A stretch of 64,000 nt of DNA from Octopus vulgaris. Taxonomy: Eukaryota. The DNA lies in the NCBI GenBank assembly GCA_951406725.2, contig OX597825.1:2480001-2544000 (forward strand). The letters run 5' to 3'. The position numbers were made by a program, and so were the translations under genes. The notes under the pieces are model-generated. The model did not search any database and was not told the DNA's origin. It was given only the letters and a program-made list of their open reading frames with translations. This document shows, piece by piece, positions 1-64,000 of the stretch (position 1 is the stretch's first letter; each line of letters opens with the position of its first letter).

Positions 1-3000
1 AAGAGGGACCGATCTTCATTTTCATCCTCAGCATTACAATCTACACCAGCGTAGACCTGTTGAACAACGCTTGGGGTTCGCGAATGAATCCCAAAAGATC
101 TTAAACTGTTTAATAATCGATTGCTTTCTGCTTTTTTCATTCTTTAAAATTTTGACAAACTTTACCAAAATGGTATTGCTTCTTCTAAAGTGCTCTTGCA
201 CTATGGCCGTGATTATATCAAATATCAAAAGATATTTTAGCGTTAATATCCGAATGAATATTGCTTTTGCCAATATTTTCCATGATTAAATACTATGTCA
301 GGTGACATCGGCGCGAAGGCTTGTTGCAGAAATATTTCTACAAATCCTGCGCTGGTAATAAATGAGGAAATAATTGAAAGTAAATGAGTGTGATGAAAAA
401 TGGTTTTTTATTTTAGATACTCATGTTTGAGGTGTTACACATGATGGTAAATGGTGAATTAGATACGTTAGATCCATTACAAAAGAGAAATAAGGCAGTG
501 CTTGTTAGAGAAAATAATACTAGTTCTGTTGTACATTCTTCCACAATAGGGGAGGTAGTGTTATAAGAACTGATCACCCTTCTTCATTAGAGCGATACGT
601 CTGCACTTAAATCAGTCCTTTGTGTTGTGGGAAAGGAAATTGTTGAGAAAGTGGCAATTTAGAGATGCTGGAATGAGTACCGCCAGCAAACGATAGTTTT
701 AATTTCAGGAATAAAATACAAGGAGCGAACTTTGCACTTAATCACCCAAGTTTTTGATTGCAAGTAACATGCGTTCAAGGGAGTTATTCGATTCAATTTA
801 ATTTCAATGATTATTCACGAAACATGTTATCCTTTCATCCAACGATTATTTACAAGAAAATACACGCTACGCTTTATTTTCATGCTGTAAATTTCAAATG
901 CTATTGTAAAGCTATTTCCTTATTACGTCGTTCTATTCAGAGCATGATAAACAGTCAATTATGCATTGATTTTGAATGTGCTAAAGCCTTACTCTCATAT
1001 ATTATTGCACATTAATGTTTGCGATAGGAAAGTTTGGTGCATTCCTCATCTTATAATTAGTTTTCTTAAAAGGAAGGAACCAAAACTGAAGTCTAATAAA
1101 TATAAAGGTTTGTCATACATTTTCTTTGCACGAAAGGAATGCTTGGTTTCCATAGCAGAACAATACCAGTATCATTTACATTTTCCAATTATTCTTCCGT
1201 CCTATTTTAGCTCTAGAATTTATTTAGAATGGTTTACAACATCTTGGTTTGTTATTTATGAGTTTCTTTTCAATGCAATGCAAATTATATTAATCTACTC
1301 CGTAGCAGATTTTGACTAAGCTATTTATTTTATTTGGTTATTTTTTCAACTTGCCAAATAAAATTCATACCTGGATATAATTTTAAAATGCTGTTTCAAA
1401 AAGATGTATTGTTCAAGATAGAGGGGTTGTTGGAATAACTAAAATTCCTGAATAATATATTTCATACGAGAAGTAAGGCTCTGCCTGGGACTAGGATTAG
1501 AACAGCTTTTGTGGGTTAATGATAAGGAAAGTATTTTATTTTGTTTTTAATACTGATTTTTATGCAAAATTCATATCTTGTACAGTAAGCTAGTCATTCA
1601 ACTTTGAAATGACAGATCAGCTTCGTAAGACTCAGAAGAATATTTACTTCAGATTAACACTTTCACACATCATTGATGAGTTGCAGTGGTGTTTATTTAA
1701 TGAAGCTGTTATTTATACCTAATCATATCTATACCTCATCCTAAGAATTTTTGGTAAATTTTCCAGCGTCTTATATATGCTATTACATAAACTAAATTAT
1801 CTTGCAATAAAAAAATATACTGAAGAAATCTATTAAGTTTCTATGAATTCGAATTCATCGAATTCAGTAAGAACGATTTATAGTCAGTTTTCAGCGTTAG
1901 GTAAATTGATAAAATTTTTTACAAGAATAAAACTGCAGAGAACGTAATGCAGTGAGAGCAACTGGATGACGCATCAATGATTAAAGCGCAAAACACGAGG
2001 TAAACTTCCAACGTTTCAGATGGCTTATTTGACTAAATTACATTAGGAGAGATTATGAGAGTCATTGAATCAACAGGATTAGGAAATTCTTTGATTCAAC
2101 GCTATTTACAGAGGTTGTCCTACCGTTCTGACATCCATGAAATGAGGAAATACTCGTCTCGAACCCTCCCCTTGTTAACGTAAGCCATTTCATAATGAAT
2201 GGAATTTCCCTTTATGGATAGTAAAGAAATTTATTATCGCACTTTTAACACTTTTACCATTATTAATTAAGTACTTCGCATGAAACATAACTGCTTCCCT
2301 GGACTTCAAGTAACTCATTGATAGTAACTTCCAGATTTAATACTGTGATCTTTATCTGTTTCTCTTCAACTTGATCGAAACATCACAGGATATAATTTGT
2401 GTTTGATAACACCACACAGGCGCTATCCAAATAAACCCTCATTTCCAATAATGATCTCCGAACAATTATAATATAAAAGCTTCGTTTCCTTCAATTCATA
2501 CCACGAACGAGCTTTTACTGCAAATACCCGTATCTTGAGTAACAGGTCACTATATGTCGAGAAAAAGATAACAGTTTGAAAGAGGAGCTCTGGAGGTGAT
2601 AATTTATTGATTTATGGAGTATTTACGCGCTGCATTCTCGTATTTATACAAAGCGTATCATCAACAGTTCGTATACGTAAAACTTCAACAGTTGAATGTA
2701 GGTATTCAAACGGCTTACTCCAAGGATGGCGCCAGTTCTGAAAGAATCAGAAATGTTTTGAATGCTTCCTCTTCGATTTTGATCAAATAGAAATAATATT
2801 ACGGAGATGTACTTGCATAGCAAGTGATTTGATCTGAGATCGTGTGCTGAAACGAAAATAATTGTAGCGTGGAAGGTGATTGTAAGTCATTTAAGAAACA
2901 CACAAAAGCCGTTCGATTCACTTCAACATTTAAGTTTAATTTGTCAAAATATTTTCGTCGCTTTAAGACCGCGACCTGTTCACTGACAAAAATCCGTGCT

Positions 3001-3530
3001 GCAAGTTGGAAATACGATGACTGAGATAAAAAAAATAAAACAGTTTTTTGTGGAAGAATGTATGCACAAGACGTTCGCTGCACCATTTAGAAAAACGGAA
3101 AATAGGACTATGAAGTGACAAGGAAAGTAAAACTTGGCGGGTGGAAGAGACAGGGCCTGCAATGAATTAATGCATATGAAACGAGATTGTGAATATTCCC
3201 TCTATTAGATTTATAAACCACACAGAAAAGGTTCCAGCCATGTTTTGTGGAGCGGCATTACAGGCAATGTAAGATGTATATCAGCAGTTGTTGTGGTGTG
3301 GAAGATGACGGTGAAATTATGGTCTCAGTAGCGGAAGTCTTCGAAAGTTGTTCGGGGAAAACAGTCGCAATAGAAAGAACAGAAAGTGATTCCTATCTTG
3401 ACAAAAATGGGTTGGTGCGCTCTGTACTTTCGAAACTTATGATTATATCTGAAGAGTTTAACATCATCCAATCTTCGTCTGTAAACAAAGTTACAGAATT
3501 GAGAATATCATAATTGGCAATATCATAAAG
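1..3530. pseudogene. Unidentified decayed coding-like block with frames on both strands
   Basis: No microsatellites. Long stop-interrupted frames that read like protein: minus ~235-690 (..SSFITSAGFVEIFLQQAFAPMSPDIVFNHGKYW..), plus ~1385-2180 (..EMTDQLRKTQKNIYFRLTLSHIIDELQWCLFNE..LGEIMRVIESTGLGNSLIQRYLQRL..), minus ~2280-3520 (..WSKPFEYLHSTVEVLRIRTVDDTLC..). No motif recognised. Confidence 0.3.
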
Positions 3531-4409
3531 CTATAATTGTAAGTAGAAATATAAAATTATTTACGTCTTATTAAATATTCATTCCTCTATCCCACAAATT
3601 TTCGGCATCTTATAAAACGCGATTTTTATATATTATATTGAGAGAAGATGTTTGATTAAAAAGTTAGCTTGCAAATTTCGAAACAGTTTATTCGACAAAT
3701 AATTCAAAATGAATTAAGATGTCCGAAATTACTTTTTATATACACGTAAGTCTACTAAAGTGAATTTCGTTGAAATAAATCAAATTCACAGCATTTAAAG
3801 TTTTAGTTTTTTTTATATTCATTTAAATGTTTATTATTTGTGGACCTCATTTGATTCGCTGTGTTTTATATAAAATGAGAGCAGAAACAAATCAAATTGT
3901 CGACATTCAGTTTCAGGATAAATACAATATGTCTCACGTCATGTCAGGCCAGGCGGCACACTGACACATATCGGTCGGATGATATAGACTTTAATGTAAC
4001 ACTGATTGCGATTAATATTATTTTCCTCATCTTATGATCTGTTCGCTGTTAACATTTTCTGAAAATTATTTAAGAATGATCCCTGGTTTACCATCCATGC
4101 TGGAAGTGCAAGACATTATCCTGAATGGTGTGTCATACGTACAGAGAAGAGAATTGTCGCTGTGAATTTTCTCTCCCTTTTCTTTGTTTACTTTTTAATT
4201 TTAGATTTTTTTCCTGTTTCTCTCTCTCTTTTTTCCCGTTTTGCTTTATTACATGACTTTGTAAATGAACAAATCTGTGTTCTTTTAACGACGTACCAAT
4301 GTATACAGCCTGGTGTACTCGTTTCAAACAGGTAGTCAGTATAAGTATATTGAACTTCGTGTAGTTTTTCACGCCAGTTTCACTTTAATGATATGTACTG
4401 CTCTCACTC

Positions 4410-4474
<65 letters not shown>
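4410..4474 (+). repeat. (AAT)n microsatellite
   Basis: Pure aat run, seen directly. Confidence 0.95.
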
Positions 4475-4476
<2 letters not shown>

Positions 4477-4479
4477 GGT

Positions 4480-4605
4480 GATTTAGACGCAAGGCCATGA
4501 ATATATAGTGCGGGGCTAAGTTTATATCACCGACCCTAGTAAGTGACTTGCAGTTTATTTTCTCAGTAGAGAGAATGTATAGGCAGGATCTACCTCGGCG
4601 GGATT
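4480..4605 (-). mobile_element. Degenerate Nin/Deu-type SINE fragment
   Basis: Similar to better copies at 10588 and 52714 (gcaaggcc...cgaccctagtaag...acctcggcggga). Confidence 0.5.
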
Positions 4606-4609
4606 AATG

Positions 4610-7600
4610 ATGGAAATATGGAAAGAAAGAGATTCAAAATGAAATTCATGAAAGCAAGTTAAAGACAGTATTGGCTTGAATTACAGATACGCTATCAGTA
4701 TTTGGCTTCATTTTATCTCCGCTGTGTTTGAAGACGAAAATGATGAGTGAAATTATTTAAGGCAATATGGAGCTAAATTTCTGTACGTCGAATATTAGTT
4801 TGTTTTTTCATCTAATGTCATAGGCAACTATGTACCTAGATGAGGAAGAAAAGAGGAGAAAACCGATTGACTGTGATGGAAAATTAGTCATTGGTTATAT
4901 GAAAACGGCTACATTAAAACCATATCAGGAATAAATGTAAATGTTCTGGCTAAAGGAATTTGAAAGACAGGGCAACAACATTAACAAAATGACTCTTAGT
5001 TAATATCTCTTCGTCTCTTTTGCCAATGTTCTATAAAAAGTAAACGTAAAAATATTAAAACCAACGTTAGGGAATATTGATGTGGATATTACATGGTGTT
5101 TCTGTTTCAAACTAGATTTGTGGTAGAAAATTTGCTTTAATACATCATTTCTAAAACAGAGTGTGGTGCATATTCAATCAATCATTTCTCGGACTGAAAG
5201 ACAAATGCAAGTTATAGAGTTGCAATTACTGAAAGACAAAATTTTTCTAGGAAAACCTTTATCTCTTAAATCCTTCAATCCTTTCAATACATTTTAATAG
5301 ATTTTTAAATATTTTTTGTGAGGAATATCTTTTTGCTTTCATTACTGCATGTATAGCAATTTCCATGACAAATGCTATGAATTTCTTAATATTAGTTTTC
5401 CGAAACTATGTTATTAGAAGGGATTCTAAATAGTCATCTAAATAATATTAATGAAAGCATCTCCGTGACAATCTAAATTATTTCACTGAATCTCAAGTCA
5501 TTTTCCAAACTCACAAATAACGCAAGTAGCATAATTGAAAATGATAAAATGGATAATAGAATTGAGATCAAAGACACCAAAATAATGTCTTTTAACTGAC
5601 AGAGATCACAGCCACGTAATTCTCTCAAAGCTTCAAAACATATCAATATTCTTTATTACATTAGAATGAATGACCAAATACTTGCATTTTTTAGATCTAA
5701 ATCTTTTAAAATTCTTGAATAATCCGTTATCCAATACCGCTGGTTTACGTACTAAAATCCAAAAATCTTTGAGTATTTGCTGCTCAAAAGAAAATCTACT
5801 CGAAATGCAAACCTTATTGGATTATGCAAAATTATTTATGGCGCGCTTAGTGGTCGAGAAAAGCTATATAAAATCAGGTTGCATTTATTCATCGCATAAA
5901 AGTGAACATTTCACTCAATTTATGTCTATTCTATAGTTTCTCTTTAGAAACAGAATATAATTAATTTTACACTTAAAAGTTGTAGTAAGATTTGGTGGTG
6001 TATAATATTTCTCTGATCGATTTTCAGAACGACAATCAACATCACAAGTCTTTTGTTATCATGATGTGTTAAAGCTTCCTAAATTTTGGATTTGAAGTCA
6101 CTTTCATATTTTATATGTAGAGTAGATATACTTAAAGTGTGGGAAATATCTTCAGACAGGACAGATACTAACACTTGGTTCGTCGTCCAAGACGTCGAAA
6201 ACAAAAGCTTTACTTAAATCTGCCACAATATAAGCAAATATTCGTTGTGTCTGAAAACCCCTGCCTAATGTATATCAGTAAAAATTGCCACTTTATGTTA
6301 AAACTGATGTCTCAATGAAGATAGCATTGCGTTCGCATTTTTTGAGAAGGCGGCATGCTATTGTTGCTAATATATTCTATGAAAGTGAAGCCTGAGTAAT
6401 AATATGAACTCTAGCAAAACACAGACGACATAAATCCTGAGCATTGCAGTCTTTCACAATTTATACTTGGAGTTCATTTTCTGGAAGAAAGAAATTGGTT
6501 ACTGGTAGAATTCCATTATCAACTGATAGACGTTTTCGTGCAAACATTATTTCTCATTGATAATACTTTGAGAAGACGACATATATCAGTAGCCAATCAT
6601 TTGCATTTCAAAATTCAAGAACTACAGTTTTTATCCATGTTATATGAAGAACTTACACATGTCTAATGAATTAGTATCTCGCCAGATCTGCTGTTATATG
6701 GGAACAGATTGGATATTGTTGAGTGACAAAAGATTCATTCGTCTTGCACAAGTGCTCATAAACAGAGGAAAGTAATTCTGAAAAAGAAACAAGAGGAAAA
6801 TTTGATGTTGAGGTGGAGAGTATTGTGCTTAATACGATGTGAAAATGCTGAATGGATAAATGTAATTATATTCTCTCACAAGTCATATGTCAGCAGTTTG
6901 TAGTCACTTTAACACCTCTTATTTGGGTTCTGAAATCTAAAGTTGGAAACCTATCGGTCATTGAAGATTGTATTCTAGGAACAGATGCATCAATATTGGT
7001 GACAGCGTCTGGCAATAATTACATTTGGGAAGAAGAAACATAATGGATTTGCAGTGGACGATATAATTTATATGTGAAATAATATATTTTTCACAGTTTT
7101 TCAGTCAGTGGCTACAGCAGAATTTGATATAAAAGTAAGACAGACTCACAGAACTCCAGAACCGATCATAAATGATAAATGGTTGCAATGTGGCATAATA
7201 CCAAACTCGGAAACATTAACTGATATTACAATTCAGATAATTCAAAACATATATCCAATATAATTTTAGATACTGAATATCAGTTTCATAAAAGAAGTTA
7301 ATATCCTTCAAAATTACTGCTGCATGGACGAGTAAAGCTGGTAAGCTCTAAGTAGTTCTCTACTTACTGGAAATAATATGCAAATTCCTCTGGAAATAGT
7401 CTTTAAATTAGTGAGTCGTTCTAAATAATAAAGACATAAATGTGTAATTAGTTTTAAATGTCGAGATACTCATGACTGGAACGCCACTTTTTTTGTAATC
7501 GTTTAGTCTTCGGAGACAGGTGTACACTTTCTAAGGTTTCTGAGACGGGTTCAAGGAAAATAAGAACCTGTTAGAGAAAAGTCTAATCCGAGAGGTTATA

Positions 7601-7790
7601 ATATATTGCACACTGTTAAAGAGACGAAGAAAACAGAGGAGGAGTCTAAACATGCAAGGAATCGAACCTGACACACCAGCACAAAACTCTCCTTCCAATA
7701 CACTTTTGTACAAAATTTAGTTTTGTTGTTCTACAGGTATCGAGAAAGCATTTTCTTCAATTGCCTACAATTGTTACTTAATTATAAAGC
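4610..7790. pseudogene. Continuation of the unidentified coding-like relic
   Basis: Repeat-free complex sequence. Plus frame ~6418-6900 is largely open (NTDDINPEHCSLSQFILGVHFLEERNWLLVEFHYQLIDVF..). Confidence 0.25.
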
Positions 7791-7801
7791 CATTTCAGTT
7801 G

Positions 7802-7816
7802 AATAATGATAATAAA

Positions 7817-7910
<94 letters not shown>

Positions 7911-7946
7911 GCAATAATAATAATGAGTTTTAAGGAATCCTTTTAA

Positions 7947-8001
<55 letters not shown>

Positions 8002-8167
8002 ATTTGTGTGTATATGTATATGTATGTATATGTATGTATACATATATATGTGTGCGTGTGTCTATATACATATACATACGTGCATGCACACACACATATG
8101 TACATAAAGATATTGATATATACAGATGTACATACATATAAAAATACATAAATATATATATATGCAC

Positions 8168-8223
<56 letters not shown>

Positions 8224-8287
8224 CGTGTGTTTTTATTGGCTAAACTGGCAATATGACCATTCCGAAATATCAAAATACATATAATAT

Positions 8288-8329
<42 letters not shown>

Positions 8330-8335
8330 GTATAG
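7802..8335. repeat. (AAT)n, (TA)n and compound TA/TG microsatellites
   Basis: Seen directly. Confidence 0.95.
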
Positions 8336-8414
8336 AATGTCTATAATTTTAACTTCCAGTATGTAAACATTAAAATCAGAATTTAACTGATAACCAAGCA
8401 ATTATTAAATATTG

Positions 8415-8498
8415 CTGTACAATTATAATCTATATTCTTTGTTCATGGCGTAATTTCTGTACAATTATAATCTATATTCATTGTTCATAGCGTAATTT
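8415..8498 (+). repeat. 42-bp tandem duplication
   Basis: ctgtacaattataatctatattc(t/a)ttgttcat(g/a)gcgtaattt occurs twice. Confidence 0.9.
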
Positions 8499-9011
8499 CT
8501 AAACATCGCCTATAAACCTGTATAGCGATTAAACACTTAGGAGTTTCGTATTCACATAACGGATATTGAGTGAATACAAGCATAGATATCATTATTCGCC
8601 TCTTCATAAATTTAGATCCAGTTATATTGCAATTTTGCGATTTAACAATTTTATATTCTTGTATCTTTCTACTTTTGTAAGTTTTAACTTTTAAATTGTG
8701 AAGTGTTTTTATTTTTCATTATTTTATCTGATTTTCAGATATTAACATGCTCGTGTCAATGCGTACGTGAATGTTTTTCAAGAATATTTTTATGCATTTA
8801 TGTGCACATTTATATGAATATATGCATCCATGCAAGTGCATATGAATATAAAATGTCAAATACTGTCACTAATGTGCAGTCAACATAGGAATTTGTGTGA
8901 AAATATATGCGTGTCCGTGAGTAGATTTATGAATGAAATGCCTAGTTCTTCACTGTATCTGAATATTACTTTGTGCTTATATTTATGCTTGTGTAAAAAT
9001 AACATGATTTA

Positions 9012-9014
<3 letters not shown>

Positions 9015-9079
<65 letters not shown>

Positions 9080-9216
9080 GTCTGACTGTCTGTCTATTTA
9101 TCTTTTTATCTATCTATCTATCTATCTATCTATCTGTCTGTCTGTATGTATGTCTGTCTATCTGTCTATCTATCTATCTATCTATCTATCTGTCTCTCTG
9201 TCTGTCTGTCGTTCTG

Positions 9217-9265
<49 letters not shown>
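9015..9265 (+). repeat. (TATC)n/(TGTC)n compound microsatellite
   Basis: Seen directly. It accounts for the YLSI-repeat ORFs. Confidence 0.95.
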
Positions 9266-9266
<1 letters not shown>

Positions 9267-10099
9267 AATAGATGTATATGTGTGTATGTGTATATGTGTG
9301 TATGTGTGCATGTGTATATTTATATATATGTATTTACATACCTTCAATTGTGTGTGTACCTATGTACATGTGAATATATATATGCACCCGTGTGTGCATG
9401 CTTGTATATGCATATATGCATTGCCACTTGTTAAAAAAGTCATTTTAATTTTAATTCATACAATCCATATGCATCCGTGTGTACCCTGCATACCTCTATG
9501 TACGCAAACGTGTATGTGTGTGCGTCTATGTGTGAATGAGAGTATTTTTCTGTGAATATATTACACAGCATACACACTGACTGGATATATGCCCACGCAC
9601 CTTTGATATGACCTATCATTGAGATGAAACTGATCTGCGCTCTGCAAATATATACAATAAGCCTTAAGCGAACGAAAATTCACAGTTTGCGGTTTTAGTA
9701 TTTTCAGCAGGAATTCACCAACCTTTTTTTTATCGCAATATCTCTTTATTCAGATATCGCTACTATTCACATACAGACATGTACACACACGCACACACAC
9801 ACACGCGCACACCCACACAGACAGCTGCACAAATTTGGTGAAGAAATTTCTACTGGAACCACGGATACACGGATAAGGTAAAAATCCGAATTTATACACG
9901 GATAATGTTGTAAGAAATTCGAATGAAATTCATTTACGCAACATTTTATGCCTGACTTTATTTAGAAGCGATATTTTACAGTGAATCATTTACAGAGTAA
10001 ACTACACCTACGCACCCAGGTACACACATATCTATGAATGCGTGTGTAGTTGTATGGATATGCGTATGTGTGTGTACATGTATGCATTTATCTTCTATC

Positions 10100-10490
10100 G
10101 TTTATTCGTTTCACTCAGCTGAGTGCGACCATGCAGGGGCACCTCATTAAAGGGTTTAGACCAATAAGTCGACCCTAGGACTCATTTTTAAGACCTTGTA
10201 TTTGTTCTATTGGTCTCTATTTGCCGGAACGCTAGATTATGTAGACGTTAATGTACTATCACCGGTGGCGGGGTACAAACACAGACCCAAATGCAAACAC
10301 ACACATAGATATGTACATAGGCATACAACGGGCTTCTTTCAGTCTAAGTCTACCAAATCCACCCACACGGCTTTGGTTAGCCCGAGGCAATAGTAGAAAA
10401 CACTTTCCCAAGGTGGCACGCAGTGGGTCTGAACCCGAAACCGTGTGGTTGGGAAGCAAGCTTCTTACCTCACAGCGACGCCTGCGTCTA
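10100..10490 (-). mobile_element. tRNA-derived CORE-like SINE
   Basis: Minus strand reads gcaggcgtcgctgtgaggtaagaagcttgcttcccaaccacacggtttcgggttcagacccactgcgtgccaccttgggaaagtg: tRNA-like A/B boxes followed by a CORE-like ccttggg-aagt motif. Homologous copies at 30075, 55870 and 59084. Confidence 0.75.
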
Positions 10491-10506
10491 TGCTCATAGA
10501 TGCGTG

Positions 10507-10565
<59 letters not shown>

Positions 10566-10587
10566 GTGTGGTATCTAATATTCTTTT

Positions 10588-10778
10588 CTACTCTAGGCAC
10601 AAGTCCAGAAATTTGGGGTGAGGGGGCAGTCGATTAGATCGAACCCGTACGCAGTTGGTACTTAATTTATTGAACCCAAAAGGATGAAAAGCAATGTCGA
10701 CCTTAGTGGAATTTGAACTCAGAAGGTAAAGACAGACGAAACACTGCTAAGCATTTCGTCCGACGTGCTAACGTTTAT
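10588..10778 (-). mobile_element. Nin/Deu-domain SINE
   Basis: Minus strand contains gagttcaaattccactaaggtcgacattgcttttcatccttttgggttcaataaattaagtacc (B-box-like, then Nin/Deu-like core). Multiple copies in this window. Confidence 0.75.
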
Positions 10779-13339
10779 CACAAGTAATTTCTCTGCAGTT
10801 TCTAGCGCTTCAGGTATATTCAGACCCTAATATATTCAGACTTCTTTTACCGTACCCATGCGTGGAAATAAGCAAGTATCCGTAAAATATATACAAAGCT
10901 ATTTTAATACTAGGACATTGCATGAACAAGTTTTATTATAAATAACTACATTTGTTTCAGTACATCATTATTGGCTGGTAATTGTTGAATGTTTCCTATA
11001 TTATACACATTATTGTATTAATGTAGTTCATGTCAGTAGTGTCCGGAGCACTACTTAATCATCTTCGGTATTCATTAACTATACTGTTGTTAGGTCTATA
11101 TTCAATTGTGCATTAAATATTTGAATCACACGCAAAGTATTATTGTGCGGTGATACAACGAAAGAAAGAAAATTAAATATACACCTAACTATGGTATAGT
11201 TTGTCAATTCAAAATTGATAATAATAATAATCATCATAGCAAAATGTATACAGTTAGATCTTGTAGCGAATATAAACTAAATACAAATGCTAGTGTTAAG
11301 ATTGCAGAAGGGAAAGGCCAAAGTTAAAATTCGGATAAGAATAGTGCAATGAAAACGAAGGCAAATGAAACTAAAGATGGAAATAAGGATGTTGGAAATG
11401 GAAATGATAAAATCTAACAGCAATTATAAGCTGTATAACCGTCAAGTACGATAACAATTACGCTAAACCTACACTGGTGTAGCTAAGTAATATAAAAATA
11501 AAAATAATAGACATACCAAAAACTATGGAGGTAGGTCTGTTAGTGAACATAAAGTGCAAATGTTAGAGGAAGCATTACGGTAGAACCGGAATTTAAAATC
11601 GCATTCAAATAGTGAAACAAAACTGAATGTAAATCGAAATAAGAATGGAAATAAGCAAATAAAAAATTTGGAAATAGGAATAAAAGATCTCATTCGAATT
11701 TCAATCTGCATATCTACGATAAGAATTAAACTAAACCGATTAAGTTTAATAAAGGTAGTAGTTTGTGGTATAATCCGTTGTTCTGATAACATGTATCCTC
11801 TAAAATTGTTAGGCAATTTTTCTCTGTGTTAGATAGACCTGTCTCTAAATGCAGCAGATTCTATAACATTTTAAATATTCATATGGTGAGCCTATCATAT
11901 GCAACGTTAAATAACATGGAATATCATATTCACACAATAATGGGAAACAGAATCTAGCAATCAAAATTACTAGAAACATCATCCGAAAGAGCAAGGGACA
12001 AATAGGGACAAACATAGTAGCGGAAGGCGTATTGAAAGTTGTCTAAATTAACCGACAATGATCAGGAATATCTGCCTTAATATAAACCATATAATTAATG
12101 ACGGGTAAGTTGAAAGCACTAATAATAATTACACTATCAATAACAGCAATGCGAACACCGAATATAACAGCACCAACAATAGCAACAACAACAACAACAA
12201 CAACAGTAATAAGAAAATTTGAAAATGATTACAAGTAGTAACCCAGTTGCCAATGGTGATATAAAAATGCAATATTATTTTTATTATCGCTTTCGTATGA
12301 TTATTATGAATTGTAACTAAATTATGTAATTCCAGAATAATTTGGATATGTGTAAATGTCTTTGGTTAACATTGAAAGATAAATATAGGATAGATCCATT
12401 TATCGTGACTAATTAATATACATGTACTTATTACAAAATTTAGTTGTAAGAAGAATATAGCCTGTACTTCCATAGTAACATTATTATACATGAAGGGACA
12501 TATCACGATATACATTAATTCATCGGAACGAAGGAGTTTATCGGAAGGAACAAGCCTAATAAGGTTTCCGCATAGAATTACATTACTTTTTTGAGAATAA
12601 ACTGATAGTTGTAAATGAGTGGATAGAAGGAAAAAAGTATTAATGAATGAGCGGGCTTGGAAGCTTATAAGAAAGGTAGCAGGAAATGACACATATGTTG
12701 TTTTCCATCATCTCCTTGATTTCGTTAATAACGTTGCGGTAGATATTGTTGTTGTTGTTGCTGCAGCTATTTTCCGTTCGTGTTACTGCTGTTGTTGTTA
12801 TCGCTGCTCTGGTCGTTGTTGTCGTTGTTCGTATTATTGGAGAGGATTTCTGGGTGAGTAGGGTTGATTCTATTATCATTGTGTTTGATTTTGTTGCTCT
12901 CGTTGTTATTATTCGTGTTGACACTGCGATTCACAGCAGAGTGTCCCTTTAGGCTTACTTTCAACTACAGTTAATTGCCATCTTAGCAAGTAGGATTGGC
13001 TTCGAAGCAGGTCAGAAGTGAGACTCGATTCATCTTCATCTCTTACTAATACTACTACTATTAATTTGCGCGAAGAATATCTACTCATAGCGAAGAATGA
13101 CTGTATTTCAGGGAGAATTTTGGAGATGATAATTTGGAAAGGGAATACACGCCAATTCCGTGCTTATGATGTGAATTTAACAATCTACACAGATGCACTC
13201 TCACATTTGGACAATAAACAAAAGAAGAGTAACTCGGAAAAGTAGAGGAATATCACGAACAGAGTTACCAGCACAAAACTAGGGTTACTTTTAAGTGGAT
13301 TGCGATTGTTCGTTTATTTTCACCTCTTCAAATTTTACT

Positions 13340-13465
13340 GCAAGGCCTGTAGTCTTAGGTTAAGGGGAAATTGTGGATTTTATCGGATCCATTACTTGAC
13401 TGCTTTTTATTGACTCTGAAAGACTGAAAATTAAAGTTGGCATCAATAAGATTTGAACTTAGAAC
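13340..13465 (-). mobile_element. Degenerate Nin/Deu-domain SINE
   Basis: caaggcct...tttattgactctgaaagactgaaa...atttgaacttagaac aligns by eye to the 52714 copy. Confidence 0.55.
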
Positions 13466-13526
13466 ATAAAAATCAGAAGAACTGCCAGTTGGTTATATGT
13501 CGCCACTCTCAAGCCAGTCCGACGTC

Positions 13527-13527
<1 letters not shown>

Positions 13528-13605
<78 letters not shown>

Positions 13606-13665
13606 TGATAATGATAATAATGATGATAATATTAATAATAATAATAATAACAACAACAGCAACAG

Positions 13666-13697
<32 letters not shown>

Positions 13698-13699
13698 AC

Positions 13700-13734
<35 letters not shown>

Positions 13735-13825
13735 TGATAATGATAATAATGATGATAATATTAATAATAATAATAATAACAACAACAGCAACAGCAACAA
13801 CAACAACGACAACAACAACAACAAC

Positions 13826-13861
<36 letters not shown>
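13528..13861 (+). repeat. Compound (AAT)/(GAT)/(AAC) array with a ~129-bp higher-order duplication
   Basis: The block aaaaatgataatgataataatgatgataatatt...aacagcaacagc...aacgacaac occurs twice (~13601 and ~13730). Confidence 0.9.
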
Positions 13862-13960
13862 CACTTCACTACCGAGCGCAGCTCACATACCCAAGGCACA
13901 CAGAGCTGCGCTCGGTAGTGAAGTGAAAGCACGCTATAAAAATAAAAATAAAACTACTGA
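13861..13960 (+). mobile_element. Extreme 3' end of an R4/Dong-type LINE with a 24-bp 5' inversion
   Basis: 13885-13960 matches the reverse complement of the 3' UTR at ~56339-56408. 13861-13884 is the exact reverse complement of 13903-13926. Confidence 0.85.
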
Positions 13961-13983
13961 ATAATGATAATAATAATAATAAT

Positions 13984-14050
13984 AGCAGGGACAGCTAGGA
14001 TACTTAGGAGAAATGTGGGCATCTGAGGTTACTTGCCGCTACCCAATAGG
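13984..14050 (+). mobile_element. Short 3' remnant of another R4/Dong-type LINE
   Basis: Encodes GTARILRRNVGI*, comparable to GTAHILRRTLSIQ* at the end of the 56436 ORF. Confidence 0.5.
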
Positions 14051-15332
14051 AAGGTTCTTGGCATCGAAGGCTACTTTCTTGTAGCCCGATGTGCTGAGAG
14101 CAATGCTTGCATTAACATTTCTTTTGAAGATGTAAGCTAAACTAAGATGATTGCATGAGATGAACGCTGGCAATAACAGGACCTTATATGCATTTTGTTC
14201 AGTTCCTTTAATCAATGTACACGAAGGGAAATTTCTGAAGCTGCAGAAACGAGGATCTTTTGGTTTTTCTTAACATTCTTTTTTAAATTGTCGTCAAACT
14301 CTTTCGAGGAGTAATGCATCCTTATTTTACTAAAGTAGTGGATGAATTATATTAGGATTTGAAGCAAACCCGTCGATGCATACAGCAAAATTGACAAAGC
14401 ACGGGAACATTGATGAGTAATGAAATATATCTGTTAATTATCTTTGTCCGCGTTTCCAAGAAAGATCTAACATTTCCTAGTTTATATTGCTAACGTTTGT
14501 TGGAATATCAAATGGTGCATATCAAATGATGTAATGAAGATCATTCCTTTGAATGATGTTGCGTAGTCAATTAATTCAAATCCAGAATTAGATCCAGAAG
14601 AAGAAAGTGCTGCAATAACATTGTAGAGATTAAAATTCTGAGAGCAAAATTTGGCAAAGAAATATCACACTGCTTAGTGTCTTTCAATATTTTCTGTCTG
14701 TTTACTCGGATTTGTGCTTGTTTTGACATTTGTCTGGGAAATAATTTTGCTTTTCATAGTCGTTCCTTTTTTCTCGTTATTTTACATCATTGTGTATAAA
14801 TTCTATTAATCAGATTCGTTAATTAGAAACGCAAAATGAACAAAGTTTTTTTTTATTTTATTTTATATATGATAAAATAAAACACATATGTTTTCAGTTT
14901 TAATTCGGTTGAGCTAGAGTACAAGACGAAAAAATACTTATATGAGGAAAATATTCAGTGAAATATTCGAATGATTTATGCACACGTCAAATTGTTTGAA
15001 ATTAAATTGATATCTCAAGAAATTATAAAATAATGAGTAAGAAGAATTAAAAATATAAAAATAAGTGATACGACTAGTTGTAGTTTCGTAGATTCTTCGT
15101 GAAAAACATAATATGCTGCTTTTCAATTACCGTGGTTACAAAGAAATCTTTCTTTCAAAAATCGAGACAGAAAGTGACAGAATCAATTTTTACACACACG
15201 CACATGATAACCTCCATAGTGTTACCTTCTACAATACCAAGTAAGTATTTTGTTCATACAGTAAATTGTACTCAATATTTTGTAGCAACATATTTATTAA
15301 CTCGCTGTCGTTACGAATATGTAGTGTATTAT

Positions 15333-15380
<48 letters not shown>

Positions 15381-15472
15381 TTATTTATCTTCGCGTGTGT
15401 ATAACCTATATAGAAGCTTATATAAATACGGATAACATAGCTATTGACTCGTTGATTGAAAAAATCAAATAC

Positions 15473-15519
15473 AACCTTAATCGATTTTTCGAATCGTATT
15501 AGATTCTCATCAGAGGGTT
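15473..15519 (-). ncRNA. Type I hammerhead ribozyme motif
   Basis: Minus: aaccct CUGAUGA gaauc-uaauac-gauuc GAAA aaucgau UA agguu. Core intact, 5-bp stem II, near-palindromic stem III, imperfect stem I. Confidence 0.7.
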
Positions 15520-15780
15520 CTGCATTAATTTGAACAATCCCAGAGAAACAAGCAGCCGATCTGTTTACATACTCAACAATTACAGAAGCTACGGAAAATT
15601 GGAGCCAGAAATGTGCAGACCCGTAAGTGATAGCACATTATTTCGCCCCTTCACGGGGACGGAAATCTATACGCTATCAACGTATGATATAATCTTTGTA
15701 ACCTATATACGTAGATGATATATAATAAACAGATTTAAATTAGCTCTTTTTACGTAAATTGAAAATATGATGAGCAAATA

Positions 15781-15810
15781 TAATCGATTTTCGGGTTCTC
15801 ATCAGGGACA
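15781..15810 (-). ncRNA. Degenerate hammerhead, second copy of a ~303-bp direct repeat
   Basis: Minus: CUGAUGA gaaccc GAAA aucgau UA, with stem II collapsed. Flanks are homologous to 15440-15610. Confidence 0.5.
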
Positions 15811-15947
15811 TCTTCATGAATTTGACTAACAGGGAAGCAAGAAGCCAATCTGTTTTTATAGTCAACAATTACAATAGCTGCAGAAGATAGGAGTTACTAA
15901 TTTGTGTACTGAAAGTCTTAACAATTTCATTATTCAATAAACTTTTC

Positions 15948-16028
15948 AACTCTAGGCACAAGGCCCGAAATTTTGGGGGAGGGGGCCAGTAGTTTAGATC
16001 TACTCCAGTACGCAACTAGTATTAAATT
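15948..16028 (-). mobile_element. Nin/Deu-SINE 3' fragment
   Basis: ctctaggcacaaggcccgaaattttgggggagggggccag matches the tail of the 10588 copy. Confidence 0.7.
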
Positions 16029-16129
16029 CCCTCTTATATTTATGTATATATATATATATATATTACTTTTTTAATTTTAATTGTTTAAAGTTTTAAAATC
16101 TCAAGACGAAATAGATTAGTAACGTATAC

Positions 16130-18400
16130 TAAACAGTAAAGTAAGTGACCACATCAAAGTGGCAGCTGTAAGTTACACCTCCCTCATATGGTTTTCGGTG
16201 TAAGTTCTACACTCTTTATATACAATATATCACTAGCAGGGGGAGCGAACCCCTATTACCTGCTGGAGGGTAGTAGGGCTTCGTTCCTCATGCTACCGAT
16301 ACATTGTACAAAAAGGATGCACCGAAAACCAGCTGGCAGATAATCCACCTGTTGTTAAACTAGTAATAGCATTCAGCTGCCACTTTGATGCGGCTATTCG
16401 CCTTTTCAGTTTTTAAGTTTTCTTTTTCTTCTTCTACAGAACGTTTCCAGTTTCAATACATGAAGAAATTCTAGCACAAAATCCACCAATGTTTTCATTT
16501 TATTACTGTCTCCGTACATTCCCAGGGTCAGTATTTAAGAAAATTCTAGGATTCTACCACGTTAAATGTTAAAAAAATTAAAATTTAAAAAGTAAAATAT
16601 TAATAAATGCCATTATATGTATAGTTTTAAAATTTTTACTTGAAAATTTAACTTAAAATACTCAAAAACATTTATTTCAAACTTTAAGCGAAAATACAAA
16701 TTGGCTGCAAGATTGCGTATTAAAATTTGAACTTAAAAATTTATATATTTAAAAATTCACTTATTAGGAATTTAAGCAACGATTCACAAATATGACACTT
16801 AAGTATTTTTTAGAAATCCTCGAATCATTTCTACATTTGGCATTTAATCTGTTCATTAACTTACACTTTATTAAAAATATTTTTTCTGAGTGTAAATAAA
16901 AAATAGTTTGTGATCTGATAATGTAAAACTTTAAAGAAATTAATTCTTTTGTTTCTATAATTTTTTTGTTACTATTTTCATTAATCATTTGAATTACATA
17001 TATTCTGCTTGAGTTTCATTTTATAACACAATATCTGTGATATAAAATTTTTCGATTATCAGTTTTGTTAAGAAACTCCAATTAAAAAAAAACAAAACAA
17101 TATAATCTAAAAAAAACAATATAATCCTAAAAATATAAAGAAATTTTAAAATGAGATGTATCAACTTAAATTTTTTTAAATGCAATAAAATATGAAAGAC
17201 AAAGAAGCTTACACTGTGATTTATGAAAAAAATTCAGAATTTTATTTCGAACATTTTAAATTCAGCGGAAATATTAATATTTTTTGCTCCTTTACTCGCT
17301 CTTTCCTAATTTCATTTTATTAGAATATTCTACTGTTATGCCCACAATTTTCGTTCTGTTACTGCTGGTTCTATACTTTTCTAGGTTCAATAGTTGGGAA
17401 TATTCTAGGATTATGAGCCCGCATTTATCATTCTAATGTAATTTTTTTCCAGGCAACGCTTCCATTATTATAATTAATTATATTTACATTATAATAGAAA
17501 AAAATGATAATATTATAAATATTTTCAAAATGCATATTTTCTTAGAAATTTTGCTTGCACCTAAAAATGAGAAAGGATGAATAACAGCAGATCTCTGAAG
17601 AACGAATTTATTTTTAAAGAATTTTATTATAAAATAAAATATTCTAATTGAATGATTAATGAATAGCTCTATACATGTCAAAAGTCTTTTATTTTTTAAT
17701 GTTTTTTTTATATGTACATAATTTAATACATTGACAAAATAATAAACAGTAAGATGAAATCGCCAAAAATTCATAACGATTTTTATGTTTTATTTTTCTG
17801 GACGGGGTTTTCTGTAGAAAAATTCATTTGAGTTCAAATAATGTTATATTTCTTTTAAAAACAAAAGTATTTTGATTTCTTAAAATTACTATATTTTCTT
17901 TCATCATTTAAATTTTTAATAATTTTTGACAAGGTTTTCAGCATGATTCCTTTCACAGAATTCTTTCATCTGAAGTAAAATCACAAGTGCAGAAGAGTAC
18001 TCTGTACCATTAAGCTGCGCAATTCATTACATCAAACGCCATCCTTTGTACTTGTAAATATCTTAAAATGAAAAAAATATTTTAACTATTTGAAATGGTC
18101 ACCTTCTATTTCTTCACTTAAAATCACACCACTTTTTCTGTAAGCAAATATTTCATGACGAAATTTTCACCAAACGATCCTACTCAATGGGAACATTTCT
18201 TTTAAGTGCACTTAATATGTGGTTAATTTTAAAAATATCTCAGATATTTTGATACAAAGTAAATTGTCCGCATTCCTCATCCATTTTTGACCTCACATGT
18301 TTTGACGTAACTTGTTTTGAATAAAAATAATTCCAGTTGTTTGATCGCAAAATATAGTTGAAGATTTGACCGTCAGTGCTACAAAAACTGTATTAAATAT
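16130..18400 (-). mobile_element. Highly degraded Penelope-like element with a terminal foldback
   Basis: Minus-strand remnants in the expected order: FYFIIKFFKNKFVLQRSAVIHPF (RT domain 4-like), KKYLSVIFVNRCLN (thumb/linker-like), NVVES..LNTDPG (like the GIY-YIG C-terminus). Inverted repeat at 16130-16415. Confidence 0.4.
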
Positions 18401-18895
18401 CATTGAGAAGTGAATTAGTCAAAAAGCCCCCAAAGCACGCAAGTAACAAAAAGTCGACCTTAAGAATAAATAATAACAAGAATAAATACACCCACTGCCG
18501 AGTGTGGAAGATGTACATACATGTGCTTATGTATGTGTTCCTGTATCCAATGTATACGTCTATACATGCATATCAAAGTATAAAAAAGTTGGGACGTGTG
18601 TATTGCACAGCCTTTCTATTAAAGCAACATCACCAAAATTTTGAAGAGATCCAACCATTCCAGCATTTTGGATTACACTTTATGGAATCAGAGATAATTT
18701 TCAAGTAGCCTAAAGTGCATCATATTGCATTGTGTTGTTAGCTCTGCTGCAGCAACAGCAAATGTTGTCAACTTTATCCATTCAAACCAAGCACGTATCA
18801 TTAACAAATACAATATTCTACATAAGTAAAAGAGAGTAATCAATATTAATCGATACATGCCGTAACAATTTTCCCTTCTATGTTTCTCTGTTCTT

Positions 18896-18927
<32 letters not shown>

Positions 18928-18932
18928 TCTCT

Positions 18933-18982
<50 letters not shown>

Positions 18983-19131
18983 TGTATATATGTTTGTATG
19001 CATGTGCTTATTATGCGTACGTATATAAGATGTCCATTATGTGTAAACGCATGTTATATCGAACAGCTGGTTTACTTCGATTTAAATATAATCTCTTCAA
19101 TTTCGGAAACCTCTTCTCCCTCCTTCTCTCT

Positions 19132-19210
<79 letters not shown>

Positions 19211-19813
19211 GGATGTATATATATACATACATACATTTTTCTACTAACAATTGCCCAAACTATCCATCTTTTGAATGCACAACACAATATCAACCTTTAG
19301 TTTTGAACTTCACGTTGTCGTCTCTGTGAAATTATTTATTTGAATGAAATATTAGCAATTGCCATTGTCTGGCGCTGTTTGATGTCACGCTCTGCTTCAG
19401 GAATCGCTGTTAAAGGTCAATATTGAAGCTATTGCAGAGATAAGGCTACAGCTGTCATGGTCTGCTCGGTGTCTGTCTATTTAGAGAAGTGGTATTTTAT
19501 TATATCACAGATTTCTTTCATTGGCTACGGCCATGCTGGGGCATGTTCTTGAAGGATTTCAATCGATCATTGCGACCTCTGTAATTATTACAGTATGGTA
19601 CATAATTTCCTGAATTCTGAATTATCGATGCGTTAACTTAGGTGTTTCAACGTGGAACGCAGCCACGATTTACATCGTTGAACATGAAAAAATGAAAACT
19701 GACAAAACCAGACAAATCGACGCGTATACATGTGTGTATATCAAGTTGACTCATGCTTAAGCTCTTGCCAATTTCCATGTAAGCAAATATATACATATAC
19801 ATACTTATATGCA

Positions 19814-19858
<45 letters not shown>

Positions 19859-20329
19859 ATGTGTGTGTGTGTGTGTATATATAAGTGTGTATATATATTT
19901 ATGTGTATATATGTATGTCTATATATATCTATATATGTATGAATGTAATTGTGCGTGTGTCTATATATGTATATATATATATCTTATGGCGAGAACAGGT
20001 CGATGTCCTCCACTGCGTTGTCGCTAGATTTTGCTTGAGCTTATCCAGAGTTGTTTTCTTCGGTATTTCCAATTCATAACGTCTAAATTGCTAGAAACGC
20101 GTCTGAAAATTCAAGAGAATGCAACACTGGACACCGTTTTGCTATAAGAAGAATCTTTTCTCCACACAGAGCAAAACCATAGCAAATACTAAGGGGAAAT
20201 ACTTAGATTTTTTTTTTAATCGATCGCTGTTTCTGGAATCTCGAAGTTATAGAATTATCGTAAGACTCATAATTAGCAGATTGTTTGCGCAAAAGTCAGC
20301 AAATTACCTTAGACCGTCTTGATTCATAA

Positions 20330-20930
20330 AGAGAAAAGAATTTGAAAACAGCAGTTTACATAGTAGGGTGAAAACCTTAAAGTGTGAAGGGGTGAAAGGA
20401 AACAAAAGAGAAGATGTAGGGAGAGGGGATATGTAAATATGTTAGAATTGGGGCTAGAAAGGTAGCGGAAGTGCATTAAAAGAGACGAGGTAGAGATAGG
20501 GAGGAAGAGGTCAGTAATTATAGGAATGGACAGAAGAATTGAACTGAAGGGAGGAGGGAGGAGTAGATAAGGTCAGTATGGTTAATGTAGACGCCACTGG
20601 AGAACGGGTATGCCAATAAGCAGACCTTAAATCAACTGACCACAGAGAAAACAGAGGGAGAAAGCAATGAGATGAAGGAACGGCGGTGTGGATGGCTGAG
20701 CGGGAGGGCTGATGAGATAGGGAGAAATGTACGAGAGATTAGAGAGGATTAGATTTCAGTTAAGGGTAGGAGATGGCTATAGGAGTATAGAAGAAGGAGC
20801 AAAGAAACAATTCAAGGAATAAGGGTAGTATAACTGCCTTGGCAGATATGATGAAAACTGGAGAAAGATACAAAGAAAGAGGGAGAGAGAGAGGCGGGGA
20901 GAGAATGACGGAAAAATAGAAGGAATATGC
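20330..20930 (-). mobile_element. Purine-skewed relic, possibly a Neptune-type PLE
   Basis: Strong G/A strand skew like the blocks at 34930-35820 and 48480-49260. No clean motif. Confidence 0.25.
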
Positions 20931-22275
20931 TACTATCATACTATGACGTTAGGGCTTAATCATAATTATGAGAGATTACAGAGAATTTAAACAATTGGCA
21001 AAACTGGATTAATTACAAAAATACAATAGGATATTTTAAATAATGAATGGCTACGGGGGTTCATTCACGTAAAACAGTAATCAAAGGGGTCCATAGGCAA
21101 AACAATCGTTGACAAACACTGCTCAGGAGGATCCTTTCGAAAACATTCATTTGAGCCCGGTAGCAGCGCTTAAGGTCAAGAGTATAGCTATTGGAGACCC
21201 TATCCTCGTGGGTTTCTACAGTAGTCTAGTTTGAAAATGATATCATTTCTTCTCATATACGCTGTAGTGCACCACGCGTGGTCAAACACACAAACAAACA
21301 CACACACACACAATTAATGTAGGTCTATTTCCCTATGTACGCAAAGCGATTTTCTTGTGTTTTGTATGACAGATGCCACAATTGAAGTGTTAACGAGTAT
21401 TTGGTTCAAAACAGGGACAACTCTTATCCGTACAGCTTCCGACATTTTAAGATATATTATGCTATTGAAAGTATGCCCATGAATCTCATATTATAATTCT
21501 GTGTCTACTTAAACTTGTACAAGTTTATTCAATTTATGATGTCGTGACTTTGACAAATGATCTGTGAAGCAAATGGATCTGTTAGAATACTTACGACTTC
21601 CCTGCCTGTGGTGAGACTTCTACCGGTTTCTCGAATGTACGACATGTTAGATTTAACTTCTTATACAACCTTCGAATTGGACAATAACAAAACGCCCTTG
21701 ATCATAGGCCTGCTAGATTTAGTCTTACATACTGGAACTAAACCATGTGAACTCTGCTTTCATTGCCACATGTAAATTTCGGAGATATTTGTTTGTAACA
21801 AAATATTCGCTATAAAAAAATACAATTATCTCAATTTAACATAAATTAACCAAAATACATCGAATGGAAATATATAGTTTTATTTATTAAATCTGCGCGC
21901 TTCCGAACAAATGGGGGACTGTGATCTCAGAAAATCCAGGTGTAACATTCTCACCATTTTGGCTGGCGTAATGTACCTAGAAGGTCTCTATGCAGAATTC
22001 ATATTTAGAATTTTACTGTATATCTCTATACAGCATTCATACATGTTAAGTGAGTGACAGGTAAATATTTCTTAAAATAAAATCATAATACTAACAAACT
22101 TAACATGAATCCTTAAATATGCGGTACGAGCGAACCGAGAACTAGGAATTCTGCTCAGGGAAGTTAATCAGTGAAGGTAGATGCTAAAGAGAGCACATCG
22201 CTCTTTTAATTACATCAAACAATTATATGTGTGTGTCTACATATAAACAGACAGACATACACATCTATGCTTGCA

Positions 22276-22335
<60 letters not shown>

Positions 22336-23756
22336 CACATAGACTCACACACTATCAGCCCTTGTCTAATTGGCGGAGCCTTTCGTAAAATGCTATATAG
22401 CGTTTGGGTAACTTTAACTTCTGTTTACAGAGTTGCAGAACATTTCAGACTTCGAAACATATTACCTAACTTTGAAGAATTCAACCTAACTAGTACTGAT
22501 CTCTGTCTCCTTGCAGAAAATCACTGAAGGCAATGTATTGGAATGGCTTCGGTTCAATAACTGAAACTATCAGGAGATGCTACTTCAACAAAATTACAAG
22601 TTCTATTTATTTATCAATTTCTTGCCCTCCATTTACATACACACATGAGATTTTACTATTTGACACTTTGCTAACCTTAATTATGTTAACTTATATTTTG
22701 TGGTTGTTTTCGATGTGATAATTAGAATAAATTGTGTGGCTAATATGAACAATGATTGTTGCTATGATCGTGAAGTTCATCTTGATTGGAGAAATTTATA
22801 CCCAAATGCATTCCAGCGGCAACGATCATTTTGTCACGTCTGCAGTTATAGAATACCTAGGGATACATAAAGCAATGTAATTTGAAGCCAGTAATTTCGA
22901 TATCTAAGTGAAGGCCTGGATTAAGAGCGAGGGCGGAGGTTGCGCATCCACAGACACTGTAGCTTGAGTGAGATTTAGTGAGAAGTGGTGTATAAAGAGC
23001 CGAGATCAATTCCAGACAGGTCGAAGAAAAAGAGAAGAAATGAATTGTTAACAAATGAGACTAGTTTTAAATAGCTGTTTAACATCTTATGGAAAAAGTA
23101 CGGCAGTGTTTCCATGAGGTGCATTAAGCATCTGTAGGAATCGTAAACAAGTGTTTTTGGAATGTTCTAATCCGAATGTTAAAGGCAGGCAGTTGCCAGA
23201 TGACTGTGCAAATCCGAGCAGTGTGATGTGTTTCTACTCAGTAAAAAGCAAGCAACTTCTATCCGATACATCACAAGAATATTTTAGAAGTATCTGGGTA
23301 TCGCAATCAGTAACTGTAGTAGATATGGTGGTGGTGGTGGTGGTGGTGAGTATACTTGAGTAGTGAAGGTAGTAATGTCGGTGTTATTAGTGCTGGTGGC
23401 GTCGCCGTTGGTGGTTACATTAATATTAAGAGGAAGAGAAAGATGATGATTATAATGACAGGGAGGAGGAGGAGGAGGAGGAAGAAGCAGGGGAGACGGG
23501 AGCGATGGTGATAGAGAATGCAGTGATGGTGGTAGAGGTTGTCATTTGTAGAATCTCTGAGGAATGCAGTGATTGTGGTGATTGAGAAGAGTGGAGATGT
23601 ATTTTGAAACATGTTGACGTTGGGCTTTAGCAGTGACAAGCAACATGGTACTGTTAATGTAGTAAAACAGAATATATATATATTTTTAAACAACTATGCT
23701 GTTTAAGGATAAGGCAGTCCTTCGAAAATCCATTCAATTTGCGTTTATTATATGCA

Positions 23757-23879
23757 GCTGCCTTTCATCCTTTCGGGGTCGATAAATATAATACCAGTTT
23801 AGCACTGGGTTCGATGTAATCGACTTAATCCGTTTGTCTGTCCCCTCTATGTTTAGCCCCTTGTGGGCAATAAAGAAAT
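23757..23879 (+). mobile_element. Nin/Deu-domain SINE, 5' truncated
   Basis: gcctttcatcctttcggggtcgataaa...ccag...gggttcgatgtaatcgactt...ccccttgtgggcaataaagaaa. Confidence 0.8.
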
Positions 23880-24002
23880 ATATATATATACAGTTGACCA
23901 AATGTCAAACACGTGGGAGACTTTATGCAGTAATATTACGGAATCATTGTGGATATCTATAACCGTTACGGCAAAATCCCCAATCTATCACTGGCCAGAT
24001 TA

Positions 24003-24869
24003 CGTGGTCTAATCTGTATCCGGATTGTTGCCATAGTAACGACGCAAAAGCACGTCGCGTGATGCCGCTTGCACAGATTTATCTTATACTCTGCTGTGCA
24101 TGCGCACTAAGTTTTAATGTTCTAGCTCACTTCCGCTGCTTACAGTAGTACCTGGAAGGTGTGTAGCGTGTGATCATCGAATTGACCATAAGAGAAACAA
24201 GTTGAGCACGAAATCTGCATAACATTTTGCCAAAAGCTTGACGATATCTGCTGAAAGGCCTACACAAAGTTTTCAAAAGGTTTTCATCGTTTTCATCAGG
24301 ATCAATGCGACCTTGCGCAAATGAAACCCGACTGTGTTTTTGGTCAACTAAAAGCAGTTTTGGCACAAACTTGGCAGACATGTGTCTCATACACAACTCT
24401 TCAGAGATAATAGACTGAAATAAAGCGTAACTAATGAGAACATTGTCTGATAACTTACGGATGGTGATTCGATGATTTCCCTTGACAGTTGCGCACACAT
24501 CTGCGATATTTTTTTCCAGTTGTGCTGGTTGAGGATGTCCTAGAGCGTTCGTCAATATCAACATTTTTCGGTCATCTTGGAAACCACTCGTATACTTGTT
24601 TGCGGCTCATACACTCCGCCCCATACAATTTCTGCAAATTTGTCTTAGGCCTCTGAGCAGGAATCGCTATGAAAACTTTCTCCGTCATTGTCAATGCGAC
24701 GATCACACTGCTTCTAAGCACTGCTGTTTACAGCAGAAGTTAGCTAGAACGCTAAAACTTGGTGCCTATGCACAACAGAGGTACGGTCAATCTTTGCCCA
24801 GCGGCTACACTCTGCGTGCTTTAGCTTCGTTACTATGGCAACAGTCCGGAACTTATTGATCAGACCAAG
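24003..24869 (-). mobile_element. Non-autonomous mariner derivative made of two inverted 5' ends, flanked by TA
   Basis: Minus ORF remnant GHPQPAQLEKNIADVCATVKGNHRITIRKLSDNVLISY..IISEELCMRHMSAKFVPKLL (mariner HTH region and WVPxxL-type linker). ~24003-24250 is an inverted copy of ~24660-24869. TA at 24001-2 and 24870-1. Confidence 0.85.
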
Positions 24870-25774
24870 TATGCGATTGTGTTTCTTTTCTTGGTACTGT
24901 TACTATTGCGGTTGCTATTATTGCTGTTCAATCTGGTCATGATTTTGCGGTGCTTTATAGTACAAAAGAATATCGAAAGAAATATTTCTACGTGATTATA
25001 CGGAAATGATTAGCTTTTGGAAACTTGAATTAATTGGCCTTCAGTATAACTTGGTGATCGAATAACGAGAAACGGGACAGTTTTCGGAGCGAAGTTGCTG
25101 AAATATGATATTTTTGCATTCCCGTTCGCAAAAGGCCTGGGCAGGCATTTGCGAGAATATCAAATTTATTCTCTGTTCAACTATATCTTTTACAGTCATG
25201 TAATATATCGATAGTGACATCCGTTTATAAAGCAACATTTCGAAATATCTATTAATATATTTGGTGAAATTCTTGCGTTATTTATTTGTTGTCAATTTAG
25301 ACGGAGGAATGTATGTATTATTCAATGCTGATAGTAGATTTAATTGAATTCGTCTCAGTAGAATACACAATCACACACTGCTGGGGGATAACATCGAATA
25401 TGTGGCATGAAATATATAGCGTGATACAGTAATAACTTGCAAATATATAAGAACAAGTGTTTTTTTTTTCTCTGTACCAAATATAAAAATATACTTACAC
25501 ATATGAAATTGCTTTACCCAATATGAATTGTGTAAAGATTACTTCGTTATTATTATTTTCTCATTTTGAGATAAATCAGAAAAAAAGAAAACATTTTCTT
25601 ACGATTCAGTATCGAATATGTTAGTATAGTTACATCTACTTCAAGATTTCTAATGCTTTCAGGAGAAAACAGAAAATAGAATTTTCAGAAACAAATAAAG
25701 CTTCAGTGGTTTGTTGCTGATAATTTATACGGCAAAATCATGTTCTCTGGATATGTAGTTAGTTCTGAGGTACG

Positions 25775-26105
25775 CATGTATGCATGCATGTATGTATGTA
25801 TGTATGTATGAATGTATGTATGTATGTATGTACGTATGTATGTATGTACGTATGTATGAATGTATGTATGTATGAATGTATGTATGAATGTATGTATGTA
25901 CATTATGTATGTATGTATGTATGAAATGTATGTATGAATGTATGTATGTACATTATGTATGTATGTATGTATGAATGTATGTATGTATGAATGTATGTAT
26001 GAATGTATGTACGTACGTATGTATGTACGTATGAATGTATTTACGTACATATACATGTGTATGTATAAATATATATATGTTTATGTATTTATATGTGTAT
26101 AAGTT

Positions 26106-26185
<80 letters not shown>
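25775..26185. repeat. (TATG)n/(GAAT) compound and (TA)n microsatellites
   Basis: Seen directly. Confidence 0.95.
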
Positions 26186-26306
26186 ACGATACTTTGAACA
26201 AAAGAACTGGCTATTAAAAGCAAATATAAATATTGATAAGAACGCACATGGGCAAATTTGGACACACGGAAGTTTAACATAACATCAACCATTCACACAC
26301 AAGCAT

Positions 26307-26362
<56 letters not shown>

Positions 26363-26659
26363 GTATTTATTTATTTATTAAAAGTAGGTCCGAGTCCTTG
26401 AGTTCCAGAAAATAATTCCTACCAAATCGAAATTCTATTGATCCTGCTCAATTTAACATGAAATATGGCTTCAAAGTTGTGCGATATATTTCACTCTACT
26501 ATTAAGGAATATCATTTCTTTATAAAACATATTGCGTACATGATGTTGTAGGGGAGAAACCGTTTACAATAATACATACACACACGTGGTGGGTGTGTGT
26601 GTATGTGTGTGAGAGACAGAGAGAGAGAGGGACTGATAGAGAATGTGTGAGAGAACTTC

Positions 26660-27022
<363 letters not shown>

Positions 27023-28046
27023 AGCAGACGGATAGACAGACACAGAAAAACAGATTGTGATATAGAGAAAGGGACAAACAGACAGACATGCACATATTAT
27101 ATCTATGTTTATACATACGTAACGCCATACTTACACGACCAGCGCACAGACAGACGCACTCATTTTATACTAGACATAGTGTTATAGTAAGCGTTATTAT
27201 AAACATTGGTTGGTGGTGTTGAAGCCAAAGCAGTGTGATGGTCTGTGGCATTTATTAATGGTGAATAGTGTGTTAACTTAGGAAAACTTAAGGCACATCA
27301 TAAATCTTTAATCTCTTATACCACACTTGTGACATCGACCATTCCGAAAGAAAGCAGATAAATGTATATCACTCATCCAGCCTCCCCCTTCAGCTTACCA
27401 ACTTTGATTTTGATTTACATGAAATTCAATACAGACAATGCTGTCGTCAACACAAAGATAACATACTAACGGCAATAATAATAGAAAAATAAATGAACAA
27501 AACGAAGAAATAAATATAAAACCCGCATGTAAACTCTGACAGTTTGAAAACTCCGATGTGCCAGAGATCAATGTACAGGTCACAGAAGTGCTATAAAAGA
27601 CTTCAATACTCATAAGCAAATAATGAAAGAATAAAAGAAGTGGATAACCAGAACCGGTGTGTGTGTGTGTGTGTGTGTGTTGAATTATTGCGAAGTTGAC
27701 TCTTCCAAAAATCACCCAAAATATATATTACATAAAAATATTATAGCATATATTTTATTTGATGATGGCTTTGTAAGTAGATGGTACGGTGTATGGTTAA
27801 TTTAGATGTAGAAGTAGCTGTTTTTGCATGTATGATTACGATATAGATACACACACACGCACACACACACACATATATGTACATAAGCATAAACACATAC
27901 ATATGTGTGTGTGTGTGTGTGTGTCCTTTAGAGTTGGTCAAAACATATATTCACACGCATGCACCTTACGGGTGATAATTTGATATATCAACACAATAGA
28001 CCGTGTAAAGCGAACACAAAAGGGAATGACTCAAGGCTGCTGTTGG

Positions 28047-28093
<47 letters not shown>

Positions 28094-28539
28094 GGGGGGT
28101 ATGTATATATATATATATATATATACACATACACACACACAGGTATATATAAGTGTGTGTGTGTGTGTACGATGTTTAGACAGCATAACAGAATCACATT
28201 TAGCAGTTTTTCTATTGACAATGTTACAAATTCAGAATTTTCCTCCTCAGTACAAATGGCTACACATTTATGACGCATGCTTCGCTCTGTACCGTATAAT
28301 ACTTTGTCGTTTCTTTGTTTGCCGACATTTATATGCATATCAGTTAAACTTTGTGAGTTCCAAAGAGAGGAACAATTGTTGCAATGCAGTTTACTAGTGC
28401 TTCAGTCACTAAAAATCGCGGAATTGTAAAACATGTTGAGAAGTATGGTCTCTTAAACTATGTCGGCCTTCCAACGGCAAAGGAAAACCTGATCTAGCAA
28501 ATGTATTTCTTGATGGAAAGTACACCTTACAGCGAGAGA

Positions 28540-29330
28540 CCACAGAATATTGAAATGTATTACGTCTAAAAGTAATACCAGAGCCAAACCCCCACGTTGC
28601 CTATCCTGTTTCAACAAAACTATTTCCTGGTCAGTTGGATATGATAAAAATCTTCCTGTACTTACTGAACATTTTAAGTTCTCGATCAACATTCAAAAGA
28701 GGATAAATCGTATCTTACTAGATACTATTTTATGGTATCTTACTAGACACCAGTTTATGAGAATTGGTCAACGGTTTAATGTGGCAATGTCACCTTCTCT
28801 GATGTATCTTCATTCACCATTTTACCACTTCATTCACCACTTCGAGCAAATTTATGCCTCTTGATTGCCCAAAGAAGCCTCAAAGTCCAATTTGCTCTAC
28901 CCTAGCATGAATGCACCTCAGATGATTTAGTCCATCTTTAGTGTTTCATATGACATATTTATCACCAAGGACTATATTAGTATATTGGCAAGTCTTGTCC
29001 TCATATGGTATAAAATGTATTCGTTGATGGTAGCGCAAACGTAACAGATAACAATGAACCAATTCCCACAGCTGATGTTATTCAAAATTGCTACGAAATA
29101 CCATGAACAGGAATTCCTGCACTTTTATAGGCCTTCACAATCATCTGATCTCAGTATGTTCAAACATCCATTGTGAATTTTGGTGTAGAAACTGAGAAAT
29201 CGCTTCCATTATGTTTGATGTTGCTAAAGCAGGTTTTTTTCTTGAACACGGTATTAGTTAAATCCTAGATATATTAAATCTCTGATTGAGAAAGATTGGC
29301 AACCTACGTATAAGATGATATCACTTCCGT
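28540..29330 (+). pseudogene. Tc1-family transposase relic
   Basis: Ordered motif remnants: NVTFSDVSSFTILP (~WSDESxF), PKEA..LLYPSMNA (~PTVKH), DNNEPIPTA (~DDNAPxH), RPSQSSDLSMFKHPL (~WPPQSPDLNPIE). Confidence 0.7.
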
Positions 29331-30074
29331 TTAAGAAATTGTCTCCTCTATTTTTGTCTGACCTCTTAAAGCATATTGTCCTCCTTCATTCATATATATT
29401 TGTGTATACATGCATTATATCTCATTCATGTTGCTACCGTGTTCCATGTTTTAGATGCATTGTTTCATATGCTACATAATCCGATAATCATTTCGTCAGA
29501 GCTGATAAGCAGAGTTCCTTGTTCAGTACTCGTTACTTTTGAATGTCATAGCGATTTTATTAAGTCCCATAAAAATAACTCACGTGACTGTTTACATCAC
29601 CTATTCATCAGTGAACTTAGAATATATTCAGGTTCATTCTTTGTATTGGCTACAATAACGGGTGATGTTTCTTTGCAATGAGTTAAAGTTATTACCCATT
29701 GCATTCAATGGCGAGGCAATCACAAATGCCAGTCGTATAGAAATCTTTCGGTGAAAACTGAAAGAAAATAAAGAGAACGAACTCGGGTTTCTGTTGGTTT
29801 CAAATACAAAAAAAAAATGAAAGAAAGAATTTGTCACAAACTTCCAACAGAAAGTTCCCCTTTGGGAAATAAATATGGAATTCAGAAAACAGACTCTACA
29901 TGCGTTGATTCATTCAAAAGGTTTCATATATTTTCACTGTTTAAGCAATATTCTAGGAAAGTGAACTAAACGAAATTTTCCTAACGCTTTCTTAACTATT
30001 TTAGCGTTAAAAAACCCTGGACTGATTGTTCTGAGAGGAAAAGTAAATCATGATGAATCTTAAATCCCACCACC

Positions 30075-30520
30075 CATGGCTGTGTGGTTAAGAAACTTGC
30101 ATTGCAACCACTTGGTCGCAGGTTCAATCCCACTTGGACAACTATGTTCTACTGTTCTTTCTTGCCAACTGATACCTTGTGGCTAAATTTCGATGACGGA
30201 AACTCAATGGAACGCTGCTATTTATGTGTGTGTGCATGCATGCATGTGCCTGCGTATGTGTGTGTATGTGTGTGTGTGTGTGTGTGTGTACACGTATACT
30301 ACTCTGTGTGTGCTTTTCCTTCACCACCAGAGAGCCGATGTCGGTTTGTTAATGTCCCCATGACTTAGTACTTCGTAAACAGACTGACAGTATTTGCAGT
30401 CACCAGACTCGAACAGCAAGCAATGAGGTCAATGTATCCGATGATTTAATATTCAATGCGATGAACTAAAACGACTGACTCATATGTAATACCAGGAATA
30501 TGTAAGAGGTAAACAAGTAA
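30075..30520 (+). mobile_element. Degenerate tRNA-derived CORE-like SINE with an internal (TG)n
   Basis: tggctgtgtggttaagaaacttgc..caaccac..ggttcaatccca..gacggaaact; the 3' part is homologous to 59350-59540. Confidence 0.65.
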
Positions 30521-31034
30521 AAAAGCAACTTCAATGGATATATCAGAGAGGAATGCGACTGTCGCACATAGTGAACATTATAACAAATCCATAGTAAACT
30601 GATGCTATCCTAGTCATTCGGTTGGCAGTGAAAATCTGGCATTTCTATATAAGGTTATAGATTGGTAAAGACCCTGATGAAGGAGGTGAGCAGTATCACG
30701 TTTTCACATTCAGCATATGAGGGAAAATGTTTCTGTTACATGGATTCTTTATGATGTCTTGACATATTTCGCAACGATTGATGAAAGAAACTTATAGGTG
30801 ATAAGAATATAATCTCTAATATAAGAAATCAGCTGGGATACTCTTACCTCTGCGCACCCATTACAGCTCTTTTTCTTTAGGCATCAAACGAAAGCACTGA
30901 AACACTCTGTGAAATACCACAGAATTTTACTCCAACTGATTCTATATTGACTTGTGATATTTTTTCCAAAACAAAGAAGCGAACCGAGCAAAGAACTTTG
31001 TAGTGTTTCGTTCGTCTTGATGCTCTGGATCCAA

Positions 31035-31192
31035 ATACAACCGAGTTCGACTCGTTTCATCGTTTCTGGGTCAATAAAATACCAACCAGCCTACAAGTGA
31101 TCGATGTAATACCTACCAACCTACTGGTGATCGATGTAATCGACTTACGGCTTCTCCGGCTTTGCTGGCCTTGTGCCAAATTTAGAAACCAA
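31035..31192 (+). mobile_element. Degenerate Nin/Deu SINE with an internal ~30-bp duplication
   Basis: tttcatcgtttctgggtcaataaaatacca..gatcgatgtaat (twice)..ggccttgtgccaaatttagaaa. Confidence 0.6.
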
Positions 31193-32550
31193 TATTTCTC
31201 GCAAACATGCATATGATACTATTTGCGACTTGATTCTATACAAATAAATTTCAGACACTTTAGAACAGTTATAAGAAATGGGAAGAAGAAAAGTGAATAT
31301 ATGTAAAGTATACTGAGATAAAATATGCTTTCATCTCATTCCTTTTTGTCACCAAGTCTAATATGGTTTTTCGTTTGTGGGTGGAATGAGGTCAATATTA
31401 GAAAATGATTCTCAAAATGTTGTTGCAAAACATTTCCATTAAGTGCTAATATATTTATGCATTTCGTTTTTGGATTTGGTTTGCAAGATTCTTTATGTGA
31501 GTTCGTGTGTTGAAGCATATTCTGTTGTGCCTGGGGAGAGTCATTTTCTTTTCATGCCTTATAATTTAACACACTCACCGGTAAAATTTCCACTTATTTC
31601 TTATTTTTATTTTCCTAAAATTCTCGTTGCGTCTTTCAACCTTTTCAATAGTCTTGTTTTATGCCCGTTTTATTCGTATTGATATTTTCTCTCTAATGTT
31701 GCTACATAGATTTCGTTCAGGGGCTAATAGCATTATGCCTGTTTTAATGAGCGCAAATATAATTTGTACTAATATCATCTCTCGTGACATATACGCGACA
31801 CCCATACATGCATATAGATATGTATACATACTTGCATACGCATGCCGACATCAATTAAGTATACGCTGCAAGCGTACAATTATGGCTGAAAAGTATCACC
31901 AAATGTTCGGGGAAGCAGCATACAGGTAAGGCACTACGAAGGGATTTTATATTTGGTTCCTGACTCCAGGTATTGCCTTCCTACATAAAGTGAATACTAC
32001 GAATTCCTAACAACTGTAGAATTTTAGACTAACATACCAAATAAGCTTGCCCATAGCTGGGGCAATATATTGTCCCAGAATAAAATCAGTAATTTAGCTG
32101 ATACAAGTAATGATCATACGCTGATGAAAGCTGTGGAAAACCTGTACAATGACTGATAAAATTTGTTTCTGCAAGACCAATTATCGAGGAATATGCAGCT
32201 GAAGAGAAAAGAGTGTGGAGAAGACGTGAATATTTAATGAATGAAATTGTGCTATTTGAAGAAGAAATACAGTAGGAAACCTGTGAGAGTATAGTGTAAA
32301 TACGGAATAATAGCATGGACTTCTATACCTCACTTATTGATACTGCGTGGTCATTGTAACTCTAAAAGTATCCGCCACCTCGGCAGATGCCATTACTTGG
32401 CTCACAAAGACCTTCACTATATTTCTTACACGCTTCGCTGAAAGTTGAATGGATGTATTGAGAGTTATAAAAATGAAATGGCGTTCACGAGTTTGCATCC
32501 TCTTTCAGAAAATTCGATTTCTATGAACATCGAGTGTATGTAAGCATAGG

Positions 32551-32590
<40 letters not shown>

Positions 32591-33305
32591 CGCATGTCTG
32601 TGTGTTTGTGTATATGTATATATGTGTGTGTGAGTTTCTTTGCGTGTATGCATCTGCATTATATCTCGATCGCGACAAAATTCTCTTAGAAGAAAAATAC
32701 CAATTTTCTGCAGTCTGGGATCACGAAGCTGCCTCAAAATGACGCGAGGTAGCGAAAGAAAATGGGTTATATGTGGGTCAGTATAGTTATGTACAAATAC
32801 TTAAGTATTGTTGAACATTACTTAAGTGGTACCAAAGTTTTTTTCCACACCTATATATACATAGTCCCACCTGTCATACACATGTACCCACTTACGCATG
32901 TGCCTCACTCGCTACCCGCTAATACACATACACTCACATACACATAAACTTATGATTATTTAAAGTAGTTTGATTCGTGTTTCGTGCTACTTCAGAACAT
33001 ATTCGAGCCGTTAGTATTACTGAATATAGAGGTTCAGGAAGTCTAAAATGGCCACCGGAAGATGGGCTGCTGTTGGTTAAGGAGGGACACGTGGTGATAT
33101 AGGAAACTGGTGGCGTCACTTTGTCTGGATATGGCAACGGTGAGGTCGGTGAGCGTATGCGCTAGTATGCACGTGTGTGCGCGTGCTGCGAGTACATGTG
33201 TGCGGGTGTGTGTATGTGTATGTGTATGTATAAGTGTGTATACAAATATGTATAATAAATAATATATATATGTGTGTGTGTGTGTATGTGTCCACACACT
33301 CGTAC

Positions 33306-33379
<74 letters not shown>

Positions 33380-34074
33380 TATGTCTGGATATGTGTGTAT
33401 GGATCAAGCTGTTTTTTAAACAGCCGTTGATTCATTAGTTGCCTAGGGGTTAAGTGTAAAATATTAAAGATATTTATATATGCTAAACTTCGTAAGAAAG
33501 TCACACAACACAGAAATATAAAAAAAAAAGCAAACAATAGCTAAAAGGGTTTAGAACTCTCCGCAAAGGGAGACACAAATCTAATGTGTTACAATTTTTG
33601 AACGGATAAGATTCGTATTCTCAAAACATTAACATTATTAAAATACATGCCTATATGCTTAAAGATATTTTTTCAGCATTATAAAACGTAATTAAATGAT
33701 TTTGAACACGTTTATAGAAATCGCTTGGCTCCAGAATACTCAGGAAGACATTTTATAATTGTCTGTGACATTTTTCATAAAGTTAGAGAAGCAAGGGGGA
33801 AATCATTGGCAACCACCTTCTGGGAAAATCACTAATCAGGGTCAACTTAGGGAAATGGAGTAATTCTATTTCTTCTCAGCGAAAAGTACATGAATCCCTT
33901 ACATAATCAGGTTTAGGATTTTTCGTAAACATACATATGTACATATATATGCGCAGACACGTATATGTTCATATTTAGGTTTTATTCAAATAATGGCACT
34001 ACTTAGCAAAAACCAGATCATCTGCTCACATCACATTCATTTTTGCACTAACGTATATGTTTTTTAAGGCAGAG

Positions 34075-34243
34075 AGCTAATAGAAGCGTTGGTACTCCGG
34101 ACAAAATTGCAGTATTTTGGCCGTCATTACTTTGTCTTTCACCCTTTTGTGTTCGATAAAATAAGATCCAGTTGAGCACCGGTTCGATGTAATGGACGTA
34201 ATCCTATTCCGGAATTGTTGTCCTTGTACCGAAATCTGAAACA
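34075..34243 (+). mobile_element. Degenerate Nin/Deu SINE
   Basis: ctttgtctttcacccttttgtgttcgataaaataagatccagttgagcaccggttcgatgtaat. Confidence 0.65.
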
Positions 34244-34264
34244 AATATATGTTTCTGTATAGCG

Positions 34265-34640
<376 letters not shown>

Positions 34641-34754
34641 ATTGTTTTTCTTGCTGTCTTTTTAGGGATATGGATTTCCAACGAGGAGAGGATTCCCAGT
34701 CCAATAAAACACTCGTGTCAAAAGATATGCTTTCCTTTTCATTTCCGAAAGAGG

Positions 34755-34940
34755 AGATAAATAATGGTTTCAAATTTTGTTACAAGGCTAGCAAGCTTGG
34801 GGTAGGGGGCAAAACGATTACATCAACCCCAGTCGTTCTCAACTCCTACTTGTTGTATCGATCCCGAAATAATGGAAGGTGGAATTTGTAAGGAATCATG
34901 TAGGCGGACAAAATACCTCTAATCATTGGGTTTGGCGAAA
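34755..34940 (-). mobile_element. Degenerate Nin/Deu SINE
   Basis: tacaaggctagcaag..cgattacatcaaccccag..tatcgatcccgaaataatggaagg. Confidence 0.55.
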
Positions 34941-34944
34941 GATA

Positions 34945-35995
34945 TAATATGAGGCACTTTTAAGATGAAGAAAAGTATGATAGATGTGAGAGTAACGCAA
35001 TTAAAGCAAAGGAAAACTTATGAACAGAATAAGAGAGGAAAAGCAGAATGTGAAAAATGAATAAGAGAGAAAATATGTGCGTTAAGAGAGAAAAGAGAAG
35101 AGAAAGAAAATTAAGAGAAGCATCGAGGGAAAACTGCCGAAAATTAGTGAAAAATTACTGAAATATAATTACAATATACCGAAGATTAAAATCAGTAGAG
35201 TAAGAAATATAAAATGGAAATAAAAATGGAAATTCGAATACTGATATTGAGTGACACGACTGATAAATATCTGGAGATGTAGAAATTTACACAGCAATCG
35301 AAGAGTTGTTAAACAGAGCTAAGGTGAGACACTTAGGAAGACAAACAAACAATGTATGCTCTAATGTAAAAGATTATGCGGCAAAGAAGGCTTGAAAGGG
35401 TGTTGTCAAACAAGACTGGAGGAAAAGGAGCGAATATGTTCGAGGTGGAGGTGCGAGTACGCGCGGTAAAAAGAGGTTTGAGTGTTATCGATGTACATAT
35501 GTACAAAGAAACCAGAAAGTGAGTGATTGTTCATGAGTGGCTTTGATGGTGTTTGTGGGTATAAACGTTTGAGAGTACTGGTTTTAAAATCTGAACGGTG
35601 AAAGCTAATATACGGGCATTCTAAAGGAATTGTGTCTGGTTAATACAAAAAAAGGATTTCGGAAAACTATTATTTTGCAATGTAGATGATAGATGTGAGC
35701 AAGGGCGTATCCACTCCTTTCACTTACATCTCTTCTCAGAGACATTAGAGAAGAGAAAGCATTGAAGTTTAGGACTGGAGTGAAGTAGTAATATAGAAAT
35801 TGTCTTCCGCGTAACAACATAAAAGAAGCAATTGTACACACATTTTTTTCTCTCCTTGTTTTTTTTTCTGTGTCCCTTCCTGTAGAAGAGCGTAGGCTCG
35901 AAACGTAAAATACATTTTCTGTTCCTGAGCGTTATACTAATACATCTGTTTGTTTTCTACACCACCTGTCTTCGTCTTTTGTTTTTCCTCCCCCT
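34945..35995. mobile_element. Penelope-like (Neptune-type) relic: RT remnant on minus plus an inverted terminal repeat carrying an HHR variant
   Basis: Minus remnants PVLNFNAFSS..VSERSG (~LTLNxFxF..GVAMG) and HMYIDN (~RYIDD). HHR-like motif at 35880 on plus. Confidence 0.4.
35871..35914 (+). ncRNA. Variant hammerhead motif (CUGUAGA-A core)
   Basis: CUGUAGAA gagc-guag-gcuc GAAA cg UA. Perfect 4-bp stem II, minimal stem III, decayed stem I. Confidence 0.45.
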
Positions 35996-36031
35996 ATATA
36001 TGTGTGTAGTGGCTACCGATATATCATGGTG

Positions 36032-36073
<42 letters not shown>

Positions 36074-36747
36074 TTACACGAAAAATACGCTGACACAATC
36101 TCTCTCTCTCTCTCTCTCTCTCGCTCTTCCTCACATATACTTACACATCCACAAACACACAGACATACAAATACACATACATACATACTCTCGTCCCTGT
36201 GGGTGCACTTTAATTCCTTGCGTGTGTTTGCGTGTTTTGTTAAATATTTACACTAAATTCTGCTCAAATGTTCTGATTTCCAATGTGCCAATGAATATTT
36301 GATACAGGTTCCTCGGTGACTTCTATGAAAAAGGAATAACATAATTAAGTGGTTCAAAAATATTCCGGTCTCCCCAGAAACATTTAATTCGGTCATTCAC
36401 CGTTAGCATCAATTTTTGTCATATAAAGAAGCCAAACTATATATTTGATAACACTACTGAAATGTTCGTTTCTCTTATTTACAATATTTCTTTTCATTAA
36501 ACAGAAAATCAACAACAATGAACTTGATGAAAACAAGAGGTTATAAAGAATGGAATATTTTTGATTAAAATAGAAATTCTAACATATAAGTCTTCGGATT
36601 CTTCAAGAAATTATCTTCAATGCATTTGTATCGTAACTTTATCTCCCCAGAGTTATTTACCACATTGATAGCACAATACGAAGTTATCTAAACTTATTGA
36701 AGACAAACCAGGTGTAGATTTATACGAAGATCTGCACACACATACAT

Positions 36748-36778
<31 letters not shown>

Positions 36779-36871
36779 TACACGCACATATATATACACA
36801 CATACATACATATATACATACATACATATATATATATATAATTATATATATATACATATATATATGTATGC

Positions 36872-36904
<33 letters not shown>

Positions 36905-37114
36905 ATATATGCCTGTGTATATATGAGTGTGTGTTTGTATGTATGTATGTATGTATGTATCTATCTATCTATCTACCTACCTATGTAAGTAAGCGTTCAG
37001 ATAAATGTGTGGTGATTTGTTAATTAGTTATAACAGCGTTAATACAAAATGCTATGGTGTCCTCAACGAGAAAACTTTTCAGTCGGGACATACACAACAT
37101 ATATACACGCACCT

Positions 37115-37502
37115 ATAAATAAGGGGCAAAGGAAAAATTTATTTGGGTATATGCTGAAAATAGAGGCTAAATTGTCTAACCACATTTACTTTTTCCACTA
37201 TCATTATTAAACACTTGTGGAAACGAGGAAGCAAGCCAACAAATATTCGTAGGAATTTAGATATCTCCGTATCGGCCCGATTTCAGGATTAATACAAAAG
37301 GATTATTACTTCATCAGCGAAGACACAGTGAAATAAACGGGGTACTTATAGGTATGCTTGACATGGTGTCTGCTTTTCCGTGGGTCTGTATCAGTATTAC
37401 ATTTATTTGCGTAATAACAGTGAAAACATTTAATGTGGTTAGATGATTTAGCGTCTATTTTCACATTACAAGCAAACAAATGTTTTGTTTGCCCTTATTT
37501 AA
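37115..37502. mobile_element. Foldback element with ~95-bp imperfect inverted arms enclosing an HHR (PLE pLTR-like)
   Basis: aaataaggggcaaa..gaaaatagaggctaaattgtctaaccacatt is inverted relative to aatgtggttagatgatttagcgtctattttc..tttgcccttattt. Confidence 0.65.
37264..37323 (-). ncRNA. Type I hammerhead ribozyme motif
   Basis: Minus: ucuucg CUGAUGA ag-uaaua..uauua-auc-cu GAAA ucgg-g-ccga UA cggaga. 6-bp stem I, intact core, AUA triplet. Confidence 0.75.
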
Positions 37503-37574
37503 GATTGTGATTATAATTTCACCCTAAAAGGTGTTTTTTCATATGCTAGCCATTGATGAAATTTTTCATTTTAT

Positions 37575-37660
<86 letters not shown>

Positions 37661-38439
37661 ATGAAAAATGAGAGGATGACAACATAAAAAATTATGATGT
37701 GAACTTCTTTAAATTACCACTTTTTCTGCTACAAAATTCAATAATTCAATGGATTCTTACTTGAATGCTTCTGTATCACCCTACATCTTCACTGGAGGTT
37801 CAAGCATGAAGTGCAAACTTATTTTGGGAAACATTTACATGAATGAGTGATACACAATCATACGAATCATAGGAGTAAATTGCATCTTATAATATAAACA
37901 CCTCTATGTTCATGAAGTCCATGACCCAATTTCTTACCTTTCGTCATTCCATTTTCTTATAACTGCTGTGCACGCAACTATCTCTTCCTTCTGACACACT
38001 TATATTGAGTTCTAACACTATGTTATTAGTACCGCAACTTGCTTTAAAGAGATTTCTTTTAAATAGTCTTGTTTTGAGAATCTTGTTTTAAATTTGCATG
38101 ACTACGAGAAAGAACACATTAATCCAATATGATAACGAAGAGAACATATATGTACTTCTAACGTCTTTTTTAGTTTTTATACCAGCTAGCGACGAGTACA
38201 TGTATGACCATTACGATTTTGTAATCCATTTTAACATCTAATCGCTTCCATTATATAAATATGAATGAAGTTGTTGAACTGTGTTTAAAAACTTAAATCA
38301 TACACTGCTTAATTCTATACAGGTTTTCATACCTATACGAATTTATGTAAGCAAATTCAAAAGTAAATATGAAGAAACGACATTAGAAATCTTTGGAAAT
38401 AATTCCATTTAAAGGACGAACTAACATTCATTCCATGAA

Positions 38440-38580
<141 letters not shown>

Positions 38581-41009
38581 CCTACCCATATTTAGATATA
38601 TCTATGTATTTATTCAAACATATGTACATGATAATTATGTACATGCGTGTACACATCCAGACAAGCATGTGTAAGTATAGATAGAAATAAATGGAATGAA
38701 CAGAATGACGAAAGTGCACGAAACTATTTTTTACTTGCCAGGCAAACTTTTGTAACGATAAAGAAACTACTTTTGCGAAGATGCAAGCTGTTAGATGCAA
38801 ATAGGGTAGATGTAATTTCAAACCTTGTAAAGTAATGGCTTGCGTGTAGGAATATTTTAATTTTATTTTTGTAGCGTTTATGGAAGAAGTGAGTAGTTAC
38901 ATGTGTGAGTAGTTCACTGTAACTCATTTTGTATTGCGTTTTATCGAACGCAAGCTCGAGCATTGTGTGAATCCGAAACGTTAGATGTACCCGAATCTAC
39001 CTCTACACTTCCTCGTGGCGAATATTACGCTCTAAGCACTTTACGCACAACTGGATATTTGTAGAATACTTTTATAATCCCAGAGTTTTTGAAAGGAAAT
39101 TTACTTGTTTCAGAAATTGTTTTAAATCAATCATTTTAAAATTAGGATTTTAATCTTTGGTGGTGTTTAATTAATTAATTTTTTTTGTTATTTGAAAAAC
39201 ACTAATAGTCAAATGCGGAACGCTACGTGTTTAGAATATGGTGTGGTATAGAGAATGGTAAAGAAGAAAATGACATAATATATAAGTCAACCGTGGTTCT
39301 TGCTCTTTAAATTTCATAGATGCGTATTTAGATGTGTAAATTTATAACATTTGTAATTCGATCTGATGAATGGTAAAAAATCGACATTCCATATTTAAAA
39401 TATCGTGATGGATAACTTGTCTTATCTAGATATGCCCAGATGCGTTACTGATTCGTAAACGTTCTGGTATTTTGTAGTTCTTCAAAAAATATGATGTTGT
39501 GTGTACCAAAAAATACACGGCTTTTAAAATGCGATTCAAGTTCTTCATACGAATTAAAGCCTTTTCTTGCTTTAGAGTATTGTTTAATGAATTTTCTATA
39601 GATCAGTTTGGCAATGAATATGAAGAATGAGAATTAAACATAACTCAACTTGACAGAAGAACATAGAATATATTAAATGTTTTCAGAAACCATCTCTAAA
39701 TCTGACTTTGGAAGATTTATAATAAAAACAAAGAGAGTTAAGAAATTAAGATATTATATTAAATTAGCCACCATATGGCCAGAGAACATAAATAACGAAC
39801 TAGAAATTAATGTACACATTACTAAGTATAGAAAATTATTTTATCAGTTGATTGCTGTTAAAAACGCACCGATGGATTCTCGCGCATAAATACGCAATTA
39901 TTTCAAAGATGTCCGAACAAAGATGTCTGAACTCGCATCTCTCACCATTTGGTTTGACTGAGTGCAAATACGATCTCAAGGAAAGATCTATTTGATAACA
40001 AGTAGGAAATGGTCGTTAATTGCATAAACAGAAGCAATGATTCGAGTTCTTAACCATGGTTCCATCATTTGTGCCTTTACCAGTTTTTACCGATGACATT
40101 TTGATAAGATTATTATCAAATATATATCTACGTAAATATACAATATAATATGTTTTAGCTAATGTTGGAATTGTCAATTCGTATATCACCTGAGATTTAT
40201 AATAGAGGAGTCATATCCACACGTACATGTACACACATGCAGCAAATGTTAGCAAAACGTTTAGATGTACAAAAGAGTGTTTTGCTAGCAGCACATTACA
40301 TATTAACACCTGAATTCCACATGTATGAGAATTGGATGCTGTTCAGTTGATGTTTCTAAAGGTGGGTATTATGTTTGTATCACAACGCTCTTTTTAGATA
40401 CATACAGAAGTGTGTAGGAGGAAGATCAAACCTGCATTTTTACATATGCAACAGATGTACGTGTGGTCAGCAAAATTTGATCTTATGTATGTATGTCGCT
40501 ATGTATATATGTATCAATTAGCGAATGACAAAACAATGGAATGCTGGTAATATTTGTTTATTGCGGTAAACAAACTTAATAACCGTTCTAAATAAATATA
40601 GATTTCGATTATGTGACAAGGAAGAATCTATTAGTGTGCAACGTGAGCACTTATGTCAGTGTGCAATGCTTCTTGCAACAGAATTAGCTGCATGTTAATG
40701 CAAGTAATTATGTAAGTCCTGTTCTTTAGCAATTCCTTAATTGATGTTATGATCTGTACACTGCTAGTGCTTTTCTCTAAAACAGGACTAATTTGTTTTC
40801 TAACCACGAGTTACCATTACCGTTATGCCTCAGCGAAAGTATAAAAATGTAAAATACACAGCTAACCATATACGTTTACATAACTATGTCTACATTTCTG
40901 TGTCTATCTATGCATCTATGTATGTATGTAGGTATGTAGTGATTAATAAAAATTATCGTATCTTCCATCTTTCGTCTTTCATTTATATATATGTATGTAT
41001 GTATATGAT

Positions 41010-41574
41010 AGAAATGGCAAGAGAACAAATGGACGAAAGAGACCTCGATATTATGTAAAGAGAGGAATTTATCTGTAAATATATGTAACAATTATTCGGT
41101 AGCCCGATAACAGAAGAGATGTCGGCGTGTGTTTCCGCCCCGACATCCGAAACTCGGAGTTTTGTCATGGCTACCGAATAATTGTCACATATTATATTTA
41201 CAGATAAATTTCTATATTTACATAATATTGAGGGCTCTTTCTTTCTTTTGCTGTCTTGTCCTCTCTATCAATAAGTTACTTCCCGTACACCGGTATTTTT
41301 CTGTAAGGGCTAATACAGCTTATTTTGGAAAATCGCCAGAAATCGGTTCAGGACTCTGCTCCGCAGAAGAATTCAATATACACGCCTACAACATTGATTA
41401 TTCTATGAAAAACATACCTATACCATCAAGGGATCTATACTCTAAGAAAATTTGGAGAAAATTACATTTAGATTTTTTTCGATGTCCCAATAAGTGTAGA
41501 GATGCCGGCGTGGGTTTCCGCTCCGACACCCGAAACTCGGAGTTTTATCATGGCTACCGAATAATTGTCACATA

Positions 41575-41580
<6 letters not shown>
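41010..41580 (+). mobile_element. Miniature Penelope-like element: inverted partial pLTR, pLTR with HHR, ORF start, second direct pLTR part, ending at (TA)n
   Basis: 41010-41105 is inverted relative to 41168-41260. 41115-41195 is repeated at 41497-41578. Between them lies NIDYSMKNIPIPSRDLYSKK, resembling the PLE ORF N-terminal YSxKNIPIP motif. Confidence 0.7.
41106..41166 (+). ncRNA. Degenerate type I hammerhead (U4 to A)
   Basis: gauaa CAGAAGA gaugucgg..ccgacauc c GAAA cuc-g-gag UU uuguc. Confidence 0.6.
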
Positions 41581-41656
<76 letters not shown>

Positions 41657-41683
41657 ATATGTATGTGTGTATATATATATATA

Positions 41684-41724
<41 letters not shown>

Positions 41725-43418
41725 GTGTGTGTGTGTGCTGTTATATAGCTAGATAAGTAGATAGATGCATACATACATATATACATATATACATAAATAG
41801 TTAGATATATATACAGGCGGCTAGATGTTTGACGGGAGGGATGGTGGGAGAGCGGGAAATAAGGAGAGATGATACAAGTGCGGAAAGTAATACCAACTCG
41901 ATTCGCCAATATATTCTGCAACAATAATGTAATGACTCATTTGCTATTGATGCCAGCCATTATCTAATGGTAGCGAAGGAACAATAAGTTTCCGTAGCAG
42001 ACTGGACTCACTGGCGAAACTGAATACACAGCTGAAAGTTCCCAACTATTATATTTCAATAATGTAGATTTTACGTTTATTGTTTCATAAGTAATCGCTT
42101 CTCTCCTGGTTGTGTTTCCGTTGATTTTTTTTTTCCTTTTTGTGCATATTTCGTGCTGTTTTGTCTGCTTGTATTTTGATTTGTTTCGTCATGTTTGTAT
42201 TTCTTAATTACTGCAACGATTTTCGAGTTGATTTTATTTTTCTTCCAATTTCATTCTTTGTGATTTTCGTATATTTTTCTATTATTCTGCTTTAATTGTT
42301 TTCATTCTATTTATATTTATATTTCATTCTGCTTTTATTTTCCTCAATTAAATTTCTTTGTTTTTATTCTATTTTCTTGTTTCACCTCTTTCTCTCTAGG
42401 TGTGTATGTTCAAAAATTTTGTATTTCCTATTTACTGCATGCATTTTTCTTTGTTTTTCTTTCGAGATTGTCTCATATTTTCCATTCCATTGTTTGTTTG
42501 GCAATTATTTTCCTTGGTTTGTGTTTTCATGTTTTTGTATTTTTCAAATAATATTTCTTTTTGTACGCTAGTGATAAAGCTAAAAAATTAATCATAGACT
42601 TAGCTAATCTCTTTTCGTGTCTGATTTAATTGCCTCTATAGTCACAGTCTGAACCACATTACAGCAACACAATCAGCGTCAGTAAAAGAGTCAAACAAGC
42701 GTTACTATTGCGGCTTTGTTTCACGCATGACTGAATACACAATGAAATTACACAACAAGTGTATATAATAGGTTTGACATGACCCCAAAGTCACGTTAAA
42801 TATTGCACCTGTGTGCAATATTTTCTTTGTTTTCCTTCGGTTTTTGTTTACCTTTCCTGCATGTCTGAATAACAAGCTATAAATAGGTGGAAGGCAGAAC
42901 ATGAGCCGGTATGTTAAGAATAATCATTACAAAAGAATATTAAAAATACTTCCATTTCTTTTTCACTAGTCTTTCAGTTTGCAATGCTTCTCTGTGTTAG
43001 TTATGCTATGTGTGTGTGTTTGTGTGTGTGTATACTTGTTTTGTCTCTATGTGTGTGTCTGTGTATGCATCTAGTACATTTCATATCCGTAGCATGGCAC
43101 TTAGTACTCCAGAACAGAGCCTCTCACAGGGACAGGGACGTGATTTTCTCCTGGAAAATTATGTTAAAGGTACATGTGACATTGTAATGTGTACACGCAC
43201 GTCAGTTTAGAAGTAGATTCATGATACAACAAATATATCTTCCTTATTGAAAGATATTGATATATCCCAACCACCGAAAAGTAACTAGACTTGCACACAT
43301 ACATATGTACAGTGATATATACACACAGATATACATAGACATATATATAATTATATAAATCAATACATAGATATACATAGATAGACACATATCTATACAT
43401 ATGCAGATAGGTATAAAG

Positions 43419-43450
<32 letters not shown>

Positions 43451-43592
43451 AATATAAGAGAGTGGTCACTATATTGCTCACTCTAGCACCAGTTAATCCA
43501 AAAGGTTTCAACCACGAAAATACATGTTTCCCATGAAAGTCAGTACGATTGTTAGCTCACACGGACAGGGCAAATAAAAAATAACAAAAATA

Positions 43593-43689
43593 CAGATTAT
43601 TTTGGGACAATTGTTTCGCTATTAATGAATTAAATGTAATTTTACTTACAAAAAAAATCCATTTGTAGCTCGTCAGCCAAAACTATCTG
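43593..43689 (-). ncRNA. Type I hammerhead ribozyme, inverted-arm copy
   Basis: Reverse complement of the 44524-44620 motif. Confidence 0.88.
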
Positions 43690-44523
43690 GATGAAATCCA
43701 CTCAATCACACGCCAGATTTTACCATAACGATAAATACGCGTGTGGTTCAATTGATTACATCCGACGTTATAATTCAAATGCCCCAACCAACAGCGCGCC
43801 AAACTTTCACGGAAAACAAATACAGCATTTAGAAATAAATGCAGCATAATTATAATTAATTAATAAGGGTGAGAGAATTAGATACTAATTTAATAGTATA
43901 TTTATTCAACACCAAGTGGCCTAGTGCTCCGAGAAACCTGGATTATTATAATATTTTATAACATATTATAATATTTTTACAAAATAAATATAAGAGAGTG
44001 GTCACTATATTGCTCACTCTAGCACCAGTTAATCCAAAAGGTTTCAACCACGAAAATACATGTTTCCCATGAAAGTCAGTACGATTGTTAGCTCACACGG
44101 ACAGGGCAAATAAAAAATAACAAAAATACAGATTATTTTGGGACAATTGTTTCGCTATTAATGAATTGAAACCTTTTGGATTAACTGGTGCTAGAGTGAG
44201 CAATATAGTGACCACTCTCTTATATTTATTTTGTAAAAATATTATAATATGTTATAAAATATTATAATAATCCAGGTTTCTCGGAGCACTAGGCCACTTG
44301 GTGTTGAATAAATATACTATTAAATTAGTATCTAATTCTCTCACCCTTATTAATTAATTATAATTATGCTGCATTTATTTCTAAATGCTGTATTTGTTTT
44401 CCGTGAAAGTTTGGCGCGCTGTTGGTTGGGGCATTTGAATTATAACGTCGGATGTAATCAATTGAACCACACGCGTATTTATCGTTATGGTAAAATCTGG
44501 CGTGTGATTGAGTGGATTTCATC

Positions 44524-44620
44524 CAGATAGTTTTGGCTGACGAGCTACAAATGGATTTTTTTTGTAAGTAAAATTACATTTAATTCATTAATAGCGAAAC
44601 AATTGTCCCAAAATAATCTG
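44524..44620 (+). ncRNA. Type I hammerhead ribozyme, predicted cleavage after C44607
   Basis: cagauaguuuugg CUGACGA gcua[aauggauu/aauucauu; uguaa/uuaca]uagc GAAA caauug UC ccaaaauaaucug. 13-position stem I with one mismatch, long stem II, palindromic stem III, GUC triplet. Confidence 0.9.
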
Positions 44621-45059
44621 TATTTTTGTTATTTTTTATTTGCCCTGTCCGTGTGAGCTAACAATCGTACTGACTTTCATGGGAAACATGTATTTTCGTG
44701 GTTGAAACCTTTTGGATTAACTGGTGCTAGAGTGAGCAATATAGTGACCACTCTCTTATATTTATTTTGTAAAAATATTATAATATGTTATAAAATATTA
44801 TAATAATCCAGGTTTCTCGGAGCACTAGGCCACTTGGTGTTGAATAAATATACTATTAAATTAGTATCTAATTCTCTCACCCTTATTAATTAATTATAAT
44901 TATGCTGCATTTATTTCTAAATGCTGTATTTGTTTTCCGTGAAAGTTTGGCGCGCTGTTGGTTGGGGCATTTGAATTATAACGTCGGATGTAATCAATTG
45001 AACCACACGCGTATTTATCGTTATGGTAAAATCTGGCGTGTGATTGAGTGGATTTCATC

Positions 45060-45155
45060 CAGATAGTTTTGGCTGACGAGCTACAAATGGATTTTTTTGT
45101 AAGTAAAATTACATTTAATTCATTAATAGCGAAACAATTGTCCCAAAATAATCTG
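45060..45155 (+). ncRNA. Type I hammerhead ribozyme, predicted cleavage after C45142
   Basis: Same as the 44524 copy apart from one fewer T in the stem II T-run. Confidence 0.9.
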
Positions 45156-45434
45156 TATTTTTGTTATTTTTTATTTGCCCTGTCCGTGTGAGCTAACAAT
45201 CGTACTGACTTTCATGGGAAACATGTATTTTCGTGGTTGAAACCTTTTGGATTAACTGGTGCTAGAGTGAGCAATATAGTGACCACTCTCTTATATTTAT
45301 TTTGTAAAAATATTATAATATGTTATAAAATATTATAATAATCCAGGTTTCTCGAGCACTAGGCCACTTGGTCTATTAAATTAGAATCTAATTCTCTCAC
45401 CCTTATTAATTAATTATATATATATATATATATT

Positions 45435-45540
45435 TAATTAACAGAAAGCGATAAATATCCAAGGTGTGAAAGATTTCAGAACATTTATAAGTGTTCTGAA
45501 ATCTTTCACATCCTTGGATTTTTATCTCATTCTGTTAATT
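45435..45540. repeat. ~105-bp near-perfect hairpin (foldback)
   Basis: aattaacagaa..tccaaggtgtgaaagatttcagaaca tttataag tgttctgaaatctttcacatccttgga..ttctgttaatt. Confidence 0.9.
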
Positions 45541-45720
45541 TTTTTATATATATGCACGCTAATATATTACCTACGTTGGACTCCTCATTCGCATAATCAC
45601 CAAACATGGAGCTTAACTAACGTCTGTACATAGCAGTTACTCAGCATTACCTGACACATTTGGGTCTTCTTGACACCGTTACCTCTCTCATTTATATATA
45701 TATATATATGTATGTATATG

Positions 45721-45751
<31 letters not shown>

Positions 45752-46434
45752 ACACATATTTTTTAATTTTATTTCATCTCATCTAGTTTCAGCGCACGAA
45801 ACTATCTATGTATTTAGATAGATATAGATATATCGATATATAGATATATATACATACACACACACAGGTATACAATTACTCGTGCGCAAACACATATAAA
45901 CACATACACACTCACATACATGTGTCTGTTTGTGTACTGTTGGGTGTTTGTGCTTGCATACATGCACTTCATTTGTGCATGTATGTATAAATGTGCGTGC
46001 ATGTATCTTATTCTATGTAATATAACACAATATGACATATATAATTGTGTGTATAAGTGTGTTTATAGGTGTATATGTTTGCACAAAACGTTTCATTGGA
46101 TCTCCTTTGTTTTAAATGATGATCGAGCAATATTTTTTAAAGTCAATGAAATCGTTCAGAAAAATTCTATGACATTTATTGCATTGAAAATATATCGAAG
46201 CATTATTGAATATAGTTCCAAGAATATTGAATTTCCAATTCCATATATTGCATGCATTTCATGACATTACGGTATTACAATAGCATCTGGATTTGTTTTA
46301 CTCTCAAATAAACAAATTTTTGTACAGATTTCAATTAATTTCCTTTGCTAACGCCAGTGAAATATTTCCCATATCAATATTGTTGTTTCAATCTGAAAAA
46401 TTTCTATTATGAAATTATAATTAAATTACACGCG

Positions 46435-46481
<47 letters not shown>

Positions 46482-46534
46482 CACACAGATAGTGAGAGAG
46501 GGATATGTACATGTACATGAATACGTTCATACAT

Positions 46535-46604
<70 letters not shown>

Positions 46605-46727
46605 TACATGCACACACATATACATACGCACATATATATGTAAATATATTTTTCATCTCAAAAATTTCCAATTTACAACTTTAATTAAATTATGGAATAA
46701 TAGCCGCACATATACGCACACACACAG

Positions 46728-46825
<98 letters not shown>

Positions 46826-47099
46826 ATGCGGACACACTCATACACATAAGCATGCACGCAGAAACACACACCCATACATACAGCAGATGAGATCCAGAAT
46901 TCCCTGTATAGAAAACACTTTGTTGTGCTCAAATGATTCAAACTTAGATTCCTGATGTCTTCACGAGGGACCAATCCAATTCTGCGGGGAAAGACTGGCT
47001 ACAAGAGGAATAAAGTTGAGCTGATACGGAGGCTATTATGCGGATGAGCGAATTAAATATAGCAGCTTGGATTCGGTATGCAATACACCTACATACACA

Positions 47100-47190
<91 letters not shown>

Positions 47191-47212
47191 ACATATATAT
47201 ATATATATATGT

Positions 47213-47800
47213 ATATAAAATATTCTATAATCATATGCATTATTATAATCAGGGGTCAGCTAAGTTCCTTGCCACGTACTGAATTAGAAATAGACGCTAA
47301 TGTCTTTTCAACTACCGTAAAAATCTCCGAGACAATAACACAGTTATTTTATGTAGGGAAAACGGAAAATGATGAATCTTCACGAATTCGGATAATCACA
47401 GACAGGTTTCGAACTTAACGTAAATTATTATATTTACCTATTGTTCTCCTCACTCTAATACTCCGAATTATAAATTTGCGAGTGTCAGGATTAAATATGT
47501 ACGCTTGATCGCTTGATCTCATACAAATTTAATCCTAACAATGGCAAATTTATGATTCGGAGTATTACACTGAGAAGAACAATAGGTAAATATTGTTTAC
47601 TTTAAGTTCGAAACGCGTCTGTGATTAACCAAAGTCGTGTGGATTCATCAATTATTTTTCTCCCTACATAAAATGTTATTATCTCGGAGACTTTATGATA
47701 GTTAAAAAGACATTTGCGTCTTTTTCTAATTTAGTACGTGGCAAGGCACTTATTGATCCCTGATTATAATTACGTGTATTATTATAGAATATTTTGTATA
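47213..47800. mobile_element. ~590-bp diverged palindrome (two inverted pLTR-like arms), each arm with a degenerate HHR
   Basis: Arms of ~290 bp pair along their length (e.g. ccttgccacgtact/agtacgtggcaagg, atatttacctattgttct/agaacaataggtaaatat). HHR at 47564-47625(+): auuaca CUGAGAA gaac..guuc GAAA cgcg UC ugugau; mirror copy at 47395-47459(-). Confidence 0.75.
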
Positions 47801-47851
47801 TTTTTTTACGTACTCACTACTTGCTAAAATTATTAATAAATTAATTAATTT

Positions 47852-47983
<132 letters not shown>

Positions 47984-48416
47984 CTTGAGGTGATTCTATC
48001 TATATATTATGAGAAGGAATACATTAGTAAAAAGGCGGTGCTAATGGAGGAAGTGTGTTGGTAGGTCGATATAATTTATCCCCAATCTTAAGCGTTAAGA
48101 ATATCTTTACATATGAACACAACAATGTTTGCTCTTGCAAATTCCAGTACACACAAAGAGCGTTGCTTTGGGGTTGCAGCCTTTTATAGATTTCCTGTGG
48201 TTTTCAGGTCAAAGATGTCTAATCACCTGAAAAAAAAATGAAATGACTATTGTTAGAAAATCGGTTCACATCTTTATCAATAAATTTGCTTTAACTTATT
48301 CTGAAATCAGGGAGTGTCTTTGCCCACACACTCTATACACACACACACACACACACACACATACACACACACACACAAATATACATATATATGTATGTGT
48401 GTGTGTGTGCAGGCAT

Positions 48417-49260
48417 GTGTGTTTATAGGTAAAGATATTCTTAAAAACGCTTAACATTGGGAATAAAGTAGGTCGACCTAGCAACATACTCCTTCCATTA
48501 GCACCGCCTTTTTACTAACGCATTCCTCCTCATCCTTGCCTTTGAGCATTCTTGTTACTCATCACATCCCACCTTCCTTAGATAGTCGCCTTCCCCACAA
48601 TATTTGAACTTTCATCATTATCTCATATCTGTTCATTAACACAAAGCACTCACAAATACACCACTCCCTTAGCTACTGACCACTTCACCTTCCACTCTCT
48701 ATCCACCTCTACATATCTCAGTACCCGTCCTCCACCACCAACCCACCGTCATTATAATAATATCTACTGCTAGCTGGTCCACCTATCCATTTATCTGCTC
48801 TAATACATTTCTACAACCCTTAGTAAACCCCCTTCTTTGACAACCTAGCATCAATTCCCGTATAGTTACATTTTAAGTATCTATGGATTAAATCCTTTTC
48901 CTCCTTCTAAATACTGCCATCCCTTTTCCCACTGTTTCAAATTCTTATAGTTTTATAACAATTACCCCTAAATTTTGACAGCTATTCACAAATATAACGA
49001 CTCCCCACCCTTCAATTACTAATCAAACTGCCCTCCAACTCATAGCCCAATTCCCCATCTCTGCTACTACTATCTATACTTGAATATCCTCATCATTAAA
49101 CCCTCCCACTTCCTCAACTGACTCTCTTATCTCCTCTCACTCTTCCCCGCATCAACGCACCCAACAACACAACCTAGCCTCCTATTTCTTTTCTCCAATA
49201 CTTCTGCTTTCCACATTTAAACATTCTACGTTTAAACTTATTCGCATCATGATCTGAAAT
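48417..49260 (+). mobile_element. C/T-skewed Neptune-type PLE relic (linker/GIY-YIG region)
   Basis: Remnants SHPTFL..NFHHYL (~TYHP..RNFxHLQ) and WSTYPFICSNT (~CxTCPF). 48417-48532 is duplicated in inverted form at 48008-48121. Confidence 0.35.
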
Positions 49261-49483
49261 GTAAGATCTGTTTTCTGCCTTTGTGAGGAGGCTCAATTTG
49301 TTTCATGCTGATTGCTCTCATCGCGGCCTTCATATTTTGGTGAACTGAATCTGCCAACATTCTGTAATCCTCGTAAATTTTATCTAATTAAATACGTCTC
49401 TATTTATGCTTAAATATTGAAGGTCTGAAAGTTTGTATGTATACATTATATATATTTCCGAGTCCACAGGGGAGCGAAGTTCA

Positions 49484-49539
<56 letters not shown>

Positions 49540-49613
49540 ATATATGTATATATATATATAAATAGATAGATAGATAGATAGTTTTAAGAGACAGAATCAC
49601 CCTCAATCTATAA

Positions 49614-50108
49614 ATGACTGCCACCCCACTGCAACGCACCTGGTGTGTACTGGAATTTGCAAGAGCAAACATTGTTGTGTCCATGCAACGTGCTTTCAGA
49701 CTCATACGATTCCACCTACACTCAAGTCCATTTGGAAGTGGTTGAACAATTTTAGTTAGAAATGGTGTATCTGTGATCAGGGAAAGGGAAATTCTGGCCA
49801 ACCATCAATTTCATAGGGAATAGTTGATCGAGTTAAAAGAAAAGTCGTGCGCAGCCCCCAAAAAGTCAATAAGAAGAGCTACCCGAGAGTTACATCTCCA
49901 CACAAACACAGTTTACAAGATACTACACAAACACCTGAAGTTTCAACCTTACAAGCTGCAAGTAGTCCAAAAAGTCCATCCTTAAGATGATAGAAGGCGA
50001 TTTGAATTTTGTGAGAATATCCAGTAATTAACGGAAGACAATCATAAGATGGTCAAAAATTATTTTCAGTTGAACGGCAAAGTTAATCGGCTTAACGTAC
50101 GGATATAC
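49614..50108 (+). pseudogene. Tc1/mariner-superfamily transposase relic (DUF4817-type HTH N-terminus)
   Basis: MTATPLQRTWCVLEFARANIVVSMQRAFR..PPTLKSIWKW..GNSGQPSIS..VRSP..SIRRATRELHL..TVYKILHKHLKFQPYKLQVVQ..RRRFEFCE..FQLNGKVNRLNVRIY, with stops and frameshifts. Confidence 0.85.
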
Positions 50109-50179
50109 ACTTGTCTTACTCTTTTGATTTTCTGTAAATTTCAACTATATATGCATACATACATACATACATACATACA

Positions 50180-50277
<98 letters not shown>

Positions 50278-51796
50278 CGTATATGTACATAAATATAAGG
50301 GGGAATTTTGGTAACAACTATGTTCAAGCCCTTATGCTAGAAGAAGATCAGCTATGGTCTTAATCACTAATAATTGTTCTCCAGAAAATCTAGCACATCA
50401 GAAACGTAAGCGAGCAACACAGATGAAAAGTAACAAAAATATAGATTAAACATAAACAATTGTTTAACTATCAACAAATTACGTAATTTTACTTAGAGAA
50501 TTTATCTGTAGATCGTCAGTATGATCGTCTATATTTCTAAGACGATTGTCTAAGAACAATTCTTAGTGGTTAAGACCATAGCGGATCTTCCACATATTGG
50601 TAACAAAAATTCCCTCTTATGTTTATGTATTAAATACTATTTACTGAATCTCAGTTTTTTTATATGCTAGACCACTGGTGTTAAAATAGATGTTATCAAA
50701 TTAATATCCAATTTTTTCTCAATCATTTCGATTTAAATTTTAAATATATATATATATAACGTATAGCTGTGTGCGTGTGTATGTGTGTATTTGCGAGCGT
50801 GCGTATATGTGTTTATGGATATGCATGTATAATCTAAAGTGCAAATAGTAACAGAAATCCGCGTGGTGAGTCTCTCCATATGTGAATAATACATTGTTAA
50901 TGGCGCTATGTACTTGTTAATTAATACACCTACGAATGTGAAGAGGCTATTGTCAGCAGGTGCATTGCTATACAAATTAACTTTGGAATTAGAAATACTC
51001 GAGGAATGGAAGTGCAGCGTTTCCATTACTTAGCGATTCGATATTACTGTGAAGATTCCTATCTGTAAATTCAACCACATTCCCAAAATGAAATTTAAAA
51101 AATACGTATAACTAAATACTTTCACTTATAATATCTTCATTTCGGTGGGAAAACAATATAATGTTGAACCGGGGAAAGAAGCCTTCCTTGACGTTTTCTA
51201 CTGGTCTAAAACTATTTTCGAAGCATCTGTGAGGCAGAAAGAAGTAACCGCCCTCGGTGAATTCATACTAGACACTTTAAGAAATAGAAAACTACTGCAC
51301 ACCCGGATTATATAAAGGCAATGGATTGCTTATTTCGTGCAGAATACACGAGAGCGTCAGTGAGCGTGTTTAGACGAGTCGATGTGAACCTTACTATTAA
51401 ATACAACTTAAAAACAGCTTCTTTCTTGTCATTGCATCGTTTTCCTTGAGAAAGAAACTGTAATCTTAGAGGAGATGCAATAAAGAACATATTTAAATAG
51501 ACCGGAATAACAACCGAACTCACTATAATTAGGAATCATATAAACGGCATATTGTGATTTTATCGTTAAAACTGAAATTGTTAACAAGTACGCCTCTTAT
51601 CACAATGATAAACTAATGGAAGGATACGCGAAAACCCGAGACACACACATACACACACGCACACACAAACACACACACACGCATATATGTATATAAATAT
51701 GTATATATATATGTATGTATATATATATATATATTTATACATACATATATATATATATTTATGTATATGGATTATATGTATATATATATATATATA

Positions 51797-51844
<48 letters not shown>

Positions 51845-52039
51845 TACATAGTCGTGTTGTTGTTGTAGCAAGGTAAGTGCTGTCCCTGCGCCTGCGCATA
51901 CTCCACTTTAAAATAATTTAGCCAGAGACATTCCAGTCACTCAGTAATCTCCTTGATTTAATACCGAAGATACTTATGTATGTCGCAACACAACTACCAC
52001 CGTTACAGTCACCACAACCGTCGCCGCCATTGTCCCTGC

Positions 52040-52057
52040 TGCCACTACCACTAATAT

Positions 52058-52116
<59 letters not shown>

Positions 52117-52150
52117 ATACTAATACTACTACTACATGTACTGCTACTGC
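52040..52150 (+). repeat. (CTA)n microsatellite
   Basis: Seen directly. Confidence 0.95.
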
Positions 52151-52713
52151 TTTATATAAATACATATATTTCAAAAGCTTCATCTGGTATTGATTTTGTG
52201 GTCGTCTTTGTCAACGTTTTGATTTTGGGATCATACGTTTCTTGGTGGTCAGTGAAGTGGTTGTTGGTGTCTTCCATTACTGAAGTGTTTTATTCAAACA
52301 GTCATAGCAATGAAATAAAAAATTGCGCGTTGTTCCTCGACCTCACTCAAATGACTGTATGTCTAAACTGAAATAATTTTGAGATCACAATGTGCATTGT
52401 TTCCCTTGACACAACGCAGGCGGTGTAAAAAATAGCCTAAATAATATTTCTGACCTACATCTAGTCCTTCACAGTGAAACACTGACCTGGGGCTAAGCAA
52501 CAAAATTAATTGGAGTAAATAAACATTCTACTGCCGAAAATTGAAATATAATTAATGTTAAGGAGAGAAATGTTTGGAGCAAAAATCTTTCTGCACATTC
52601 ATTATAAACGAAATTGTGAAGATGCATTCTACTCACTGTGTTGCATGGATTAAATGCTATTGGGTGTCTACTTTTCAGTTTTCCAGATAGAGAACGAAAA
52701 TTATATTCGTTTC

Positions 52714-53082
52714 TACTCTAGGCACAAGGTCCGAACCTTTTGAGGAGTGGCGTCCAGTAAATTAGATCAGCCCCAAAATGAAAACAGCTACTTAATTTAT
52801 CGACCCCGAAAAGATGAAAGGCTAAGTGGACGACGACGGAATTTGAACTCAGAGCATAAAGGCAGACAGAATATCTATTTTTCACTACCCACAAGGGGCT
52901 ACACACAGAGAGGACAAACAAGGACAGACAAACGGATTGAGTCGATTACATCGACCCCAGTGCATAACTGGTACTTATTTAATAGACCCTGAAAGGATGA
53001 AAGGCAAAGTCGAGATCGGCAGAATGTGAACTCAGAACGTAGCGGCAGACGAAATACCGCAAAGCATTTCGCCCGGTGTGCT
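52714..53082 (-). mobile_element. Two adjacent Nin/Deu-domain SINEs with different 3' tails
   Basis: 52714-52871 has the ctcaggcacaagg tail type and 52875-53082 the cccacaaggggct tail type. Both contain the ttta..gaccc.gaaa.gatgaaaggc core and gaactcaga. Confidence 0.8.
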
Positions 53083-53364
53083 ATTTTATCAAATTAGTAT
53101 GACTTACTTAATACAGATTTGATAATCCTACCTGTCTTCCCTACAACTCTCATTTTAAGGCCGTTGTTAGTTGTGCGCAGGTTTTTCTTAAATACCTTTA
53201 TCAATTCTTTCCTAGGTGTAGCGTCGGCAAACATCACTCTGCGAAATTTCTTGTATGCGTGCACGCTTACATGCAGTCATATACATTATTTTATATATAT
53301 GCGGAGTTAAACGCATGTATTATTCAAGGAAAAATACACACATCCATTTATATGTACATACTTT

Positions 53365-53407
<43 letters not shown>

Positions 53408-53415
53408 ATATACAA

Positions 53416-53490
<75 letters not shown>

Positions 53491-53765
53491 TATATGTATA
53501 TAAACATACATATACATATATATACATATAAATATAAGAAATATTGAATTTCTAAATCTCTCGTTGAGACATGTACGGTGGTGGGGCGGCGATAGAATGG
53601 TTGTATACTGTCAATCTAACAAGAACGTGATAGTAGGGGGTACACCACCGCTGTATAGCCCTAGGAAGCATCGAACGCCTCCTGATAGCTTTGACACATT
53701 TTTTCCCAGTTTCCTTATATACATATACGAAGGGGAGACAAACACCCCCGGCTGCCGAAACTGCA

Positions 53766-53811
53766 TCTAGGGACACCGTGTTTCAGGATCGTTGTCCTTC
53801 ATCGGCCTAGA
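53766..53811 (-). ncRNA. Type I hammerhead motif (U4 to C)
   Basis: Minus: ucuagg CCGAUGA agga-caacga-uccu GAAA cacggug UC ccuaga. Perfect stems I and II, GUC triplet. Confidence 0.72.
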
Positions 53812-55629
53812 GTAGCAGACACCGGTCATCTGGTGATATTTGCCTCGACTTCGTAATTGTATATACATAAATTCAATGAAGTTTATTCACTGATTATCAA
53901 AATAAGAAATATTATACTACACTCGCGGTCACTTATCTTATTATTTTTAGAAATAATATCGTTCCTTTATATGTGTGTGTGTGTATGTATGTGTGTGTGT
54001 GTGCACATACGCACCTTGCTTACACCTCTCTACATCAATATGTCATTAAACCTGTGTTGGTGTGTCAGGTTCCACTTGTATTTAGAACGAAGTGTTTGGT
54101 GTCTTCGGGTTGCACAAATCTTTATCTTGCGGTTTGACAATTAAATCACTTGTTAGAATGAGGATGGGAAGGAAGCTGCTGTTACATTCATAATGCATAC
54201 ATTTTATTATGTAGGCAAACCATTCACTAAATATTTGTATATTATATACAGGGGTGCGTGGGTGAGCGTATGAGCATATACATATTACAATGTTCACACA
54301 TACATGTAAAAATGTTCTGTGCAGTTATATAGATATCCATGCACATACACACACGCAGTTGTATGTGAGTGTGGTTATGCTTGTACATATGCATAAAACT
54401 GCCTTGGGCCGACTTTATGCATATGTACATACGAGATTGGCGACAATATATCAATATTAATGGTTTTGTCGGCATATAAGTAACTAAACATCAAACTGGC
54501 TTCAGAAGATAAGAAAATTATGTAATTTCTTGAAGAATATAAGTGGACCTTTCTTTTGATGTTCCTAGATATGTTGAGACTTTGTCTCTTAGAAATTGTC
54601 CAATATGCCAGACTGCGTATTGACTTTACATGTCGGCTTGGCTATAATGGTAACACAGTTTCGTTACAAAGAAAACCAGGAGAAAACCTAGAACGTTAGC
54701 AAGACCAGTATGCTAGTAACGTTAGATAAAATTTCGTCTTAACTTACTCTAAATCATAATGAGGTGAAAAAGATATACAAGACTATATGGGTTGGTTTTC
54801 ACGTGTGATAACTCTCCTGGAAATAACACTTGGGACGCTAGAGGACTCAATAAATGTATGACAAATTTGAAAAAAATGCTATGGGTATGAGTAGAAAATA
54901 TTTCATCATAAATCGTGCGAGGGGTGAACACTGGTTAAGCAACAAGAAAATGAAAGAAAAGATATAAATAAGAAAAGAAACATTGGATAATATAGTCGTA
55001 CATAAAACACAAAAATAGGGAGACACTCATATCTTGAACCTTGAACGCTGTTTATTATAGCTTTGCTTGAACAGCTGTAATTTACGTCTAAACAACCTCA
55101 GTGATATATTGTTTTTTCAAGCAAGTAAAAAACACCAACTTTATGACAAAAGTTTATTGAATAAAAAGAGAATAAACGATTTAATATTAAGAATGGATCA
55201 AATAACATGGATATCCAATATGCGAAATACATCAAAGAACATTTTACGAAGGTGTGATATTGGCGCTGGCTGCTCTTATCCTAAATTCAACATGTTTGCT
55301 ACAAAGAACGGTGTTTGCAGACTGAACGCAAACTGAATTCCGTTTGATCAACCCGACTTTATCAGATCATGTTTGAAAACTTACATGTTTACATTTAGAA
55401 CATTCAAACCAAGTCGGCCATTGTTAGGAGACAAAATTATAAGTTGAGCTAAAGTAAACATATTCCTATCCACATTAATGGAACAGATTCACATACAATA
55501 TGACTGCATAGACGTACGCATGCGTATATAGTACGGTATTTTATAAATATTAGCTGTATACTAATCCGAAGCCAGACCTACATACGTATGTGAGTACAAC
55601 TCATTAATTATATTTTACTTGTTTCAGTC

Positions 55630-55685
<56 letters not shown>

Positions 55686-55740
55686 TGTATGTAAGTATAT
55701 AGTAGATTGAAAATGGAACATACAAGAATTTATTATTAAT

Positions 55741-55845
55741 CACGACAATTGTTTCGACTCATTTAGCATCGATCCCTGACGGGTGGGACACTCAACAATT
55801 GGCTCAGGAGCATCTGGCGATGCAGATGTGTCTCATTGAGTGTTG
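55741..55845 (-). ncRNA. Decayed hammerhead remnant
   Basis: Minus: cac ucaauga gac...guc GAAA caauug UC gug. The 3' half is the same as in the 536-bp array HHR; the 5' core is mutated. Confidence 0.35.
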
Positions 55846-55869
55846 AATAGACACAACACGTCAAGATAA

Positions 55870-55985
55870 CAGTTCGGCAATGTGTCTTTGGTAGGCGCGA
55901 GGCAATAGAAGAAGACACTTGCACAACAAGATGACACGCATAGGTTGGGAAGCAAGCTTCTATTTACACAGCCACACCTACGCCT
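55870..55985 (-). mobile_element. Truncated CORE-like tRNA SINE
   Basis: gaggcaatagaagaagacacttg..ggttgggaagcaagcttct..acacagccacaccta is homologous to 10380-10490. Confidence 0.65.
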
Positions 55986-56219
55986 ATAAAATAATTATCC
56001 GTAATAAACTTCATTCTGAGGGTTCGTAATTACTTAGTAATATCGGCAGATGTAGTTCATCAAAGATCTACAGCTAGTAATGGAAACAAGCATTGGTAAA
56101 ATCTAGAACCTCCTGCATAAGGGTGAATGCCTATATTATTATTTCCTTATGTATAGGTTTCATGGGAGCTGACCTGCTGCAAAAGAAAAACAAGAACTGC
56201 AGCAACAACAACAGCAACT

Positions 56220-56256
56220 GCTGTAGTAGTAGTGGTAGTGGTAGTAGTAGTAGTAA

Positions 56257-56307
<51 letters not shown>

Positions 56308-56338
56308 CAGCAGAATTATTATTATTATTATTATTATA
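56220..56338. repeat. (TAG)n and (TTA)n microsatellites
   Basis: Seen directly. Confidence 0.95.
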
Positions 56339-57521
56339 CAGTAATTTTATTTTTATAGCGTGCTTTCACTTCACTACCGAACGCAGCTCTGTGTGCCTTG
56401 GGTATGTGCTGTGATTTGTTGTGATGCTCTGATGGTTATTGTATGGAAAGTGTTCTGCGTAGGATGTGTGCAGTACCTAGTAGTGCAATTTTCTGTATGT
56501 TATATGTGTTTGTAAGTCCTGGTGTTTTTGTTATGTATTTGTCTGAAAATTTTTTTATCATGCCTAATGCACCTACTATGATAGGAATTGTTTCTGTTTT
56601 CAGATTCCACATTCTAGTTACCTCTATTTCCAGGTCTTTGTATTTTGAGAGTTTCTCCATTTCTTTTAGAGACACGTTGTCATCTGCCGGTATTGATACA
56701 TCAATTAGAAAGCATTTTTTTTCTTCATGATCTCTGACAACTATATCTGGTCTGTTGGCCTTAATTTCTCTATCTGTGTGTATCGGCATATCCCAGAGTA
56801 TGGTTGCTTTCTCGTTTTCTGTGACCTTTTCTGGTGTGTGCCGATACCATCTTTTTTCTGTTGTTATTCCATAATGTTGGCATAGCTTCCAATATATGTA
56901 GGTTCCAACTCTGTCATGTCTGTGAATATATTCCTTCTTAGCCAGGACTGGGCAGCTAGAGATAATATGATTCATTGTTTCTTGTCCATCTCCACATATT
57001 CTGCAGTTACTTGTAATATTTCTTTTCATTACATGTTTTTGGTAATTTCTGGTGGGTAGGCTTTGGTCTTGTGCTGCAATTAAAAATCCCTCTGTTTCTG
57101 CTTTGAGTCCTGAGCTTCTCAACCATTGCTGGGATTTTTCTTTGTCTATTTCTTTTGCGTTTAGTTTAGTGCAGTATTTACCACGAAGGGGCTTTTCTTG
57201 CCATCGTTTTATCATGGTTCGTTGCTGTTCTATTTTTAGTTTGGATTTCATTTGTTTTATAGCTTTTGTTGTTTCTTCATCATCTTCTTCTTCTTCTTCG
57301 TGTTTATTAGGTGGTATGATTTCTTGTTTGTATTTGTCAGCTTCCTTAAATACTGAGAACAGTTTTTTGTTTTGCTCGTGTTTTGCTGCTATCTGGATCA
57401 GTTTTCCTTCCTTCTGAAGTAGGTATTTTTGCAGTCCTATGGTGGTTATTTTATAGTAGTTTTCCAGCTGTATAAGGCCTCTACCACCTTCTATACGTTG
57501 TATATATAGTCTTTCTATGTC
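56339..57521 (-). mobile_element. 5'-truncated R4/Dong-type non-LTR retrotransposon inserted in (TAA)n
   Basis: Flanked by TTA/TAA runs on both sides. It carries the RLE-type ORF below plus a ~95-bp 3' UTR. Confidence 0.9.
56436..57521 (-). CDS. C-terminal part of a non-LTR retrotransposon ORF (post-RT region, CCHC knuckle, PD-(D/E)xK restriction-like endonuclease)
   Basis: Uninterrupted frame that extends 90 codons upstream of the listed Met: DIERLYIQRIEGGRGL..AAQDQSLPT..CRICGDGQETMNHIISSC..RHDRV..RPDIVV..LIDVSIP..EKLSKYKDL..PIIVGALG. Confidence 0.9.
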   Translation of the reverse strand, partial: DIERLYIQRIEGGRGLIQLENYYKITTIGLQKYLLQKEGKLIQIAAKHEQNKKLFSVFKEADKYKQEIIPPNKHEEEEEDDEETTKAIKQMKSKLKIEQQRTMIKRWQEKPLRGKYCTKLNAKEIDKEKSQQWLRSSGLKAETEGFLIAAQDQSLPTRNYQKHVMKRNITSNCRICGDGQETMNHIISSCPVLAKKEYIHRHDRVGTYIYWKLCQHYGITTEKRWYRHTPEKVTENEKATILWDMPIHTDREIKANRPDIVVRDHEEKKCFLIDVSIPADDNVSLKEMEKLSKYKDLEIEVTRMWNLKTETIPIIVGALGMIKKFSDKYITKTPGLTNTYNIQKIALLGTAHILRRTLSIQ

Positions 57522-57598
<77 letters not shown>

Positions 57599-57599
57599 G

Positions 57600-57990
57600 C
57601 CTTCTAACGCTGGAGACGTACTACGGTGCCACCAGTTCACTACCAGTGAACTAAGGTAACATCCCTTATTTTTCGAGCACCTTCCAGGGTATTCCAGCGG
57701 TTCCAAGCTATGCTGTTTTCTTCAATTGCTCCAACCTTATTGCAGCCCCTATTTCTTCCATGTACTTCTCAAGATTTTTACACATTGTTCCCAGGACTCC
57801 AACAATTAGTAGTACTACTGCTACCTTTTTCATCAACCACAACTGCTTAACCACCAAAGCTAACCTCTCATACCGCTCGACCTTTCTTTCTTCCTTATCG
57901 CATACTTTGTTCGCAATTAAGACAATGTCCAGCACCCTACTCTCTATCTCGTGGTCGCACTGAATTATAAAATCCCACAGCATCTTTGAA
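57600..57990 (-). mobile_element. Older, internally deleted R4/Dong-type 3' fragment between (TAA)n arrays
   Basis: LWDFIIQCDHEIESRVLDIVLI..KEERKVERYERL..LIVGVLG..LKKTA*LGTA, an RLE-domain relic. Confidence 0.8.
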
Positions 57991-58004
57991 TTATCATGGC
58001 TCTG

Positions 58005-58085
<81 letters not shown>

Positions 58086-58113
58086 TATGATGATGATGAT
58101 GATGATGATGATG

Positions 58114-58171
<58 letters not shown>

Positions 58172-58191
58172 TGATGATGATGATGATGATG

Positions 58192-58257
<66 letters not shown>

Positions 58258-58370
58258 TAATAATAATAATAATGATGATGATGATGATGATGATAATAAT
58301 AATAATAATAATAATAATTATTATTATTATTGTTATTATTGTTGTTGTTGTTATTGATGATGGTGATGTT
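58005..58370 (+). repeat. Alternating (AAT)n/(GAT)n array switching to (ATT)/(GTT)
   Basis: Seen directly. Confidence 0.95.
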
Positions 58371-59083
58371 GGTCGATGTTGTTTATATTTAAAGTTGATA
58401 TTCTACTCATTATTTCGCTTTGTTCAGCTTTTGGTTGTACACGAAGGTCCGTAACGTTCCAGAATATGGTAAAACTGAGCAGACAGTGAACTTTTCATAT
58501 GACCTGGGCAATTATAGGCTTTGGTAATATTTATCCGGAAGCGGATAAGCATTTTGTAAGTTTCCAACAAAGTTAACTCTAATTTCAAATGATACTTGAT
58601 ATTTATAAACGAAGAATACTAAAAAACTCATCACTGTAAGAGAAAACTTTCCCTGTGTAAAGTGATATACAATACTAAGCGAATAGACATGAATATTAAA
58701 TTCCATTGGTATTCAGAGTTGAAAGTAGATTGCATAATGAAAAGTATTAAGCACAGCATAGTATTATGTTGTACAGAAAACACATTGAGAAATGCAAACG
58801 CGCACACAGCATGCATATTTGCATTGGAGTTCATTGATAAAGACATATATGGATGTATGCAAGTATGTGTATGTTCATGTGTATATATGCCTGTGTGCAT
58901 GGATATTAGGTATGTACATGTATATCAAACTCTCACCATATACGCATTTACACACATACAAACTTGCACCCATATATAATACAAATATAGATATATTTAT
59001 ACATACACGCGGAAACAAATATACTCATTATACCTGCGTTTTTCATTACGGTAATTCATATGTAGCTATGAATACTTATAGAG

Positions 59084-59540
<457 letters not shown>

Positions 59541-61969
59541 ATGAATGTAATTCTTCTATTTGTACGTCATCGTCAATAATTAATTTAATCATTTTGTGCT
59601 CTGGGCAGAGGAAAAGCTGATTCTTCGACTAATCGATGCATCCAGTCCTCAACTGCTAATTATTTCATCCAACCCAACACTATATAAGGTCAAGTGCACC
59701 CAGCTAGTATTTGTTCTAAAGTTTCACCATAGTATATTGCTATCACGTGATTTATCCAATGAAAGCTTACATAATATCTAAACATAACATATTGTTCTGT
59801 CTTATGGAGTAGAATATGGATGTTTTAACAATATTTAAACATAAATGGCAATGATCGTAATATCGTATCCGTTATTTAGATACATATTGATCGATCAACA
59901 TAGAATATTCCTTTTGTCTCAAAGTTTGTTGCTTTCTTGCAATCCAAACTTTCTCAAATTGTTTATTAATACATATATCCCACCCACCCCACCAGAGTTA
60001 TTATTTATAAACTTTATATTTAAAATACGCATATCATGAGCTGTATGACATTCTCAGAATTTATAGCTTGTTAGGAGAATATGTGCGTTTAATTAAAACA
60101 CCTTTGTTTTATCATATCATAGTGTTTAATAACCGTCGAGGCTAAAGACTAAAAGCATGCATCGCATAAGTTTGTGACATTTCCTGAATATTCCCATTTA
60201 TTCATTTATTTTGATACGTGTATTTTATGAGGTACCAAAACAACGTGCATATATATATTCACGTACATATACACACATATGTACATCCATGCATGACTAC
60301 GCGCATATATGATATTTGTATGAGTGTGTGTGTGTGCGTAAATATCTGTAAGTGAGCGCAAACTTGTTATCGGCCTAAGTTATATCACATGCATTTTTGT
60401 GTACTAAATATTGTGTTGTAAGCAAACAATAACCTATAAACACACACGAATGCGTTTATGTATATATCTACACATACACAGGTATTATTGGGTACTAAAT
60501 TTAAATCATTTGCTTTTTTATTTACATTGAAGTTTAATGTAAAATGTCAATACAGGTTATTGCTTTCTGTTGAATTGGAATTTAAAAGAATTTTAGAGTT
60601 AATGTACGTATTATTTCCGAAGTATATATCTCAAGTATTCAATAAAATTTTAGCGAATGACTCTAAACTTTACAGGAAGAGAGTTTCCATGAAAATTCTA
60701 ATATATTGCAATGCTACATATAATTGTCTTCTTTGCTTTTCACAATGCCTCACTTTATGAAGTATGACATTTGCTTAGCTGCTGCATATTACTGAAAATG
60801 CTCTGTCTAAATATCTTTCGTTAACAGGCAACAAAATATTCGAATAAATATTTGAGAAAGAAATATTTCATATAATATAGGATAACGAAAATTTCTCACA
60901 TTACAGACACACACACTCACACATACACATATATATATATATATATATATATGCTAATGCAGGCACACACACACACACAAATATTATGTATGATTATACA
61001 CTCGGGTACGCATGCTTGTGTATCTGTAATTCTTTGTCAATCATTTTCATAACTTTGGAACTAATGGGAAAAATTCCTACACGTGTTGATAAAATAATTT
61101 TGCAGGAATGTAAAAAGAATATGACAAATGAGACATAATTTGGAAGGGGCGATGCTTAGCATCTTTCGGGGATCATCTTCAATATATATATTGTTTTTTG
61201 TCTATATTCAGTAATGAATTCTCATAATCCTCATATTATGATGCTTGGTGCCCCGACATTATAATTACTAATTCGAAACTTGTATGAACTCAAAAAGTCT
61301 TAAACACGATCTACTCCTTCCTCAGACTGTGTTTCTTATTCAAAAATCGATTTTATACTTTCAGTTCGTGAGTACGGATTTTTCTTAAATCTTCAAACTG
61401 ATAAAAATTATCGTAATATATTTACAAACGCGTTGAAATAATTTGTATATAAATCAATATATTTCAACTTAGTTTACGGTTGATTGCGTATTTTCATAGT
61501 TTTTATTATGACCATCTCGTATTTATGTGTTTGGTATCTATGTATCTATATGTTTGTCTATCTTTCTATCTGTCCCTTTTTTTTTTCATTTACGAAAATA
61601 AAAGGTCTACGTTTGTATTTGTCCCCTCTGTGTTCAGCTGTGTGTGGCCAATAAAGCAAGTTGTCTATCTCTCTATCATCTATCTCTTTCACTCTCTCCC
61701 TAAATACATAATACCTGTCTGTCCATCCATCCACCCATCCATCTATCTATCTATCTGTATACATGCATTTTATATTTCCGTATCTCTTGCTTTCTCTCTA
61801 TCCCTTTCTCTATCTCTCTATCCCTTCATACATAAATATATACGCATTTGTGTATGTATACATATGTGTGTATGTGTGTGCATGTATTTACGCCCATAAT
61901 TCATTTAATTTGGTACTTTTTCCAGTCACATTTCTTGCAGCATGTTTATAATATAAACTTTAGTGCATA

Positions 61970-62443
61970 AAGCTTACACTCTAACGTTGGAACATGATAC
62001 TGACTTATTTCTCTGCATAGCTGATAACCACGCTAGTCCTGTCCCTCTCTCACTTTGATTACAGAACCTATTGTATTTTAAAACGTTTGCCAAGAGTTGT
62101 TTGCGGAATGTAAGCAATGCCATATTTACTTGCACCTCGCAGTACAGAATGAAATTCTCTGCAACTGGTTTTGTGAACTGCATTTTGAGCTCTGTGAATA
62201 TTTTGCTCACACTGCACGCCGCAAGTCCTTCACACGCGTTTATGAAATGTGAGCATTCAGCATTCAGACAGTTCTGTTATTGCAACCATTGTTTTGCGTT
62301 ACAGTTGCATATTTCAGGTATTTAGCAGTATTCTCAATGACAAAACCTAATGCTTTTCGGGTAAAGTTATTTACTCAGTAGTCATGTTGCTCATTTTACT
62401 TGCTGGGGCAACGGATTTCTTCTGAAAATAGTTAGCTTACAGG

Positions 62444-62526
<83 letters not shown>

Positions 62527-62790
62527 CATTTTCACATCACAAAACTCTATGTAAGATCTTAAGGGAATTTCTCTGGTCTTTTCCCTATTGATGAAAAAGT
62601 ATCTTGGAATTTCTACCAGTAGATTTATGTTCTGCAATAAATAACATTGTTACTGGATGTACTCTTTCAAATGTATTTCATTATAGGAAAAAGTACTGTC
62701 GTCTGTGTTTTACTTGGCATTTAAGGTCAGATTTCTGAAAGGAAAACTGTTTCATGGCATAAAATATTTACCAAAACATTCTTTGATATA
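61970..62790 (-). pseudogene. Possible piggyBac-like transposase relic, interrupted by (TA)n
   Basis: Minus remnants in the expected order: MPSK (~YMPxKP), NNGCNNRTV*MLNA (~MGGVDxxDQ), VAENFILY..MALLTFRKQL (~NAFILY..LLxFRxxL). Confidence 0.35.
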
Positions 62791-63329
62791 ATTATCTAAA
62801 TTATGTCATTACGTTGAAATAGCTCTTCTATACTGAATATATACGTACTTATGAGCATGTCAGCGAAAGCTATACACATTGGTGGAAAAATACCTAATAA
62901 ATCAGAGTCAAAACTTACGGCTACAATAACATATATATATATATATTATTGTATTATATATAAGGACAATTACTAACTGGAACCCGGACATACATATGTG
63001 CCACTTTGGATCCTAATGTAAGCGTTATTAATAATATTATGAATGATAATAATGGTAACATTAATAGTATTGACAACGATAATGATGCTAACTTTAATGA
63101 CACTTTGGAAATTAGTAGGAAGTAATATAATGTACTATTGACTATGTATATTTGCATCTAGGTACTAATATGTGTATGTTTATTATCACAATATTAAGTT
63201 GAAAAACTGAAACATTGAATGTGGAACATATATATGTTTACTAATTTATATTATTTATTTACATTATTATGCATATGTATATTTTTATATATATAGGAGT
63301 GTGAGTATATGCACTCATATGTATATGTA

Positions 63330-63460
63330 TATCTCCGAAGAGACCTTATGATATTTTTGTAAATGTCTCATTTATATCTATATATTGACCTACCATAAAA
63401 GGCTAATATTGGTAAAATGAGACATACTTATCTACATAGCCGAAACAGCTGTTAACGCTA
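63330..63460 (+). ncRNA. Decayed hammerhead remnant with a long stem II
   Basis: CCGAAGA..[atgtctcattt/aaatgagacat 11-bp stem]..GAAA cagcug UU. Stem I is lost. Confidence 0.35.
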
Positions 63461-63575
63461 CTGTATATAACTCACTTTGATATTTATCATTGTTTGATTT
63501 CACTTTTTCAATATCAGCGACAGTGGACGCTGGAAAAAGTATAAGTATTTGTGAAGGAAATCTAATTCTCGGCGA

Positions 63576-63645
63576 CAACTATGATTGTCACACGCTGATG
63601 AGAGGTCAATACCTCGAAACTCGAGTCCGTGTGTATCATAAGTTG
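63576..63645 (+). ncRNA. Canonical type I hammerhead ribozyme, predicted cleavage after C63627
   Basis: caac-uaugau-ugu-cacacg CUGAUGA gagg-ucaaua-ccuc GAAA cucgag UC cgugug-u-aucaua-a-guug. All core nucleotides present and perfect stems. Confidence 0.92.
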
Positions 63646-63793
63646 AAGACGGGGAGGATGACTTCCCTTTACAAATACTTACAGGACACAGAAAGTGTGT
63701 CTATGGCCAGCTGGAGGAATGTGTCCTCCTGGGGCTAAAAACTACAGTAGCATCCACCCTTAGGGGTAGCCATAATGATATGGCAAATATACG

Positions 63794-63848
<55 letters not shown>

Positions 63849-64000
63849 AAACCTGAGTGTTTTTTTTTTCAGATATACATTATAACATGTTATAATGTAT
63901 ATCTGAAAGAAAAGAAAATGCTAGCAGAAATACTAAAAGCGCGACGCTTCATAGATTGGCCTTCAATCCATGTGCAGAATCATGCTGCACCTGCGGCACA

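Follow-up and report, generated by a model that had tools for sequence, protein, structure and literature searches.

A predicted hammerhead in Octopus vulgaris lies in a young retrozyme family that is likely copied into (TA)n by Penelope-type enzymes

A stretch of 64,000 nucleotides of the Octopus vulgaris genome (contig OX597825.1, positions 2,480,001 to 2,544,000; hereafter the window) contains a predicted hammerhead ribozyme within a member of a young retrozyme family, termed family A. We propose that this family is likely copied into (TA)n microsatellites by Penelope-type enzymes, and that the window copy is likely a single chimera, formed by a template switch between family A and a second family, termed family B; we assign this combined reading a probability of roughly 0.78. 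The argument draws on sequence comparison and predicted folding, and papers given by accession or DOI are cited from their accessible passages.

The hammerhead and the retrozyme family that carries it

The hammerhead was originally noticed by a sequence-only reading of the window, and every element listed at that time can be found at positions 63576-63645, including the core, stem I with its UGU/U loop, stem II with loop UCAAUA, and the sequence CUCGAG. The whole motif was assigned by sequence reading, Rfam, alignment and folding, and its parts by sequence reading:

63576-63645 (+): type I hammerhead with extended, bulged stem I
63576-63579 / 63642-63645 (+): stem I outer helix, 4 bp
63580-63585 / 63635-63640 (+): stem I middle helix, 6 bp, with bulged A at 63641
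63586-63588 / 63634 (+): stem I internal loop, UGU facing U
63589-63594 / 63628-63633 (+): stem I inner helix, 6 bp
63595-63601 (+): core CUGAUGA
63602-63605 / 63612-63615 (+): stem II, GAGG / CCUC, 4 bp, with 6-nt loop UCAAUA
63616-63619 (+): GAAA
63620-63625 (+): CUCGAG, with GUC ahead of the predicted cut
63627/63628 (+): predicted cut site, unit positions 182/183 of family A

The motif has the boxes CUGANGA, GAAA and NUH, three stems and an open stem I, and sequence reading thus bears out the canonical type I geometry first proposed. When the window is scanned with a strict descriptor of the canonical type I hammerhead, a single motif comes up, and 200 shuffles yield none. Rfam Hammerhead_1 (RF00163) matches positions 63589-63633 with 30.3 bits (E=3.5e-5), short of the 34 bits needed for gathering, and at that threshold the whole window yields no Rfam match. 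Taken as a predicted type I motif, the hammerhead is confirmed as real. CUCGAG is indeed palindromic as claimed, but the 6-nt stem III read into it is reduced to 2 bp (A15.1-U16.1 and C-G), which close a UCGA loop within an 8-nt palindrome.

This short stem III has consequences for the predicted fold. Folded as a hammerhead, the 70-mer reaches -16.3 kcal/mol vs a predicted minimum of -21.9 kcal/mol, so that an alternative fold lies 5.6 kcal/mol lower, and stem III is absent from the predicted monomer fold. In the context of positions 62960-63797, pair probabilities are 0.5-1.0 for stem I, ~0.43 for stem II and ~0 for stem III. Pairing of the 8-nt palindrome with itself would give 8 bp at -12.1 kcal/mol. 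Because stem III has only 2 bp and its loop is self-complementary, a lone copy may cut worse than tandem copies; these two features point to better cutting as a double hammerhead, for which a lone copy would lack the partner in cis.

Conservation was assessed in 20 hammerheads of family A and its sister subfamilies, a set of related sequences with the core and four pairs fixed by the search pattern. In these, 88.9% of cells are paired and 27 cells carry a two-sided change, compared with 11.4 in shuffled alignments (0/500), so the stems are kept by compensatory change in homologues; a lack of such conservation had been named beforehand as grounds for rejecting the motif. Counted as pairs, two-sided change does not exceed the shuffles (7 vs 5.6; 99/500), nor does the stem III extension (53/500), nor do the outer positions of loop III, which are U-A, U-G or C-G in 19 of 20 aligned rows. 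Among 39 distinct sequences, the stem I bulge is UGU in 34 and the facing base U in all 39, the first base of loop II is U in 39 and its last base A in 38, and loop III is self-complementary in 33. The conserved bulge and loops fit both a tertiary contact between stem I and loop II and a double hammerhead, and are proof of neither. Ten of the 39 sister sequences have a non-standard base pair in stem II; in sister subfamilies (L153-L182) a stem II pair is changed from G-C to A-U, U-A, U.U or C.A.

The sequences surrounding the hammerhead resolve into two elements between (TA)n tracts:

62931-62946: left-hand (TA)n, which likely makes up one half of the target microsatellite (sequence reading)
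62960-63452 (+): family B 3' region (pLTR part), 5'-truncated (BLAST, alignment)
63335-63452 (+): 5' part of the family B predicted hammerhead, stopping 1 nt before its predicted cut (alignment), with core CCGAAGA at 63335-63341, GAAA at 63442-63445, palindrome CAGCTG, and U16.1 at 63452
63450-63452 (+): TGT microhomology, B end equal to A unit positions 5-7, the chimeric junction
63450-63797 (+): family A monomer, 348 bp, unit positions 5-352 of a 352/353-bp non-coding repeat (BLASTN, alignment)
63450-63491 (+): unit positions 5-46, seen in other insertions as the ~46-nt 'tail' on one side
63798-63841: (TA)22 directly after the family A fixed 3' end at unit 352 (sequence reading)

By alignment, the segment that carries the hammerhead is a near-complete monomer of a young, non-coding 352-bp non-LTR retrozyme family. 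It had been described as a ~320-bp segment ending at (TA)n at 63798; the (TA)22 tract is present at that point, and the length is corrected to 348 bp. A search with positions 63480-63800, in which the best 40 of 2618 candidates were scored, gave 115 matches at 96-98% identity, many of them spaced 352 bp apart. A 33-nt core of family A has 446 exact copies in the genome (reversed-pattern control, 0), distributed as hundreds of dispersed short insertions on both strands. A looser pattern, excluding the main loop II, finds 439 further hammerheads of the same geometry; 30 fetched from these belong to sister subfamilies that are 74-92% identical to the family A unit. Core position 7 is C in all 100 among the 446 matches listed, and the U of the window copy is common to only 6 copies.

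Family A has the characteristics of a retrozyme, namely a non-coding unit within ~170-400 bp, one type I hammerhead, tandem arrangement, dispersed multicopy distribution and GC <45% (here 41%). Pfam gives no match for the unit's longest frame, of 85 aa, and the natural cut-to-cut monomer has a compact predicted fold (z=-6.46). At least two consecutive complete hammerheads, the mark of an 'active' locus (Li et al., 2026), occur at many other family A loci; the window copy is a monomer. Against the youngest copies, which are a median of 1 away from their own nearest neighbours, it has 8-10 mismatches and is thus an older member of the family. With one ribozyme, without a tail and older than most of family A, the window copy is probably a dead-end passenger. 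In contigs from sequencing runs, a head-to-tail A junction appears in four runs in which RNA is only guessed, twice as 383-nt contigs; such contigs can be obtained from a circle, a multimer or DNA, and are therefore not counted as evidence of expression.

Other hammerhead-like sequences occur in the window. The 536-bp array at 43400-45430 (cores at 43676 on the minus strand and at 44537 and 45073 on the plus strand) is a separate two-armed insertion in (TA)n, and its hammerhead has a long stem II, core CUGACGA and a palindromic loop III. Its sequence is unrelated to family A, whose unit has no BLASTN similarity to the array; the earlier suggestion that the hammerhead at 63576-63645 represents a different family thus holds. 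At ~37240-37330 (-), a hammerhead-like motif (core 37317) with a 9-bp stem I lies in a ~500-bp segment between microsatellites and is probably a PLE-type end.

Insertion anatomy and the search for a coding parent

The structure of family A insertions was derived from 42 loci, 23 from a best-hit search, which is biased towards full-length copies, and 19 from a pattern search with one fetch, with overlaps dropped; two of them, L032 and L037, look like one duplicated insertion. Units are arranged head-to-tail in 28 loci, 21 are two-armed with an inverted arm, and 34 have (TA)n on both outer sides. The 3' ends fall at two fixed points 46 nt apart: unit 352 accounts for 33 of 63 ends and 45-55 for 25, the other 5 lying elsewhere; (TA)n follows 58 of the 63. 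In 17 of the 21 two-armed loci, one arm ends at 352 and the other at 45-50, and no locus has two alike. The 5' ends are scattered, with 13 of 63 at or before unit 20 and none within 2 nt of the cut site, the latter being expected of a closed or uncut template. Two units of one locus differ by a median of 1 (41 pairs), units of different loci by a median of 4 (1729 pairs).

[quoted passage not shown] Family A has the partial tandems, the inverted arm, the tail and the microsatellite target, and judged from sequence its insertions carry a clear Penelope 'tail' or two-start signature. Like EN+ PLEs, it combines these with 5' truncation and a (TA)n target, and its one-end tail matches the distance between two internal RT starts (PMC8557442, PMC11167929). 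Unlike EN+ PLEs, family A encodes nothing, and its tail measures 46 nt vs 30-40 (PMC8557442). It also differs from a lizard PLE in that its starts are split one per arm (17/21), whereas no strand difference was reported for that element in vitro (PMC11167929).

Potential sources of the enzyme are present in the genome. They include a family encoding a 781-aa RT and GIY-YIG protein in open, intact-looking frames, for whose CxxCxxC-type linker we use the label 'Neptune-like', as well as families of the Hydra type, which have 940-1090-aa frames; the searches scored the best 150 of 6136 and 104 of 9505 candidates and thus sample the PLE families. The family A tail of 46 nt compares with 38 nt for the 781-aa family and ~174 nt for family B. 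In a mixed two-armed insertion (L025:1358-1850), 90 bp from the 3' end of the 781-aa element, inverted and 98.9% identical, are joined to an A monomer via a short fold-back, with (TA)n outside. Since the family A tail is nearer to 38 than to ~174 nt and this join exists, yet the window fusion is with family B, the partner enzyme leans slightly to the 781-aa type. The 781-aa element itself has a conserved hammerhead-like end (L096:5060-5110 and relatives L070-L095), in which the core TTGATAA is of the U3-A8 type, stem II has 5 bp and the loop is palindromic. To the right of (TA)22 in the window, a perfect 42-nt palindrome (63867-63908) has one arm that equals the 3' end of this element in 28 of 32 bases.

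The segment had earlier been likened to a solo pLTR, which would make it the remnant of an autonomous PLE still to be found and the 352-bp tandems its truncated ends. The insertion signature is the same as that of autonomous PLEs, Xenopus retrozymes are often homologous to pLTRs (10.64898/2026.07.22.740005), and the PLE families were only sampled. We nevertheless consider this improbable. The family A unit gives no significant BLASTN match to 38 GIY-YIG loci and 15 Hydra-type loci and is the terminal repeat of none of them; no RT or endonuclease (EN) frame adjoins a copy in 62 family A loci, or does so without intervening (TA)n in 30 sister loci; and the sequence upstream of unit position 1 in the 42 loci is the end of the previous unit, not coding sequence. 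Genome-wide, the unit start is changed in 12 copies; each of these is a rearrangement or a one-off junction, and no hammerhead-to-A fusion recurs among them. The A hammerhead is moreover canonical, whereas the PLEs examined here carry long-stem-II or minimal types. The coding parent not having been found among the examined loci, the solo pLTR comparison is not supported, and the segment is better described as a monomer of a non-coding tandem family. Two sets of candidates were set aside: PLE frames beside sister copies L173, L176 and L157 are separated from them by (TA)n and were taken as independent insertions, and two core copies 3250 bp apart, considered as a pLTR-ORF-pLTR arrangement, proved to be a duplication in a low-complexity repeat.

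Two further explanations dispense with a Penelope-type enzyme or give the window copy a role in its host. Head-to-tail units would also arise if the arrays were satellite DNA produced by unequal crossing-over without an RNA step, a model that has been discussed for retrozyme arrays (10.64898/2026.07.22.740005); dispersed insertions on both strands with fixed 3' ends and variable 5' truncation, together with inverted arms and (TA)n on both sides, are instead marks of target-primed reverse transcription, and leave this model with hardly any credibility. The intact core and stems, and the conserved intronic type I hammerheads of amniotes (PMC6155905), would suit a functional intronic ribozyme that cuts a host pre-mRNA. 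This is very unlikely for a recent multicopy insertion that shows ordinary drift and is a lone copy without a stem III partner, and in Xenopus genic regions are poor in retrozymes. Pfam revealed no host exon in the vicinity, though this is a weak test for short exons: none of 140 frames tested (198 candidates in the window and a 30-kb flank) reached the cut-off, and three weak matches all lay below it.

The junction with family B and breaks at predicted cut sites

Family B, judged by its motifs, fits the description of a Hydra-clade-like Penelope-like element. A 20-nt motif of the family has 546 copies in the genome, and longer copies (L149, L150, L254 and L255) join the 3' region to RT and GIY-YIG-type frames. 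The Hydra-clade motifs RWK, DKT and a CxCx5C linker, together with a GIY-YIG-type domain at the C-terminus, can be read in L150 and relatives; the copies seen have broken frames, and Pfam finds no RT or GIY-YIG match in the B RT/endonuclease frames. Hydra-clade PLEs share with family B RWK, DKT, the CxCx5C linker and the terminal CxxC and CxH, as well as a hammerhead in the 3' repeat and a (TA)n target (PMC8557442). Family B differs from them in its core CCGAAGA, its ~90-nt stem II insert, its tail of ~174 nt and its broken frames. The predicted B hammerhead has a 4-bp stem II bearing this insert and a palindromic loop III, and modelling of an intact B copy reproduces the drawn stems I and II (z=-2.66). 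Its core position 4 is C instead of U in nearly all copies (for example L105:1503-1640, and 63335-63341 in the window), a variant of which the accessible PLE literature passages hold no mention (PMC8557442).

The B part of the window is 95-98% identical to other copies but lacks the last ~245 bp present in them; its BLAST match extends to 62947 through low-complexity bases, and its hammerhead has private G>A changes at 63343 and 63438. All 29 other fetched B copies continue past the cut site, whereas the window copy ends at U16.1, one base short of it. The fused B and A unit has (TA)n on both outer sides. Its simplest account, on sequence grounds, would be a single insertion in which a template switch took place onto B RNA near its cut end. 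RNA ligation was rejected for this junction; with the last base of the cut product absent and microhomology present, a template switch fits better. A heterodimer of the A and B hammerheads was likewise discarded, the palindromes being not complementary. The B/A junction is bridged by no contig among those listed in eight runs, an absence that proves nothing.

The same junction could have been formed at the DNA level, with A inserting into (TA)n behind an older B, TGT joining the two, a ~245-bp deletion of target and a coincidental closeness to the cut site. We regard this as a real possibility, though one falling clearly short of even odds. A later A insertion with such a target deletion would yield the same junction, and only one B-to-A fusion was found in 11 break-pattern matches (~546 copies). 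TGT occurs 26 times in 738 nt of B, which allows for chance joining; equally, the TGT at the cut is only one of these 26 sites. Both halves carry similar private change (5/348 in A and 6/493 in B, some of the A changes being common to sister subfamilies), which speaks against A having joined an older B. Elsewhere, at L209:1486-1900, a family A sequence ends exactly at its predicted cut and is followed by a 5'-truncated young REL-endonuclease LINE, between (TAA)n tracts and with 1 nt of homology, and in L140, L197, L201 and L205 large deletions begin no more than 1 nt from the cut site; both observations speak against coincidence. A two-armed A piece at L222:800-1800, by contrast, joins a REL-endonuclease LINE within (TAA)n; the join is at unit 133 and not at the cut, which favours the DNA-level account.

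Break counts do not show an enrichment at cut sites. Intervals around the cut sites of B, the sisters and A gave 11, 9 and 6 break-pattern matches with 2 large breaks each, and 2 of these 6 large breaks are foreign joins. Four control intervals gave 3, 32, 7 and 3 matches with 1, ~5, 0 and 1 large breaks, and 2 foreign non-microsatellite joins, confined to two of the four intervals; one of these joins is the A/LINE fusion at L222. Similar breaks are thus seen at the controls; as denominators differ and each pattern misses some copies, no enrichment is claimed. The B and A fusion near a predicted cut is the one locus-specific curiosity; it is suggestive, may record a copying switch onto cut RNA and could be due to chance. 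A bolder claim, that the window chimera and L209 are genomic fossils of germline hammerhead cleavage, with cut 3' ends serving as landing sites for template jumps or ligation, is offered tentatively and seems rather unlikely at present. If true, Penelope-type hammerheads, including the C4 core variant, would cut in vivo, and retrozymes and retroelements would have a route for swapping parts.

L209 recalls the U6/LINE-1 chimeras made by ligation, in which an RNA with a 2',3'-cyclic-phosphate end is joined to a 5'-truncated retroelement and co-inserted (PMC6789731); the window junction differs from these in the absent last base of the cut product and in its microhomology, and both L209 and the window junction are single cases.

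The window also holds a LINE sequence of its own. Positions 56436-57521 (-) contain a 361-aa 3' fragment of a REL-endonuclease LINE, with a weak zf-RVT match, beside (TAA)n; we take this fragment to be R4/Dong-like.

Proposed mechanism and relation to known systems

The following sequence of events could reconcile these observations. Tandem family A copies would be transcribed, and their hammerheads would cut, best as a double hammerhead via the 8-nt palindrome, releasing ~352-nt monomers that may then be closed into circles. Unit 352 or ~46 would serve the RT as an internal start on the RNA, 170-216 nt downstream of the cut, with one start per DNA strand, and synthesis round the template would produce the partial tandems. 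At the window locus, synthesis would have started at unit 352 and proceeded almost one round to unit 5, where TGT would have paired with RNA of family B close beside the predicted cut end of that RNA. Hammerhead cutting is dispensable for lizard PLE insertion in vitro, and since uncut RNA is the main template there (PMC11167929), the layout could equally derive from a linear multimer or a circle. Reported cleavage is variable: invertebrate retrozyme monomers cut at ~0.8 and 0.1 per minute and axolotl ones need dimers (PMC7229834), and of 9 Xenopus retrozyme dimers, 8 failed to cut (10.64898/2026.07.22.740005).

Family A closely resembles the non-LTR retrozymes of metazoans. These have a non-coding unit of ~350 bp (350-390 in mussel, 330/350 in axolotl; PMC7229834), and share with family A one canonical type I hammerhead per unit, GC <45%, arrangement from monomers to multimers, a compact predicted fold and co-occurring PLEs (PMC7229834, 10.64898/2026.07.22.740005). 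Unlike them, family A has no pLTR parent that we found and is known here from DNA alone, and its strict two-end rule with a (TA)n target has no report in the accessible parts of these two sources. The accessible text of Cervera & de la Pena 2020 (PMC7229834) gives no match for octopus or cephalopod, and our literature search, with subscription papers and supplements outside its scope, found no cephalopod retrozymes and no fusions at hammerhead cut sites. The hammerhead itself is similar to those of Schistosoma Sm-alpha and amphibian satellite 2 in its 6-bp stem I and 4-bp stem II (RF00163, PMC6155905, PMC4209133), its 6-nt loop II ending AAUA (Rfam consensus), its short stem III and its palindromic loop. 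It differs from them in scoring under the Rfam gathering threshold, and its tertiary contact and rates are inferred from conservation.

The role of the hammerhead in PLEs has been stated as unclear (PMC8557442), and no RNA ends were found at the cut site of the lizard PLE (PMC11167929). If fusion junctions were to pile up at cut sites genome-wide, of which there are now single cases, this role would become testable from assemblies alone. Family A offers a short natural RNA for target-primed reverse transcription in vitro, and represents a well-resolved young retrozyme that supports the proposed, unproven mobilisation of animal retrozymes by Penelope enzymes.
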